A stretch of DNA of 64,000 nucleotides from a virus. Its lineage: Duplodnaviria; Caudoviricetes. The notes under the pieces are model-generated. The model saw only the letters and a list, made by a program, of their open reading frames with translations. It had not been told where the DNA came from and searched no databases. Shown here one piece after another: positions 1 through 64,000 of the stretch (its first letter is position 1; each line of letters starts with the position of its first letter). The position numbers and the translations under genes were made by a program. Location: the IMG/VR virus record IMGVR_UViG_3300035521_000139, positions 38,654-102,653 of that record, one strand, 5' to 3'.

Positions 1-113
1 TAATTAAAAAAAGTTTTACTGTCGGCAAAATCCAAGTGCTTTTTTCTCCAAGCTTTATTCTTTCTACTGAAAGGTATTTGTTGTGGAGGTAAACTCACTG
101 TTTCTTTTTCCAT
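1..113 (-). CDS. Portal protein, N-terminal fragment (runs off the left edge)
   Basis: ATG at 113 opens MEKETVSLPPQQIPFSRKNKAWRKKHLDFADSKTFF, resembling the crAss portal N-terminus; directly downstream of terL. Confidence 0.7.
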   Translation of the reverse strand, partial: MEKETVSLPPQQIPFSRKNKAWRKKHLDFADSKTFFN

Positions 114-132
114 AAAATATTTCTGTATTTGA

Positions 133-167
133 TGCAAAATTAATAAATATTTTTGAATTATACAATA
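133..167 (-). promoter_or_regulatory. Bacteroidota sigma-A-type promoter for the portal gene
   Basis: Minus strand ATTG...TAATTTTGCA matches the -33 TTTG / -7 TAnnTTTG consensus. Confidence 0.7.
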
Positions 168-200
168 CTATAAATAAAATAATTATATAGAATAATTAAA

Positions 201-3200
201 TTAATTACCTATAATATATTTAGACATCCTATTATCGTAGTTATTCTTAAAATAATCATCATTTCCTAGGTAATCACTACTTATAGTTTCTCTAGATTCT
301 GTATTCAAATTACTACCATATAGTATTACTTTTTCTTGTCTATATAACATTACCATTCCTAAAGCTCTAATTCTATCTACATTTATTTCAGGAGTAAAAG
401 CTATAAGCTCTTCTATTAAAGCTCTATTCTTTAATTTATATAATTTTGCTATTTCTACTTCTTTTTCTTCGCCATCTTCTTTTACTATACTATTTATAGG
501 CTCCAGTAGCCAATCTCTAATTAATTGATTAGCATAATTATTAATAGCAGCTGTTGCATTAACTCCATAAGCATTTGAGCCAAAATTACTATACTTAACT
601 AGTTGCTTATCTCTTAAATACTGCGGAGTTTTAGCTAATAAATGAGTACTTTTCATTTTACTGAAATAAGCATATAATCCTTTTTTATTACTTTCATAAA
701 GACACCTGGCATTATAAAATATACATAATAATCTCACTATTTCAAAATTATCTTCTGCAAAAGGCTGTCTTCCTGTATATTCAGCTACTATTTGATCCGT
801 AAATAAATCAAATACAAAAGTTGATGATAATGAAGAAGATTCGGCTTGGTCATTATCTACAGGGTCATGACCTATTATATATCTATCTTCATATACTTTA
901 TTATTTTTATCTTTTTCAGGCATACTAAATATCTCTAATGCTCCTTGTGTGGAATTATCTACTCCATATTTTCTAATAGGAGTATCAGAAGTTATTTTAT
1001 ATTCTACTTCTCCATTTCTATTTAATACTAAATTACCTATATAAACATCATCATATATATTAGGATTACTATCTAATTGAGCCAATCTTTCAGTTAAAGC
1101 AACTGTAGGAAAATAAGCAGCTTTTACCTTAATAATAGCTTCAGCAGGGGTTATAGGATCTTCTGCAATAGCTCTAAGTACAGATTTAGGATCTGTAGAA
1201 TTATATTTAACTTTATATCTAAATTTAAGTATTTCTAGTAAAGCTTTTATAACATCTGATACCCCATCTTTATTATAACATCCAGCTCTATTTACATAAG
1301 AAGGAAAAAAGAATCCGAAATTAGGTCTACCTTGTTGAGGTTTATCAAATACATTTTTAATAGATAATATATTATAACCTTCTGGACTATACAATAATGT
1401 TTTAGCTGAACTAAAATCAGACTCATCTTCAGCAGCAGTTCCTACAAGATACATTACAGCAAAAGTATATTCACCATCTTCTACTGATTTTCTGGTAATA
1501 TCATAAAGAGAAAGCAGTCCTTTAAAAGAACCCATCTCTTCAAATAAAATCCAACCACGCTTACCTCTTAATTTCTCTGAATCATCTTTAGCAGATACAG
1601 CCATTACTTGATTTAAAGAGCCTTTCTCAATTCCTCTTTCATCTTTATAACCCATTTGCCAAGTCATTTCATTTGGAGAATTCTTTAATAGTAAATGAGG
1701 GAAAGGAGTATTTTCAAATATAAAATTTATTTCAGGTTTAAATTTTGATAATGTACCATCTTTAGAATCACTAAGATATTCTTTTTGATAAGCAGTTAGT
1801 ACAGTAATTACTCTTCTTCTAGATTCTTCAGACTCTCCTAAAATTAAATTGTGTGACATTATGGCAGCTAATGAATAAGACTTAGCACAGTTATGTGTTT
1901 GAATATATTCTCCTATAAGATAGGAACTATCTGGAGCATCCACAGTGACACATTTACACCTTTGCTTTCCTATATATTCAATATTAGTAATACAAGTTTT
2001 TAATTCTCTGGAGTTATGTTTCTCTTCATTTATTTTATTTCTTTTTCTTTCAAGATTAAATAATTCTTTTCCTCCATAAATACTAACTTCATAAGTATCT
2101 AAACATTGAATATAAACACCCTCTTTTCTATATCCTGATTTTCTTACGGTATAATTACTATTATACCCAAGACTTCTAGCTATTTCCATAACATCAAAAG
2201 CAAGTTTTTTTGATGCTGTATTAAGTACTGGTATGTTGCCATGTATAGTTCCATCAGTATCTAATAATCCTTTTAATATCTCTAGTCTTATCTCTCTACT
2301 ATTATATTTATATAAGTCAGGTATAAATTTATCTTTTGATTTACTCATCCATAATCCACAATCATATAAATATTGTATATTACATTTTATAGCATAAGAA
2401 TATTCATTATTTCCTATTTTATATATTTTATAGGGTATTTTATTTATATAATTATCTATATCATTTTTTGCAGATGTAAATATAATTTGATTTTTATAAT
2501 TAGGATTTCTGAAAGTTCCATCACCTAATACAATTCCTAAAGTATAAGCATCAATAGGTATCTCTTTAAAACTATATTCTACTCCTTTATTTTTTGGTAT
2601 AAAATAAACATAAGCTTTTCCTGAAGGGATTCTCCAAGAAGGAATTCTTTTATTAATATAATGTTTATATAAATACTCAGTATTTACAGTCATTATTTTT
2701 TTTGAATTAGCCCTGATAATATTCCATAAATGATCATCAGAAGCATATACTTCTCTTCCATCTCTAAGAGTTATTTTATATACATCAGCTACATCATTAA
2801 AAGGAATATCAGTAACTGTAGTTATATTATTATTAGTACCAAATAATTTATCTCCTATTTTAATATCCCCCCATTGTTTAATTCCTTCTGGAGTATAAAC
2901 TTTTTGAGTATAAGGATGAGCACCTCTTTTAGCCAATTCTATAGCATGTTTACCTTCTTCTCTTGCTTTATATAAATAATGAAATCTCCAATAAATACCT
3001 TCAAAAAAGAAAGGAAATGATTCTTTTCTTATAGCCTTTTTAGAACCAGAAGTTATAATATTAACCATCATAGGACTATAATTTAAGAACCAATAACAAT
3101 ACCCTGTTACCCATTCTCCATCTTCCTCTCTTACATAGCCATTTAAGCATCTTCTTATTTCTTCATCCCAATGTTTCCTGTACTCAGAATTAGGATTACT

Positions 3201-3482
3201 ATTAGGTTTAAGAAATGTATAACAATTATATTTTAAATAATGAAGAGCTGCTGGTCTAAAATAATCCATATTTTCTGTAATATGAGGGTTTTCCAAATCA
3301 ACTATAATTCTACCTTTATTATCTCTGGGCAAATCTTTAGCTCTTTTTCTATTAGGAGAAATCAAATTTTTAACAAAAGGAATAGTAGTAATAGCTTCTT
3401 CAAATTGTTCTCTTATTTCAGGTTCTAATGAACTTAATAATTCATCTGTTATAGGAGTTTGAAATTCATTTACTTCTATCAT
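201..3482 (-). CDS. terL: Terminase large subunit with intein
   Basis: Split Walker A (LAKRG|CAKS), Walker B ILFEEMG, nuclease motifs IIGHDP and LYESN, C-terminal NVDR. Confidence 0.93.
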   Translation of the reverse strand: MIEVNEFQTPITDELLSSLEPEIREQFEEAITTIPFVKNLISPNRKRAKDLPRDNKGRIIVDLENPHITENMDYFRPAALHYLKYNCYTFLKPNSNPNSEYRKHWDEEIRRCLNGYVREEDGEWVTGYCYWFLNYSPMMVNIITSGSKKAIRKESFPFFFEGIYWRFHYLYKAREEGKHAIELAKRGAHPYTQKVYTPEGIKQWGDIKIGDKLFGTNNNITTVTDIPFNDVADVYKITLRDGREVYASDDHLWNIIRANSKKIMTVNTEYLYKHYINKRIPSWRIPSGKAYVYFIPKNKGVEYSFKEIPIDAYTLGIVLGDGTFRNPNYKNQIIFTSAKNDIDNYINKIPYKIYKIGNNEYSYAIKCNIQYLYDCGLWMSKSKDKFIPDLYKYNSREIRLEILKGLLDTDGTIHGNIPVLNTASKKLAFDVMEIARSLGYNSNYTVRKSGYRKEGVYIQCLDTYEVSIYGGKELFNLERKRNKINEEKHNSRELKTCITNIEYIGKQRCKCVTVDAPDSSYLIGEYIQTHNCAKSYSLAAIMSHNLILGESEESRRRVITVLTAYQKEYLSDSKDGTLSKFKPEINFIFENTPFPHLLLKNSPNEMTWQMGYKDERGIEKGSLNQVMAVSAKDDSEKLRGKRGWILFEEMGSFKGLLSLYDITRKSVEDGEYTFAVMYLVGTAAEDESDFSSAKTLLYSPEGYNILSIKNVFDKPQQGRPNFGFFFPSYVNRAGCYNKDGVSDVIKALLEILKFRYKVKYNSTDPKSVLRAIAEDPITPAEAIIKVKAAYFPTVALTERLAQLDSNPNIYDDVYIGNLVLNRNGEVEYKITSDTPIRKYGVDNSTQGALEIFSMPEKDKNNKVYEDRYIIGHDPVDNDQAESSSLSSTFVFDLFTDQIVAEYTGRQPFAEDNFEIVRLLCIFYNARCLYESNKKGLYAYFSKMKSTHLLAKTPQYLRDKQLVKYSNFGSNAYGVNATAAINNYANQLIRDWLLEPINSIVKEDGEEKEVEIAKLYKLKNRALIEELIAFTPEINVDRIRALGMVMLYRQEKVILYGSNLNTESRETISSDYLGNDDYFKNNYDNRMSKYIIGN
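1890..2921 (-). mobile_element. Class 3 intein (344 aa) with LAGLIDADG endonuclease in TerL
   Basis: Starts AHPYTQKVYTPEG; block B SDDHLW; blocks C/E LGIVLGDG and LKGLLDTDG; block F RCKCVTVD; ends IQTHN followed by Cys+1. Confidence 0.92.
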
Positions 3483-3799
3483 AGTTCTCCTTTTATTATT
3501 TTATCAAATAGTTGTGAATTTAAAAACTCTAATATTTTAACACTAAAAGCAGCTTCTGCTCCTATAATAGCCTTTCTTTCTTCAGTGCTATTAGCAGTTC
3601 TTGACACATATTGAGAACTTAATATTTCTGCTTTTAATCCTTTTTGTAAATACCAAAGTTTATATTCATATTGCTTATAAACTTTTATTTTCTTTTGAAG
3701 TTCCTTTGTATGAAATACGAATCTTCCTCTTATATCAATTCCTAATTCTTTTCTTTTAGCTATGAGATAATCATTCAATCCTTTTATAAATCCTTCCAT
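3479..3799 (-). CDS. Hypothetical protein
   Basis: 106-aa ORF overlapping the terL start by 4 nt. Confidence 0.75.
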   Translation of the reverse strand: MEGFIKGLNDYLIAKRKELGIDIRGRFVFHTKELQKKIKVYKQYEYKLWYLQKGLKAEILSSQYVSRTANSTEERKAIIGAEAAFSVKILEFLNSQLFDKIIKGEL

Positions 3800-3821
3800 T
3801 GCCTAGTATAATTATATATTT

Positions 3822-4364
3822 TTAAAAATCCTCATACATTGCTTTTTCTTGAGTTCCTCTAACTCTATCACTTTGAGTTATTTCTTTAGCTAACGATTTT
3901 TCAGCCTCATCCAAATCTTTTATTAAACCAGGAATCTGCTTAATAGTAGCTGTTACAGTATTTAAAGTATATATAGGTTTACCTTTATCATCTACTGCAT
4001 TTAAATCTATTTCTCTAAGTAAAGTTCTTAATTTATTAACAGCAAATCTAGTATCTTCTAATAGCAGAGCTGAAGCTGGTTTAAATGTATTATAGAATTT
4101 CATAGCTTCTAATAATAAAGCATCTGGTTTCCAATCTTTATTTAATCCTTCTCCTTCTTTAATAGATTTTAATCTGTCCTCTTCATCTGTAATATATTGA
4201 TAATCACTTCTAGGGTCACAAAAGAAATATATAAATCCTAATTCCATTATAGCTTTTTCCTTTGATTTTGATTTATCTCTATTCCATATATTTTTAAAAG
4301 GTTTTAGAGCAAAAGCTTCTTCGGATATTTCTATCTTATATCCTTCATATTTAAATAATTTCAT
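3822..4364 (-). CDS. Conserved crAss-like protein upstream of terL (possible small terminase)
   Basis: 180-aa helical ORF with a C-terminal coiled coil; function inferred from position only. Confidence 0.6.
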   Translation of the reverse strand: MKLFKYEGYKIEISEEAFALKPFKNIWNRDKSKSKEKAIMELGFIYFFCDPRSDYQYITDEEDRLKSIKEGEGLNKDWKPDALLLEAMKFYNTFKPASALLLEDTRFAVNKLRTLLREIDLNAVDDKGKPIYTLNTVTATIKQIPGLIKDLDEAEKSLAKEITQSDRVRGTQEKAMYEDF

Positions 4365-4377
4365 ACTATATTAAATT

Positions 4378-4410
4378 AAAAAAGCCTAGCCTAAATTAAT
4401 AGACTAGGCT
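4378..4410 (-). terminator. Intrinsic terminator
   Basis: AGCCTAG...CTAGGCT hairpin with a T-run on the minus strand after the GroES-like gene. Confidence 0.6.
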
Positions 4411-4415
4411 CTGTA

Positions 4416-4835
4416 TTATGTAATAATTGTTTGTTCAGGAACTATGATTTGGGAAGGATTATCAAAATATTCTTCTTCATACTCCTCTATAATAAAATCA
4501 ATATCTCGGTCCTGCAAGAATAAACAAGATTCTCCATTTAATTCAATAACTGGCAAGTTATATTTAATAATAGGATTATCTGTTATAATTCCATCTTTAA
4601 GAGAACCTTCTTGATGTTGTTTAACTCCAAATCTAGTAGGATTAACACAAACAATATCTCCTACTTTAATACCTCTTACAGAATCTCCTACCGCTAACAC
4701 AGTTTGATACTCCTTCAATTCTCCTTTAAGTTTCTTTGAATCTAAGAGACCTCCTGAAGTTTTAATATCCTGCTCATATTTATTCATTGTTGTAATAAGG
4801 GCAGTAAACATTGGTTTAATCTTTTTTAGTATCAT
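4416..4835 (-). CDS. GroES/Cpn10-like co-chaperonin
   Basis: IKPMF...KTSGGLL (mobile-loop-like)...VLAVGDSVRGIKVGDIV...LFLQDRDI follows the GroES pattern. Confidence 0.75.
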   Translation of the reverse strand: MILKKIKPMFTALITTMNKYEQDIKTSGGLLDSKKLKGELKEYQTVLAVGDSVRGIKVGDIVCVNPTRFGVKQHQEGSLKDGIITDNPIIKYNLPVIELNGESCLFLQDRDIDFIIEEYEEEYFDNPSQIIVPEQTIIT

Positions 4836-5094
4836 TTGACTTCTCCAGATTTTTTAAATATTTTTCTTTCTTCCTTACTAGTTTATCATAATCACAATAG
4901 AGTTTTCCTATATACGGAATACTAAAACTTGTATTGAGAGCTTCAAATTCTTGTTTTGTCAGATTCTCCTGAAGAGGTAAAGACTGAACTTTATCTTTAA
5001 TAAATCTCCAATAACTTTTATAAACTCGTCTTACCAATTCAGGAGAAATGTCTAACTCTATTGCTATATCTTTTACTATATCTGTATATTTCAC
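4816..5094 (-). CDS. HU/IHF-like DNA-binding protein
   Basis: DIVKDIAIELDISPELVRRVY helices plus FSIPYIGKLY strand, typical of the HU/IHF fold. Confidence 0.7.
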   Translation of the reverse strand: MKYTDIVKDIAIELDISPELVRRVYKSYWRFIKDKVQSLPLQENLTKQEFEALNTSFSIPYIGKLYCDYDKLVRKKEKYLKNLEKSNDTKKD

Positions 5095-5468
5095 GATAAC
5101 TCAAATAGAAATAATAAATTAAAAGTATTACTATTAGGATCTACGTTAGGTATAAATTTAGGATTAATTTTACCATCAATAATAATACCGCTTTTCCTTA
5201 ATTTACCTAAAATTACTTGAAAATGCTGGAGAGATATATTACACTCTTCCCTTACTTTTTTTCTAGTTTCTTCTCCTAGAGTAACTTGATCTAATATTTC
5301 TTCATTCTTTATTACCTTACTAAGCTCATATCTATGTTTTAAAAAACAAGATATTATATCTATTTCTCTTGAAGTTAATTTGTGGTAAGGGTATAAAAAC
5401 TCAAACCATCTTCTAAAGAACTTACCATTTAATGAAGTAGGTACTCTTATTACATTATTTGCTATCAT
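5091..5468 (-). CDS. Putative winged-helix DNA-binding protein
   Basis: LTSREIDII...KVREECNIS...QVILGKLRKSGII pattern. Confidence 0.55.
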   Translation of the reverse strand: MIANNVIRVPTSLNGKFFRRWFEFLYPYHKLTSREIDIISCFLKHRYELSKVIKNEEILDQVTLGEETRKKVREECNISLQHFQVILGKLRKSGIIIDGKINPKFIPNVDPNSNTFNLLFLFELS

Positions 5469-5485
5469 TTATACCCTTATTTAAA

Positions 5486-5773
5486 TTAATCATTTTCTTC
5501 TCCAGTAGAAGTAGTTTCAGTCTCTTCTTTAGTTTCTTCTTCAGGAGTCATTAATTCTTGAATCTCCTTAATACAACCGTCAAGGAATTCTTCTTCAAAT
5601 ACAGGAGCATTTTCAACAACCTTAAATAGATAATCAAGTCTTTTAAAAATATTGTTTAATGTTTTTAATTGACTATAAAGTTGATTGTTTTGTTCACTAA
5701 GCTGATGTGCAATTGCATTAAGTTTATCATAATCCAACTTTGCTTCCTTTTTTATTTCTTTGTTCTCTTCCAT
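5486..5773 (-). CDS. Hypothetical coiled-coil protein
   Basis: 95-aa ORF with heptad character and acidic tail. Confidence 0.7.
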   Translation of the reverse strand: MEENKEIKKEAKLDYDKLNAIAHQLSEQNNQLYSQLKTLNNIFKRLDYLFKVVENAPVFEEEFLDGCIKEIQELMTPEEETKEETETTSTGEEND

Positions 5774-5793
5774 TTTTTATTTATTTTAAATGA

Positions 5794-6009
5794 TTAATAT
5801 GATTCTAAATATTTATGATGAAATTTTCCTTCATATAGTTTATCCCACTCTGCATTAGATGTCTCCTCAATATTAGTAGCACCACATTTATTGCAAAATT
5901 CCATACCTGCAACTCCTATAATAGCTAAAGATAAACATCTTTTACAATAATGAACAGGTATTGCTTCAAAGTCTTCTTTGGTCAATTTTTCTTTATCAAA
6001 TTCTTCCAT
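5794..6009 (-). CDS. Small zinc-ribbon protein
   Basis: CKRC...CNKC. Confidence 0.7.
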   Translation of the reverse strand: MEEFDKEKLTKEDFEAIPVHYCKRCLSLAIIGVAGMEFCNKCGATNIEETSNAEWDKLYEGKFHHKYLESY

Positions 6010-6010
6010 A

Positions 6011-6181
6011 TTATTTATAATAAAGAGTTATAAATTGTCCATTCTCCTTTAAGACTTGAACTACATAAACACCTTTATAATCTTCACTATTAAGAATTTC
6101 AACCAATTCTCTTATAGTTTTAGTACATAGAGCATTATACTTTTTATTATCTTTAATCCTTGTTTCTTCTACTACTTCCAT
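6011..6181 (-). CDS. Hypothetical protein (start moved to MEVVEE)
   Basis: The longer track start overlaps tRNA-Met; ATG at 6181 has an A-rich leader. Confidence 0.65.
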   Translation of the reverse strand: MEVVEETRIKDNKKYNALCTKTIRELVEILNSEDYKGVYVVQVLKENGQFITLYYK

Positions 6182-6202
6182 AATTTTATTTATTTTAATT
6201 AG

Positions 6203-6274
6203 TTGCGGGGAGCTGACTCGAACAGCTGATCTCTGAGTTATGAGCACAGTGAGTTACCTCTTCTCCACCCCGCG
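6203..6274 (-). tRNA. tRNA-Met(CAT), initiator-like
   Basis: CGCGGGG/CCCCGCA acceptor with C1:A72 mismatch; loop CT-CAT-AA; T-arm AGCTG-TTCGAGT-CAGCT. Confidence 0.9.
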
Positions 6275-6327
6275 ATACCTTTTTACTTATTATTATTCTC
6301 CAGAAAGAGAGGTAAAGCTAATCTGCT

Positions 6328-6408
6328 TTAACCTCTTAGTGTACTTAAAGTTGAAATTAACATTGCCATTACAACAACACATTTTGCTAAAATAATTACA
6401 CTTTCCAT
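6328..6408 (-). CDS. 26-aa hydrophobic peptide (unannotated)
   Basis: MESVIILAKCVVVMAMLISTLSTLRG*, followed by the hairpin at 6304-6337. Confidence 0.4.
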   Translation of the reverse strand: MESVIILAKCVVVMAMLISTLSTLRG

Positions 6409-6432
6409 AATAATAATAATTAAAAAATTAAG

Positions 6433-6504
6433 AGCTTCTTATAGGAATCGAACCTATATTGCTTGTTTACAAGACAAGTGTCTTAACCATTAAACGAAAG
6501 AAGC
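6433..6504 (-). tRNA. tRNA-Thr(TGT)
   Basis: GCTTCTT/AAGAAGC acceptor; CTTGT-CT-TGT-AA-ACAAG anticodon arm; GGTTCGATTCC T-arm. Confidence 0.92.
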
Positions 6505-6510
6505 TTTTCA

Positions 6511-6684
6511 TCACCCAAGATGAATAATCTTTTCTATTACCTTTAATATTATTACTACAATCCAACAGGCACTAAACCATATTTGTTCAAACTTTGAAAT
6601 ATTATTCCATTTCTTAGTTACCTTAAAATAAAATAAAACAGCTATTAAAATATAAGCTACTAAAACAATTAACCACCAAATCAT
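6511..6684 (-). CDS. 57-aa two-TM membrane protein (unannotated)
   Basis: MIWWLIVLVAYILIAVLFYFK...IWFSACWIVVIILK fills the gap between two tRNAs. Confidence 0.6.
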   Translation of the reverse strand: MIWWLIVLVAYILIAVLFYFKVTKKWNNISKFEQIWFSACWIVVIILKVIEKIIHLG

Positions 6685-6702
6685 ATTCTATTACTTTTTA
6701 AG

Positions 6703-6788
6703 TACCTCCATTGGGACTTGAACCCAAACAATCATTTCTGATTAAGGGATTTTAAGTCCCTCGTGTCTACCTATTCCACCATGAAGGC
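6703..6788 (-). tRNA. tRNA-Leu(TAA)
   Basis: GCCTTCA/TGGAGGT acceptor; AGGGA-CT-TAA-AA-TCCCT; long variable arm. Confidence 0.92.
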
Positions 6789-6797
6789 ATTATATTA

Positions 6798-7244
6798 TTA
6801 ATATAATCTTACATCACACAAGCTAAATAAATAGTCATATTTATTTATATTTTGTATAAAAGCCTCACAATCAGAAGTAATACCTTTATATAAGGTATCT
6901 TTAGGTATTCCATTATAAAAGTCTATTGTATTTATTTTTACTTCTGCTATAAAATCAGTAGCATTAAGACAATCACAAGCTACTCCTTTAATTGCATTAG
7001 GTTGCATTTTTCCTAAAATACCCATATACCCTTCTGCTAAACTATCTTGATAATTTGATATTATCTCCAGAAAAGCATCTAAATACTCATGTATATTTTT
7101 CTTAGGTGCTGCCCAGTGAAGATTCTTACATTTAGTTTTCCAGCCTTCAAGCTGATTTATAAAATTAATGAAGAACTGATTAGTAGTAACTTCATCTGTT
7201 GTTTTCTTTATATCTCCTAAAGGAGCAAAAAATGTTGCGCTCAT
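6798..7244 (-). CDS. Dps/ferritin-like protein
   Basis: KNLHW...HEYLDAF...DSLAEGY ferroxidase-like four-helix pattern. Confidence 0.75.
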   Translation of the reverse strand: MSATFFAPLGDIKKTTDEVTTNQFFINFINQLEGWKTKCKNLHWAAPKKNIHEYLDAFLEIISNYQDSLAEGYMGILGKMQPNAIKGVACDCLNATDFIAEVKINTIDFYNGIPKDTLYKGITSDCEAFIQNINKYDYLFSLCDVRLY

Positions 7245-7262
7245 ATCTTTTATATTTTATGC

Positions 7263-7297
7263 TGCAAAGATAAACAATTATTTTTAATTTACCAAAT
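7263..7297 (-). promoter_or_regulatory. Bacteroidota sigma-A-type promoter upstream of the Dps-like gene
   Basis: Minus strand TTTGG...TATCTTTGCA. Confidence 0.8.
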
Positions 7298-7334
7298 AAA
7301 TTATGAATTATTTTTCATTTATTCTTAATTTCTG

Positions 7335-7411
7335 TGTCCTCTATCAGATTTGAACTGATGACCCCTTGATTAAAAGTCAAGTGCTCTAAATACCAACTGA
7401 GCTAAGAGAAC
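7335..7411 (-). tRNA. tRNA-Lys(TTT)
   Basis: GTTCTCT/AGAGGAC acceptor; CTTGA-CT-TTT-AA-TCAAG. Confidence 0.92.
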
Positions 7412-7526
7412 TTTTAGGAGATTCTTTAAACTCTATCTCCTAAAAGAGTCACAACCATTTAAAACGAAATATGAAATCAACACCTCTCTAGTATGATTAT
7501 TTAATAATCCTTCAAGGTTTATTTTG

Positions 7527-7598
7527 TATCCCTAATGAGATTCGAACTCATATTGAATGCTTAGAAGGCATTTGTTCTATCCTTTGAACTATAGAGAT
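7527..7598 (-). tRNA. tRNA-Arg(TCT)
   Basis: ATCTCTA/TAGGGAT acceptor; AATGC-CT-TCT-AA-GCATT. Confidence 0.92.
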
Positions 7599-7673
7599 AA
7601 GAAAAGGAATGCTACTTAAAACAACTGGTTAAGTAACATTCCTTAATCACCAATCGCCATCATCCTTTCCAAT

Positions 7674-7708
7674 TGCAAAGATACAATTAATATTTTAAAC
7701 TACCAAAT
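7674..7708 (-). promoter_or_regulatory. Bacteroidota sigma-A-type promoter for the tRNA cluster
   Basis: Minus strand TTTGG...TATCTTTGCA, near-identical to the 7263 promoter. Confidence 0.8.
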
Positions 7709-7754
7709 ATTTTCATAATATTTTTGCAATTTATTTTTGTTTTTCATAGTATCT

Positions 7755-8147
7755 TTATAATCCTACTATATAATTAGCCCATTTTTCAGTATAAAAAGAA
7801 TCATAATTCCATTTATATTTAGTATGCTTAAATACCTTATATAATATACAATGTATCAAAGAAGGAATACCTATTATAATAAGGTATAAAGGACCAAGTA
7901 TTTTAGATTGTTTACAATGTCCATATTCATGTTTAAGTGTATTTTCAGTAATATTTCTTTTTATAAAGATATAATTACCTAATGAAATATATCCACTTAA
8001 TTTACTATTTACTACAGTATAGACATCTCTAATTTGCCCTTCTACATAAGCATCTTTGTAAAGGCATACCAGTAGAATCAATGCTATAATATTCTGAGGC
8101 AATTGCCATACATAATTAATCACTCTATTAAATTTATTTTCAGTCAT
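7755..8147 (-). CDS. Membrane-associated zincin-like (HExxH) protein
   Basis: WQLPQN start, ISLG strand, HEYGH motif, TM segment, YTEKWA third-ligand motif. Confidence 0.65.
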   Translation of the reverse strand: MTENKFNRVINYVWQLPQNIIALILLVCLYKDAYVEGQIRDVYTVVNSKLSGYISLGNYIFIKRNITENTLKHEYGHCKQSKILGPLYLIIIGIPSLIHCILYKVFKHTKYKWNYDSFYTEKWANYIVGL

Positions 8148-8179
8148 AATCTTTATTATTTACTTGAGTAACTATATAA

Positions 8180-8468
8180 AAAGTCCCTAGGGAATTTTTT
8201 GAAATTTCCTTACAAAGAATTATTACTAATTCTCTTTAACCTATAATTTTAGAAATGGGCGGTTACTGTCCCCCTAGGATGCTTTGCCCTCAACCTTTTC
8301 TCATTGCTACTTGGTGCATCACCACTTCCTATATATAGGCAATTTTTGTCTAGTAGAGTGACCTCAGTTCCACTTGAACTTACTACTCTAGGCATCCCCA
8401 TGAGTCTGTACTTCCTTTTAGGGTATGATTCTCTTGGGAGTAAACAGTATAGCAATTACTGTTAGACG
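8180..8468 (-). ncRNA. Candidate structured non-coding RNA (~280 nt)
   Basis: Begins right after a strong promoter; GC-elevated; several complementary pairs (AACAGTA/TACTGTT, GGATGC/GCATCC, TAGAGT/ACTCTA, AGTTC/GAACT). Confidence 0.4.
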
Positions 8469-8469
8469 G

Positions 8470-8504
8470 TGCAAAATTAAGAATAAAAAATGATATATGC
8501 AAGT
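8470..8504 (-). promoter_or_regulatory. Bacteroidota sigma-A-type promoter at the strand switch
   Basis: Minus strand CTTGCA...TAATTTTGCA. Confidence 0.75.
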
Positions 8505-8642
8505 AAATAAATAAAATATTTATAGTGGCAATAATAAATTATTTATATTTAAAAGCTATTTTTAAATTTTAAAATTTTATTTTTTTATTGATTTTATTTT
8601 TTTGATTCAAGTTTTTTATTTATAAGTTTTTTATTTACATGA

Positions 8643-8697
8643 GGGGAGGATACCCCAGCCCCACCTGCCCCATCTCAGAGCGGTTGGGATATTCCCC
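8643..8697. repeat. GC-rich imperfect inverted repeat at the divergence point
   Basis: GGGGA..ATA.CCCAGCC pairs with GGTTGGG.TAT.TCCCC; preceded by a long T-rich tract. Confidence 0.65.
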
Positions 8698-8723
8698 CGT
8701 GTAACATTAATAAAACTGTAACT

Positions 8724-8987
8724 ATGGCAGATTTGACTTTTATCAAGACTAGAACTATTTCACAGTTCAAGGAGATGATGAATGCTGACATCATCGAAGT
8801 AAAAACAGCTAGAGAAGGCAAGTACTTCTTTACCTGGGGTCCAGGCTCTGATCAGACTGGAGCTTGCAGCAAGGCTCCTTCTCTCTTCGAGAAGCCAGTC
8901 ATCTCTCTTTGCGAGGGTGACGATGGCGAGTTCTACCTGATGCACGAGAAAGGCGAAGGTGGAGCAAAGGTTGTTGCGACCTTCTAA
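8724..8987 (+). CDS. First rightward (early) gene, hypothetical 87 aa
   Basis: Clean ORF with GC-rich codon usage and its own terminator. Confidence 0.85.
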   Translation: MADLTFIKTRTISQFKEMMNADIIEVKTAREGKYFFTWGPGSDQTGACSKAPSLFEKPVISLCEGDDGEFYLMHEKGEGGAKVVATF

Positions 8988-8989
8988 TC

Positions 8990-9014
8990 AAGGGGCCTTC
9001 GTGCCCCTTTTTTT
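8990..9014 (+). terminator. Intrinsic terminator
   Basis: AAGGGGC-CTTCGT-GCCCCTT followed by a T-run. Confidence 0.85.
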
Positions 9015-9122
9015 ATTGGTTTGCTATTCATAGAAATAGAATATTAATAACACTATCTACTGAACATTGTGCAGGCGATTTGCTTGCACTTTGTTCATTT
9101 AGATAATCAAATACACTATATT

Positions 9123-9545
9123 ATGATCAAGTATTTATATAATATAAAGTCTTTTAGAGCTGTAGTTGGCGATAAAATAGCTAACAAACTCGAGGAATTG
9201 CTCTATATTGATTGCAAATATCCTAAGAATGCCGAAATACTCTATTCATTGAAAGCATGGTCTCATGATTATGAGTGGATTGGCAATAGATGTCATAAAA
9301 GATATGCTACTTACACCAATGAGTCTTATAACAAAGACTTCTTACTGGAGGATGCTATCTTAAACATCGAGGATAAAGGCAATCATTGGACTATTGAAAT
9401 ATATGAAATAATGATTTATCATTTCATATTCAAAGGCCAAGAGTATTGCCTTCAATTGCAACCTGAGTGCAATGATTATAATCGCTATCAGATTGATTTA
9501 ATCAATCAAAAGATAGTCAATAATAATCCATTGCATCCTTGGTAA
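9123..9545 (+). CDS. Hypothetical early protein
   Basis: ORF; ATG at 9123 (MIKYLY) preferred over the upstream GTG. Confidence 0.7.
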   Translation: MIKYLYNIKSFRAVVGDKIANKLEELLYIDCKYPKNAEILYSLKAWSHDYEWIGNRCHKRYATYTNESYNKDFLLEDAILNIEDKGNHWTIEIYEIMIYHFIFKGQEYCLQLQPECNDYNRYQIDLINQKIVNNNPLHPW

Positions 9546-9618
9546 TCAAGGCACCTGAGCATGTGTATAAACTGCTCAAATTTTCTTTTATATAACTCAA
9601 AACATAAACTTAAAAATT

Positions 9619-9951
9619 ATGGAAATGTATAGAATTAAAACACTTAAATCAGAGTGTGCCATAGCTAGCATTGAAGTTAGCAATGAAACCCTAATAAGAA
9701 TGGGTAGTGAATGCTTTAACATGGAAGCTTTTGAGCTAATAGCATCAACATTTGCTAGTAAAGGCTTTTCATGTGATAAAGATCGCTATATTAAAGCAGT
9801 TACCAAGGTTATAGATAACTATGAAATCATTACTAAATCACCTGATTATAAAGTATCAGTATCTCGGTACTACAATGCTGAAGGTAGAACTGCAAAATAT
9901 GTATTCACTCTCATTAAAGTAGAGCTTAATACTGTGATGGATCTTATCTAA
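9619..9951 (+). CDS. Hypothetical early protein
   Basis: 110-aa ORF with A-rich leader; resembles the 10254 ORF in layout. Confidence 0.75.
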   Translation: MEMYRIKTLKSECAIASIEVSNETLIRMGSECFNMEAFELIASTFASKGFSCDKDRYIKAVTKVIDNYEIITKSPDYKVSVSRYYNAEGRTAKYVFTLIKVELNTVMDLI

Positions 9952-10014
9952 GATAATAAATGACTGGGGATGAAATACTCCCTGGTCTTTTGTTTTACTT
10001 CTAATAATAATACA

Positions 10015-10251
10015 ATGAGACCTAGATTTAAAGTTAATAGACTTTGTAGTTCAGATAATTATGAGCTGTCCAAGAAAATACATAGAGAAGATATAGTTAA
10101 ATCTCATAATGAAAATCAAGCTATTATTAATGAGATTATTACTACCACTCATGTAAAGCAAGCTTATATTTCAGTATTTGGTAAATTAATGCCTATAACT
10201 GAAGAAGAGGTTATCAAGATACAAAATTCATACACAATAATATACAAATAA
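10015..10251 (+). CDS. Hypothetical early protein
   Basis: Start moved to MRPRFK, downstream of the hairpin at 9963-9988. Confidence 0.65.
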   Translation: MRPRFKVNRLCSSDNYELSKKIHREDIVKSHNENQAIINEIITTTHVKQAYISVFGKLMPITEEEVIKIQNSYTIIYK

Positions 10252-10253
10252 TC

Positions 10254-10589
10254 ATGAAGAAGTTTACAGTACATTCAACCTACAGAGATGAAGCAATATT
10301 TCAGGTTAATATTACTCCTGAATCATTTAGAATCATTAGAGATTCTCAGAATTCTACTATCTTTAAACAGATAGAAGCAATGGCTAGAGATAATGGTTTT
10401 AAGAAAATTACAGCACATGATATAGAGAATCTCTTTTATAAATCTTTTAGGGGATTTAAAAACATTGTAGATGGTGAAGAAAAATTAAATATCACTATTA
10501 CTGCTAAAGCTGGAGATAACACTGTAGGTATGAGATTCACTTTCATTAAAGTAGTAGAAGATGTATTCATAGATGAGGAGGAAGATTAA
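10254..10589 (+). CDS. Hypothetical early protein
   Basis: 111-aa ORF in a tight operon. Confidence 0.75.
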   Translation: MKKFTVHSTYRDEAIFQVNITPESFRIIRDSQNSTIFKQIEAMARDNGFKKITAHDIENLFYKSFRGFKNIVDGEEKLNITITAKAGDNTVGMRFTFIKVVEDVFIDEEED

Positions 10590-10590
10590 A

Positions 10591-10836
10591 ATGAAGAAGT
10601 TATTCGTTAAAGGAGTACTGTTCTGGGCAACAGTACTCCAAGTTATGTCTTTTATATCTACATTAGATTTCTTGACAATAGACATTCAGGGTTTTATAGC
10701 ATTCTTATACTATGCAGCTACTACAGTACTATTAATTATTGCCTGCAAAAGAGTATTATCATATAATGATATTAGAAAAATATCAGGATATAATATACTT
10801 GAGAAATGGTTAAATAAGTATTTGCAAGAAAAATAG
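10591..10836 (+). CDS. Small two-TM membrane protein
   Basis: Two hydrophobic segments; start at MKKLFV. Confidence 0.7.
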   Translation: MKKLFVKGVLFWATVLQVMSFISTLDFLTIDIQGFIAFLYYAATTVLLIIACKRVLSYNDIRKISGYNILEKWLNKYLQEK

Positions 10837-10885
10837 CTACATGTTTATATTTTATTTGTTTGGACTCCCCATATTCTTAATAATT

Positions 10886-11002
10886 ATGGGGAGTTTTATT
10901 CATTTAGATAAAGATGCTACATCAAATAATATAGGATGTGCTATGTATTTAGCTGCTTTCATTACTTTAATATTAATAGCATTGATTGGTTGTTTATCTT
11001 AA
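10886..11002 (+). CDS. 38-aa membrane peptide (unannotated)
   Basis: MGSFIHLDKDATSNNIGCAMYLAAFITLILIALIGCLS*. Confidence 0.5.
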   Translation: MGSFIHLDKDATSNNIGCAMYLAAFITLILIALIGCLS

Positions 11003-11016
11003 AATAAATACAAGTT

Positions 11017-11190
11017 ATGTTCACCTTCTTTTGTTTAGTAATGTTATTTATACCTATAACCATGATATATTATGCTTGGAAACATAGACATAATATTGAA
11101 TCAGATGTTATTTGGTTTTTTATAATAACAATTTCATCAAACATAGTTTTATTAATCACATTATTAATTGCAAATTATCTAAATAAATAA
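11017..11190 (+). CDS. 57-aa two-TM membrane protein (unannotated)
   Basis: MFTFFCLVMLFIPITMIYYAW...VIWFFIITISSNIVLLITLLIANYLNK*. Confidence 0.6.
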   Translation: MFTFFCLVMLFIPITMIYYAWKHRHNIESDVIWFFIITISSNIVLLITLLIANYLNK

Positions 11191-11192
11191 TT

Positions 11193-11471
11193 ATGAAAAA
11201 GTTTATTGTAGGCATTCTCTTAGCCTTTTTCTGTATTGCATCTAAGGCAGAAATAAAGAGAGAAGGCAATGTATTCAAAGTAGAAAATACTGAATCACAA
11301 GATACAAAAACATCTTTCTTTTGGGAAGATAAGGATAATAATCAATATCCTATATATATCACAAAGAAAGGAGCTTGTTATGTTTTAAAGACATCAAAGA
11401 AAACAGGAAAACAGTATAAATATTATTTACCTGAACAAGTAAAAATCGTGATTCAAAAGAATATAGATTAA
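11193..11471 (+). CDS. Secreted/periplasmic small protein
   Basis: Sec signal peptide MKKFIVGILLAFFCIASKA. Confidence 0.75.
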   Translation: MKKFIVGILLAFFCIASKAEIKREGNVFKVENTESQDTKTSFFWEDKDNNQYPIYITKKGACYVLKTSKKTGKQYKYYLPEQVKIVIQKNID

Positions 11472-11615
11472 GCACCTCATAATATCAACAAATTGCTGTT
11501 TTACTAATTTCCAGCTAAGGTGAAAATCCACAATTAAATAAATAGCGTTATAGGTTCGAGAATACCTTTTGGCTGATAGGAATAGACTATCAACTTTTTA
11601 TTAAATATTATAACT

Positions 11616-11816
11616 ATGAACGAAAGACAAATTGATGGTATCAATAAAATAATGGACTTTTTAAATTCAAGTGAATTCAAACTTCCTTATAATCTAGAGG
11701 AATTAGTAAAGAACTGCAATAGAAAAATCCACATGCTTGAATTTCGTAGAGTTGATGATGAAATAATAAAGCACTTTACAGAAATCTGCGAAAAAGAGTG
11801 TAATAAATATATTTAA
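11616..11816 (+). CDS. Hypothetical protein
   Basis: 66-aa ORF with A-rich leader. Confidence 0.65.
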   Translation: MNERQIDGINKIMDFLNSSEFKLPYNLEELVKNCNRKIHMLEFRRVDDEIIKHFTEICEKECNKYI

Positions 11817-11825
11817 TAACTAATA

Positions 11826-11910
11826 GGTGAAATGATGGAATTGGTAGACATGCAACTCTTAAACAGTTGTGAGCAGTTAGCTCGTGTGGGTTCAAATCCC
11901 ACTTTCACTA
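11826..11910 (+). tRNA. tRNA-Leu(TAA), second copy
   Basis: GGTGAAA/TTTCACT acceptor; CAACT-CT-TAA-AC-AGTTG; long variable arm; GGTTCAAATCC T-arm. Confidence 0.9.
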
Positions 11911-11928
11911 CAATAAAATATTACTATT

Positions 11929-12174
11929 ATGAATTTTTATGAAGAATGGCTATGTGGTTCAGAAGATATGATCCTAGCTGAAAAAGAAAGTGAGCAAGAC
12001 TTATATGAAAATAATCTTTGGGAAACTAGAGATGGTTCTATAATATCTATTGCTAGTATGACTACTACTCATATCAAAAATTGCATTAGAATGATTTATA
12101 AAGCTAATGGCAATTGGAGACCTGAATATCTTAGACTCTTTGAAAAAGAGTTAAGAAAAAGAAAATATGACTAA
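11929..12174 (+). CDS. Conserved small phage protein
   Basis: WETRDG...I..MTTTHIKNCIRM motif common in phage hypothetical proteins. Confidence 0.7.
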   Translation: MNFYEEWLCGSEDMILAEKESEQDLYENNLWETRDGSIISIASMTTTHIKNCIRMIYKANGNWRPEYLRLFEKELRKRKYD

Positions 12175-12232
12175 TAATTTTTTCATGGTTATATATTTAA
12201 ATTTTTAAGTTAGTGTTTGTTGTTTATGTCAC

Positions 12233-12268
12233 AGAGGAAACTGATTGTGAAATTCGTTTCCTCTTTTA
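12233..12268 (+). terminator. Hairpin with GTGA tetraloop and T-tail
   Basis: AGAGGAAAC..ATT-GTGA-AAT..GTTTCCTCT-TTT. Confidence 0.65.
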
Positions 12269-12295
12269 TTTTGATTATTATTTAATATTATATAT

Positions 12296-12565
12296 ATGAA
12301 AGCAGAAATAGAGTGGATTAGCATTGAAGATAAATTACCTGAATTAAATGGTAAAGAATGTGTTAGAGTGCTAGTTCTAGAAGATTTATCTAAGAAAGTT
12401 AAATTTGTAAAGCATTATTATATAAATGAAGCTCTATATTTAGAAGGTGAATATCCTTTTGATGGCTTTTTTATAAATGGAAATGTAAGTCACGAAGTTA
12501 AATATTGGGCTTATCTACCAGATATGCCAGAATTTATTCCTTATAACAATGAAGAAGAATTATAA
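12296..12565 (+). CDS. DUF551-like phage protein
   Basis: EWISIEDKLP...VLV...VKYWAYLP. Confidence 0.75.
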   Translation: MKAEIEWISIEDKLPELNGKECVRVLVLEDLSKKVKFVKHYYINEALYLEGEYPFDGFFINGNVSHEVKYWAYLPDMPEFIPYNNEEEL

Positions 12566-12668
12566 AGTTTTAGACTCTGAAAATAATATTCTTAGAGTAT
12601 TCACTACCTATGAGCAAGCTATGACATATAAAATAGCTATGAATAGGTTTGATTGGATTATTAAATAA
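12549..12668 (+). CDS. 39-aa hypothetical protein (unannotated)
   Basis: MKKNYKVLDSENNILRVFTTYEQAMTYKIAMNRFDWIIK*. Confidence 0.6.
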   Translation: MKKNYKVLDSENNILRVFTTYEQAMTYKIAMNRFDWIIK

Positions 12669-12793
12669 AATATCCTACATAATCATAAAAAATAAGATTT
12701 GGTTTTGAATTAGTGTATTTGTAAGACTAGGGAGTAACTCTGTGAAGAGTGAAACCTTTTTATTGATTATTTAATTTATTAATAGTATATAAT

Positions 12794-13072
12794 ATGGCAA
12801 AATTAATTATTCATCCTAAAGGATTTAAAATTGTAAAATTTTCTCAAGAAGAAGGAAATAAATTGAATTGGGGAACTCCTCAAGGATTTATTTGTATGCA
12901 GTGTAATAATTATATTGAAGGTGATCTTTATTATATAGCAGCTTTACATGATGTAATGGATGAAAACTGTTGTAATAATTATCTTAAAAAAGCCAATTAC
13001 TATGCTGAAGATGCTGAATATGAAGATAATATTATTGAAAATCTTAAAAAATTAATAGATATAGAAGAATGA
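12794..13072 (+). CDS. Hypothetical Cys-containing protein
   Basis: CMQC...CC motif. Confidence 0.7.
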   Translation: MAKLIIHPKGFKIVKFSQEEGNKLNWGTPQGFICMQCNNYIEGDLYYIAALHDVMDENCCNNYLKKANYYAEDAEYEDNIIENLKKLIDIEE

Positions 13073-13311
13073 TACTGGAATACACTGAAGGACATTATAA
13101 TTATAGTATAGATAATAAAGACTATAATGATTATAGCAATGATGAAATAGCTGAAATACTAAAAAAGCTAATAGATAAATATAAAAATGAAGATCCTGCT
13201 CTTCTTCAAAGATTATTTGAAATAATATTAGTATATGAAGGAGAAATGGAAAATCTAGGACAATGTGATTCTTGTGGAGAATTTATAGATAATTATAAAA
13301 TTGAATTATGA
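13069..13311 (+). CDS. Hypothetical protein
   Basis: Coupled ORF with a CDSC knuckle. Confidence 0.7.
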   Translation: MILEYTEGHYNYSIDNKDYNDYSNDEIAEILKKLIDKYKNEDPALLQRLFEIILVYEGEMENLGQCDSCGEFIDNYKIEL

Positions 13312-13595
13312 TTGATATTAAAATTAATCTTAGTATTGTTCTACCAGGTAGAATAAAACTAAGTAAGCAGGAGTGCTTAGAAAACCCAAAAAACAAGTAT
13401 AAAACTGCAAAACAATCCCTCAATATTAGTAAAGAGGGTTATCTTAGCATGATTTCTAATAAAGAAATACCTTACTGGAGCAATGCTAAGAATTGGAGTA
13501 GATTGAATACAAAAGAAAGATTGGAGCAACATCTACAAAAGATTTGTGAAAGTCTTGGAGGTATTACATACTCCTATAAAATATTTGATGAGTAA
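13308..13595 (+). CDS. Hypothetical protein
   Basis: Coupled 95-aa ORF. Confidence 0.7.
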   Translation: MIDIKINLSIVLPGRIKLSKQECLENPKNKYKTAKQSLNISKEGYLSMISNKEIPYWSNAKNWSRLNTKERLEQHLQKICESLGGITYSYKIFDE

Positions 13596-13711
13596 CGTCA
13601 AAATGTTTCATACTTAAAGTTATATGCTTAGAATCTAAAAGCAGCCTACGTGAGTATCCTGCTTTTTAATTAGACATGCCATTTTATTTTATATAAGTTA
13701 TTTTTGTTTTT

Positions 13712-13749
13712 ACTCCTATTGGAACCTACACACTCCAATAGGAGTTTTT
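13712..13749 (+). terminator. Intrinsic terminator
   Basis: ACTCCTATTGGA/TCCAATAGGAGT 12-bp stem plus T-run. Confidence 0.75.
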
Positions 13750-13773
13750 ATAAACCTTTTAAATTTTAACATT

Positions 13774-14019
13774 ATGAATCGTGGTATTATAGTATTATTT
13801 GTAATATGTATTGTTCTTGTAATATATATTAATCATTTAGAGAATAAAATAACTAAATTTGAAAACTATTACTCAAGGGTAGAAGCACTTCTTGATAGTA
13901 TTAATAGTGTTTGTGATGATTTTGGTGATAATGTTTTAGAAGAAGATTATTACTATGATTATGAGAAAGCTAGAGAAGAAGCTGAGAAAATAGATAATGT
14001 AAAAATAAACAGAAAATAA
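13774..14019 (+). CDS. Membrane-anchored small protein
   Basis: N-terminal hydrophobic helix. Confidence 0.7.
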   Translation: MNRGIIVLFVICIVLVIYINHLENKITKFENYYSRVEALLDSINSVCDDFGDNVLEEDYYYDYEKAREEAEKIDNVKINRK

Positions 14020-14111
14020 ATGAATATTAATAATAAGGTAAAAAGATATGTTATTGTAGCTTCATGCTATTATAAAGATAATAAAATAACATTAAAAATA
14101 TATTAAAGAAA

Positions 14112-14474
14112 ATGAAAGCAAATATAATTACATTTATAGCAATTAGAGATAATGGAGAGTCTCAAATTATTTATGATGAAGAAAATAATAGAGTTTTATA
14201 TTCAGTAAGAGATTTAGCAGAAACTCCAGAAGATGCTTATATTACTAGAGAAATTCCAAGTGCTTGTGAAGTTGTTGATGTAGTTAAACATATATTAGAA
14301 CTATCCAGAACTTTTGAAATAAATTTTATTGATATAAGTGCTTATACTCTTATTGGTAAATGGGAAGAAGAAAATAATATGGAGTGTCCTAAAGATGTAA
14401 AAGCAGAATTTCGAGATATGTGTGCTTATGAATTATTACAGTATTATAAAGAACATTATGAATATATCATTTAA
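14112..14474 (+). CDS. Hypothetical protein
   Basis: 120-aa ORF with an ETPEDA motif. Confidence 0.7.
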   Translation: MKANIITFIAIRDNGESQIIYDEENNRVLYSVRDLAETPEDAYITREIPSACEVVDVVKHILELSRTFEINFIDISAYTLIGKWEEENNMECPKDVKAEFRDMCAYELLQYYKEHYEYII

Positions 14475-14610
14475 ACAAAAAGAAGATAAATATATTCTTC
14501 AATTTAATAGAATAATAGAAGATTCTAATTATTTTAAAGATGATACTCCTATAGGTGAAAATACTGCTAGTTGGTATGAAATTATATATAATAAAAATAG
14601 AAGAATCTGA
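14458..14610 (+). CDS. Hypothetical protein (50 aa)
   Basis: Start at MNISFK overlapping the upstream stop. Confidence 0.45.
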   Translation: MNISFKQKEDKYILQFNRIIEDSNYFKDDTPIGENTASWYEIIYNKNRRI

Positions 14611-14782
14611 CCATATATGGATAAGCAGAGACTATAAAGCTTCTATAGAAAAAGCATTTCAAATATTTGTAAATAAAGATAATGCAATAGCTGAATGTAA
14701 TAAAATGAATGAAACAGAAAGAAATTTATATGGAGCTATACAAGAGATGTATGAAGTTATGGAAATAGAAACATTAGATTAA
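14576..14782 (+). CDS. Hypothetical protein
   Basis: Start at MKLYII. Confidence 0.6.
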   Translation: MKLYIIKIEESDHIWISRDYKASIEKAFQIFVNKDNAIAECNKMNETERNLYGAIQEMYEVMEIETLD

Positions 14783-14802
14783 TCATAAATTATAAAATAA
14801 GA

Positions 14803-15120
14803 ATGTTTAATTTTAAGAAAGACATAATAATATTTGAATTATCATTAACTGCTATAGATAGAAAAAATTCTATTCCAAAATATATTAAAGAATTACAAGA
14901 AAATGGATTTGATATTATTAAACATGATACAGAATATTATATTAAAATAACTTCTTTAAAAGATATAAAGAATTTACAAATCTATACTAAAAGTAAAATA
15001 AGAATATATTTAAATGGAGATCGTAATGCTCTAGAAATAGTTAAAATGATAGATTATGATGAAGTTCGTGATTTATATTCAATAAATAAAGAAAAACTTA
15101 ATTATGAGTTTCCTATATAA
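14803..15120 (+). CDS. Hypothetical protein
   Basis: 105-aa ORF. Confidence 0.65.
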   Translation: MFNFKKDIIIFELSLTAIDRKNSIPKYIKELQENGFDIIKHDTEYYIKITSLKDIKNLQIYTKSKIRIYLNGDRNALEIVKMIDYDEVRDLYSINKEKLNYEFPI

Positions 15121-15310
15121 TTATCAAAAAAGAATTAAAAATCTAGAAGATTTAAAAGATGTAACTGAAGATAATCTTTTAGAAAGAGTAAAAGAATTAC
15201 AAGAACATATTATATGTTTAGAAAAGGAAATTGATGAGTTAGAAGAAAAAATAACTGACCATGACCTTGACATACAAGCATTAAAAGACCATGTTATTCA
15301 TTTAATATAA
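15104..15310 (+). CDS. Coiled-coil protein
   Basis: Continuous leucine heptads. Confidence 0.65.
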   Translation: MSFLYNYQKRIKNLEDLKDVTEDNLLERVKELQEHIICLEKEIDELEEKITDHDLDIQALKDHVIHLI

Positions 15311-15315
15311 ATAAA

Positions 15316-15618
15316 ATGGACAAAAAAAGAACCTTATTAAAAGAAGCTCTTTTAGATAAGTATAATTATGATAGAGCTGAAAAAATAGCTTTTATTCATG
15401 GGTGGAATCTTGCAAATGCAAATCCAGACTGGAGAGATGCAAAAGAAGATCCTCCACAAGATAGTGGTACATATTTAGTATATGATGGAACATTTCAACA
15501 CATAGGATTTTATTATGAAGCATGTAACCAATGGTGGAATGATGATGATGGCGATAATGAGCCTATAAATGCTATGTTATGGATGCCTTTACCAAGAATA
15601 AATTTAATTCAAAAATAA
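15316..15618 (+). CDS. DUF551-like phage protein
   Basis: WRDAKEDPP...YLV...MLWMPLP. Confidence 0.7.
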   Translation: MDKKRTLLKEALLDKYNYDRAEKIAFIHGWNLANANPDWRDAKEDPPQDSGTYLVYDGTFQHIGFYYEACNQWWNDDDGDNEPINAMLWMPLPRINLIQK

Positions 15619-15626
15619 ATAATAAT

Positions 15627-16175
15627 ATGAATATAGAATTATATAAAACTGATAATGGCGTTGCTATTATTAGTAATCTTTGTAATTTTATAGTGAGTTT
15701 ACAAGATATAATGTTATCTGATATAATAATATATCAAACTAATTTAAGGGATAGAAGAAATTGCAATACAGAAGTAGAAGCACTATTTGATTATAATGGA
15801 AAAGATAATACTGAAAAAATGTTGTGTAGTAAAGTAGCCAATTTGAAAGAAGGAGAATATATACCTACTTTAGGACAACTTGCTATAATGTATAAAGTAA
15901 AAGATGAATTAAATTTTTTATTAGAAGAATGTGGAGGTAAAAAAATAGATGATAGTTATACGTCATATTATTATAGTTCAAGCAGATACAAGGACTCTAG
16001 AAATTGGCATATAAATTTTAATAGAGGATTTATGGTAGATATTGAAGAAGATTGTAATATGGCAAATATAGTACGTCCAGTGCGAGATTTAAAAATTAAA
16101 AATAGTGATAACCCATTATCAAAAATATTAAGAAAATTAGGACTGTTAGACCCAATGACTAAATATTATGAGTGA
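15627..16175 (+). CDS. DUF1566/Lcl-like domain protein
   Basis: YIPTLGQL...YYYSSSRY...NWHINFNRG...VRPVR pattern. Confidence 0.65.
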   Translation: MNIELYKTDNGVAIISNLCNFIVSLQDIMLSDIIIYQTNLRDRRNCNTEVEALFDYNGKDNTEKMLCSKVANLKEGEYIPTLGQLAIMYKVKDELNFLLEECGGKKIDDSYTSYYYSSSRYKDSRNWHINFNRGFMVDIEEDCNMANIVRPVRDLKIKNSDNPLSKILRKLGLLDPMTKYYE

Positions 16176-16553
16176 TTTATTACTAGCAATAAAAGAATTA
16201 ATTGATAAACATCAATGATACAGACAATAGAAACTATTATTAAAAGACTTACTAATAATCCTGTTAAATACTGGGCAAGAGTTACAGATTTATCTGTTTA
16301 TTCTAAATGTGTTGAATTTAATTACCCTATTCGTGTAAAAATAACTTTAGAAATAATAAGCACTCCTATAGATAAGTTTAAATTAGATATTGAAACTGAG
16401 CATCTTCAACCTATAAATATGCTTATTAATAAAAAAGATGGTTTGCATATGAGGTTTTTAATTGATGAATTAAAAAAGGCTTGTATCAAAGAAACTAGAA
16501 ATTATTTAAAGAATATAATACTTAGTTTATGAATGATTTATTATTAGCAATAA
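16166..16553 (+). repeat. 27-bp direct repeat flanking the 16215 ORF
   Basis: TTATGAGTGATTTATTACTAGCAATAA (16166-16192) vs TTATGAATGATTTATTATTAGCAATAA (16527-16553), 2 mismatches. Confidence 0.7.
16215..16532 (+). CDS. Hypothetical protein
   Basis: 105-aa ORF. Confidence 0.65.
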   Translation: MIQTIETIIKRLTNNPVKYWARVTDLSVYSKCVEFNYPIRVKITLEIISTPIDKFKLDIETEHLQPINMLINKKDGLHMRFLIDELKKACIKETRNYLKNIILSL

Positions 16554-16882
16554 TAGTAGGGATTTTATATTTAATATTAATTATGAGTATATCAAAGTTA
16601 AGAGAAGTACTTACTGAAAAATGGAGTAAAGATACTCCTTCAGAAGATGAACAATATTCATTTATCTATATATTAGATTATAGTGTTCCCGCTATTTATG
16701 AAATAGAGATTAATGAAGAGAACTATAAAGATCTAGATGATTTAAAAACTATTGAAGATATTTTGAAAAGATATAAAATAAAAGAATCACAGTGTAGTTA
16801 TATGTTCTCTCAAGAAAGATTAAGTTTACATTATATCAATGATAAAATAAATGATAAACTAAATGAGTTGGATAAAAAATAA
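16529..16882 (+). CDS. Membrane-anchored hypothetical protein
   Basis: N-terminal TM helix. Confidence 0.7.
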   Translation: MNDLLLAIIVGILYLILIMSISKLREVLTEKWSKDTPSEDEQYSFIYILDYSVPAIYEIEINEENYKDLDDLKTIEDILKRYKIKESQCSYMFSQERLSLHYINDKINDKLNELDKK

Positions 16883-17357
16883 TTTTAATTATTGCTTATT
16901 AATAATAGTATTAATTCCAATATGTCTTATTATAGGAGATTATTGTGGAAGAAAAGAAGCTTATAGTACTGCTGAAATTCTTTATGAAGAAAGGTCTGAC
17001 TCTACTATTGGAGTTAGACCTTATTTCTTCATGAATACTCCTGAAGAAGGTTTAAAAGCTGCTTTAGATTATTATGAAGTAAGTAATACTGATATAGTAT
17101 ATGCTCAAGCTATACTTGAAACAGGTAATTTTACTTCAAAAATATGTAAAGAGTATAATAATCTATTTGGTTTATATGATAGTAAAAAGAAATGCTATCA
17201 TAAATTTGATCATTGGTCTGAAAGTGTAAGAGCTTATAAGGATTATATTCAAAATAAATATAATGGAAATCAAGATTATTATGATTTCTTATATCAAATA
17301 GGTTATGCTGAAGATAGTGAATATATACAAAAGTTAAAGAAATTATTAAATAAATAA
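16863..17357 (+). CDS. Membrane-anchored GH73/FlgJ-like peptidoglycan hydrolase
   Basis: AQAILETGN...NNLFGL...GYAED.EY; N-terminal TM helix. Confidence 0.8.
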   Translation: MSWIKNNFNYCLLIIVLIPICLIIGDYCGRKEAYSTAEILYEERSDSTIGVRPYFFMNTPEEGLKAALDYYEVSNTDIVYAQAILETGNFTSKICKEYNNLFGLYDSKKKCYHKFDHWSESVRAYKDYIQNKYNGNQDYYDFLYQIGYAEDSEYIQKLKKLLNK

Positions 17358-17358
17358 T

Positions 17359-18501
17359 ATGACAAGAGAAGAAATCCATGATTTAGCGTTATCTAATATA
17401 GATAACTCTAAATGTTTAATACTAGAATTAGCTACAGGTATGGGTAAAAGTAAAGTTGCTATTGACATTATTAATTATATTAATAATCAATATCAAAATA
17501 GTAATAATACTCTAAATGTTTTACTTATAGTAGCTAAAATAGTACATAAACAAAATTGGAAAGATGAATTTGCTAAATGGAATCTTAATGAGAATATTAA
17601 AGTTACTATTGAATGTTATGAATCTTTAAAAAAATATGAAAATACTGAATTTGATATTGTGTGTTTGGATGAAGTACAGCATTTATCTTTACAACGAATG
17701 GAATATCTTCATCATATAAAAATAAATAGATGTTTATTGGGTCTTTCTGCTACTATTAAAAGAGATTTAAAAGATTATCTTAAATATGCTTATAATGCTA
17801 AATTCATTTCTTGTGGTATTAAAAATGCCATAGAAGATGAAGTATTACCAGAACCTACAGTATATTTATTACCTTTACAATTAGATAAAGTAAATTGTAA
17901 TTATAAAGTAGATAAATTTGGTAGCAAATACATGAGTACTCAGCAAGGTTATTATCATGCTATGTGCTCTACAATAGACTGGTATAAAAATAAATACTTT
18001 AGTAGTAGAAATCAAAGAATAAAAAATCTTTGGTTATCTAAAGCAGGAGAAAGACTTAAATGGTTATCTAATCAAAAAGAGTATATGGTTTTAAAATTAC
18101 TAAGTTTATTTAGAAATTATAGAACTCTTACTTTTTGTTCTAGTATAGAACAATCGGAAAGATTAGGTAAATATAATATTAATTCAAAAAATAAAGCCTC
18201 TGTAGAGAATCTTAATTTATTTAATTCAGGTAAAATTAAACATATTACATCAGTAAATATTCTTAATGAAGGAGTAAATCTCACTAATTGTAGAATAGGA
18301 ATATTTTGTAATTTAAATAGTTCTGAAATAGTAGTAAAACAAAGATTAGGAAGACTATTAAGACATAAAAATCCTGTAATAATAGTTCCTTATTTTAAAG
18401 ATACTAGAGAAGAAGAATTATTACCTAAATTACTTGAAGAGTACAAAAAAGAATCAATTAAAACAATTACAATAGATTATTTAATTAATAAAGGATTATG
18501 A
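17359..18501 (+). CDS. SF2 helicase
   Basis: ATGMGKS, DEVQH, SAT, NEGVNL, QRLGRLLR. Confidence 0.9.
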   Translation: MTREEIHDLALSNIDNSKCLILELATGMGKSKVAIDIINYINNQYQNSNNTLNVLLIVAKIVHKQNWKDEFAKWNLNENIKVTIECYESLKKYENTEFDIVCLDEVQHLSLQRMEYLHHIKINRCLLGLSATIKRDLKDYLKYAYNAKFISCGIKNAIEDEVLPEPTVYLLPLQLDKVNCNYKVDKFGSKYMSTQQGYYHAMCSTIDWYKNKYFSSRNQRIKNLWLSKAGERLKWLSNQKEYMVLKLLSLFRNYRTLTFCSSIEQSERLGKYNINSKNKASVENLNLFNSGKIKHITSVNILNEGVNLTNCRIGIFCNLNSSEIVVKQRLGRLLRHKNPVIIVPYFKDTREEELLPKLLEEYKKESIKTITIDYLINKGL

Positions 18502-18908
18502 AAACTTATATTAAAATTAAGAACGAAAAGTTTATTAGAAATGGTAACACTACAGTTTGTGTAATATCAGTAGTATTTAACGAAAAGCTTTATAGAATGT
18601 TAGGCAATGAAGCTTATGGTAAAGTACATAAGAAGTTCCCCGAAGCTATGCGTGGTAGTATTTTAACATTCACAGGTAAAGCTAAAAGAATGGAAGGGGA
18701 TAAAGACAATGAAGTTATTGCTAGGAGAGTAGCTCAATCAAGATGTAAAGCTAAAATCTATAAATACTTTAAGAATCTTTATACCTGTGCTATTAATGCT
18801 CAAAATGAGTGTAATAAAAGTTTAGAAAATCTACAACTTGCTTGTAATTATGCTCAAACTACTGAAGAAGATAGAGTAGTCTATAATCTACAACAATTTA
18901 ATGATTAA
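18498..18908 (+). CDS. Conserved phage hypothetical protein
   Basis: FTGKAKR..GD..NE..ARRVA.SR pattern. Confidence 0.7.
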   Translation: MKTYIKIKNEKFIRNGNTTVCVISVVFNEKLYRMLGNEAYGKVHKKFPEAMRGSILTFTGKAKRMEGDKDNEVIARRVAQSRCKAKIYKYFKNLYTCAINAQNECNKSLENLQLACNYAQTTEEDRVVYNLQQFND

Positions 18909-18915
18909 AAATTAA

Positions 18916-19521
18916 ATGAATAATACTATCTGTCTTAACAGAAAAGCTATTGAAGCATTAGGAGGGACTATTGAAATAGCCCTCCTTTTGCTTATAATAA
19001 ACAATAAAATTGATTTACAAGAAACTATAAATAAAGCCTTAAAAGAAGGATATATAGGAAATATTTATGATCAAGGAGACCTTACTGGAGAATATTTTAT
19101 TTCTGATAAAGGAATAGAATTTCTAAATTCTTCAATAATAGATTCTGATAAATATGTAGAGCCTACGGATTCTTTAGAACCTCTTGCTAGAGAATTAAAG
19201 AAAATATATCCTAAAGGTAAGAAAGATGGTACTAACTATTATTGGGCAGAAGGAGTTGCACTTATAATAAGAAGATTAAAGCTATTCTTTAAAAAATATG
19301 GAGATAATTACTCTCACAAACAAATACTTACTGCAACTAAAAAGTATATAGAAAGTTTTAATGGGCAATATCAATATATGAAATTGCTTAAATATTTTAT
19401 ACTTAAAGAAAAAATAGGAGCAGCAGGAGATTTAGAGAGTGAATCTGAACTTGTAAATTATATAGAAAATGCAGGTCAAGAGGATGAACTTAAAAATGAT
19501 TGGACTTCAACATTAAAATAA
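18916..19521 (+). CDS. Putative replication initiator/helicase loader
   Basis: N-terminal wHTH-like part, YPK...YMK.L.YFI C-domain; directly upstream of dnaB. Confidence 0.5.
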   Translation: MNNTICLNRKAIEALGGTIEIALLLLIINNKIDLQETINKALKEGYIGNIYDQGDLTGEYFISDKGIEFLNSSIIDSDKYVEPTDSLEPLARELKKIYPKGKKDGTNYYWAEGVALIIRRLKLFFKKYGDNYSHKQILTATKKYIESFNGQYQYMKLLKYFILKEKIGAAGDLESESELVNYIENAGQEDELKNDWTSTLK

Positions 19522-19522
19522 T

Positions 19523-20743
19523 ATGGAATTACGTGAAAGAGTACTTCAGAATCTAGAAGAAAGAAGAGAAAGACTTCTTAATGGAGAAGTTAATTGTATT
19601 CCTTCTCCTTTTAAAAGATTTAGTAATGATTTTATAGGAATAGAACGAGGATGCTATTATTGTGTTACTTCTTTTACTAAAGGAGGTAAATCACAATTTA
19701 CTTCTTATACTTTTATATATAAACCTTTAATGTATTGTTATTATACTAAAGCTAATATAGATATAAAGATATTATATTTTCCTTTGGAAGAAACTCCTGA
19801 AAGAATCTTAGAAAGATTTATTTCTTGGTTATTATTTGATTTTAGTAAAGGAGAAGTAAGAATTTGCCCTAGAGATCTAAGAAGCACTACTTCCCCGGTA
19901 AATCAAGAAATATTAGATATAATTAAGACTGAAGAAATTCAAGACATTATTAAATATTTTGAAGAGCATGTTATATTTCCTGGAGATGCGGGTAATCCAA
20001 CAGGAATTTATAAATGTTGTGTTAAATATGCAGAAGATAATGGAACTACTTATTATAAGAAAGGTAAATATAAAGATGAACTAGGTATCACTAGAGAAAG
20101 AGATGTGTTTGATAGGTATGAACAAAATAATTCTAATGAATATAGACTTATAATCATTGATACTATTAATCTTATAGATACAGAAAAAGGAATGACTCTT
20201 AAACAATCTATGGATAAACTTAGTGAATATTTAGCTAAGTATCTTAGAAATAGATATAAGTTTAGTCCTATAGTAATTCAACAACAAAGTTTTGAATCAG
20301 AAGGAAATGAAGCTTTTAAATTAGGAAAAGTTAGACCTTCAGTTGCAGGTTTAGGTGATAGTAAATATACTAGCAGAGATGCAAATGTAGTATTAGGATT
20401 ATTTTCACCTTTTAGATTTGGATTAAGAGAATATGAAGGATATGATATAACTATATTTAAAGATAATATTAGATTTCTTGAAGTTATAGTTAATAGAGAT
20501 GGTGAAATGGGAGGATTATGTCCTATTTTCTTTGATGGTGCTGTTTGTGATTTTAGAGAATTACCCTTACCAGCAGAATTAGTTAAACTACAAAAAGTTT
20601 ATTCCCATATTCAAAAAATGAGACATAAACAAGTAGGTAAATTGTTTTTTACATATAGTATAAGTAATTTAGAAAAGAGTTTGCATAAATTAAAATCATT
20701 TTCTATTTTTGCAGCTCTTTTTGGTTTTAAATCAAAAAATTAA
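19523..20743 (+). CDS. dnaB: DnaB-like replicative helicase
   Basis: TKGGKS Walker A, YFPLEE, IIIDTINL, IQQQ, DANVVLGL, NRDG. Confidence 0.85.
   Translation: MELRERVLQNLEERRERLLNGEVNCIPSPFKRFSNDFIGIERGCYYCVTSFTKGGKSQFTSYTFIYKPLMYCYYTKANIDIKILYFPLEETPERILERFISWLLFDFSKGEVRICPRDLRSTTSPVNQEILDIIKTEEIQDIIKYFEEHVIFPGDAGNPTGIYKCCVKYAEDNGTTYYKKGKYKDELGITRERDVFDRYEQNNSNEYRLIIIDTINLIDTEKGMTLKQSMDKLSEYLAKYLRNRYKFSPIVIQQQSFESEGNEAFKLGKVRPSVAGLGDSKYTSRDANVVLGLFSPFRFGLREYEGYDITIFKDNIRFLEVIVNRDGEMGGLCPIFFDGAVCDFRELPLPAELVKLQKVYSHIQKMRHKQVGKLFFTYSISNLEKSLHKLKSFSIFAALFGFKSKN
20680..20713 (+). promoter_or_regulatory. Bacteroidota sigma-A-type promoter
   Basis: TTTGCA...TATTTTTGCA inside the dnaB 3' end, upstream of the AAA ATPase. 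Confidence 0.75.
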
Positions 20744-20751
20744 TATTAAAA

Positions 20752-21432
20752 ATGGCAAATTGTATTATTATTTTAGGTGCCAGTGGCACAGGTAAATCAA
20801 CCAGTATTAAAGGATTAAATCCTGAAGAAACAATAGTATTTAACACTTTAAAGAAGAGACTTCCATTTAAAGGAAGTAAGAGTCTTTACAATAAGGATAA
20901 TAAGAATATGTTTGAAATTACAGATTATGATAAAGTAATTACATATCTTAAAGGTATTGATACTAATTGCCCTAATGTTAAAAACGTAGTATTAGATGAT
21001 GCTATATATGTAATGAGAAAAGAATATTTTGATAGAGCTAAAGAAAGTGGTTTTGGTAAATATACCGATTTAGCAGTTCATTTTCAAAAGATTATTAAGA
21101 CTTGTGAAGAACTTAGAGAAGATTTAAATGTTTTCTTGATGCTTCATAGTGAGCCTGTAATGAGTGATAATACTATTAATACTTATAAAGTAGCTACTGT
21201 AGGTAAATTATTGGATAATCAATATAACCCTGTAGAGATTGTTCCTATGGTTCTTTTTAGTGGAATTCAATTTAAGGAGAATAAACCTGTTTATGGTTTT
21301 TATACACATGCTGTAATAGATAAAGGAGCCTTAATTCCTGCTAAAACACCTGATGGAATGTTTGAAGAAGATTTTATTGAAAATAATTTAGGTACTGTAG
21401 TGACAGCTATGAATGATTATTATAATGGATAG
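20752..21432 (+). CDS. AAA_24/Sak4-like ATPase (recombination)
   Basis: GASGTGKST, VVLDD, LMLHSE, PAKTPDG. Confidence 0.8.
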   Translation: MANCIIILGASGTGKSTSIKGLNPEETIVFNTLKKRLPFKGSKSLYNKDNKNMFEITDYDKVITYLKGIDTNCPNVKNVVLDDAIYVMRKEYFDRAKESGFGKYTDLAVHFQKIIKTCEELREDLNVFLMLHSEPVMSDNTINTYKVATVGKLLDNQYNPVEIVPMVLFSGIQFKENKPVYGFYTHAVIDKGALIPAKTPDGMFEEDFIENNLGTVVTAMNDYYNG

Positions 21433-21700
21433 ATTAATATTTGTAAATTATCTTAATAGTAATTGGAATCACACGGAATTTAATTTAAAACTGGTAAAAG
21501 ATTATTGCTTAGAAAAAGGTAAAAAGGTTGAGGATACTATGTTATTAATTAAAATATTGGAACAAGTACCTATTATAGCCAGATACTATGTTGAAATAGC
21601 AAAAGAATATTATATGAAAAAATATGCAATAATCACTGTATCTACTATAGAATATAATCAATTTAACGAACCAATAAAAAAAATATTATTATATTATTAA
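21425..21700 (+). CDS. Hypothetical protein
   Basis: Coupled ORF; start at MDRLIF. Confidence 0.65.
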   Translation: MDRLIFVNYLNSNWNHTEFNLKLVKDYCLEKGKKVEDTMLLIKILEQVPIIARYYVEIAKEYYMKKYAIITVSTIEYNQFNEPIKKILLYY

Positions 21701-21720
21701 TTATTTAAAACGAATAAATT

Positions 21721-22158
21721 ATGGAAAAGAAATTTTCAAAGTTTGAATTGGCAACAATTAAGAGAACTGCAATGAATGTAAACCCAATGGTTACAAAAAA
21801 GAATAAACTTAAAGCAAAGATTGCAGAACTTAATGAAGAATATTCTCAATTGGAGCTAATGCAGGAACAATATGAATCTTCTATTAGAACTCTTACCGGG
21901 GGATATTCTACAGAAGATTTAGTTGATAAGGTAGTAGAACCTACTAATTCAGTAGATAAAAATGGAAATGTAATTAAAATCACAAAATATGTATTTAAGT
22001 ATCCTGATACTATTATTCCTCCTGTAGAAAATGAAAAAGAAGATTCTACAGAATATTATAATGTTATCAAAGAACATGAAGTAGAAGAGGGTATTGAAAA
22101 TAACGAAAATACAGAGTCTGAAAATTCAGAAGAAAATCAAGAAACAGTAAATTTCTAA
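21721..22158 (+). CDS. Coiled-coil protein with acidic tail
   Basis: 145-aa ORF. Confidence 0.7.
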   Translation: MEKKFSKFELATIKRTAMNVNPMVTKKNKLKAKIAELNEEYSQLELMQEQYESSIRTLTGGYSTEDLVDKVVEPTNSVDKNGNVIKITKYVFKYPDTIIPPVENEKEDSTEYYNVIKEHEVEEGIENNENTESENSEENQETVNF

Positions 22159-22211
22159 TTAAGTGAATTAAATATAAATTAAATTGAATAATAAATTAAA
22201 GAGTAAAAATT

Positions 22212-23081
22212 ATGGCATTTGCAAGTGGTAAACAAACAGCAGATTCAGCTCCTATTAAGAGATATATTGGAGTAGCATCATCTTTCGTATTAGCAGTTAA
22301 TCCTAATAAAGCTAAATTATCGGAAATCTATGGTAGAGATATTACTGAAGAGCCTACTTATATAGGAAAGGATACTACTCTTAATGTAGATAATATTAGA
22401 ATAGATTTTATTCTAAAGACAGATCCTAAAAGTAACAATGGTATTGAGACTATTTCTAAGCTTTCTTATTATCTTTCTAATTCAGTAAGATATAATAGAG
22501 ATAAAACTAAAGTACAAGTAATTGATAAATATGGTAGAACTGCTTGGGCTACTATTGAAGAAGCTAAGAATCACACTGTTCCTCAATATTCCAAGGGTCC
22601 TGCTAATATTGATTCAGAGTTTAGACCTGCATTTGTAGGAGAAGAAAACCTTGTAAATTTTCTTATTAATTATCTTGGTATTCCCTCTACTGTTAAGCGT
22701 AATAGCGATAATTCCTATAGTCCTAAAACAGGTGCTGAATTAGCTGAGTGTGAGGCTGGTTTGGAGAATATTTCAGAGTATTTTAAAGGAAATATACAAG
22801 AACTTGTAGATATTGTTAATCTTCAACCTAATAATAAAGCGCAATTTCTTTATGGTGTTAAAACTACTGAAAAGGGACAATATCAAGATGTATTTAAAGA
22901 AATGGTATTAAAAAACAATGTTTATGATTGGAGTAAACTTACTGCTGCTCTTGAAGAAAGAAAAGCAGCAGGTGCTTATCCTAACACTGTATTTGATATT
23001 TGCTCTCTAAAGGAGTATGAGGTAGAAGCTGATACTTTTGAAAATCCTCCTTTGACAGCACACGATGATCTGCCTTGGTAA
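22212..23081 (+). CDS. Putative single-stranded DNA-binding protein
   Basis: Beta-rich protein with acidic DDLPW C-tail, between recombinase and primase. Confidence 0.65.
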   Translation: MAFASGKQTADSAPIKRYIGVASSFVLAVNPNKAKLSEIYGRDITEEPTYIGKDTTLNVDNIRIDFILKTDPKSNNGIETISKLSYYLSNSVRYNRDKTKVQVIDKYGRTAWATIEEAKNHTVPQYSKGPANIDSEFRPAFVGEENLVNFLINYLGIPSTVKRNSDNSYSPKTGAELAECEAGLENISEYFKGNIQELVDIVNLQPNNKAQFLYGVKTTEKGQYQDVFKEMVLKNNVYDWSKLTAALEERKAAGAYPNTVFDICSLKEYEVEADTFENPPLTAHDDLPW

Positions 23082-23111
23082 AAAAAATTAAATATATAAA
23101 ATAATCTAATT

Positions 23112-24119
23112 ATGGCATTTAGTACAGGATCTAGAACTACTAGAGTAGATGAGATTCTTACTCAAGTAACTGAAATTGATATATTATCATATTATTTAAA
23201 TGTGAAAGAGGTACCATGTGTTATTAATAGCCCTATAAGAGAGGATAAAAACCCCTCTCTTGGGCTTTATAGTACAGATGGTACTAAGATCCATTATATT
23301 GATTTCTCTACTGGAGAATCTGGAGGAACATTTGATTTATTGAGTAAGATGTGGGGAATGAAGTTCAAAGATGTATTGCTTCATATTGAAAAGGATTTAT
23401 GTCATTTTACTGTTAATAATAATATTAGAAAAAGTAATCCTTGTCTTGTAAGAAATATAAGTAATTATAAAAATGAATCTAAATTACTTTGTAAAACAAG
23501 AGATTGGGAGACTTACGATATTATTTATTGGGAGCAATTTGGCATTACTTTACAATGGCTTAAATATGCAGAAGTATATCCTATAAGTCATAAAATAATA
23601 ATAAAAAGAGGTAATAAATTTGTACTAGGTGCTGATAAATATGCTTATGTCTTTGTCGAGCATAAAGAAGATAAAGTTACTTTAAAAATATATCAGCCTT
23701 TTAACTCAAAAGGTTTTAAATGGTGTAATTCTCATGATAAATCTGTAATTGGCTTATGGACTAAAGTACCTAAAAATGGAGATAATATATGTATATGCTC
23801 TTCATTAAAAGATGCTTTATGTCTATGGGCTAATACAGGTATTCCTTCAGTATATATACAAGGAGAAGGATATAAAATCAGTAATACTGCAATTACTGAA
23901 TTAAAAAAAAGGTTTAAAACAATTTTTATATGTCTAGATAATGATAAACCTGGTTTAATAGATGCTGAAAGATTGGCAAAAGAAACTGGATTTATCAATG
24001 TGGTATTACCACAATTTGAAGGAGGAAAAGATATTGCAGAGTATTTTGTATTTCTTCAAAATAAAGAGAAGTTTAAAACTAATTTAATTAATTTATTTAA
24101 CAATCATTTAATAATTTAA
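23112..24119 (+). CDS. dnaG: DnaG-like primase
   Basis: Degenerate zinc-binding domain (SPIREDKNPS...DFSTG) and TOPRIM (LKDAL...CLDNDKPG...KDI). Confidence 0.85.
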   Translation: MAFSTGSRTTRVDEILTQVTEIDILSYYLNVKEVPCVINSPIREDKNPSLGLYSTDGTKIHYIDFSTGESGGTFDLLSKMWGMKFKDVLLHIEKDLCHFTVNNNIRKSNPCLVRNISNYKNESKLLCKTRDWETYDIIYWEQFGITLQWLKYAEVYPISHKIIIKRGNKFVLGADKYAYVFVEHKEDKVTLKIYQPFNSKGFKWCNSHDKSVIGLWTKVPKNGDNICICSSLKDALCLWANTGIPSVYIQGEGYKISNTAITELKKRFKTIFICLDNDKPGLIDAERLAKETGFINVVLPQFEGGKDIAEYFVFLQNKEKFKTNLINLFNNHLII

Positions 24120-24124
24120 AAAAA

Positions 24125-24874
24125 ATGGAATCACGTAAAATTACTGTAGTTTCATCAGCTACGCAATCTACAAAAGTTATTATGTCTTCAGCTACTACTC
24201 TGAGAGAATTGAAAGCAGATTTAGATGCTAATAATATTAGTTATGTTAATATGGCATTTTATGAGGGAACTGCAAGAGTAGAGCTTAAAACAGATGATTC
24301 AATATTGCCTCACGATGTTCCTTATAAAGGAACTATTACTAATGAACTGGTAATTATGCTATCATTACAAAAGAAGAAAATTAAATCAGGAGCTTATACT
24401 AGAGCAGATCTTTATTCTTTGATTAAAAAGTATCGTCTTCAAGATAAATGTATTTCTACTTTTAATAGAAATTATACACAATGTAAAACTGAAGATCTTA
24501 ATAAGATTGTAACTAGTTATATTAATAGTATTACTCCTTGTGCGGCTAACCCAATTGCCAGTAAGAAAGAAGAAGTTAAAGAAACTTCTAATGTAGAAAA
24601 TAAGAGTATTGAAACTAATTGCAAGCTGAAAGAAGAAATAGAGCTTAAAAATATTCGTAAAGATATTTTAAATATCAAGCAAGCTATTAATATTATAGCA
24701 AATGCACTTGAGGATGTTGAAGGTATTGAATACGTTTATGATGATGTCATGGAAGTTCTTGAAAGAGATGTAACTTCTATTGAAAGAAAAGATGTTGAAA
24801 TAAAAAAGAATCCTGTTCTCGAATCTCCATATTCAAAAGAGGATATTGATGATATGCTAAAAGACTTGATTTAA
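24125..24874 (+). CDS. Ubiquitin-like (beta-grasp) precursor protein
   Basis: Residues 1-89 follow beta-beta-alpha-beta-beta-beta order (RKITVV/TKVIM/TLRELKADL/MAFYE/DDSILP/LVIML), ending KIKSG; upstream of E2, JAB and E1 genes. Confidence 0.65.
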   Translation: MESRKITVVSSATQSTKVIMSSATTLRELKADLDANNISYVNMAFYEGTARVELKTDDSILPHDVPYKGTITNELVIMLSLQKKKIKSGAYTRADLYSLIKKYRLQDKCISTFNRNYTQCKTEDLNKIVTSYINSITPCAANPIASKKEEVKETSNVENKSIETNCKLKEEIELKNIRKDILNIKQAINIIANALEDVEGIEYVYDDVMEVLERDVTSIERKDVEIKKNPVLESPYSKEDIDDMLKDLI

Positions 24875-24890
24875 GGTTAATATATATTTT

Positions 24891-24921
24891 AAGGTAAGAG
24901 TATTATTACTCTTACCTTTTT
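24891..24921 (+). terminator. Intrinsic terminator between the Ubl and E2 genes
   Basis: AAGGTAAGAGTA-TTAT-TACTCTTACCTT plus T-run. Confidence 0.8.
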
Positions 24922-24964
24922 ATTCTAGTATTATTTAAGCTTTGTTATTTAAACATTATTAGAT

Positions 24965-26245
24965 ATGCAACTAAAATGCCCTATTTTATCTCCTGAATTA
25001 GATTCTGAAATAGAGAAACTATACAATAAAATTATAGAAGGTCCTTTAAAAGTATATGAAATATTTAAAGAATTTTATGGAGAAAACTTCGTAGATTTTC
25101 AAGGAGCAAAAACACTGGAAGATTTTAAACTTTACTTAGTAAAATCTGTTTTATATGTGCTTAAACATGAAATAACAGTAGATCCTTGTGATAAAGAGTA
25201 TATACAATATGAGGATTCTACTGAAACAATAATAGAATCTTTAAATAAATTCAATACTTATAATACAATTACCAATAACACTATAGGAAATTCTTATATA
25301 TTAGTTTATTTCCCAAAAGTAAGAGTTACTAATGAATATGATCATTTTGTAGATATTTCTAAATTCTTTGCAAAAATAAGCCTAACTACAGATGGTAGAT
25401 TAAAAGATAGTCCTAGATTTAATAGATCTGAATATACCCAAGCTCAGATTTTAAGTAGTTATATGCACAGTCACTTAAATGGTATTGATTTTTATAATCT
25501 ATCAACATTTAGATATGGTTGTTTAGGTACTGGTCCTATAGTACAGACTTGTAATAATCTTAAGAGAGAGTTTAATGAAAATCTTTGGGAATTATTTTGT
25601 TTTGAATTAAAAAATTATGTAGAAACAGAATCTGTTGCAGGTACTCCTTATATGCACTTGGAAAGAATAGGAAATTCAGAAGGAGGCGTCCCACTACACG
25701 ATTTCTGTGTGATAAACAAAGTTTTAAACTGTAGATTACTTAATTCTGAAGATAGAAGGGATTTCTTAGAATATCTTTTAAATAAGAAAGTATTAAAATT
25801 TAATTATTATAATAGTTCTTTTGGGATTGGAATGTCTTACTCTCAATACATGCTTTGTATAAGTAATGTGTTTATAGAATGGTATAATAAACAATATAAT
25901 GATAAAAAGATAAGTTTTTCATTCTCTAGATTAAAAGATGAAGGATTTATTTATGAAGGTTATATTAGTGAAAATAAAATTATAATACCTGATAATAGAA
26001 GAAGTATTAATAATTATAAACAATATATAGGGATTAAAATTTGTACTTTTAAAGGTAAAGATTATACATTTAATATTACTAATATTAAAGAAGAATCTAA
26101 AAATACTCTTTATTTTATAAATGATAAGTTTGCATTGTGGATATTAACGTCAATATTAAAAGTTTTAAATTTTAGATATGGAAGAAAAAGTAGCGAAAGT
26201 TCAGGAGACTCTACCGAAATTGAACCAGAAGTCATCTATTTATAA
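24965..26245 (+). CDS. Prokaryotic E2 (UBC-like) domain protein
   Basis: LVYFP...YMHSHL...GCLGTG (Cys186)...ES..GTPY resembles the E2 HPN...CL core; operon context. Confidence 0.6.
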   Translation: MQLKCPILSPELDSEIEKLYNKIIEGPLKVYEIFKEFYGENFVDFQGAKTLEDFKLYLVKSVLYVLKHEITVDPCDKEYIQYEDSTETIIESLNKFNTYNTITNNTIGNSYILVYFPKVRVTNEYDHFVDISKFFAKISLTTDGRLKDSPRFNRSEYTQAQILSSYMHSHLNGIDFYNLSTFRYGCLGTGPIVQTCNNLKREFNENLWELFCFELKNYVETESVAGTPYMHLERIGNSEGGVPLHDFCVINKVLNCRLLNSEDRRDFLEYLLNKKVLKFNYYNSSFGIGMSYSQYMLCISNVFIEWYNKQYNDKKISFSFSRLKDEGFIYEGYISENKIIIPDNRRSINNYKQYIGIKICTFKGKDYTFNITNIKEESKNTLYFINDKFALWILTSILKVLNFRYGRKSSESSGDSTEIEPEVIYL

Positions 26246-27362
26246 AATGATTATTCCTAAGGATGTAGAAAGTAAAATAAGATATACTTGCTCTAAAATT
26301 TCTAATATAGAGTGGTCGGGTATATTATTTTACACTTATGAAGGTAATTTTGAAGATGAGAGTCTTATCATTAGATGTGTAGACATCTTTATTATGGATA
26401 TTGGTACTACAGGATATACAGAATTTGAAATGAATCCTGATGTAATCAGTTATATGACAGAAAATCCTGAATTACTTAGTTGTAAAACAGGTTTAATTCA
26501 TTCTCATCATGAAATGAGTACTTTCTTTAGTCATACAGACACTTCTACTTTAGCATCTGAAGGTCATAGTACTAATAATTTTGTTTCTCTTATAGTAAAT
26601 AATGCAGGTACATATACTGCTGCTATTACTAGAAAAGTAAAATATATAAGAAATATTAATGAATTAGCTACTTATGAATTCTTTGATCAAGGTACTAAAA
26701 ATGCTCATAAAGAATACAAAGATATTCAAGATAATATTGAATGGTACTATCTTAAAATAGAGAAAGAAGGAGCTAATATATTTGAAGATATTCAAAATAG
26801 ATTAGATGAAATTCAAAAGTCTAAAGAAATTACTAAAATTAAACAACCAGAGTTAAGTTCTGAAAAGAGAGTTTTTCCAAAATTTAATATGGATGATGAG
26901 CCTACTTTGTTTGATGATTTAAATAAATCTAAGAAAGTATTAAATTCAATAAGTAATTGTATCAAGAAAGATAGCTTAAATACTTTAGAGAATATACAAG
27001 AAGAAGAATTAAAAAACTTTCATTTAAATGAAGATATACTTAAAGCATTTGTAGTTCAATTACTTACTGGAAGCTTATTTGTAGGAGTAGATAAATTAGA
27101 TATTGATAAATGGGTATCTAAGATGAAAGAGGTTTACTCTAGAAGATTTAAAAATGAAGAAAGCTTTAGTCAGTGGATATATACTTTTATTGACTATCTT
27201 ATATGGGAAATAGAAGATCCTGAATTAAGTAATTTAGGATTAAATAGTGATGAATTAGCCTATATTGTAGCTAATGATGCTATTAATGCTTTGAATAAAT
27301 TTCCACAAAATGTTTATATTAATGATATGATTGAACAACTTGAAAATTATTTAGTAATATGA
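26178..27362 (+). CDS. JAB/MPN (JAMM) metalloprotease
   Basis: EWSG plus exact HxH-x7-S-x2-D motif (HSHHEMSTFFSHTD). Confidence 0.9.
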   Translation: MEEKVAKVQETLPKLNQKSSIYKMIIPKDVESKIRYTCSKISNIEWSGILFYTYEGNFEDESLIIRCVDIFIMDIGTTGYTEFEMNPDVISYMTENPELLSCKTGLIHSHHEMSTFFSHTDTSTLASEGHSTNNFVSLIVNNAGTYTAAITRKVKYIRNINELATYEFFDQGTKNAHKEYKDIQDNIEWYYLKIEKEGANIFEDIQNRLDEIQKSKEITKIKQPELSSEKRVFPKFNMDDEPTLFDDLNKSKKVLNSISNCIKKDSLNTLENIQEEELKNFHLNEDILKAFVVQLLTGSLFVGVDKLDIDKWVSKMKEVYSRRFKNEESFSQWIYTFIDYLIWEIEDPELSNLGLNSDELAYIVANDAINALNKFPQNVYINDMIEQLENYLVI

Positions 27363-28240
27363 ATGAAAACAATGCAGCTATAAATGATGAATTATCATCA
27401 AATTTAACTCAAGAAGAAAATGAGCTACTAGTAGCAGCTACTGAAAGAGCTCATGAGGAAAATACCTCTACTGAAAATATTATTGAAGATAATCATGTTG
27501 AAATTCCAATTAATTCTGAAACATATAATATTGATGAAACTACCTCAAGATTTAGTTCGGCTACATGGTTTGAGGCTGTTCAACAAAAAACTATAATTCT
27601 TGCAGGATTAGGAGGAATAGGTAGTTTTGTTGCTTTTCTATTATCAAGAATGAAGCCTAAATCTTTATTCTTATATGATAATGATATAGTAGAAAGCAGT
27701 AATCTTTCAGGACAGCTATATAGAATGCAAGATATTAATGAACAAAAAGTAGATGCTATTAATTATTTTATAAGAAATTATTCTAATTACAATAGTGCTT
27801 TTAGTGTTCCGGAAAAGTTTTCTATATTTACAGAAGCTGCTGATATTATGATTTGTGGTTTTGATAATATGGAAGCAAGACAGACCTTCTTTAAAGTTTG
27901 GGAAAATCATGTTAGTCGTAAAGAGGATACTGATAGAAAGAATTGCTTACTTATTGATGGTAGATTAGCAGCAGAAGAATTTCAAATATTGTGTATCACA
28001 GGAGATGATACTTATAATATAAAAAGATATAAAACAGAATTCTTATTTAATGATTCTGAAGCTGATCAAACTATTTGTAGTTATAAGCAAACTTCATTTT
28101 GTGCTAGTATGATAGGTTCTATGATGGTTAATTTATTTGTTAATTTTATAGTTAATAATTTAAATCCAAATGTTCCTAGATATTTGCCTTTTTATACTTC
28201 TTATAATGCAGAAACTTTATATATTACAGCAGAACAATGA
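27359..28240 (+). CDS. ThiF/MoeB family E1-like activating enzyme
   Basis: GLGGIGS, DNDIVESSNLSGQ, CGFDNMEAR, IDGR, candidate catalytic Cys in TICSYKQ. Confidence 0.9.
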   Translation: MNENNAAINDELSSNLTQEENELLVAATERAHEENTSTENIIEDNHVEIPINSETYNIDETTSRFSSATWFEAVQQKTIILAGLGGIGSFVAFLLSRMKPKSLFLYDNDIVESSNLSGQLYRMQDINEQKVDAINYFIRNYSNYNSAFSVPEKFSIFTEAADIMICGFDNMEARQTFFKVWENHVSRKEDTDRKNCLLIDGRLAAEEFQILCITGDDTYNIKRYKTEFLFNDSEADQTICSYKQTSFCASMIGSMMVNLFVNFIVNNLNPNVPRYLPFYTSYNAETLYITAEQ

Positions 28241-28986
28241 ATTATTCATTATATAATACTTTTCTTAGTTTGTATTACAATGATTTTGACAAGGTTCCAG
28301 TACAAGAATATGGAATTAATCTAAATGATAATATTTGTTATCAAAGGTTTCTTCAAGTAGACTTAACTAAAGATTATATAGATATTCCTGTATTTGGTAA
28401 AGACTTAGTAGAAAGTCTGATGGTTGAAAAGCTAACCTATAATAAGAAAGTAAAAGCACTGGAAATACCTTTATTCTGTAGAAGTACAATAGTAAAAAAT
28501 ATGAAATCTGAAAAGATACTGGAGTCTTTTTTTAAGCGTAGTTTCAGTGATAGACTTTTAAAAATTGTTACTTTAACAGGAAAAACATATTATGGGGGAA
28601 AAGGAATTTTACTAGATTCTAATTATAATATAGTATTATTAGCTGTAGTAAGAGGTACTTGGAAGCTAAATGATACAAAAGGAATAAATTATAAACAATA
28701 CATAGTTAAACTTAGTCCAGATTTATTTTCAGAAAAGAAAGATGCTTTGTACAGATATATAGTAAATAAAGTAATGCCGTCATATATAGGACATGAAGTT
28801 AATACAGATTACTATAATAGAGGTATTAATAAATTATCATTAGAATCAAATAAAATAATATTTACAATTGAAAGTGATTTAAATAGGTATATTGTAAAAC
28901 CTAAAGTACCTAATATAAATACTACCAATGAAGATTATAATCAAGTACTTTTAGATAATATAGAGGACATTAAATTTTTATTATAA
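28237..28986 (+). CDS. Hypothetical protein coupled to E1
   Basis: ATGA overlap with the E1 stop; YYGGKGILLD segment. Confidence 0.7.
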   Translation: MNYSLYNTFLSLYYNDFDKVPVQEYGINLNDNICYQRFLQVDLTKDYIDIPVFGKDLVESLMVEKLTYNKKVKALEIPLFCRSTIVKNMKSEKILESFFKRSFSDRLLKIVTLTGKTYYGGKGILLDSNYNIVLLAVVRGTWKLNDTKGINYKQYIVKLSPDLFSEKKDALYRYIVNKVMPSYIGHEVNTDYYNRGINKLSLESNKIIFTIESDLNRYIVKPKVPNINTTNEDYNQVLLDNIEDIKFLL

Positions 28987-28990
28987 TAAT

Positions 28991-29512
28991 ATGAAAAGAA
29001 AATTTTATTTAAAAAACGGTGAAGAAGTAAATATTGGAGATATAATTGTTTCCGAGTACACTGAAGGTAATAGAAAGATTCATGAAGAAATTGAGATTAA
29101 TGATGATTCTATTCCTGAGTTGCTTCAAGATGAAATTATTCAAGTATCTTATGAAGATAATGCTCCTAAAAAGATTATTGAAGATCATTTAGCTTATTAT
29201 ATTATCAAACTAGCTGAAAGAAAAGGACTAAATTCTGAAGAAGTAGCTTGCATTTTAGATGATGTTGATAAACTTAATCCTTCAACTTCTTTTACTATTC
29301 TCCTAAAGGAGATTGCAATTGAATTTGATAAGAAATATTTAAATCATATTAGAAAATGTAAATCTATTTTTATAGTATCTTCAATTGATGGTAAAATTTA
29401 TAAAGTTGATAATGATATTAAGAACTTTAATAATTTTGCAGCATTTAGAACTAGGCAAGAAGCTGAAAGAGCATTGGAAATCTTGGAACCTGTATATAAA
29501 AATTTATTTTAG
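28991..29512 (+). CDS. Hypothetical protein
   Basis: 173-aa ORF ending in an AFRTRQEAERA motif. Confidence 0.7.
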   Translation: MKRKFYLKNGEEVNIGDIIVSEYTEGNRKIHEEIEINDDSIPELLQDEIIQVSYEDNAPKKIIEDHLAYYIIKLAERKGLNSEEVACILDDVDKLNPSTSFTILLKEIAIEFDKKYLNHIRKCKSIFIVSSIDGKIYKVDNDIKNFNNFAAFRTRQEAERALEILEPVYKNLF

Positions 29513-29515
29513 AAA

Positions 29516-29998
29516 ATGTCAGAAAATAAAAAGATTAGAAATGCTACAAAATGTAAACTAGGTAATATTACATTTAAATCTATGCTTGAGAAGATGGCTT
29601 ACAACTATCTTCTTGAGCAAGGATTTAATCCTTCTTATGAACCCAAAACATTTACTCTTTGGGATGGATTTACTCCTGTAACACCTTTCTATGATAGAGA
29701 AACTGATGCTCAAAGAAATAAAAGAGATCCTAACAGTCCTAAAATGCTTATTTTAAAAAAAGCAGGTATAGTAGGAATAAGATATACTCCTGATTTATAT
29801 TTTAAATATAAAGATATAGATGTTTATATAGAAATGAAATCTATTGAAAATGATGTATTTTATATAAAGAAGAAGTTATTTATTAAATACTTAGATAATA
29901 AATTAGAATATACAGGACAAAAATCAATTTATTTTGAAATATATACTAAAAAACAGTTAATGCAAGCTGTTGAAATAATTAAGGACTATGCAAAATAA
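29516..29998 (+). CDS. PD-(D/E)xK endonuclease (T7 endo I/DUF1064-like)
   Basis: FKSMLE...YTPDLY...IEMKS. Confidence 0.75.
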   Translation: MSENKKIRNATKCKLGNITFKSMLEKMAYNYLLEQGFNPSYEPKTFTLWDGFTPVTPFYDRETDAQRNKRDPNSPKMLILKKAGIVGIRYTPDLYFKYKDIDVYIEMKSIENDVFYIKKKLFIKYLDNKLEYTGQKSIYFEIYTKKQLMQAVEIIKDYAK

Positions 29999-31040
29999 AG
30001 AATTAAAAGATATTAGCTGGAATGTTACTGAAGAAGAATACAGAAAAGATCCTGCTTTAAGTTATTCCACTCTTGCTAAATATGAAAGGACAGGATTTAA
30101 TGGTTTAAATACTTTATTTGATAAAGTAGAATCACCTTCATTAACTTTTGGTAGTGCTGTTGATGCTATTATAACTGGAGGAATGGAAGAATTTAATTCT
30201 AGATTTGAAGTAGCTTCTTTTCCAAAGATTGATGATAGTGTTGTTAATGTAGTAAAAGAAATATTCAATGAATTTGGTGAAATTTATAATTCGCTTGATG
30301 ATATTGATAGTTCTAGCATTATTACTATTACTGAAAGAGTTAGTTATAGAGCTAATTGGAGACCTGAAACTAGGGTTAAAGTTATTAAAGAGCAAGGTAG
30401 TAAGTATTATGAACTATTAGGAATATCAAAAGATAAAATATTAATAAGTTCTGATACTTATAACGATGTAATGAATGCTGTAGATGCTCTTAAAAATAGT
30501 GATACTACCAGCTATTATTTTGCCCCTGATAATCCTTTTGATGATATAAAAAGATATTATCAATTAAAATTTAAAGCTAAAATTCAAGGAGTCAATTATC
30601 GTTGTATGTTTGATTTACTTATAGTAGATTATAAAAACAAAACAATACAACCTGTTGATTTAAAAACAAGTCATAAAAAGGAATGGGATTTTTATAAAAG
30701 TTTTGTAGAATGGAATTACCAAATACAAAATCGTCTTTATGCTAAAATTTTACAGGAAAATATTGAGAAAGATGATTTCTTTGAAGATTTCAAAATATTA
30801 GATTATAAGGACATTGTAATATGCAAAGATTCTCTTACTCCTTTAGTTTGGGATTGTCCTTTTACTAAAGAAGTTGGAACTCTTCTTTTTGGTATTTATA
30901 ATCAAATAGTAATGAGAGATCCTATTGCAATAGGAGATGAATTAAATTGGTATCTTACTAATAAACCTAAAACTCCTATTAATATAAACATAGGAAAAGA
31001 TAAAGGAAATAATTTGTCAGAATGGTTAAACACATTATAA
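29988..31040 (+). CDS. PD-(D/E)xK exonuclease (RecE/DUF3799-like)
   Basis: LSYSTL, FGSAVD, FDLL...DLKTS, YQIQ..LY. Confidence 0.8.
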   Translation: MQNKELKDISWNVTEEEYRKDPALSYSTLAKYERTGFNGLNTLFDKVESPSLTFGSAVDAIITGGMEEFNSRFEVASFPKIDDSVVNVVKEIFNEFGEIYNSLDDIDSSSIITITERVSYRANWRPETRVKVIKEQGSKYYELLGISKDKILISSDTYNDVMNAVDALKNSDTTSYYFAPDNPFDDIKRYYQLKFKAKIQGVNYRCMFDLLIVDYKNKTIQPVDLKTSHKKEWDFYKSFVEWNYQIQNRLYAKILQENIEKDDFFEDFKILDYKDIVICKDSLTPLVWDCPFTKEVGTLLFGIYNQIVMRDPIAIGDELNWYLTNKPKTPININIGKDKGNNLSEWLNTL

Positions 31041-31041
31041 A

Positions 31042-33222
31042 ATGGAAGTAATTAAAAGAAATGGTAATATTGAAGAATTTAATTTACAAAAAATTATTTT
31101 AGCTGTTAATAATGCTTTTAAAGAATGTAATTCTAAAATTCCGAATAAATTAATAAAAGCTCTGAATGAGTTTGGGACTCTATGTTCTCCCATAGAAGTA
31201 GAGGATATTCAAAATAGAATAGAGTTGCTTTTAATGAAATATAAATATTTCAAAGAAGCTAGAGCCTTTATATTATATAGAGAAAAACATAAAGAAACCA
31301 GATTTATTAGAGAAAGGCTAGATTACATGCACAAGTATGAAAATTCTAAAGATAATGCAGCTACTTCTTCAGAAACTGACTCTAATGCAAATGTAACTCA
31401 AAAAAATATTGCAAATCTTGAGGGTGAAGTGTATAAAGAGAATAATAGAATTATTCAAAGGCAAAGAATGAAAAATAAATTAAATGAGTTATTCCCTGAG
31501 GTATCAAAACAATATGAAAGTGACTTAAATAACCATATAATTTATACTCATGATGAAGCCACCACTCCAACATTAAAACAATATTGTATGGCAGTTAGTT
31601 TATACCCATTAATGTTGGAAGGTGTTGGTAATATTGACGGTATTACTCCTTCTCCTCCAAATGATTTACAGTCTTTTAGTGGTCAAATAACTAATTTAAC
31701 TTTTTTACTTTCATCTCAATGTAAAGGAGCCGTTGCTTTTGGAGAATATTTTATAGTATTAAATTATTATATTATTAAAGAATTTGGAAATAATTGGTAC
31801 AACAAATTAGACTGTATTACTACTACTGAACATAGTATCATTAAACGCACAATAAAAGATAATATTTATAAAGCTTTTAAACAGTTTATTTATGGTATTA
31901 ATCAACCAGCTGGAAATAGAAGTTATCAAAGTCCGTTTACTAATATAAGTTATTATGACAGTGTCTATTTTAACTCACTATTTGAAAACTTTTATTACCC
32001 AGACGGAACTAAACCTGAATGGAAAGCTATTGATACATTACAAAAATTGTTTATGAAGTTTTTTAATAAACTCAGAACTAAACAGATATTAACATTTCCA
32101 GTGGAGACAATGGCAATGGTACATGATGGCAATGATATTATAGATAAAGATTATAAGAATTTTACAGCAGAAATGTATGCAGAAGGACATAGCTTCTTTA
32201 CTTATATTTCTGATAGTGCTGACAGTTTGGCTTCATGTTGTAGACTCAAAAATGAGCTGACTGAAAACACTTTCAATCCTACTTCCGGACTTACTGGTGT
32301 TATGACTGGTTCATGTAATGTAATTACCCTAAATATAAATAGAATAATTCAAGATTGTATAAAAGCTTTTTGCAGTAATCCAGAAGATATTAAAGAATTA
32401 TATACGGAATTCTCTGAAAAGATAAATAATGGAATTAAGAAATACTTAATTGATATTCTTGAAAGAGTTTATAAATATCATATTACATATAAAACAATGC
32501 TATATGAAATGGAGGATAAAAAAATGTTTGCGTCTTCTAATGGTGGTTATATCTACATCTCTAAGCTGTATAGCACTATTGGGCTTAACGGACTGAATGA
32601 AGGTGCTGAGTTCCTTGGTTTAACTGTAGGTAACAATAAAGAATACTTTAAGTTTTTACAGCTCATTCTTAGTACTGTTAAGGAGCAAAATAAACTTCAC
32701 TCTATTCATGATAAGAAGAAACCTTTCCTATTTAATAGTGAAGTTGTGCCTGCTGAAGGATTAGGAAGTAAAAATTATAATTGGGATAAAAAAGACGGAT
32801 ACTATGTTCCTAATGATAGAAATTTATACAATTCCTATTTTTATAATGCTCATGATAATACTTCAGTATTAGATAAATTTATTCTTCATGGAAGAAAAAC
32901 TTATCAATACACTGATGGAGGAAGTGCTGCCCATATAAATCTGGAAGATCATTTAAGTAAAGAGCAGTATTTAAAATTACTTGATTTTGCTGTTAAACAA
33001 GGAACGAATTATTTTACTTTCAATATTCCTAATAGTAAATGTGAAAATTGTGGTTATATTACAAAACATCCAATAAAAGAATGCCCTAAATGTGCTAGTA
33101 AAGATATTACTCAATATACAAGAGTTATAGGTTATTTAAGACCTATAAAAGCTTTTGGAAAAGATAGACAGATAGAAGCTAGTAAAAGAATTTATACTAA
33201 TGTGCAAGATAAAATATGTTGA
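31042..33222 (+). CDS. nrdD: Anaerobic ribonucleoside-triphosphate reductase with ATP cone
   Basis: VIKRNG ATP cone, SCCRL, VPAEG, CENCG/CPKC, glycyl radical RVIGYL. Confidence 0.95.
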   Translation: MEVIKRNGNIEEFNLQKIILAVNNAFKECNSKIPNKLIKALNEFGTLCSPIEVEDIQNRIELLLMKYKYFKEARAFILYREKHKETRFIRERLDYMHKYENSKDNAATSSETDSNANVTQKNIANLEGEVYKENNRIIQRQRMKNKLNELFPEVSKQYESDLNNHIIYTHDEATTPTLKQYCMAVSLYPLMLEGVGNIDGITPSPPNDLQSFSGQITNLTFLLSSQCKGAVAFGEYFIVLNYYIIKEFGNNWYNKLDCITTTEHSIIKRTIKDNIYKAFKQFIYGINQPAGNRSYQSPFTNISYYDSVYFNSLFENFYYPDGTKPEWKAIDTLQKLFMKFFNKLRTKQILTFPVETMAMVHDGNDIIDKDYKNFTAEMYAEGHSFFTYISDSADSLASCCRLKNELTENTFNPTSGLTGVMTGSCNVITLNINRIIQDCIKAFCSNPEDIKELYTEFSEKINNGIKKYLIDILERVYKYHITYKTMLYEMEDKKMFASSNGGYIYISKLYSTIGLNGLNEGAEFLGLTVGNNKEYFKFLQLILSTVKEQNKLHSIHDKKKPFLFNSEVVPAEGLGSKNYNWDKKDGYYVPNDRNLYNSYFYNAHDNTSVLDKFILHGRKTYQYTDGGSAAHINLEDHLSKEQYLKLLDFAVKQGTNYFTFNIPNSKCENCGYITKHPIKECPKCASKDITQYTRVIGYLRPIKAFGKDRQIEASKRIYTNVQDKIC

Positions 33223-33670
33223 TTCTAAAATAGTATTTTCTGAAATACCTAATGAAATAACATTAGCAATATCAATTAGTGATTGCCAAATAAAATGTAA
33301 AGATTGTCATTCTAAATACCTTATAGAAGACAAAGGAACCTTACTTACTAAAGAAGAATTGTTTAAAATTATTAATGAAAATCAAGGAATTACTTGCTTA
33401 TGTTTTATGGGAGAAGGGAAATATCCAGAAGATATTAATTATTTAGCAAAAAAAGTACGAAATACTTTTAATCTAAAGATAGCTTATTATACTGGATATA
33501 ATAAAATTCCAAAAGAAATAGATTTAAAATATTTTGATTTCATTAAAATAGGCCCTTATATAAGTTCATTAGGAGGATTAAATAAAAGTACTACTAATCA
33601 AAGAATGTATTCTATAAAAAAAGGTAAAATAGATAAAGATATTACTTATGTGTTTTATAAAAATAACTAA
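33200..33670 (+). CDS. nrdG: NrdD activase (radical SAM)
   Basis: CQIKCKDCHS, KIGPY, TTNQR. Confidence 0.9.
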   Translation: MCKIKYVDSKIVFSEIPNEITLAISISDCQIKCKDCHSKYLIEDKGTLLTKEELFKIINENQGITCLCFMGEGKYPEDINYLAKKVRNTFNLKIAYYTGYNKIPKEIDLKYFDFIKIGPYISSLGGLNKSTTNQRMYSIKKGKIDKDITYVFYKNN

Positions 33671-33866
33671 TGATGAATATGCTTTAGAAAATGTGTGCTA
33701 TAGAATAAAAGAATTTAAAATATTTGGTATAGTCATATATCGTATTATAAACTCTACAACATCTAAATCGGCATTAGCTGAATTAGGAGATGACAGTGAT
33801 AACAAATATACAGTTAGTGGTTTTAAAATTAATAAAAATGAAAATAAAAGTAAAAGAAATAACTAA
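33648..33866 (+). CDS. Hypothetical protein
   Basis: Fills the nrdG-dut gap with overlaps at both ends. Confidence 0.5.
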   Translation: MCFIKITNDEYALENVCYRIKEFKIFGIVIYRIINSTTSKSALAELGDDSDNKYTVSGFKINKNENKSKRNN

Positions 33867-34368
33867 AGGTTGCGCTTTTGAAGCAACTAAAAAAGGTGAT
33901 TGGATAGATCTAAGAGCTGCTGAAGATTTAACTACAGGTTATCCTCAAGTAAGCAGTAGAAAAAGAATTACTGTAGATGGAGTTACTACAAGTTATAGAG
34001 ACTTAAAAATAGAAAACTATCTTATTCCACTTGGAATTGCAATGGAGTTACCTAAAGGTTATGAAGCTATTATGGCTCCTAGAAGTAGTTCCTTTAAAAC
34101 ATGGGGAATTACAGAAGCTAATTCTTTCGGAGTGATTGATAATAGCTATTGTGGTGATAATGATGAATGGAAATTGCCTATATTAGCTTTTAAACCATCT
34201 ACTATTAATAAAGGAGATAGAGTGTGCCAATTCAGAATTCAATTGAGCCAAAAAGCTACTATATGGCAAAAGATTAAATGGTTATTTACCAATAAAATTG
34301 AATTTGTGTGGGTAGACAGTTTGGGAAATGATGATAGAAGTGGATTTGGTAGTACTGGTAAACAATGA
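33838..34368 (+). CDS. dut: Trimeric dUTPase
   Basis: DLRA, PRSS, GVIDNSYCG, GDRVCQ, RSGFGSTG. Confidence 0.93.
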   Translation: MKIKVKEITKGCAFEATKKGDWIDLRAAEDLTTGYPQVSSRKRITVDGVTTSYRDLKIENYLIPLGIAMELPKGYEAIMAPRSSSFKTWGITEANSFGVIDNSYCGDNDEWKLPILAFKPSTINKGDRVCQFRIQLSQKATIWQKIKWLFTNKIEFVWVDSLGNDDRSGFGSTGKQ

Positions 34369-34853
34369 TTATATTAAACATTATTTTAATTTTGCTACTC
34401 ATATCTGTAGTAGCATTTTGTCTTAATGGCTATGAGGACTATAATAACAGTAGAATGTCTTTTAAAGAAGCTCTTGATTTAGTAGAGCTTCCTATATTAA
34501 CATTTACTGTTGGAGATAAAAAACTTAATTTAATGTTAGATTCAGGAAGTAATGTATCTTATATTAATGCTTCTGTAGTAGAAACTATTCCTTGTGAAAT
34601 AGCTGAATCTGAAATAGCTTATTTTACAGGAATTGATGGTGAAAAAAGAGAAACCAGTGCTATAAAATTAAATATGTTTTATAGAAATATTGGATTTGAA
34701 AATGTTTTTCATGTTTCATCTATGGAACAAGCTTTTGCAGATATTAAAGCATCTACAGGAGTACAAATACATGGAGTCTTAGGTAATAGATTCTTTACTA
34801 AATATAAATATATACTAGATTTTGAATCTTTATGTGCTTATAGTAAAAAATAA
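34365..34853 (+). CDS. Membrane-anchored retropepsin-like aspartic protease
   Basis: LMLDSGS, GVLGNRFF; N-terminal TM helix. Confidence 0.8.
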   Translation: MIILNIILILLLISVVAFCLNGYEDYNNSRMSFKEALDLVELPILTFTVGDKKLNLMLDSGSNVSYINASVVETIPCEIAESEIAYFTGIDGEKRETSAIKLNMFYRNIGFENVFHVSSMEQAFADIKASTGVQIHGVLGNRFFTKYKYILDFESLCAYSKK

Positions 34854-34856
34854 AAA

Positions 34857-35183
34857 ATGAATAATTTTTATACAAAGAAAGATAAATTTCCTAGTAATGC
34901 AGTTACAGCACAATATCTAATAGATTATTTAAATAATTTAAGATTACCAAAAGATATAACATTAGATGATGTTGTAATAGGTATAAGGGCTGTAAATGAT
35001 AATAAAGAAAGTAGAATTATTCCTTGTTTTAAAACACAACTTGTTTGTTCTTTAAATGGACTAGTTATAACTGTCTTAAATGTTAATATTAAAACTCATA
35101 AAAGAACAATAAAAGAAGAAATTATTAAAACTAGCAAAATTATTGATGACTATATAGATAACAATGGAAGAAAAATATTATAG
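34857..35183 (+). CDS. Hypothetical protein
   Basis: 108-aa ORF. Confidence 0.65.
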   Translation: MNNFYTKKDKFPSNAVTAQYLIDYLNNLRLPKDITLDDVVIGIRAVNDNKESRIIPCFKTQLVCSLNGLVITVLNVNIKTHKRTIKEEIIKTSKIIDDYIDNNGRKIL

Positions 35184-35186
35184 TTT

Positions 35187-37226
35187 ATGATTTATCTAGT
35201 AACTAAAAATCAAGAGCTGTTTAATAATAATGTTTATAAGATTATAGGGGTAGATGAAAGTCTATCCCTATTATCTAAATTAAGTATTGTTGGTCTAGAC
35301 ACTGAAACTAATAGTTTAGACTGCTGGACTGGCAAACTACTTTCTTGTCAATTAGGTTGTAAAGAATTTCAAGTAGTTATAGATTGCTCTACTATAGATA
35401 TTAAATTATATAAAAGTTTTCTTGAATCGGATAGACTGTTTTTATTGTGGAATGCTAAGTTTGATTTAAAATGGTTATTCAGAAAAGGTATTGTACTTAA
35501 TAATATTTATGATGGATTTTTAGCTGAAAAGCTTATGTATTTAGGTTATCCTACAGGAGTTCATAGTATGTCATTAAAATCTGCTGGAGAGGAATATTTA
35601 AATATTGAGTTAGATAAATCTATTAGAGGGCAAATTATTTATAAAGGACTTGTTGAGGAAACTATAATTTACAGTGCTAAAGATGTAGAATATCTCGAAG
35701 AAATAATGAATCTTCAATTAATAAAGCTTAAAGAAAAGGGTTTAGACATTGCAATTAAATATGAAAATAAGTTTGTTTTGCCATTAGCATATTGTGAATA
35801 TTGTGGTATTAAATTAGATTTAAACAAGTGGAAGGCTAAAATGGCTAGAGACCAAGAAAAGCTTGATACTAGTTTAGCTAATCTTAATAAATGGGTTGTA
35901 GAGCATTATCCTAATGATAGTAGATTTACTTATACAGATTTACAAGGAGATTTATTTTCTGGATTTTCTACAGACCCACAATGTATTATTAATTGGAATA
36001 GCGCACAACAAGTAATTCCTTTATTAAAAGATTTAGGGTTTGAACTTTTAGTTAAAGATAAAGTTACTGGAAAAATGAAAGCTTCTGTAGATGCTAAAAT
36101 AATAAAACCTCAAAAAAATATATCATCTTTAGCACCTATTTATCTTGATTATAAAGCTGCTCAAAAAGTTGTTAGTACTTATGGGGAAAATTTTATTGAA
36201 CAAATTAATACAGTAAGTGGTAGAATTCATACCAATTATCAACAAATGGGAGCAGACACTACTAGATTAACATCAGGTGGTAAAGATAAAGCTAATAATA
36301 CTGAATATATTAATTTACTAAATTTACCACATGATGCAGAGACTAGAAGTTGTTTTATTGCTGAAGAAGGAAACTGCTGGATTTCACTAGATTATAAGGG
36401 ACAAGAGACTTTTCTAATGGCATCTATAGCAAATGATGAGGCTCTTATTAAAGAATTAACTGTGGGCTCTCAGGATGTTCATAGTCTTACCGCCTATATT
36501 AGTTATATGGAAATTCCAAGAGATACTCCTATTAAAGAAATTAGTACAAAGTATCACAATCTTAGACAAGAAGCTAAGGGAATTGAGTTTGCAATTAATT
36601 ATGGGGGAACCGCAGATACTATTCATAAAAATAAAGGTATTCCTATTGAAGAAGCTCAAAAAATATATAATAACTATATGTCTGGTTTCTCTGGACTAAA
36701 AAAATATCAAGATTTTTGTAGAAAAGATTGGGTAGATAAAGGTTATATTCTTCTTAATCCTAAAACTGGGCATAAAGCTTTTATTTATGATTATGAGCAA
36801 TTAATGAAAGATAAAGAATCTTTTAAAACTCCTGGATTTTGGGAATACTATAGAGATATGAAAGCTAATTCTCCTGAATGTGATACTGTACAAAAAGTTA
36901 AACATTTTTTTAAAAGAAAATCAGATATTGAAAAGCAAAGTATTAATTATAGAATTCAAGCTACAGGATCAATGTGTCTTAGAGTAACTATGATTAATTT
37001 CTTTGAATACCTCAAAAAGAATAATTTATTATTTAAAGTATTGATTTGCGTAACTCCCTACGATGAAGTAAATTGTGAAGCCCCTAAAGAAATTGCAGAA
37101 GAAGTTACTACTGCTTTATATAATTGTATGGTAAATGCGGGTGCTTATTTTTGTACTAGGTGTAAGTTAGATGCTGATATTTCAAGAGCAAAGGATGGTA
37201 GTCTACCTACTTACTGGATTCACTAA
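35187..37226 (+). CDS. polA: Family A DNA polymerase with 3'-5' exonuclease
   Basis: DTET, NAKFD, YSAKD exonuclease motifs; DYKGQE, RQEAKGIEFAINYG, PYDE polymerase motifs. Confidence 0.95.
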   Translation: MIYLVTKNQELFNNNVYKIIGVDESLSLLSKLSIVGLDTETNSLDCWTGKLLSCQLGCKEFQVVIDCSTIDIKLYKSFLESDRLFLLWNAKFDLKWLFRKGIVLNNIYDGFLAEKLMYLGYPTGVHSMSLKSAGEEYLNIELDKSIRGQIIYKGLVEETIIYSAKDVEYLEEIMNLQLIKLKEKGLDIAIKYENKFVLPLAYCEYCGIKLDLNKWKAKMARDQEKLDTSLANLNKWVVEHYPNDSRFTYTDLQGDLFSGFSTDPQCIINWNSAQQVIPLLKDLGFELLVKDKVTGKMKASVDAKIIKPQKNISSLAPIYLDYKAAQKVVSTYGENFIEQINTVSGRIHTNYQQMGADTTRLTSGGKDKANNTEYINLLNLPHDAETRSCFIAEEGNCWISLDYKGQETFLMASIANDEALIKELTVGSQDVHSLTAYISYMEIPRDTPIKEISTKYHNLRQEAKGIEFAINYGGTADTIHKNKGIPIEEAQKIYNNYMSGFSGLKKYQDFCRKDWVDKGYILLNPKTGHKAFIYDYEQLMKDKESFKTPGFWEYYRDMKANSPECDTVQKVKHFFKRKSDIEKQSINYRIQATGSMCLRVTMINFFEYLKKNNLLFKVLICVTPYDEVNCEAPKEIAEEVTTALYNCMVNAGAYFCTRCKLDADISRAKDGSLPTYWIH

Positions 37227-37267
37227 GTTAAACATTATTAAATAGGAGTATTATATGAAATATAATT

Positions 37268-37278
37268 GTAACTTTGCA
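37268..37278 (+). promoter_or_regulatory. Probable -7 promoter element
   Basis: TAACTTTGCA upstream of the 37295 ORF; -33 element unclear. Confidence 0.5.
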
Positions 37279-37294
37279 ATAAAAATAATATCTT

Positions 37295-37609
37295 ATGAGA
37301 AATAGAGACGTGTGTAAAAAGTTCTTTGAAGGTAATGGAGATTACTATGGTAGTAATTTATACTGTAATGCTAAAAGAATCTTCTCTTATCAAACTTGTA
37401 TAGGCGAAATTGTGGATGAAGATGATGATTATATCACTATTATATTAAATACAACTAAATATTCTGCTACAACTTCAAAGCATCAAACTTATCTTAGATA
37501 TGCTTTACAAGAATATCAAAATAATTGTAGTAAACATGTTATTGTTCATACAATAGATAATGTAGAGATAGGAGCAAGATATTTATGGGTAATATTCAAA
37601 AACAATTAA
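37295..37609 (+). CDS. Conserved phage hypothetical protein
   Basis: IFSYQTCI...YSATTSKHQ motif. Confidence 0.7.
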   Translation: MRNRDVCKKFFEGNGDYYGSNLYCNAKRIFSYQTCIGEIVDEDDDYITIILNTTKYSATTSKHQTYLRYALQEYQNNCSKHVIVHTIDNVEIGARYLWVIFKNN

Positions 37610-37621
37610 ATAATAATAATT

Positions 37622-37732
37622 ATGAAGTACAAACATCGTATTGAAAGATTAAAAGCTAGACAAAAAGCATGGGAATCTATGTCTCCTGCTGACCAAAAAG
37701 CAACTACTAAACCAGGATCTTTAAAGAAATAA
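37622..37732 (+). CDS. 36-aa basic peptide (unannotated)
   Basis: MKYKHRIERLKARQKAWESMSPADQKATTKPGSLKK*. Confidence 0.6.
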   Translation: MKYKHRIERLKARQKAWESMSPADQKATTKPGSLKK

Positions 37733-37735
37733 ATT

Positions 37736-38098
37736 ATGGAAACTTTATATTGGATTACTGTATTAGGAAAATTCAATGTACTTATTTGGATAATATTTAC
37801 TGTATCTTTAGTAATGTCAGTTATTATAGGAGCAAGTTGGCTACAAGATGGCTTAGAAGGAGATGGACTATTTAATAAAGCACATAAAAAGAGCATGATT
37901 ATATCTACATCTATAATGCTCAGTAGCTTATTAATAGCAGTATTTGTTCCTTCAAAAAATGAGTTATACATGATTTACGGTGTAGGCTCGGTAATAGACT
38001 ATGTAAAATCTAATAATAAAGCTAAAGAACTACCTGATAAAGCGGTAGATGCTATTTATAAATATTTAGAGGCTATAAATAAAGAAAATAATGAATAA
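37736..38098 (+). CDS. Two-TM membrane protein
   Basis: Two hydrophobic helices, FVPSK motif. Confidence 0.75.
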   Translation: METLYWITVLGKFNVLIWIIFTVSLVMSVIIGASWLQDGLEGDGLFNKAHKKSMIISTSIMLSSLLIAVFVPSKNELYMIYGVGSVIDYVKSNNKAKELPDKAVDAIYKYLEAINKENNE

Positions 38099-38393
38099 AG
38101 AATTTACAAGTCCTAATATTAAAGATAGAATTGAATACTATAATAATCTACTTACAAATGATAATGTAAATCATCCTAAGCATTATACTACACATCCTTC
38201 AGGAGTTGAGTGTATAGATATTGCCAGACATTATTGTTTTGCTATAGGTAATGCTATTAAGTATTTATGGAGAGCAGGTTTAAAGAAAGACGTAAGTCTT
38301 AATGATAAACAAAAAGAAATTGAAGACCTTGAAAAGGCTATTTGGTATATTAATGATAGAATTAAACAATTAAAAGATGGGATTAAAGATTAG
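38091..38393 (+). CDS. DUF3310 (T7 gp1.7/SaV-like) protein
   Basis: VNHPKHY...ECID...GNAIKYLWRAG.K...EDLEKAIWY. Confidence 0.85.
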   Translation: MNKEFTSPNIKDRIEYYNNLLTNDNVNHPKHYTTHPSGVECIDIARHYCFAIGNAIKYLWRAGLKKDVSLNDKQKEIEDLEKAIWYINDRIKQLKDGIKD

Positions 38394-38565
38394 TTTAAAG
38401 AATTATACTAAAGCACCACATAGTTTGAAATTGCTTAATAAAATAGAATCTTTTCTGTTTGAAGAAGAGTGTGGAGAGTTGGAACAATACTCTCCCACTC
38501 AGATAGAAAAGATAAAAGAAGTTAGAGATATTATTTATAATATAGTTTTAGGTCATGGGAACTAA
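38377..38565 (+). CDS. Hypothetical protein
   Basis: Coupled 62-aa ORF. Confidence 0.6.
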   Translation: MGLKISLKNYTKAPHSLKLLNKIESFLFEEECGELEQYSPTQIEKIKEVRDIIYNIVLGHGN

Positions 38566-39010
38566 TATATACTTAGTAAAGAAAATTAAAGAAGTAGATA
38601 CTAAAAGAATTTCTAAAGCCTTTAGTAACACAGTTGCTAAATGCAATAATACTTGGGATTTAGAAGCTATACGTGATTTAGTTCAAGAAGAAATAGATAA
38701 TTTAGGTAAAGAAATTCATATTTGTAAAAGGTCTGCTGGATGGCAAATATTATTTCAACAGAATCCTCAATATGAATGTACTTTAAAGTCATTATTGAAT
38801 TTTATTAAAGCTTCTTTAGAATCAGGTGAATGGGAGCTTCTTGATGAGTATGGAGATTCTTATAGTATTGAAGAGCTTAAAGAAGATATAAAAAGCTTTA
38901 GTAAAGGATATACCCTAGAGTCTTATAATAAAGAAAAAGGAGGTTACAATCCTTATGAGCATGAATTTATTAATGATGGTTTAAGATGGGCTAAAAAAGA
39001 ATTTTGCTAA
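38555..39010 (+). CDS. Conserved phage hypothetical protein
   Basis: MGTNIY...HICKRSAGW...DEYG motif. Confidence 0.75.
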   Translation: MGTNIYLVKKIKEVDTKRISKAFSNTVAKCNNTWDLEAIRDLVQEEIDNLGKEIHICKRSAGWQILFQQNPQYECTLKSLLNFIKASLESGEWELLDEYGDSYSIEELKEDIKSFSKGYTLESYNKEKGGYNPYEHEFINDGLRWAKKEFC

Positions 39011-39011
39011 T

Positions 39012-39395
39012 ATGAAAGATTCAGCATATTATCCAGCAGGAGCTTATAATGACCCAAAAGCTCCTTATAATGAAAAAGAAAATCCTGAAGAAGAAATTGA
39101 AGTTACTGTATCAATGACTATAAGTAAAACAATTAAAGTTCTAGTTAAAGATTATACTACTTCAATAGAAGATGATGGGGAACAGTACTATAAAGTAAAT
39201 GATTATAGTGATTGTGATTTAAATAAAGCAGTCTGTGATCAAGTAACTCTGCCTCCTTATCTTGCAGGATTTGTTGATGAAATGTTTAAAGTAGATTTAG
39301 ACTTAAAAGCAGCTAAAATGCCTATATGTCTTCAAAGTGCGGTAGAAGATTGTAAAGGGTGGAATTTAGATGAATTTGAAGTTATAAAAGAGTAG
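39012..39395 (+). CDS. Hypothetical protein
   Basis: YPAGAYNDPKAPYN N-terminal motif. Confidence 0.7.
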   Translation: MKDSAYYPAGAYNDPKAPYNEKENPEEEIEVTVSMTISKTIKVLVKDYTTSIEDDGEQYYKVNDYSDCDLNKAVCDQVTLPPYLAGFVDEMFKVDLDLKAAKMPICLQSAVEDCKGWNLDEFEVIKE

Positions 39396-39396
39396 T

Positions 39397-39519
39397 ATGA
39401 ATAGAAGCAATTGTAATAGATGCGAGTATTATACTGGAACATATTGTCAGTTATTGGATCATCAAGTAGGTGATAGTAATGATCCAGATTGTAATTATCA
39501 TGATGCTATAAGTTATTAA
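39397..39519 (+). CDS. 40-aa four-Cys mini-protein (unannotated)
   Basis: MNRSNCNRCEYYTGTYCQLLDHQVGDSNDPDCNYHDAISY*. Confidence 0.55.
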   Translation: MNRSNCNRCEYYTGTYCQLLDHQVGDSNDPDCNYHDAISY

Positions 39520-39522
39520 TAT

Positions 39523-39777
39523 ATGAAAATAATAAAGTTTTATAGACAAAGTTGTGGTCCTTGTAAAGTACTTGAAAGAAATTTTCAAACTGCGGGTATT
39601 GAACATGAAAGCATAGATATTGAGGAAGTTGATGAAGCTGTTCTTGAAAGGTATAAAATTACAGGAGTACCTACTACTATTATAGAAGGTGTAGGAGGTA
39701 ATATCTTAAAAAGATATACAGGGTTAATGAATGTTGAAGATTTAAAGAAATTTTGCAATGAATTTAGTGAAGCCTAA
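39523..39777 (+). CDS. Thioredoxin/glutaredoxin-like protein
   Basis: CGPC and GVPT cis-Pro motif. Confidence 0.88.
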   Translation: MKIIKFYRQSCGPCKVLERNFQTAGIEHESIDIEEVDEAVLERYKITGVPTTIIEGVGGNILKRYTGLMNVEDLKKFCNEFSEA

Positions 39778-40609
39778 AGTAGAACCTATTATTCAAAAGA
39801 ATAGTTTAGAAGGAATATTAAAGCATATAGAACTATGTGGTAGAACTTGTTATAAATCTCAAGATAAAATTACAGAAGATTCTTATATTAAATTCATAGA
39901 AAGAATTAAATTAAATAAGCATTTATCTGTTTCCGAACATGGAACTATATATTTAAAATGTATTAAAAGTACTGTAGAAGAAGATATTATTGATTGTGTT
40001 TTAGACCACTATAAATTTAATCAATATTCTAGAGTTAATATATTACATATAGGAAGTGATTTAATTTATTTTGTTACTACTAATTATAGAGTAATAATTG
40101 AGAATGGTTGGGAATATGATTTAAAATATTTATGTGAACCTACAAATTATCATATTAAAAGATATACTTTTAAAGTAATATGCCCTATATCAGTTTCAAG
40201 AGAGTGGAATAGACATAGAACAATGTCTATAAGTGAACAAAGCACTCGCTATTGTAATTACTCAAAAAAGAAATTTAATAGTGAATTAACTTTTTGTATT
40301 CCTTATTGGGTAACTCATTATTCTGAGAATGATAAAGATGCGAAAGCAGGTGCTTCTAGAATAGAAGATATTTGGCGTATGGATTTATTAGTAATTGAAC
40401 ATGATTATATGGAATTACTAAATAAGGGTTTAAAATCCCAAGAAGCCAGAGAAATACTTCCTTTAAGTACAGCTACAGAAGTAATTTATACAGCATTTGA
40501 AGATGATTGGAGAAAATTCTTAAAATTAAGAACAGCACCTGATGCTCATCCAGAAATTAGAGCATTGGCAAATAAAATCCAAGATTTATTACCTAAACTA
40601 GGTAATTAA
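39758..40609 (+). CDS. thyX: Flavin-dependent thymidylate synthase
   Basis: RHRTMSISEQSTRY, AREILP, LR...AHPEIR. Confidence 0.92.
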   Translation: MNLVKPKVEPIIQKNSLEGILKHIELCGRTCYKSQDKITEDSYIKFIERIKLNKHLSVSEHGTIYLKCIKSTVEEDIIDCVLDHYKFNQYSRVNILHIGSDLIYFVTTNYRVIIENGWEYDLKYLCEPTNYHIKRYTFKVICPISVSREWNRHRTMSISEQSTRYCNYSKKKFNSELTFCIPYWVTHYSENDKDAKAGASRIEDIWRMDLLVIEHDYMELLNKGLKSQEAREILPLSTATEVIYTAFEDDWRKFLKLRTAPDAHPEIRALANKIQDLLPKLGN

Positions 40610-40623
40610 TCTTATTAATATTG

Positions 40624-40665
40624 TAAGGAGGACTAAGTAATTTATTTAGTTCTCCTTATTTTTTT
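40624..40665 (+). terminator. Intrinsic terminator ending the metabolism operon
   Basis: TAAGGAGGACTAAGT...ATTTAGTTCTCCTTA plus T-run. Confidence 0.7.
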
Positions 40666-40674
40666 AAACAATCT

Positions 40675-40708
40675 CTTGTTTATTATATTAATTTACATTA
40701 ACTTTGCA
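40675..40708 (+). promoter_or_regulatory. Bacteroidota sigma-A-type promoter for the RNAP gene
   Basis: CTTG...TAACTTTGCA; supports ATG 40733 as the true start. Confidence 0.7.
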
Positions 40709-40732
40709 CTTAAATATTTAAATATTAAAACT

Positions 40733-43700
40733 ATGTGTATTATACATAACAAAGAAAACATTACAAAAGAACTAGAGTTGTTACAACAGTTTCCTGATGA
40801 AACTTTTAATACCTTGGACACACTTATTTCTTTATATCAAAACAGGAAGAACACAAATGAGTTTCCTAGTAAATCTGAATTAGCTAAATTTAGAGATGAA
40901 ATTAAAGAAACTAAAGTAATATCTGAAATAAAGGAAAACATTGCAGCTGGTCAAAAATATGTCAGACAAGCTAGGGAAAATTGGACTAGGCAAAGTGCTT
41001 ATCAAGATTCAAAAACTTTACACATTTTTACAGATAATACTGATAGAGATAGTGGTAGAGGAGAAATTGATGATAATACAGAATATGCTAAAAAATATGG
41101 TAAAGGAAAACATTTTCCTGAACAAACAGCTGCTGTTGTTAGAGGATTAGATAATGCTAAACCTGTAAGCACTCAAAGATGGTATCATGATGGAGCTAAA
41201 AGAGAAGCAGGTAGATGGCAAGATTCTGACTTTATAGAATTTAAGAAAGTAATTGATGATGAATTTAGAGATATAATTGAAGCATGGAGAACAGGTAAAT
41301 ACACTAAAATTCTATTTCCTGGTGAAGATGGGTTGTTTAATGGAGCTATTTCTATGATTAGTAAAGAAAGAACTCCTTTATTATACTCCTATCTTAATAT
41401 AAAACTTCAACAATTAAAATATGAAATAGGTAGAGCTGAAAGAAAGTCTTCTCCAGTAGAACACACTGAAAATTTAAATACTTTTGTTAATCACAGTGGA
41501 GGAGCTATAGGTTCTGATAGTTATTGGGGAGAAGTAGGAGAAAAATATGGAGTTAAATCTAATCATTATTATGCTGAAGGAGAAAAAACACCTAATGGCA
41601 ATACTGCTTTAACTAAAGAACAACTATCTGAAGCAGATGAACATCTTAAAAAAGCTAATGAAAAGTTAAAAAGAAAATTCCCAGCAAATAGTGAAAAAAC
41701 TAATAATTTATTAAGAAGAAATTGGTTTCAAGTAAAAAATGCCGATGCTGTATTTGCTGTAGGCACTATGGTTAATGGTAAAATAAATGGTGGAACAGCT
41801 TGGGCAGTTCAAATGGCTATAGATAATGGAAAGCCAGTCTATGTATTTGATCAGAATTCTAATACTTGGTACACTTATGTAGATGGTAAATGGACAGCTA
41901 CTGAAACCCCTACTCTTACTCAAAATTTTGCAGGTATTGGCACTAGAGAGTTATCTGAAAATGGAAAGAAAGCTATTGAGGAAGTTTATAAAAAATCTGT
42001 TAGTAATTCTCAAACTATTACAGATGAAGATGATCAAGCTTTATCATTAAATAGTAATAGTGATGTAGTAGAAACTACTGGAGAAGAAGATCTTAATGAA
42101 GCTCTTACTGGAGGAGAAACAGAAACAACTAAAGAATCCTCTTGGGAAGATAAATATAATAAAGATGCTACTGAAACAACAGGAATTGCTTCTCTTGGAG
42201 AGATAGAGAAAGTTGAAGCTGCTTTTACTCCTCAAAAAAGAAGAGATAGAGTACAATTAATAGCTAATTTATTTAGTAGAAGAATTGATGCTCTTATTGA
42301 ACAAGAAAAGCAAAGACTGCAAAAAAGAATTGAAAATGAAAAAAATCCTGAGATTCAAAGAGAACTTCAAAAATCAATGAAGGATATAAATAGATTATTT
42401 ATTATTAGAAAATATTCTCCAAAAGGTATATTTAATCAAATATTAGATGAAGTATTTAAACCTTATGCAGAAGCTTCTGATGAAGCCCTTACTCAAGCAG
42501 AATTAAAGAAGATTAATGCTCTAAAAGCTGCTGCTCAATACACAGAAGAGCAAAAATTAGAGATAGCTCAAAAGAAAGCTGCATATAAGAAAGCTGAATA
42601 TCAAAAAGTAGTTGATAATTATAAAGCATTAGCTGAAGAAACCAATTGTATATTAATGGTAACTGAAGGTATTGTACTTGATTTTGATACAGTGGTTGAT
42701 GGAGAAGCTGATTTTAATGACAATGATTATAGTGATGATGAAGAAGAAGGTCAAGAAAATAGAGCTAAAGATGGGTGGATGATTAAATTTAGAGAAGTTA
42801 GTTCACATGAATCTTTATCTGTTAAAGTAAGAAGATTCTTATCTACAGTACCTAAATTAAATTATAGAGGTAAATACGATAAAGATGATTTAGGTTTTAA
42901 TAGATATTTAGATGCTTCAATGGTTCATGCTTCACTTATGGATAGATTAAGTGTAATACAAGAACCTGATGATATATTTATTGTACTTGATAAAGCAGGT
43001 CAAAAAATACCTTGGATTAGACAAGTTGTAAAAGCTTTAAGACAAGATACTCAATTATTCTCTGCTTTTTATCAAGATTTCAATAAGGATTTCTTAGACT
43101 ATTGGGTACAATCCAGACAAGAAGGCTATGATGGAAGAGTTAAAACTAAAACTATCCAAACTAATAAAACAGAGGGTAGTGGATTTATCACTTCAATGAT
43201 TAGAGATAATTATGAAAGTGGTAATATGCTAGTACAAGATTCTATCTATGATAGCAATGGAGAAGTAGTAAAAGAAAATGCTAAAAAAGGAGCTGAAATG
43301 ATCTTGGAATTAGTAAATCAGTTTAATAAACTTAATACTAATGAAGAGAAAAATGCTAAAGTATCAACAGGTGCTGTATTAAATAAAATCCAGAAAGCAT
43401 TAAAAATGCTTGGTATGGAAATTGATGACGATATAGTTATCAAAGCTTTAACAGATACAGAAACTGCTAGTAAGGAATTAACAATTGAATCTCCTACAGT
43501 AAGCTTCTTTTCAAGTTTGCTCACTATATTTAATGGTGTAGCTGATGGCAAAGTTAAAGATAAAACTGATGAAGATGGTAATAAAATTCAAGGAGATTTA
43601 CTTAACACCTTTGGAACTGCTTATAATTCAGTAGCAATGACATTTGCTCCTTATATGGAAGATATGATTGAAAGTAGTACTAGAGAAGGAGATAAGTCCT

Positions 43701-46700
43701 ATTATGCTCACACTGTTCCTAATTATGTAGGAATTATGATGAGAAAATTAACTAATTCTATGGGCGATGAAGCCAGATTTCAAAAATTCATGCAAGAAGA
43801 ATATGGTAAATATTCTTGGTTTAAAGATAAGAAAACAGGTGAATGGAAAAATGAATTAATTAAACTATTAGCTACTGATGAAAATTTTAGAAAAGGATTT
43901 AAGCATAAAGTATTACTTAATTCAGGTAAAGTAGAATATGATAAATGGGATGATTTAGATTATACCTTAGTACTTTTAAATGAGTATTGGGGAGAACCTG
44001 AAAATACTAAATCCAATGATCAATGGTGTTGGATTCCTCTTCCAGTTCCTGCCGATTCACCTTCTGCCGAGTTCTTTAGAATGAAAAGATACACAGATGC
44101 TACTTCAAAAGCTGCTGGGTATAAAGGTTATAAAGATGAAATCTTAGACCACATGATTAATCTTGTTAATCAAGAATATAATAGAATTCAAACAGTCTGT
44201 AAAAGATACCATCAAAGAGCTAATGGAGATACTAGTATTGCTGTAATAGCTAATTATGATATTCAATCTAAAAAAACTGCTGGTGGTAAAACAATCATAA
44301 CTAATAAAGGAGGTTCCGAATTTAAATTTTTACCTGCACTTAATACTTATAAGTATAAAGATAATGGTGAAAGTGTAATCGAAAGAATTAAAAGGCTTAA
44401 AGAAGCAGGTGCTCAAGATACTGAAATAAAAGAATCTATTAGAGAAGCTCTGGAAGATACAATGGAAGATTCTTTTGAAGAGTTTTATAGAAAAGTTAGT
44501 AACAATGGTACTTTAGAATTAACAGAACAAGGTAAATATAAATATTTAAATTTTGGTTATAGTGAAAAATATAATGAGAGAACTATTAAATCAATAGATG
44601 CTGCTATAGAATTATTAAATAAAGTAGGAGTTGATCAAGATTTGATAAATAGATTAGCTTATATAAAACAAATGTTATCCAGTAAGCAAGCTTTAAATGA
44701 TAAATTTGCTAATAACACATTTGCAGAAACAATGGCTAAATTAGAGGAAGCTGTTACTAATAATCAAATAGCTAGTGACGCAGTAAATGCTCTAGAAAGA
44801 AATCTAAAAATAAACAATCCTGCTAAGGAAGGTTTAAGAGAATATTTCTATAATCATGAATTTAATTCTTCTCAATTAATTCAATTGCTTGCTACAGATT
44901 TAGCCTATTATAAAAATATTACCGATTTCTTTAAGAGAATTAAAGAGGTACATACTCCTACTAATAGATTTAATACAAAGGCTGTATATAAAGGTGAAAG
45001 AGTAGGAAGAGAAATAGAAAAGACTGTATATGTGCAAGATGATATGAGAGTAGCTCCTGATCTTGATTATATTCATAAAATGGTTATTAAACAATGGAAA
45101 AAAGGACATTTTAATGATTATCAAGCTGCTTTTATATTAGCTAAATTTGGATACTCTAATCATACTATAACAGATAAATTTGGTAAAGCTGTAAAATATG
45201 TAAAAGTAAATGGAACACTAGTTAAAACTGATTTAGTAAATGTTACCGATGCTCAAGCTTACAGAAGTCTTAGTTCTTATAGAGCTATGATGATAATGCA
45301 AGATAGCTGGACTGATGAGATGGAGGAAGCCTATCATAGAATTAAAGCAGGAAAATCAGAAGCTGGAGATTTCTTTGTATTTTGGCAAACTCAAAAGCCA
45401 TTCCTCTATGGTCAATATGGAGTTGATTCCGGGGTTGGAGATGGTGAAATTAAAATGGGAGTACAACATAAAAATTCAGAATTTTTATTACTTGCAATGT
45501 ATGAATCTCTAGGAAGTGCTGTTACAGAAAAAGATGAAAATGGCAAAGAGAGCAGACTTGCAGGTCTTAATAGGTTTATGGAGGAGCACGATATTGATGT
45601 TATTCAATATGAATCTGCTGTTAAAGTAGGACTTCAAGGAGTCGTTAATATTAGTGATGCTGCTAATGGACAAGAAGTTTATGATAGACTAGTTGAAGCT
45701 TCTGGAGTAAAAGGTGAGCTTAATACTAATGTAGTACACATGGTTAATTATGCCGATTATGGTAATGCTTCAAGAACTCCTGAACACTTATTTGATATGC
45801 TTCAGGGAATAGGTACTCAGTTAAGAAAATTGATTTCTGCCGATATTTCTCCTGAAGCTGTAATTGAACTTAAAGTAAATGGTAAAACAGTAAAGAAAAC
45901 AAAAGCAGAATGGATGCAATTATATAATGAAATTACTACTGAAAATATCCTTGAGAAGTTTACAGAACTTGATAAAGAATTTTCTGATATTAAGAATGTT
46001 GAAAAACTCTTACAAGAGGAATTAAGAAGTAGTCCTAGGTATGGTATTGAGCTAAGAAGAGCTTGTACTATAAATCCTGAAACAGGAACTTTTAATTTAG
46101 CACTGTGTGACCCAGTTCAATCTATGAGAATACAGCAACTCCTTAATTCTATTATTAAAAGTAGAGTTACTAAACAGAAAACAAGAGGAGGTTCTGCTAT
46201 TCAGGTTAGTAGTTTTGGACTTAGTGAAGATTTACATATTATATATGGTAAAGATGAAAATGGCAATGAAAGAATAGAAGGTTTTGAATGTTATTTGCCT
46301 GCTTATTCTAGAAAATTAATAGAACCTTTAATGGGTAAAGATGGTAAATTAGATATAAATAAATTACCTGATAGTTTAAGAAGAATCATTGGTTATAGAA
46401 CTCCTACTGAGGATAAATATTCAATGCTTAATCTTTATATTAAAGGCTTTTTACCACAGCAAAATGGTTCTGCTATTATGCTACCAGCAGAGATTACTAC
46501 TATTGCAGGCAGCGACTTCGATAAACTAACAATGTTGAAGTAAAACTGTGTTAATTGCTGGGAAGTCCTAATGAGTAAAGTCAAGGATTATCAGCAGCCA
46601 AGCCTCAATTAGAGGAAGGTTCAACGACTAATTTTAAGAACAAAAATTTCCTATATGGATAATAACAAATTGTATGAAAACTAAATTTAATAAAGACTCA

Positions 46701-49700
46701 AGAAATCTTTTAATAGGAATGTTATTAGGAGATGGTACAATAAGCAATAATTACGTATTTAAAATAGCTCATGCAGAACAATATAAAGACTATCTAGAGT
46801 GGAAAATAAAGCAATTAAATAACCACGGTATAAGAAACAACGGTCTTAAAAGTTATATTAAAACACGAGGATTTAATATTGGCGTGCCTGTTTATTACAC
46901 TCAATTAAATATAATACCCTTTATTAAAGTTTTGCGTAGAGTGGTTTATAAAGAAAAGAAAATAATTGGAAACCGAAAACTTCTTAACAGATTAACTGCT
47001 TTAGGAGTGGCTATATGGTACATGGACGATGGGCATATTAATATAAGAAAATCTAAAGAGGGAAGAGTTCATGGTTTTTATATTAAAATAAGTACTTGTG
47101 AACCTAAAGAAGAAGTACAGGTTATTATTGAGTATTTTAAGGAAGTCTGGGGAATAAATTTTTACATGTTTCATGAAGGTAAAAAAGAAGATAGTTATTC
47201 TATATGCTGTGGTACAAAAGAAGGATTGAAATTTATAGAAATAGTAAAACCTTATGTATCTCAAGTACCTTCAATGTTATATAAAATACAATTTGATTTA
47301 AGCCAAAGAGAAAGAGCATTATATGACAAATCTCCTTGGAGTAGTGAAGAAAGAAAATCTCACGAAATGCACAGCACTCATAAAGAGTGAAGATATAGTC
47401 TCATCTTTATAGTAATATAAAGCTAAGAAAATGGTTGATAAAGTATATTTAATACTTCCTGAATTTAAAGTAATAAGACATTATGACAGAAAACAATTTG
47501 CTTATGATTTACTTAGAGAACAATTAGGAGATAGGAAAATAGATAAAGAAACTTTTAATAATTTATTGCATAACTTTATTTCAGCTACTTATGATAATCT
47601 TGAAGGAGAAAATGATGAAGCTGATGAAAGTATTAAAGAAATTAGAAAATTATGGAAACAACATAAGAGTGAATATGAAGTAGGACAACCTACTGTAGAA
47701 AGAATTGAATATGATTTAGATAAACCAGCTAAAGATAATTCAAGAGCTGCTAGAAATAATATGCTACTTGAAATGATGTATGGAGTTATGTCAAACTCTG
47801 ATACTATGAGTAAAATAATGAATCCTGGTAATTTTGATCCTTTAAAAAGGACTGATAGAATTGTATCTATTCTTAACAATATTAGTCAAGGAAATATTGA
47901 TACAAATATTTTAGCGGAGAAGTTTGGAACAACTAATATAAGTGCTTTATTTAAAGCTTTATTTAATGCTTCATTAGATGATCTTGAAGATATATTATCT
48001 GATGTTAATAGTAGTATTGACCCTCTATCTCCTAAAACTCAAGTAGATATTCAACAAAGAAATATGGCAGGTGCTAATTTGATTCCTATTTATGCTAATC
48101 ATAATGCTAATCATGCTATTATTCAGCATACGCAATTAGGTATTATGGATGATGCTGCATTTACTTTGAATGGTAAGAAATATACCAGTCTACATGATAT
48201 TAGAACCGAGGAAGGTCAATTAATTACTAAAACAGTAGCTATGTTCTTGGCAGCTTCAGTAGATAATGCTAAAGAGCCTGTAATGGAAGGTAATGGTCAG
48301 AATCTATTTACAGCAGATGCTTCTATGTTACTTGCTAGATTAGGACATACTCCTTTAACTATAGGTCTTTTAATGTCTCAGCCAATTGTAAGAGAAATAG
48401 TAACTTACTATAGTAGAAATTATAGAAAAGGTGTTTCAAAGAAAATGGCTATTCAAGAAGTTCTTCAGAAATACATTGATAAAGCAAAAATGGCTAATGT
48501 AAAATATGAGTCTATAAAGAATAGAAAATTCTTAGATGAAGAATTAGCTGAGAATCTTTATTATGAGCAAAGAGCTGGACAATCTACTCAAGATGAGTTA
48601 GAGCATAGTGAAAGTGCTGGTATTAGAGAGTGGTATGGCAATCAAGCTGCTGTAGGTCTTTTATTTCAACAGATATTTAGTGTAGGAGAGGCTTTAAGAG
48701 AAGTAGTAGCAGCTACTAGGTCTGATACTCCTAATGGAGCGGCAGGTCCTTCTATTGCCCACACTATGAATAAAATATCTAAAGTAGAAGATTTATTAGA
48801 GCATAGTTCTAAAGAGAAATTTCCTCTTTATGGAGCCAATGTGATAGAATTCTATTCAAGACAAGGTAGTGAAGTTTTTGATGCGGATCATTTTAGAGAA
48901 GAAGCTTTGCAACAACCTCTTCCTTATATGTTTGCTTTCTTTAATTTAGGTCTTGTAATGTCTGAAAGAATATTTGGTAAATATTTTCCTCAATATACCA
49001 GATCTTTTTATGAAGTAATGAATGAAGTTAAAGTACTTACTAAAACAGAAAGATTAAGTCCTAAAACATTAAACACTATGTATAATGATTTATTTGCTTA
49101 TATAATGTCTTCCTTGGAATTTTTTGGAGAAAGTTCCTTTACAGATTCTGAAGGAGTTACTCACAATGTTACTTCTAAAGATAAAAGAGATTATTTTATT
49201 AATGCTTTTCCTAGTTATTTTGAAAGAGTAAAATCTGAAAATCCTGATATAGCTGAAATTGAGTTTATTAAAAGATTAAAATTTATTAGAGCTAATAGAT
49301 ATAATCCTGTAGCTACTATTCAATTTAAAAATGTCGGTAATTTAACTCAAACTTTAAGAGAAGCCTTTACTAGAGATTGGCTATCTTTGGCTTATAGTAG
49401 CAATCCTGAAGCTAATAAATTAGCTTTTAATTTATTCTTATATAGTTATTATAGAGGAGGTTTTGGATTTGGTCCTGCTACCTTTATTCATTTAGCTCCT
49501 ATAATGCTTAGAATGGCAATTAAGGGGTATAATGAAAAGCTTCAAGAAGTTACAGATAATAAATCTATTACAATGGTGGATGCAGGATATGCACCTTTTA
49601 TAGATCAATTCTTTAGAAATCATTTAGATAATAGAGAATTAGTTCCTCAAGTAACTATAAAGAATGATGAAATAGAATTCATAGATGATAATGGTGTAAT

Positions 49701-50253
49701 AGCTGATGAGATTGAAGCATTTATTGATCCTAAAGAGCCTGGAAGTAAAAGAGGTTTGATAAAGGATATTGTAAAAGTAAATGGTATTGAAATTGTTATT
49801 CCTGTAGAATATTTCGCTACTAAAGTAAAGGGTAAAAAGCTTTACTATAAACTAAGTAGCTCTAGCCCAACTGGAGCAATTAAATATCAGAGAATCATGC
49901 CATTAGGCTATACTAATAGTTTTATTGAATATGAATTTGGGGTTGGAGCTGATGCTATGCAATCTTCTATTTATCTTAATGATAAGAATTATAAAAGTAA
50001 AAAGGATAAAGAAAGGGATCAAGCAGTAGAAAAATATGCTTCTCAAGATGCTGAAGCTATTGATTATGATGCAGCTAATGAAAGAGCTAGCTATCAAGAT
50101 GATGCTTATTTTGCTTCTTTAGCAGGACTTAGCGTTACTACAGGTAAGAAAGCTACTTCAGAAAGTAATTCAAATGAAAATGCAACTTTAAATGATGTAG
50201 AACCAAAAGAGGATTATAAAGATGCTGAGCAAAAACCCTCATGCCCTTTTTAA
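40733..50253 (+). CDS. Giant virion two-barrel RNA polymerase; exons 40733-46522 and 47434-50253 (~2869 aa spliced)
   Basis: TDAQ, QKPF, KNSE, ESAVKVG, GYRTPTEDKYS motifs; splicing restores AGSDFD|VDK (DxDxD); exon 2 has ASVDNAKEP. Confidence 0.88.
46523..47433 (+). mobile_element. Group I intron in the RNAP catalytic motif
   Basis: P1 ACTTCGAT/GTTGAAGT with U.G at the 5' splice site; P AATTGCTGGGA, Q ATCAGCAG, R TTCAACGACTA, S AAGATATAGTC; terminal G at 47433; phase 0. Confidence 0.92.
46674..47390 (+). CDS. Intron-encoded LAGLIDADG homing endonuclease
   Basis: LIGMLLGDG and VAIWYMDDG; lies between the R and S elements. Confidence 0.92.
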   Translation: MKTKFNKDSRNLLIGMLLGDGTISNNYVFKIAHAEQYKDYLEWKIKQLNNHGIRNNGLKSYIKTRGFNIGVPVYYTQLNIIPFIKVLRRVVYKEKKIIGNRKLLNRLTALGVAIWYMDDGHINIRKSKEGRVHGFYIKISTCEPKEEVQVIIEYFKEVWGINFYMFHEGKKEDSYSICCGTKEGLKFIEIVKPYVSQVPSMLYKIQFDLSQRERALYDKSPWSSEERKSHEMHSTHKE

Positions 50254-50290
50254 ATAAATAAAAAAATGCAAATAGTAAAAGTTTAAAATT

Positions 50291-53200
50291 ATGCCTGAAA
50301 GTTGTTCAATTATACCAAAAGTAAAGAATAAAAAAGGCGAAGTAGTAGAGAGCAAGTTATTTAAAGACTTGCTCTCCTTTGCCAACAATGTTAGAAAAAC
50401 AGCTAATGATATTTATCTTAGAACTAAAAGTGATAAATTCATTACTCATATACTTCCTAAATTAAAAGTAGATGATAATAATGAACCTTTAATATCTGAA
50501 TTATTTAAAAAAGCAGGATTAGATAAATTTATAGATATAAAAGCAATATTAGAGAAACTTAATAGAGATATTGGTTTTTATAAAAAAGGACAGGAAAGGC
50601 CTGCTTTTTATAGAAATAATAATAAGAATGCAGAAATGCTTAAACAAAAAGCTATTAAGTTTAATAAAGAAAATGAATTTAGAGAAGATTATGTAGCACA
50701 TGTTGTAAGAGTTACTAATCCCGAAGATACTCACCATGATTATATTAATGTTAAAGTAGAGAGAAAAACTCCTGAGTATTCTTTAGAAGCTAAAAAAATG
50801 GAATATAATGAAGCTCTTAATAAAAGAATTAGAGAGTTAATGCACAGATTAGGAGTAGCAGATACTGTAATAGATGCTGCTATGGAGAAAATGGGTATTA
50901 ATGGTGTTACTGATTTTGAAGGAGCTGAAAGATTAGCTAATGGAATGATAGCTATGATTAAATTAGCTAAAGGAGAAAAAGGAGAAGCAGCTTTACCTGA
51001 AGAATTTGCTCACTTAGCTTTAGATATGTTAGGTGATAATCCTTTAGTTAGTAGATTAATTAATCTTATTATAAGTAAAGACTTAGCTAGAGAAATATTA
51101 GGAGATTCTTATGAAGATTATGTTATAGCTTATACAGGAGATAAACTTAGATTAGCAAGAGAAGCTGCTGGTAAATTAGTTGCTAGAGGGTTTCTTAATA
51201 ACTATAGTGATAAAAATGCTCCAGTAGAGAGTAATAATACAGAGGGAGGTACAGATATTAATTATAAAGAAGTTAATACTATTGAAAATAAACCTTATAC
51301 AAGCTTGCTTAAAAGAGTAATTCAAGCTATAAAAAATTTCTTAAACAAGTTTAAAGTTTCAGATTTTGAGAAAGCTAAAATTGAAGCTGATAGTACTGCA
51401 AATCAAATAGCTAAAGATATATTAACAGGAGCTTTAGAAAGTTCTATGAGTTTTGATAACCTTAAATTTAAAGATAAGTTATTTAATTTAGCAGAAAGAA
51501 ATGATAAACTAAAGAAAACAGCAGAAAAACTTATTGAAAATGAGTTAAAGAGATTACATATTTATCAAAAAAGAAGTGAAAGATTTAAAGAATCTCAGAC
51601 AGAACTTATTGCTAAAATGCAGGCTGCTCTTGATGAACATAGAGTAGTAGAGAGTATTATTCTGTTTAATGAAAGTGCTTTAAAACATTTACAACAATTA
51701 CAAACTAGATTTGATAAATTAAAAGATCCTGCTGCAACATTGCAAGAGAAAGCTAAGATATTAATTAATATTCATAATTATCTTAGTAGTTATAATCCCA
51801 TGCTACAAATAGTTAGAGAATCTGTATTAGATGAAGAATCTTTTGCAGATAATTTATTTGGTAGTAGAATAAGACCTTTATTAACACAAACATCAGAATT
51901 ATTAAGAGATTTAAAATCATTCTATGATAAAAATGCAGTTCCTTTATTTATTGAATTTATTAAACCTTATGTAGGAGAAGGAATAGTAGTTCCTTTTGGT
52001 AAATGGAAAGGAAAGGTTATTACTGCTAAAACATTAGTTACAGAAGCTGATAAAGATATATCTTTTGTATCTAGATGGCTAGATTCAATGGCAGAAACTC
52101 CTGATATGATGCTAAGAACTATAGGTAGTATAGTTAGCCAAACTAAAGAAAAAGCTAGACTTGATACTCTTGATTATAAAAAGAGAATTGAAGCATTAGG
52201 AGTTGCTTTAAAAGAAGCTGGTATTGATAGCACAGAGTTTATGTTTGAAGTAGATAAAGATGGACATAAAACAGGAAGATATATCACAGAAATTGATTGG
52301 CAAAGATATAATTCTGACAAAGAAGAATTTTTTGCTCACTTAGATGATAAATATGGAACCACTCCAGTAGGAGTTGAAGAAAGAGAAAAGCAAAGAGAAA
52401 AGAGACAATGGTTTGCAGAAAATTTAAATAATGGTATTCCTGTAGCTAAATATCAAAATGAAGCATTTACTAAATTAAACGAAGCGCAAAAAGAGTTTTA
52501 TAGAGGTATAATGGCTATTAAAGCAGAGCTTGATGCTATGTTACCTGAGCATTATACTAGATTAACTAATGCAGTTAAAATAAGAAAAGATTTAATAGAG
52601 AGACTAAAGTCTTCAAATGGTGTTAAATCAGGAGGACAACAATTATGGGAAGCTATTAAAGATGCTGTTATTAGAAGAAGTGATGATACTGATTTAGATA
52701 CTAAAACTACTCTAAGAGATTTTGAAGGTAGAGAAGTACAATTCTTGCCTATTTATTATACTCACATGAAAGAAGGAGAGAGTGCCGATGATTTATCTAC
52801 TGATGTAGTTTCTACTATGACTGCCTATGCTTCTATGGCTAATGATTTTAATCAAATGAATAAAGTAGTAGATGCTCTAGAAGTAGGAAGAGATGTACTT
52901 AGAAAAAGAGGAGTTAAAAAGAGTAGTGGTGGAAAAACATTAAAAGAGAAATTTAAAGAATTAGGCCATGAAGTTGAAAATGATTTAATTGTTTATGGAG
53001 ATGCTTCTAACTTTATGGGTAGATTGAATGATTACTTTACAATGCAAGTATATCAAAGATATATGGCCGATGAAGGTACTACTTGGGGCATGGATAATGC
53101 TAAATTAGCTAATCTTTTAAATAAGTTATCTGCTATTAATATGTTAGGTTTAAATGCTCTTTCAGGAATATCTAATGTAACTACAGGTACTGTAATGATG

Positions 53201-54406
53201 AGAATTGAAGCTTTTTCAAAACAATTTTTTACAGAAACTAATAGTTTACATGCTGATAAATATTATGCAGGAGCTTTAATGGAATACTTAGGAGAAATAG
53301 GTAAATCTGTTAAAACTAGTAAACTGGCACTGTGGGATGAAATGTTTAATGTCTTACAGGAATATGAAACTGAAATTACAGATACAGAGTTTTTAAAAGG
53401 AAGGTTTGCTAAAATGAATTTATCTTCTGCATTAATGGTTATGAATCATGCTGGAGAACATTGGATGCAAAATAGAACTTCTTTGGCTCTTGCAGATGCT
53501 TATAAAATGAAATCTCCTTCAGGAGAAATAGTGAGTTTATGGGATGCTATGGAAGTTGTTCCTGTAGATAAGAATCATCCTGAAAGAGGAGCTAAATTAC
53601 AAGTAAAACAAGGCTATACTAAAGAAGATGGTTCTGAATTTACTAGAGAGGATATTATAGCTTTTAGTAGAAAAGCTTATGAAATAAATCATCAAATGCA
53701 CGGTATTTATAATAAACTCGATGCTAGTGCTGTACAAAGATTAGCAGTAGGTAAAATGGGTTTATTGTTTAGAAAATGGATAAGACCTTCTTGGAATAAA
53801 AGATTTTCAGATGTAGCTTTTAATTATGATTTAGATGATTGGACTGAAGGTTATTATAAAACTTCTGGAAGATTTTTAAAAGCTCTTTATGATGATATAA
53901 GACAAGGGCAATTAAATATTGCTGGAAGCTGGGAACAATTAGATGATGTTGAAAAAGCTAATCTTAGAAGAGCGATGACAGAAGTAATACAATTCTTAGC
54001 TGTAGCTATATTCTTAGGAGTAGTTAACTGGAAAGACAAAGACAAAGATTCTTGGGTACTTTCAATGCTTGAATACCAAGCAAGAAGATTATATACTGAG
54101 TTAGGTGTTATGATTCCCGGACCTCAAATGCTAAATGAAGGTTTAAAAATTCTTGATTCTCCTTCAGCAGGTATAAATACAGCACAAAGAACTTTAGATT
54201 TATTTAACTGTTTTAATCCTTATAATTATGAGGAAATTGCAGGTATTGAATTTGGAGGACAAGATGCTGTAATGAAGTCTGGTAAATTTAAAGGACATAA
54301 TAGAGCTACTAAGTATTTATTTATGAGTCCATTCACTCTTGTAGGAAATACTATTTACAGAGATTTGCATCCTGATGAAAGTATTAATTTCTTCAAAAAT
54401 AATTAA
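50291..54406 (+). CDS. Large virion cargo protein with a zincin-like segment
   Basis: 1371 aa, largely helical; MPESCSII start, LPEEFAH...REAAGK motif; adjacent to RNAP. Confidence 0.7.
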   Translation: MPESCSIIPKVKNKKGEVVESKLFKDLLSFANNVRKTANDIYLRTKSDKFITHILPKLKVDDNNEPLISELFKKAGLDKFIDIKAILEKLNRDIGFYKKGQERPAFYRNNNKNAEMLKQKAIKFNKENEFREDYVAHVVRVTNPEDTHHDYINVKVERKTPEYSLEAKKMEYNEALNKRIRELMHRLGVADTVIDAAMEKMGINGVTDFEGAERLANGMIAMIKLAKGEKGEAALPEEFAHLALDMLGDNPLVSRLINLIISKDLAREILGDSYEDYVIAYTGDKLRLAREAAGKLVARGFLNNYSDKNAPVESNNTEGGTDINYKEVNTIENKPYTSLLKRVIQAIKNFLNKFKVSDFEKAKIEADSTANQIAKDILTGALESSMSFDNLKFKDKLFNLAERNDKLKKTAEKLIENELKRLHIYQKRSERFKESQTELIAKMQAALDEHRVVESIILFNESALKHLQQLQTRFDKLKDPAATLQEKAKILINIHNYLSSYNPMLQIVRESVLDEESFADNLFGSRIRPLLTQTSELLRDLKSFYDKNAVPLFIEFIKPYVGEGIVVPFGKWKGKVITAKTLVTEADKDISFVSRWLDSMAETPDMMLRTIGSIVSQTKEKARLDTLDYKKRIEALGVALKEAGIDSTEFMFEVDKDGHKTGRYITEIDWQRYNSDKEEFFAHLDDKYGTTPVGVEEREKQREKRQWFAENLNNGIPVAKYQNEAFTKLNEAQKEFYRGIMAIKAELDAMLPEHYTRLTNAVKIRKDLIERLKSSNGVKSGGQQLWEAIKDAVIRRSDDTDLDTKTTLRDFEGREVQFLPIYYTHMKEGESADDLSTDVVSTMTAYASMANDFNQMNKVVDALEVGRDVLRKRGVKKSSGGKTLKEKFKELGHEVENDLIVYGDASNFMGRLNDYFTMQVYQRYMADEGTTWGMDNAKLANLLNKLSAINMLGLNALSGISNVTTGTVMMRIEAFSKQFFTETNSLHADKYYAGALMEYLGEIGKSVKTSKLALWDEMFNVLQEYETEITDTEFLKGRFAKMNLSSALMVMNHAGEHWMQNRTSLALADAYKMKSPSGEIVSLWDAMEVVPVDKNHPERGAKLQVKQGYTKEDGSEFTREDIIAFSRKAYEINHQMHGIYNKLDASAVQRLAVGKMGLLFRKWIRPSWNKRFSDVAFNYDLDDWTEGYYKTSGRFLKALYDDIRQGQLNIAGSWEQLDDVEKANLRRAMTEVIQFLAVAIFLGVVNWKDKDKDSWVLSMLEYQARRLYTELGVMIPGPQMLNEGLKILDSPSAGINTAQRTLDLFNCFNPYNYEEIAGIEFGGQDAVMKSGKFKGHNRATKYLFMSPFTLVGNTIYRDLHPDESINFFKNN

Positions 54407-54458
54407 TAAAATATTTTATTTACGATATATATTTTACCATAGTTTTTAGTTTTATGAA

Positions 54459-54497
54459 AAAAGGGATATAGATTAATTTCTATATCCCTTTATTTTT
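54459..54497. terminator. Bidirectional terminator between convergent giant genes
   Basis: AAAGGGATATAG/CTATATCCCTTT stem flanked by A- and T-runs. Confidence 0.75.
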
Positions 54498-54540
54498 ATT
54501 ATTAAGGTTCAAGCCTTAATAAAAAATTTCTTAACCTAGA

Positions 54541-57500
54541 CTAAAAGCCTACACAATTTAAAGCTTCTTCTTTTCCAATTTTTGGCAAACTATCAAATTC
54601 TTCTTTAGACATTCCATTATCTACTAAAGCTTGATATTCTGCATCAGTTAAAGTTTCCCAAGTAACTCCAAGAATATCTCTATAAATTTCTCTTAAATAT
54701 TTATCAGAAGTAAGAATTTTATCTGCATCTACTTGAGATAAATACCTATTTATAGTTTGTTTCCATCTCAGAGTTTGATAAAATTTACCACCTCGCTGTC
54801 TATTATGTTCTCTAAAAGTCTTTTCAGGAGAATTTAAATATAGATCAAAATCATCAGGATATAATTCCATTAAAGCTAATACAGAAGTAAATACTACTTT
54901 ATTTTCTCTTTTGGCTCTATCTTTTAATTTTTCCCAATTTTCTTTTAAGAACTCAATATATTCAGGGTGTTCTGTCCAATTAGCCATATACTCTCTTACA
55001 AGCTCTTTAAACTCATCAGAGTCCGTACTAAGAGCCCAGGCTTTTGGAGATTCTCTTACTTGTTCCCTAACAAACCTATCTCGTTTTTCTCCAACTTCAG
55101 CATCCCAATCTAAGATATTAGTAGCTCTTTTAAGATACTCTGTTTTACCTATTGCAGGATGTGCCCAAATTACTTTAGCATTCTTTAATTTTTTAGCTAT
55201 GTATTTATTAGCTCTTTCTTTTGCATCTTGTAAATTAGTATATTCTTTATCAGTAAGGTATCTAACATAATCCCATATATCTTTAACTCTTTGCCACTCT
55301 ATTTTAGCATTTAAAGCATTTCTAGCATCAGCTACCAAATAAAGTTTACCGTTTAAAGTTTTTGGTATAGCAGGGTACCTATTATTGCCTTCACCAACAA
55401 AGAAATCCAAGAATTTACCATGAACGCCTTCATTTAATTTTACTTCAGAACCTTCATAATATCCTAAATATTCTCCAGTTTCTTTATCAAAAATATCATA
55501 TTTAGCTACTTTTTTACCAAATAAAGATTTCCACCATTTACCTTTATTTAATTTAGTGGTATAAGCTCTATCCATAACAAAATAAGTAACTGTCTGCTGA
55601 TTCTCGGAATTAACAATTTCTGTTTTGAAATGAAAATATTTAAAATATTTCTTTATAATAGCTGCAATTTCTTCTTTTGATTTACCCATAGAATTGAAAT
55701 CAATATCATGCAAAGGATTTTCTGAAGGTCTAAATAAAGTTCCTGTAAGAGCCATAGAAGCACTTCCAGCAAGAGCAATACCCTCATTAGTCATATTAGA
55801 TATGATTTCTTCCTCATAAGGATTTTCTCTAAGAGCTTGTTCTATTTCAACTCTAACAGCTTTCTCTTTAGTTCCAGGTTTATAATCAGAATTTAATATT
55901 ACAGAAGCATCATTAAGATGTATAGCATTTACTACATGACTAGCAAAATTTCTAGCCACTTCTAACTTTAATTTTGCTACAGGAGAAAACATATTAAAGA
56001 AATCATTAATAAGATTCCATAATGTTTTAACATAAGATTTGCCTTTAGTTTTCTCTACATCTCTATTAGATTCTAACCCATAATAATTTCTTAATTCAGC
56101 AATTATATCAGCTCCCACTTCTTTTAAATAAGCTTGTCTTTGTGCTTGCCAATTTTTTCTTAATTTCTTAGGAAGCCAAGGTAAATTATACTTTAATAAA
56201 GTATTGATATTAGGATTATGTTGCATCATAAAAGCTACTGCATAACCTACTCCTTCTGTAAGATCATCAGCATTTCTATAATTAACAATTCTGTTAAGAG
56301 CATCAAATAAAGGCATTTCTCCCTCATAATTACTAACATCTCTAAGTTTAATACCAAAATTAGCCAAGAATTTAGCAGTTTCTCTCTGCATTATTTTCAG
56401 ATTCTCTGCTTTTTCTTCTTCTAATGCAGTATATTCACTCTTATCAAGTTCTCTTTTTTCATATACAGGTATTTTAGTTTTTTCTCCAGTTTCTTTAGAA
56501 GTGACTTCTCTTTCTTCTACTTGAAACATTTCAGAACCCAATCTCTCTAATCCTCTAATACCTCCTTTTGATATAGAACCCCAAGTAGATACTTTAGCTC
56601 CTATAGGAATAACCTTGTAAAGTTCTTCAAATAAAATAGCTCTTTCTTCTGGAGTAGAAGCACTAATTAAAGAATTTCCAAACTTACCATTATTAGTCTT
56701 AAAATGAACTGAATAATAATTCCCTTCATCATCTTTTACAAGCTCAAAATAACCTTTATTTTCCTTACCTTTAAGATAAATTCTGACACTTTTATTAGTT
56801 CTAGTGCTATCACTTCTCCAAGGTTTATCATACTCTTTAATAGTTACTTTGGAAGTATCTACATTTTCAGTATTAAAAGGTTTAGCCTTACTAATAGCGT
56901 TCTCATTCTTAGTATTAAACTCTTTATTAGCATAACTACCATTATAAATATTATGAAATAAAGCATTGATTGAAGGATTCTTTCTATTCCAAAATTGAAT
57001 CTTATACCAAAGATGAGTAAAGAACTCTTTAATATTTGAATAAATAGACCTTTTATTATATCTATTACTTAATCTCTTAGAAGCTTCTGCTAATTGAGAA
57101 GTATCTCCTTCAGTAACAATAGATTGAAATACTGCATTAATACCTGCTTTAAGTTTTTGAGCTATAGAATAATCTTCATAATTGCTAGCTTGTACAAATC
57201 TTCTAAAATCTTCAGCTAATCTTTCCTCTAATTCATATTTTGAATAATAACCATATTTTTCTCTAGCCTCATCAAATATTTTATCTCTTGCTTTAGCATC
57301 TAATAAATAATGGAATACTGCATGAAAAGCTTCATGATAGGCAGTTCCTTCTGCTGCAACATCAGATAATATAATTAACCCTTTAATAGTTCTACCCCAA
57401 GCTTTTCTATCATTAACTTTAATTAATCCTTCAACTATTTTAAGTCTTTGTTCTCTACTTAATTGAGGTAATACTTTTTCTAAGAAAGCTAATTCTTGTT

Positions 57501-60500
57501 CTCGATCCCAAACATCATAATCTATTTTTTCTGATTCTCTTAATTGCTCGTCATCCTCGAATTCATCATCACCTTCTTTAGCTGCATTTTCTAAAGCAGC
57601 TCCAGTATCTAATTTTTGAGCTTCTTCTCCAGTTATAGCATCTTCTCCCATAGGTAAATCATCTGCTATTGTAGGTTCAATACCAGTAATAGCACCTTCA
57701 GGAATTAATGGTGTGTTAGTATTATCATTATTTTCACCATTCTCTCCTGCATTCTCACCAGTATTTCCTTCTGTAGGAGGAGTAGTTTCAGGAGCTTGTT
57801 CTTCAGGAGCTTTAATTTGAGATTCTTGACCACTATAATTATTAGCTTCTGATACTAAAGTTTCTTCATTAGCCAAAGAAAGAACCTTCTCAGGTTTAGC
57901 TTTCATTTGATTGAAAAATTCTTGTAAATTACTCATGGAATCTTCTAAACCTTCTTTATCAATAGCAGATTCTACTTCAAGTGCTTTACCATTTCCTAAT
58001 ACTATATAAGAAATTGCAGAATCAAATTTATTATTTTTATCAAGAAAATCAATATAAGTAGCATAAACAGGAACACCATTAATATTACCTAAAGGAATTA
58101 ATTCTACTTTATGAACTTTGTGCTCAGAAGTAGTGGTTGCTGTACCAACTCCTTGGTCATTTGCTCCTGATAATTTAGTTATTTCATGCTCTACATCAAT
58201 ATAACCAGTAACTGTTTGTACTCCTAATTTTTCTGCTACTTGTTTAACAGCTATATTAGAGTTAGGTTTAGCACTACCATGTTTTTGAGGTTTAAAAATA
58301 GCATGTTCACTAGATTTAGTAGCTGTAGGAGCTTTTGTACCAGTATTTCCCTCTGTACCAGTATTTCCTTTTGCAGGAGGATTACTTTCAGAAGTAACTT
58401 TACCATTAGCAATAACATATTTTAGGAATCCTTCAAGTATTTTAGCTTTCTCAATATCAGTGAATTTATCATTATTAAAATATAAATCCATAGATTCTTT
58501 TGAGTAGGTACTTATTTCAATTTGAACCTTTCCATCAATAACTTTAATTTCTAAATTATCTATATAATAATCTCCCCTAGGCACTCCTTCTTCTTTGTTA
58601 TCAACTCCTTCAGCAAGTTCTAGTAATCTTTCTAATGATATTCCTACAGATTCTGGAGTAATTGAAAACGCTCTTTTAAAATCTACAGTTCTATAAATTT
58701 GTGTGAGAACACCTCCTGTTTCCATTACCATTGCATCATATCCTAGACTTTTAAACAATTCAATTGCTTGTTTATCAGTAGGAGCTAACTTTTGAAGTTG
58801 TGCTAAAAGTGCTTGAATACTAGCAATTAACTTATTATATTCTTCAGATTCTTGTGTATTAGTTCCAGGAGTATTAGTATTAGGAGTTTTAGCTTTAGGA
58901 GGATTAGTATTTGGGTTATTAGTCCTAAGAGCTAATCCTTTAGCATCTAAAGGAACATTAACATTAGGATTATATTCAATAGGAATACCCGACTCTCTTT
59001 TAGCTTCTGTTATTTGGTCATCATTATTGAAAGTAAGTTTAACAGGTACTATTTGTAAATTATGAACAGGAATACCAAATTGAGATTCAAACAAGTTTTT
59101 ATAAGCAGATAATTGTAAAGTGTAATAATCCTTATTACTCATTATTTGCCAACTAGCTTTTGTCTCAAATTTAGATTTATGATTTTGATAACTATGGAAG
59201 GTATATTGAGAAGTTTTAGCATCCCAAATTTGCACATTACCAGTCTTCTTATTAATAAGGAGCATATCTACTTCACCTGCTATTCTCCTACCATCTGGAT
59301 ATTTATGATAAATAGTAATATTATCTGTCATAACAATCCAATCTTTTTCTAAAGCTTCTCTCATTTTAGTAAATGAATCTACTATTTTGTCAAAAGCTTC
59401 TTGAGTCATATTAGTAGGTTTGGTAGGAGTTTTATTAGTAAATATATCTCTATAAATACTATCAATAGCACTACCAGCATCTAAAGCTCTTTGAGACTTA
59501 GCTCCTAGCATAGAATCTCTTACACTATTAAGTATAGCGTTTATATCACTATTAGATAATGATTCTACACCTTCAAATTGATCTAATTTAATACCATATT
59601 TTTTAGCAATACTCTTTATATAAGCAGCTAATGTAGTAGTATTATTATAAGAATTTAAATTTTCTTTAATTTTATCTAGATCTTTTTGTTTACCTTCTGA
59701 TAATGTATCTGTACTATTAGATCCTAAAGCTTTATGTACTCTATCATAAGCATGGTATTCTCCATCTTCTTCTCTAATATAATAATGTTCACTATCTGTT
59801 CTAGTTTTATCTATAGCAGCTTGAGAAGATTCTATGGTTTGTTTAGTAGCTTCAGCTTTTGAAGTAGTGTTAGTGGTACCTCCGTTATTCCCTTCTTTAT
59901 ATCCAAGAGTTACTTTTACTTTCTCAGCCTCTTCTCCAGTAATCCATTTCTTGTTAATAGTATCTAATACTTTTCCTTTAGGAGTAACACATTTTCCTTC
60001 AGTAATATCAGGACCATTTTTAGTATCTCCAAAAGTTTTTTGTGCCCATACTAAAGCCATTGCTAATAGCTCTTCTTCAGTAGTAGGTTTATGAGCCTGT
60101 TCTCCTTCTTTTCTAATAGTAACAGAATTTAAATCTACAAAGTATTCAGTATTATCTAATGTATAGCTAACTTCATTAGCATTGGTTCTATTAGTACTAG
60201 GTCCTATAGGATTAGTTCTTCTTTCAGGATTAACAGCTGCTTGAGATTTACCTTCTGCATTAATATATTCAGTAGTAAACCAGTTATTTTGAACTTCAGC
60301 AGAAGTAATATTTGAAGTCAATACATTACTTTCAACTAAATCATCATTATAACTACCTTCATTAATCATTCCAGAGTTTACCTGAATAGGAACATTAGCA
60401 GATTGAAGAACTTTAGTCAATTCTTGTACTATGGTTTTATGAGGAATTTCTTTTGTTACTTCGTGCATACCATCATCTTCCATAATCATTTGGGTAGAAG

Positions 60501-63500
60501 ATATTTTAATATAAGAGACTTTCTCCTTTCTCCTCTTATTACCTTGACCATCATCTTCATAAATCTCATCTCCATTAACATCTCTTTCTACTTGTATAAT
60601 TCTAATAGCAGTATCTCCGCTATTTTCTATTAAATCAATATGAAGATTTCCTGTATAAAGAACTCTACTTAATTCAGAAAAAGCTGCATTTAAATCCTCT
60701 TCAGTTAATACATCAGCCATCTTTTCAATAGCTTCCATAATAGCTTTACCAGTTTTAGTTCCCGCTACAGTAGCATCTGAAAGATCAAATTCACTAGCAT
60801 TAAAATGTTTTACTCTTACAGCTACTGGAGAATATGTTCCTCTAGCATTAGGAATAAGTAAATAAAGTCTACCTTCTTTATTACTAACATCTTGTAATTG
60901 TTCTATTTGAGAAGCAGCAATTTTACCATTAGTAATAAGAGTGCCGTTTCTCATAATAGCAAACATTGGATGTGAACCCTGTTGTTGTACTTTAGGAATA
61001 TCTTTAAGACTCTTTTCTTCACTATTGTAGCCTACTTTACCAAGCATTATTCTATCTACTTTAGTATTTCTAGTTTGAGAAATAAACTTCTCTGAAATAT
61101 TATTAGCCTCAGCATATTCTTTTCTAACAGCATCAATAACACTTTGTAATCCTTCAAACTTAGCAATACTACCAGGAGATTCATCAAGAGAGCCTATTAC
61201 TTGACCATCTTCAGTTACCATAAAAATAGTAGGACCTTTATGCCAAGGTTTATCTTTAACAGATTCCTCAAATTGAGGATCTATCATAAATCTTACAATA
61301 GCTCCGGGTTTTAGTTTTCCTTGATTTACATATTCAAAAGCACCATTTTGCTTTAAATAATTATAAATAGCAGAAAAATCCAATCCTTGTTTTTGCATTG
61401 CTTCATCAAAAGGAACAAATACTCCACCTTCTTGTGACCAAATATAAAATTCAGGTACAGCAGGTCTATAATATTTACTACCCTCAGTAGCTTGATTGGA
61501 AACAGCTCCTTTTCCTATTTGCTCATTTTCTTGATTTAATTCTTCACCACTAATATTACCTACAGGAGCAACATAAGTATTCTTGGGAGGAGTTGTAGTT
61601 TCTACAGGGTCTACAGATGTAGTACCTCCATTATTGGTAGTAGTATTATTACCATCATTAGGAGGAGTTTCAGCAGTAGCTACAGTTTCTTCTACTGTAG
61701 GAGCAGATTCAGAAAAACCACCTTTAAAGGATTCAGATTTATTAATAGTGTCCATAGCTTTTCTTACAGCATGTTGAGCACTCATAAAAGCTTTAGCATT
61801 TTCATCAGCAGTAGCTCCTTCTTTTGCAAACATACTAGCACTATTATTAATAGCATCTGATTGAGGATTGGAAATTTCATCAAGTGTTTCTGCATTTAAC
61901 TTATGCTTATTGAACAAAGCTTTAGCATTTTGTCTTTCTTCTGCTGATAAATCAGTGTCTTTATCAATTGTATCTAATACTTGTTTACCATAAGTATTAA
62001 CCTTTCTTCTATTAGCTACTACTTGATTACCTTCTTTCTCCATTTCAGAAAGAATATTTTCAACATCCTCAACTTCATTTTCATTGTAAGCATCCATAAC
62101 CATAGCATCAAGCTCTGATTTAGTTTTAGCTGTAGAAAATTTAGTCTTTAATGGATTTTTCTTTAATTGCTCTTCTGCTTTTTGAGCAGCCTTATCAGCT
62201 TCTTCATGATCCTTCTGCATAGCTCCTGGCTCATAAAGATACTTATTAATTCTATTTGAAAGAATAGTACTTCTATTTAAGAGTCCTACCATATCAAGAA
62301 AAGACTGCATTGTATCCATAGCTTTATTAGGATCCTCTATAGTAGCAAGTACATCAGCTGTTAGCATTAGTCTGGCATTTTCATTTTCTTGCATACCAAT
62401 CATTAAAGCAGCAGTTCTATGATCAGCTTTATATAAAGCTTCGAGCCAGCCTTCATAAGACATTTTGACTTTTTTACCATTTTTATCAAATCCTATATAG
62501 TCTAATGATTCTGAAGTTTCTGCTTCTTGAGTGTTAGCAGTTTCTTCTTTTTTATTCTCTTGAGTTTGCTGAGCCTGTGTCTGTTGTTGTGCCTGAGTTT
62601 GAGTTTGCGCTTGTTCTTTAGATTTTTTTGCAGCTTCTTTTTTTGCAGCTTCTGCTGCTCTCTTTTGTTCTTGTATTTTATTTCTTCTTTCTCTTAAAGC
62701 TTTTCTTTTATCTCTACTTTCTTCAGCTTCTTTTTCATTTTCATCTAAAGCTTTATCAAACCATCTAGGAATTAAAGAATCATAAATACTTTGACCTATA
62801 TGAGACATACTTCTAGATAGTCTGTTATGCCCTCCATCAGCTTCTCTATGATTTTGTAAAATCTGTGATAAAATTTCCTTATTTTTATCCCAAATTTCTT
62901 CGCTTCTTTTAACAGACCTCTTTCTATCTACCTCCATAGCAGTAAGCTCTGCTAAATCTTCATCACTCATGTTGTCTCCATAAGAAACATCAAAATCATT
63001 TTTAGTAGATTTATACTCTTTATATAAGTCATCGAATTTCTTTTTCTCATCCTCTAACTTTTTAATCATAGTTTGCTTATCTTCCTCATTATCTAGATTA
63101 AGATTAGCAAAAGGACCTACTTTTTTACCATTTACTTCTTTAGAAGTTCCTTCTTGAATAGCTTTAAGATTTTCATCAGAAGTATCAAATCCTCCCATAG
63201 TTAATTCATGAAAATCATCAAGATAACCCGCAGAATCAAAAGCTATCATTGTACTGACAAGACCTGCTAAATCAGCATTCTCATACTCAAATTTGTCGTT
63301 GTTTTCAATAGCTTCATTCATGTCATTGTTAGCCTTAATAGCAGCATTTATACCTCTATATAATTGAGCTTTATTTTCAACAGCTGCATTAAGTCTATTA
63401 ACAACTTCATTTCTTCTATTTACAGTTTCATTATAATCTTTAAAAGCACCATAAGCACCTCCTTCAAGAACCACAGGAGATTGTAATTTACCATTAGCAT

Positions 63501-64000
63501 CATGTATTCCTCTAAATCTGGGCATTCCAAGTACTCCAGTAAGACCTCCAATAAAAAACTCTTCCCAAGCACTTAAATCTTGAGCGGTTTCAGAAATACC
63601 TCTTGCAGCTTCTTTTATCCAAGAAAGTTGTTCTTGAGTAGCATTAGGGTCTCTCTGCATCTTATAGTAATTAACTATATCATCTCCATAATAATCTGAT
63701 GCTATTTTACTAGCAGCACTTTGCGCGATTTCTTCACTACCTTCAGCTAAGAAATCCTTAGTTAATGCTTTAGTTACTCCCCAAGCTGCATTACCATTTT
63801 GAGCAACATATTTTCCTTCTTTCTTTAAAATATTACTTACAGCTCTCGAAGTTTTAAATCCTCCTGCATAGAGTTTACCAAATTCTACTATATTAGAGAA
63901 AGTAAGTATAGGGATGTTCATGAGTAAATCTGCATTACCCATTTTTAAAACATCCTCATCTATTTTCTTTTTATCATTTTCATAATTCTCAATTTCTTTT
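54541..64000 (-). CDS. Giant multidomain virion cargo protein (>3150 aa, N-terminus beyond the window)
   Basis: Frame is open to 64000; PD-(D/E)xK (GEVDML...WDAKTS...QLSAY), HEAFH zincin, GS...DID nucleotidyltransferase, HPAIGKT P-loop. Confidence 0.8.
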   Translation of the reverse strand, partial: KEIENYENDKKKIDEDVLKMGNADLLMNIPILTFSNIVEFGKLYAGGFKTSRAVSNILKKEGKYVAQNGNAAWGVTKALTKDFLAEGSEEIAQSAASKIASDYYGDDIVNYYKMQRDPNATQEQLSWIKEAARGISETAQDLSAWEEFFIGGLTGVLGMPRFRGIHDANGKLQSPVVLEGGAYGAFKDYNETVNRRNEVVNRLNAAVENKAQLYRGINAAIKANNDMNEAIENNDKFEYENADLAGLVSTMIAFDSAGYLDDFHELTMGGFDTSDENLKAIQEGTSKEVNGKKVGPFANLNLDNEEDKQTMIKKLEDEKKKFDDLYKEYKSTKNDFDVSYGDNMSDEDLAELTAMEVDRKRSVKRSEEIWDKNKEILSQILQNHREADGGHNRLSRSMSHIGQSIYDSLIPRWFDKALDENEKEAEESRDKRKALRERRNKIQEQKRAAEAAKKEAAKKSKEQAQTQTQAQQQTQAQQTQENKKEETANTQEAETSESLDYIGFDKNGKKVKMSYEGWLEALYKADHRTAALMIGMQENENARLMLTADVLATIEDPNKAMDTMQSFLDMVGLLNRSTILSNRINKYLYEPGAMQKDHEEADKAAQKAEEQLKKNPLKTKFSTAKTKSELDAMVMDAYNENEVEDVENILSEMEKEGNQVVANRRKVNTYGKQVLDTIDKDTDLSAEERQNAKALFNKHKLNAETLDEISNPQSDAINNSASMFAKEGATADENAKAFMSAQHAVRKAMDTINKSESFKGGFSESAPTVEETVATAETPPNDGNNTTTNNGGTTSVDPVETTTPPKNTYVAPVGNISGEELNQENEQIGKGAVSNQATEGSKYYRPAVPEFYIWSQEGGVFVPFDEAMQKQGLDFSAIYNYLKQNGAFEYVNQGKLKPGAIVRFMIDPQFEESVKDKPWHKGPTIFMVTEDGQVIGSLDESPGSIAKFEGLQSVIDAVRKEYAEANNISEKFISQTRNTKVDRIMLGKVGYNSEEKSLKDIPKVQQQGSHPMFAIMRNGTLITNGKIAASQIEQLQDVSNKEGRLYLLIPNARGTYSPVAVRVKHFNASEFDLSDATVAGTKTGKAIMEAIEKMADVLTEEDLNAAFSELSRVLYTGNLHIDLIENSGDTAIRIIQVERDVNGDEIYEDDGQGNKRRKEKVSYIKISSTQMIMEDDGMHEVTKEIPHKTIVQELTKVLQSANVPIQVNSGMINEGSYNDDLVESNVLTSNITSAEVQNNWFTTEYINAEGKSQAAVNPERRTNPIGPSTNRTNANEVSYTLDNTEYFVDLNSVTIRKEGEQAHKPTTEEELLAMALVWAQKTFGDTKNGPDITEGKCVTPKGKVLDTINKKWITGEEAEKVKVTLGYKEGNNGGTTNTTSKAEATKQTIESSQAAIDKTRTDSEHYYIREEDGEYHAYDRVHKALGSNSTDTLSEGKQKDLDKIKENLNSYNNTTTLAAYIKSIAKKYGIKLDQFEGVESLSNSDINAILNSVRDSMLGAKSQRALDAGSAIDSIYRDIFTNKTPTKPTNMTQEAFDKIVDSFTKMREALEKDWIVMTDNITIYHKYPDGRRIAGEVDMLLINKKTGNVQIWDAKTSQYTFHSYQNHKSKFETKASWQIMSNKDYYTLQLSAYKNLFESQFGIPVHNLQIVPVKLTFNNDDQITEAKRESGIPIEYNPNVNVPLDAKGLALRTNNPNTNPPKAKTPNTNTPGTNTQESEEYNKLIASIQALLAQLQKLAPTDKQAIELFKSLGYDAMVMETGGVLTQIYRTVDFKRAFSITPESVGISLERLLELAEGVDNKEEGVPRGDYYIDNLEIKVIDGKVQIEISTYSKESMDLYFNNDKFTDIEKAKILEGFLKYVIANGKVTSESNPPAKGNTGTEGNTGTKAPTATKSSEHAIFKPQKHGSAKPNSNIAVKQVAEKLGVQTVTGYIDVEHEITKLSGANDQGVGTATTTSEHKVHKVELIPLGNINGVPVYATYIDFLDKNNKFDSAISYIVLGNGKALEVESAIDKEGLEDSMSNLQEFFNQMKAKPEKVLSLANEETLVSEANNYSGQESQIKAPEEQAPETTPPTEGNTGENAGENGENNDNTNTPLIPEGAITGIEPTIADDLPMGEDAITGEEAQKLDTGAALENAAKEGDDEFEDDEQLRESEKIDYDVWDREQELAFLEKVLPQLSREQRLKIVEGLIKVNDRKAWGRTIKGLIILSDVAAEGTAYHEAFHAVFHYLLDAKARDKIFDEAREKYGYYSKYELEERLAEDFRRFVQASNYEDYSIAQKLKAGINAVFQSIVTEGDTSQLAEASKRLSNRYNKRSIYSNIKEFFTHLWYKIQFWNRKNPSINALFHNIYNGSYANKEFNTKNENAISKAKPFNTENVDTSKVTIKEYDKPWRSDSTRTNKSVRIYLKGKENKGYFELVKDDEGNYYSVHFKTNNGKFGNSLISASTPEERAILFEELYKVIPIGAKVSTWGSISKGGIRGLERLGSEMFQVEEREVTSKETGEKTKIPVYEKRELDKSEYTALEEEKAENLKIMQRETAKFLANFGIKLRDVSNYEGEMPLFDALNRIVNYRNADDLTEGVGYAVAFMMQHNPNINTLLKYNLPWLPKKLRKNWQAQRQAYLKEVGADIIAELRNYYGLESNRDVEKTKGKSYVKTLWNLINDFFNMFSPVAKLKLEVARNFASHVVNAIHLNDASVILNSDYKPGTKEKAVRVEIEQALRENPYEEEIISNMTNEGIALAGSASMALTGTLFRPSENPLHDIDFNSMGKSKEEIAAIIKKYFKYFHFKTEIVNSENQQTVTYFVMDRAYTTKLNKGKWWKSLFGKKVAKYDIFDKETGEYLGYYEGSEVKLNEGVHGKFLDFFVGEGNNRYPAIPKTLNGKLYLVADARNALNAKIEWQRVKDIWDYVRYLTDKEYTNLQDAKERANKYIAKKLKNAKVIWAHPAIGKTEYLKRATNILDWDAEVGEKRDRFVREQVRESPKAWALSTDSDEFKELVREYMANWTEHPEYIEFLKENWEKLKDRAKRENKVVFTSVLALMELYPDDFDLYLNSPEKTFREHNRQRGGKFYQTLRWKQTINRYLSQVDADKILTSDKYLREIYRDILGVTWETLTDAEYQALVDNGMSKEEFDSLPKIGKEEALNCVGF
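58336..58369 (-). repeat. 18-bp-unit tandem duplication (GNTGTE-GNTGTK) in a linker
   Basis: TGTACCAGTATTTCC occurs twice, 18 bp apart. Confidence 0.7.

Follow-up and report, generated by a model that had tools for sequence, protein, structure and literature searches.

Bacterial ubiquitin-like (Ubl) conjugation, as found in the Bil, Bub and type II CBASS systems, is currently regarded as anti-phage defence. Bil (BilABCD, types I and II), a bacterial anti-phage Ubl conjugation system, corresponds to operon class 6d/6C of Iyer et al. 2006 (PMC1779556), and type I Bub (BubAB/BubCD/BubE), formerly 6E.1, was described by Ye et al. 2024 (PMC11601596). Cleavage of the Ubl precursor by a JAB peptidase after a conserved Gly is experimentally established for BilA and BubAB (PMC10557695, PMC11601596). 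Among phage proteins, the Ubl protein TAPI and the JAB-NlpC/P60 protein TAPK of lambda and T1 are tail-assembly proteins (Iyer et al. 2006, PMC1779556).

Here we describe four consecutive genes of a crAss-like phage, encoding a Ubl precursor, an E2-like protein, a JAB/JAMM peptidase and an E1-like enzyme, which probably form a phage-run Ubl conjugation pathway using Cys thioesters. A literature search found no paper on this phage Ubl-E2-JAB-E1 cassette, and public phage records mostly annotate the E1 as "thiamine biosynthesis protein" and the Ubl and E2-like proteins as "hypothetical."

Locus and conservation of the cassette

The window (the whole stretch of DNA that was analysed, 64,000 nt) covers the right-hand part of a complete genome of 102.6 kb with terminal repeats. 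This genome belongs to a crAss-like phage, one of the groups of viruses that are most abundant in the human gut. The original prediction had placed a complete Ubl-E2-JAB-E1 cassette between the primase and the nucleases, and this anatomy is exact: ORF and residue checks return the four co-oriented ORFs at the predicted coordinates and every named motif at its predicted position in all four, and the flanking genes agree (Table 1). Upstream of the Ubl gene lies a DnaG-type primase with Toprim and Zn ribbon, while the region downstream of E1 holds a gene without family, a weak match to a resolvase, an exonuclease of the PD-(D/E)XK type and NrdD. The fifth gene, which adjoins the cassette in 78 of the 82 loci, encodes a possible accessory or target of the cassette; family searches and a structure model give no family match and no confident fold for its product, and the Fpv3 gene at this position shows no homology to it.

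Table 1. Coordinates of the cassette and neighbouring features in the window
Feature	Position	Strand	Remarks
Ubl precursor ORF	24125..24874	+	
Ubl domain, precursor residues 1-89, beta-grasp, end K84-K-I-K-S-G89	24125..24391	+	
Precursor C-terminal part, residues 90-249	24392..24874	+	From alignments and model secondary structure
Terminator-like hairpin, 12-bp stem, 4-nt loop, T run	24891..24928	+	Between Ubl and E2 genes
E2-like protein, 426 aa, UBC-like core ~10-237 and C-terminal domain ~240-407	24965..26245	+	
E2-like H168-S-H170	25466-25474	+	Invariant
E2-like putative catalytic Cys186	25520-25522	+	Invariant
JAB/JAMM metallopeptidase, 394 aa, MPN domain ~24-155	26178..27362	+	Start overlaps E2 gene by 68 nt
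JAB Glu45	26310-26312	+	Invariant
JAB H108-x-H110-x7-S118-x2-D121	26499-26540	+	Invariant
Minimal E1-like adenylating enzyme, 293 aa	27359..28240	+	Overlaps JAB gene by 4 nt
E1 G83xGGxG	27605-27622	+	Invariant
E1 crossover-loop Cys240	28076-28078	+	Invariant
Fifth gene, 249 aa	28237..28986	+	4-nt overlap with E1, translational coupling

With respect to synteny, the order primase-Ubl-E2-JAB-E1 is fixed wherever the flank suffices among the related loci (80 IMG/VR loci retrieved), and it recurs in cultured crAss001, other Steigviridae reference genomes and Dulem virus 41. The distant Flavobacterium phage Fpv3 has an identical gene order at protein identities of 15-35%, and the residues named in the original prediction are invariant across the relatives compared, Fpv3 included. 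We observe that the four genes are never apart from one another in the loci examined, that their reading frames overlap within the cassette (Table 1) and that the overlapping ME.. start of the JAB gene is kept in relatives; the four-gene arrangement is far more than chance would give. Cultured carriers include crAss001, DAC15, the PhiCrAssBcn series and FpV4-type Flavobacterium phages, which makes the cassette testable now.

The Ubl precursor and its natural split

Structural neighbours support the predicted beta-grasp fold of the N-terminal precursor domain, being mostly ubiquitin, ISG15 and SUMO, not ThiS or MoaD, with SAMP2/ThiS also among them and UFM1 among the weak matches. The model has low confidence at residues 64-89, the last strand and tail, which counts against our best reading. 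In the alignment of relatives the domain ends in an invariant, basic KK(I/V)xSG tail, with Gly89 invariant in Fpv3 as well, and residues 84-90 here read KKIKSG-A. In the C-terminal part, which has no Pfam family, three short helices (residues 93-135) resemble HeH by eye; they are followed by a linker of variable Ala/Pro/Lys/Glu sequence, by a long helix at residues 158-196 and, at 24824-24856, by the acidic tail SPYSxxEIDxM, which is invariant. Since a terminator-like hairpin follows the Ubl gene, more Ubl than enzymes is probably made; this hairpin is the only + strand terminator-like site within 22900-29200, and in relatives the Ubl-E2 spacers of at least 53 nt fold at -17 to -31 kcal/mol.

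A new observation concerns some phages in which a homing endonuclease breaks the Ubl gene in two immediately behind SG. In loci L015, L059 and L060 and in clusters P0366-P0370, a NUMOD4-HNH_3-NUMOD1 endonuclease gene lies directly behind SG and two further codons. In the split forms the Ubl is a 91-aa stand-alone protein ending in SG plus two residues, its gene still adjoins JAB and E1, and in L015, L059 and L060 the precursor C-terminal part is encoded as a separate ORF. An Rfam search found no intron at the Ubl split site yet recovered group I introns where the JAB and E1 genes are interrupted in L057 and L063, indicating that the Ubl split is not an undetected intron. The split falls just after SG, which is therefore a natural domain boundary; SG is also the likely JAB cleavage site, and the split provides a genetic clue to the tag end.

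These split forms bear on a reading of processing and activation without conjugation, in which the beta-grasp domain would be a cleavable folding or solubility module for a C-terminal replication-associated protein, the E1 would activate a carboxylate for another purpose, and the large Cys/His protein would serve as adaptor or target or have an unrelated enzymatic role. A folding-module role has been proposed for lambda TAPI/TAPK, phages are known with Ubl and JAB pairs but neither E1 nor E2 (PMC1779556), and the C-terminal part, being conserved and bearing an invariant acidic tail, resembles a protein with a function of its own. However, in the split forms the Ubl stands free beside JAB and E1, so helping the C-terminal part to fold cannot be its whole role. 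Such a reading also has to contend with four genes that do not part in the loci examined, and it leaves the invariant E1 crossover-loop Cys and the invariant UBC-like Cys without a role. We consider it unlikely, although the weakness of every single E2 structural match speaks in its favour.

The peptidase, the E1 and the E2-like protein

On sequence grounds, the predicted assignments of the JAB peptidase and the E1 are both solid. The JAB protein, whose C-terminal half is helical, carries the predicted JAMM motif exactly (E45, H108-S-H-x7-S118-x2-D121), with all of these residues invariant in 18 members and Fpv3, and it matches phrog_21448 at 3e-12. The Prok-JAB match over residues 31-142 (E = 4.5e-4, 20.5 bits) is below the 25-bit cut-off, and the PADLOC JAB model gives 0.13.

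The E1 consists of a variable acidic N-terminus and a single adenylation domain of ~230 residues, and is matched by ThiF (PF00899) over residues 72-282 (64.5 bits, cut-off 28.1, E = 1.1e-17) and by phrog_15670 at 1e-38. A search of its profile against the PDB finds UBA5 first (1.2e-12, the similarity covering the N-terminal Rossmann half only), then MccB, PaaA, TcdA, ThiF, UBA6 and MoeB. The predicted motifs G83-L-G-G-I-G, N115-L-S-G-Q and C240-S-Y-K-Q-T were verified. Invariant in 18 members and Fpv3 are R64 (T-S-R-F-S, the N-terminal Arg finger) and G83xGGxG of the nucleotide site, as well as D107 (D107xD, after strand 2), K130 and the Mg-binding D169-N170. The Arg of N-L-x-R-Q is missing, its place being taken by an invariant Gly118 (N-L/M-S/A/G-G-Q) that HMMER aligns to the Arg of UBA5 N-M-N-R-L. 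The original interpretation is supported in part: the tested elements held, but one canonical ATP-site Arg is missing in the E1, and conjugation, its targets and a counter-defence role are conjectural. An E1 without this supposedly essential Arg offers new material for E1 evolution. Cys240, invariant with Fpv3 included, lies 31 residues after the E-x-x-Q strand in the half that the HMMER alignment does not reach, and by spacing it is a putative equivalent of UBA5 C250 and MoeB C187.

Among defence models, CBASS Cap2 matches the E1 best (down to 4e-12), followed by BilD (8e-6, residues 78-177 only). This would fit a counter-defence role, as would the mirroring of the BilABCD gene order by the cassette and the published tagging of a phage tail fibre protein by Bil (PMC10557695, PMC11601596). 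The enzymes would then act mainly on host Bil, Bub or type II CBASS, with JAB freeing phage or host proteins of conjugated host Ubl or cGAS, or with Ubl, E1 and E2 serving as decoys or competing modifiers. Typical anti-defence genes are variable, whereas the cassette is fixed family-wide in the replication module like core genes; it also encodes its own tag, superfluous for simple deconjugation, and lacks sequence similarity to BilA, BilB and BilC. We regard counter-defence as quite unlikely, and it is compatible with a conjugation pathway because it concerns purpose, not chemistry.

In NCBIfam, ThiF models match the E1 best, yet far below their cut-offs. Together with the SAMP2/ThiS neighbours of the Ubl, this points towards a sulfur carrier: a ThiS/MoaD/CysO/QbsE-like Ubl that would be JAB-trimmed and E1-adenylated, its thiocarboxylate giving sulfur for nucleotide, DNA or cofactor modification. 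In the sulfur carriers QbsE/QbsD, a JAB removes a two-residue extension, which also counts for this alternative. JAB/E1/Ubl sulfur clusters, listed in PMC1779556, point the same way. We find a sulfur carrier decidedly improbable, with a Ubl tail of x-S-G and not G-G, neighbours that are mostly ubiquitin, ISG15 and SUMO, and an invariant-Cys UBC-like protein that has no place in a sulfur relay. The predicted lack of sulfur-transfer genes nearby extends to the complete phage genome, in which no rhodanese, cysteine desulfurase, PP-loop thiolase or PP-loop ATPase was found.

For the E2 claim the outcome is mixed, with a UBC-like model and a Cys186 that is, as predicted, invariant in relatives including Fpv3, but no sequence-profile support. 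The confident model has at least 32 UBC/UEV/RWD chains among its 50 best structural matches, each individually weak, and UFC1 is among the weak matches. The UBC-like core has a helical insert at residues 51-106, and the C-terminal domain (about 240-407) is unique. Residue checks verified Y166-M-H-S-H170 and C186-L-G, and C186 lies in the loop between strand 151-158 and helix 191-201, that is, after the last strand and before the next helix. Neither Pfam UQ_con, Prok-E2, RWD or UEV nor any other Pfam family matched at E <= 1, and the profile returned only YbbR noise from PDB sequences. The canonical H-P-N ~8 residues before the Cys is absent, and the invariant H168-S-H170 is found instead, 16 residues before the Cys; non-canonical bacterial E2s are likewise without H-P-N (PMC1779556, PMC10557695, PMC11601596). 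An alternative to a thioester site would be metal coordination by His168, His170 and Cys186. As an E2-like family without a named relative, the protein is new material for E2 evolution.

A proposed conjugation pathway

What the sequences and models show directly is the arrangement of the genes, the modelled folds, the residues that do not vary, the conserved synteny and a domain boundary at SG. The invariance of both thioester-type Cys, C240 of the E1 and C186 of the E2-like protein, even in Fpv3, argues for conjugation, while an E2 without sequence-profile support, H-S-H in place of H-P-N and the Arg-to-Gly change in the E1 argue against it. Cleavage, adenylation, thioesters and conjugation by the cassette are steps that we infer as follows. 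The tag would be made, probably in excess of the enzymes, as a precursor in which Ubl(1-89) is fused to the helical part with the acidic tail. The JAMM peptidase would cut after Gly89, between KKIKSG and A, releasing a Ubl with C-terminal Gly and a separate C-terminal protein. The small ThiF/UBA5-type E1 would adenylate Gly89 and then carry the Ubl on crossover-loop Cys240, from which it would be handed on to Cys186 of the UBC-like protein. The C-terminal domain of the E2-like protein, not an E3, would select the target lysine, and JAB may also undo the mark.

Because the cassette sits in the replication module, its targets may be replisome proteins or proteins of host DNA metabolism. The odds are about even that a complete E1/E2-thioester cascade, encoded by the phages themselves, operates in Steigviridae and some Flavobacterium phages, tagging specific host or phage proteins during infection, with the replisome or DNA as the most plausible site, and so driving the phage cycle.

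Comparison with known systems

The cassette resembles Bil in having four separate proteins in the order Ubl-E2-JAB-E1, no E3 and Cys chemistry (PMC10557695 for Bil; predicted from the sequence here), and a Ubl with a conserved Gly plus extra residues, which JAB removes in Bil (PMC10557695). It differs in being phage-encoded within a replication module, in its E1 of 293 residues with one adenylation domain (IAD-AAD-CYS in Bil), in its E2 of 426 aa with H-S-H before the Cys and a large extra domain (His after the Cys in Bil), and in its extension after the Gly, a 160-residue conserved protein. PADLOC Bil models did not match the Ubl, E2-like or JAB proteins, and the BilB model found nothing in the phage genome at E <= 10. 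We reject Bil membership, with no BilA/B/C match, a partial BilD match only and an E1 that is not multidomain; the originally drawn link to CBASS and Bil stands as an analogy, but not as family membership.

Type I Bub uses Tyr/Ser oxyesters without a catalytic Cys (PMC11601596), whereas Cys240 (E1) and Cys186 (E2) are invariant in the cassette, and the fusion partner of the cassette Ubl is not an E2. Membership in type I Bub is likewise rejected, based on these two residues and on the lack of a DUF6527 partner (DUF6527/BubE search of the phage genome, none at E <= 1). In type II CBASS, which is bacterial, Cap2 is an E2-E1 fusion and the CD-NTase C-terminus is conjugated without a Ubl, unlike the separate genes and Ubl observed here.

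In the eukaryotic UBA5-UFM1-UFC1 pathway, as in the cassette, the E1 is minimal and has no separate Cys domain, UBA5 being the closest solved E1 relative. The UFM1 tail ends in x-Gly, not Gly-Gly, plus a two-residue extension, and the split phage Ubls likewise have two residues. UFMylation, however, relies on Cys proteases (UfSP) for processing and needs an E3 complex, whereas the processing candidate here is JAB. TAPI/TAPK is the one earlier case of a JAB peptidase paired with a phage-encoded Ubl whose C-terminal Gly is followed by a fused C-terminal domain (PMC1779556); it has no E1 or E2 and serves tail assembly, whereas the cassette has an E1 and an E2-like protein and sits in the replication module.

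Here such a kit belongs to the phage side, as a constant part of the replication module across a large family of crAss-like phages. If the proposed pathway is true, it would be the first Ubl conjugation pathway shown to be owned by a bacterial virus, and a mirror image of the host Bil defence.

Gene order and distribution

The original prediction described four consecutive genes for a ubiquitin-like protein (Ubl), an E2-like protein, a JAB protease and an E1, and ORF calls on the window confirm all four at exactly the predicted coordinates, with every motif named for them recovered in translations and residue checks. A complete virus record (102,653 bp, direct terminal repeats) supplies the window as its right-hand 64 kb; the window is AT-rich (G+C about 27%) and has Steigviridae crAss-like phages, e.g., crAss001 and cr126_1, as its nearest named relatives. 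Reading frames overlap by 68 nt between the E2-like and JAB genes and by 4 nt at both JAB/E1 and E1/fifth gene; a later JAB start at Met24 is rejected, as all members share the overlapping ME.. start. The sole terminator-like hairpin on the plus strand of the block lies between the Ubl and E2-like genes.

The order primase-Ubl-E2-JAB-E1-next gene is kept in all 80 IMG/VR loci wherever the flank is sufficient, and the cassette order also in Steigviridae references and Dulem virus 41. In the distant Flavobacterium phage Fpv3 (Fipvunavirus), family HMMs recover all four genes (E values of 6e-16, 9e-24, 3e-48 and 5e-56), with the putative catalytic residues retained. A counter-defence purpose is possible and bears on the aim of the cassette rather than on its chemistry; against it, the cassette is as fixed in the replication module as a core gene set, which favors a function in the cycle of the phage itself. 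Across 185,579 species genomes, patterns reaching close relatives only found the E2-like family at 8 loci, all on contigs of metagenome-assembled genomes (MAGs); five of these loci lie on contigs of 88 to 120 kb and one shares its contig with the viral locus L018. The MAG contigs look like binned phage DNA.

The fifth gene adjoins E1 in 78 of 82 loci and yielded no family, no usable Atlas match and no confident predicted fold; the gene at its position in Fpv3 is not homologous. A uracil-DNA glycosylase gene follows it in crAss001, cr126_1, cr111_1 and cr128_1; in the window its place is taken by an ORF of 173 aa that matches nothing in Pfam or PHROGs.

Features of the cassette block in the window (Ubl precursor to fifth gene on the plus strand) and in related phage loci (L numbers)
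Feature	Location	Remarks
DnaG-type primase		Upstream of cassette
Ubl precursor	24125-24874	Ubl, residues 1-89
E2-like protein	24965-26245	
JAB	26178-27362	
E1	27359-28240	
E1 anomaly site	27701-27715	Residues 115-119
Fifth gene	28237-28986	4-nt overlap with E1 gene
ORF in place of uracil-DNA glycosylase	28991-29512	173 aa
Downstream genes, in turn		Fifth gene (4-nt coupled), weak resolvase match, PD-(D/E)XK exonuclease, NrdD
L7/L12-bearing Ubl precursor	L002:3999-4925	cr126_1; also L073, L080
Group I introns (RF00028)	L057:7550-8650, L057:9900-10990, L063:7488-8590	66-97 bits
Group I intron downstream of cassette	L015:11112-11355	84.8 bits
HNH homing-endonuclease gene	L015:4897-5409	Called by Pfam (NUMOD4-HNH_3-NUMOD1)
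HNH homing-endonuclease genes	L015:4034-4588; L019:4036-4584, 5383-5922; L028:5381-5920	Called by eye

The Ubl precursor and a natural gene split

The Ubl precursor has no meaningful match in Pfam, PHROGs, PADLOC or NCBIfam, and its family comprises 2,642 clusters at 90% identity. In alignments, residues 1 to 89 are nearly invariant and terminate in KK[IV]xSG; the part beyond Gly89 begins with three short helices, continues through a variable linker into a long helix and ends in an acidic tail that is invariant. A wide VIA search with the whole precursor was dominated by the long helix, the beta-grasp emerging on a second look. Ubiquitin, SAMP2/ThiS, DWNN and RBD are the structural neighbors of the Atlas model, and although the AF2 model is only moderately confident, its Foldseek matches are nearly all ubiquitin-fold chains.

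The Ubl gene ends two codons past the Ser-Gly (SG), with the residues IC, KF or IY, in three related loci (L015, L059 and L060) and in five more protein clusters, one of which is on a contig of 100.9 kb. It is followed there by a NUMOD4-HNH_3-NUMOD1 homing endonuclease gene and then by the C-terminal part as an ORF of its own, next to intact E2, JAB and E1 genes. A group I intron as the cause of the split is ruled out: Rfam finds none there, while in the positive control, L057 and L063, the same search did recover group I introns at the interruptions of JAB and E1. The precursor halves, parted just past the Gly of the proposed JAB cleavage, can therefore act as two proteins. JAB removal of a short extension after Gly has been demonstrated for BilA (PMC10557695), and cleavage after Gly for the BubAB fusion (PMC11601596). 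The gene split offers new evidence on the probable boundary of the Ubl domain.

In the Kolpuevirus lineage, a C-terminal domain of ribosomal protein L7/L12 (PF00542, E value of 5e-12, above cut-off) is inserted in the precursor linker, which is odd for a replication-module protein. The insert may hint that a released C-terminal fragment meets translation GTPases.

Homing elements in the cassette block

In L057 and L063, group I introns interrupt the JAB gene inside its JAMM motif and, in L057, additionally the E1 gene inside GxGGIG, each L057 interruption containing an endonuclease-like ORF. Homing into the most conserved codons suggests that both interrupted genes are important to the phage. 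HNH genes occupy the primase/Ubl, Ubl/C-terminal part and Ubl gene/E2 spacers, and the cassette block is a hot spot for homing-endonuclease insertion. L015 carries another group I intron downstream of the cassette.

The E2-like protein

Searches of Pfam, PHROGs, PADLOC and NCBIfam gave no meaningful match to the E2-like protein, and its family profile matched YbbR alone among PDB sequences (E value of 0.06), which we take as noise. A profile search of representative clusters found 2,879, the best 150 of which are all close phage relatives. The model from a 52-sequence alignment is confident (pLDDT of 86). Foldseek against the PDB returned nothing at E ≤ 0.001, its top rows being winged-helix and unrelated chains. 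The argument for a UBC-like fold is drawn from enrichment (at least 32 UBC, UEV or RWD chains among the 50 best structural matches, each one weak) and from no single score, because every individual Z lies within the range that the tool calls common. The modeled order of a long helix, a strand, a helical insert, three strands, a loop and two helices is consistent with a UBC core plus an insert, and the invariant Y-x-H-S-H and C186-x-G occupy the same loop as the H-P-N and catalytic Cys of E2s. The C-terminal 190 residues have weak matches only and are a candidate target-choosing region. Six structural relatives in BFVD, down to 12 to 15% identity, are all uncharacterized phage proteins.

E1 and JAB

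E1 clearly belongs to the ThiF family (64.5 bits, Pfam) and is labeled "thiamine biosynthesis protein" in public records and "E1 enzyme family protein" in one. Its defence-library matches, to Cap2 and BilD models, cover the Rossmann part only. With a profile built from 15 diverse members, the best solved relative is UBA5 (1.2e-12), followed by MccB, PaaA, TcdA, ThiF, UBA6 and MoeB. Invariant residues are R64, GxGGxG, D107, K130, D169-N, R174 and C240-x-x-K-Q-T. One anomaly stands out, namely an invariant Gly at the Arg of N-L-x-R-Q, which HMMER aligns to the UBA5 Arg; the remaining nucleotide-site residues are intact. To our knowledge, this ATP-binding Arg is present in all well-studied E1-like enzymes. 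JAB scores slightly below the Pfam cut-off, and its complete JAMM motif is invariant.

The reading of the cassette as a sulfur-carrier system is weakened by the absence of rhodanese, cysteine desulfurase and PP-loop enzyme from the whole genome, by the x-S-G tail of the Ubl and by the UBC-like protein, which would be left without a part to play. That the cassette serves purely to process the precursor is unlikely in our estimate, as this would leave two invariant cysteines and the retention of a stand-alone Ubl unaccounted for.

Comparison with known systems

The full-text literature searched, with most subscription journals outside its scope, holds no description of the cassette. Bil has the same gene order and likewise four separate proteins, while type I Bub shares the minimal E1 and the precursor by fusion; the conserved cysteines of the cassette match canonical ubiquitin chemistry and not the oxyesters of Bub. 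A search for Cap2 comparison sequences gave three partial matches, to the E1 part only, and BilB was found in 0 of 401 sampled genomes. Membership in Bil or Bub fails in the tests made, and we class the cassette as a separate form within the E1/E2/JAB/Ubl systems.
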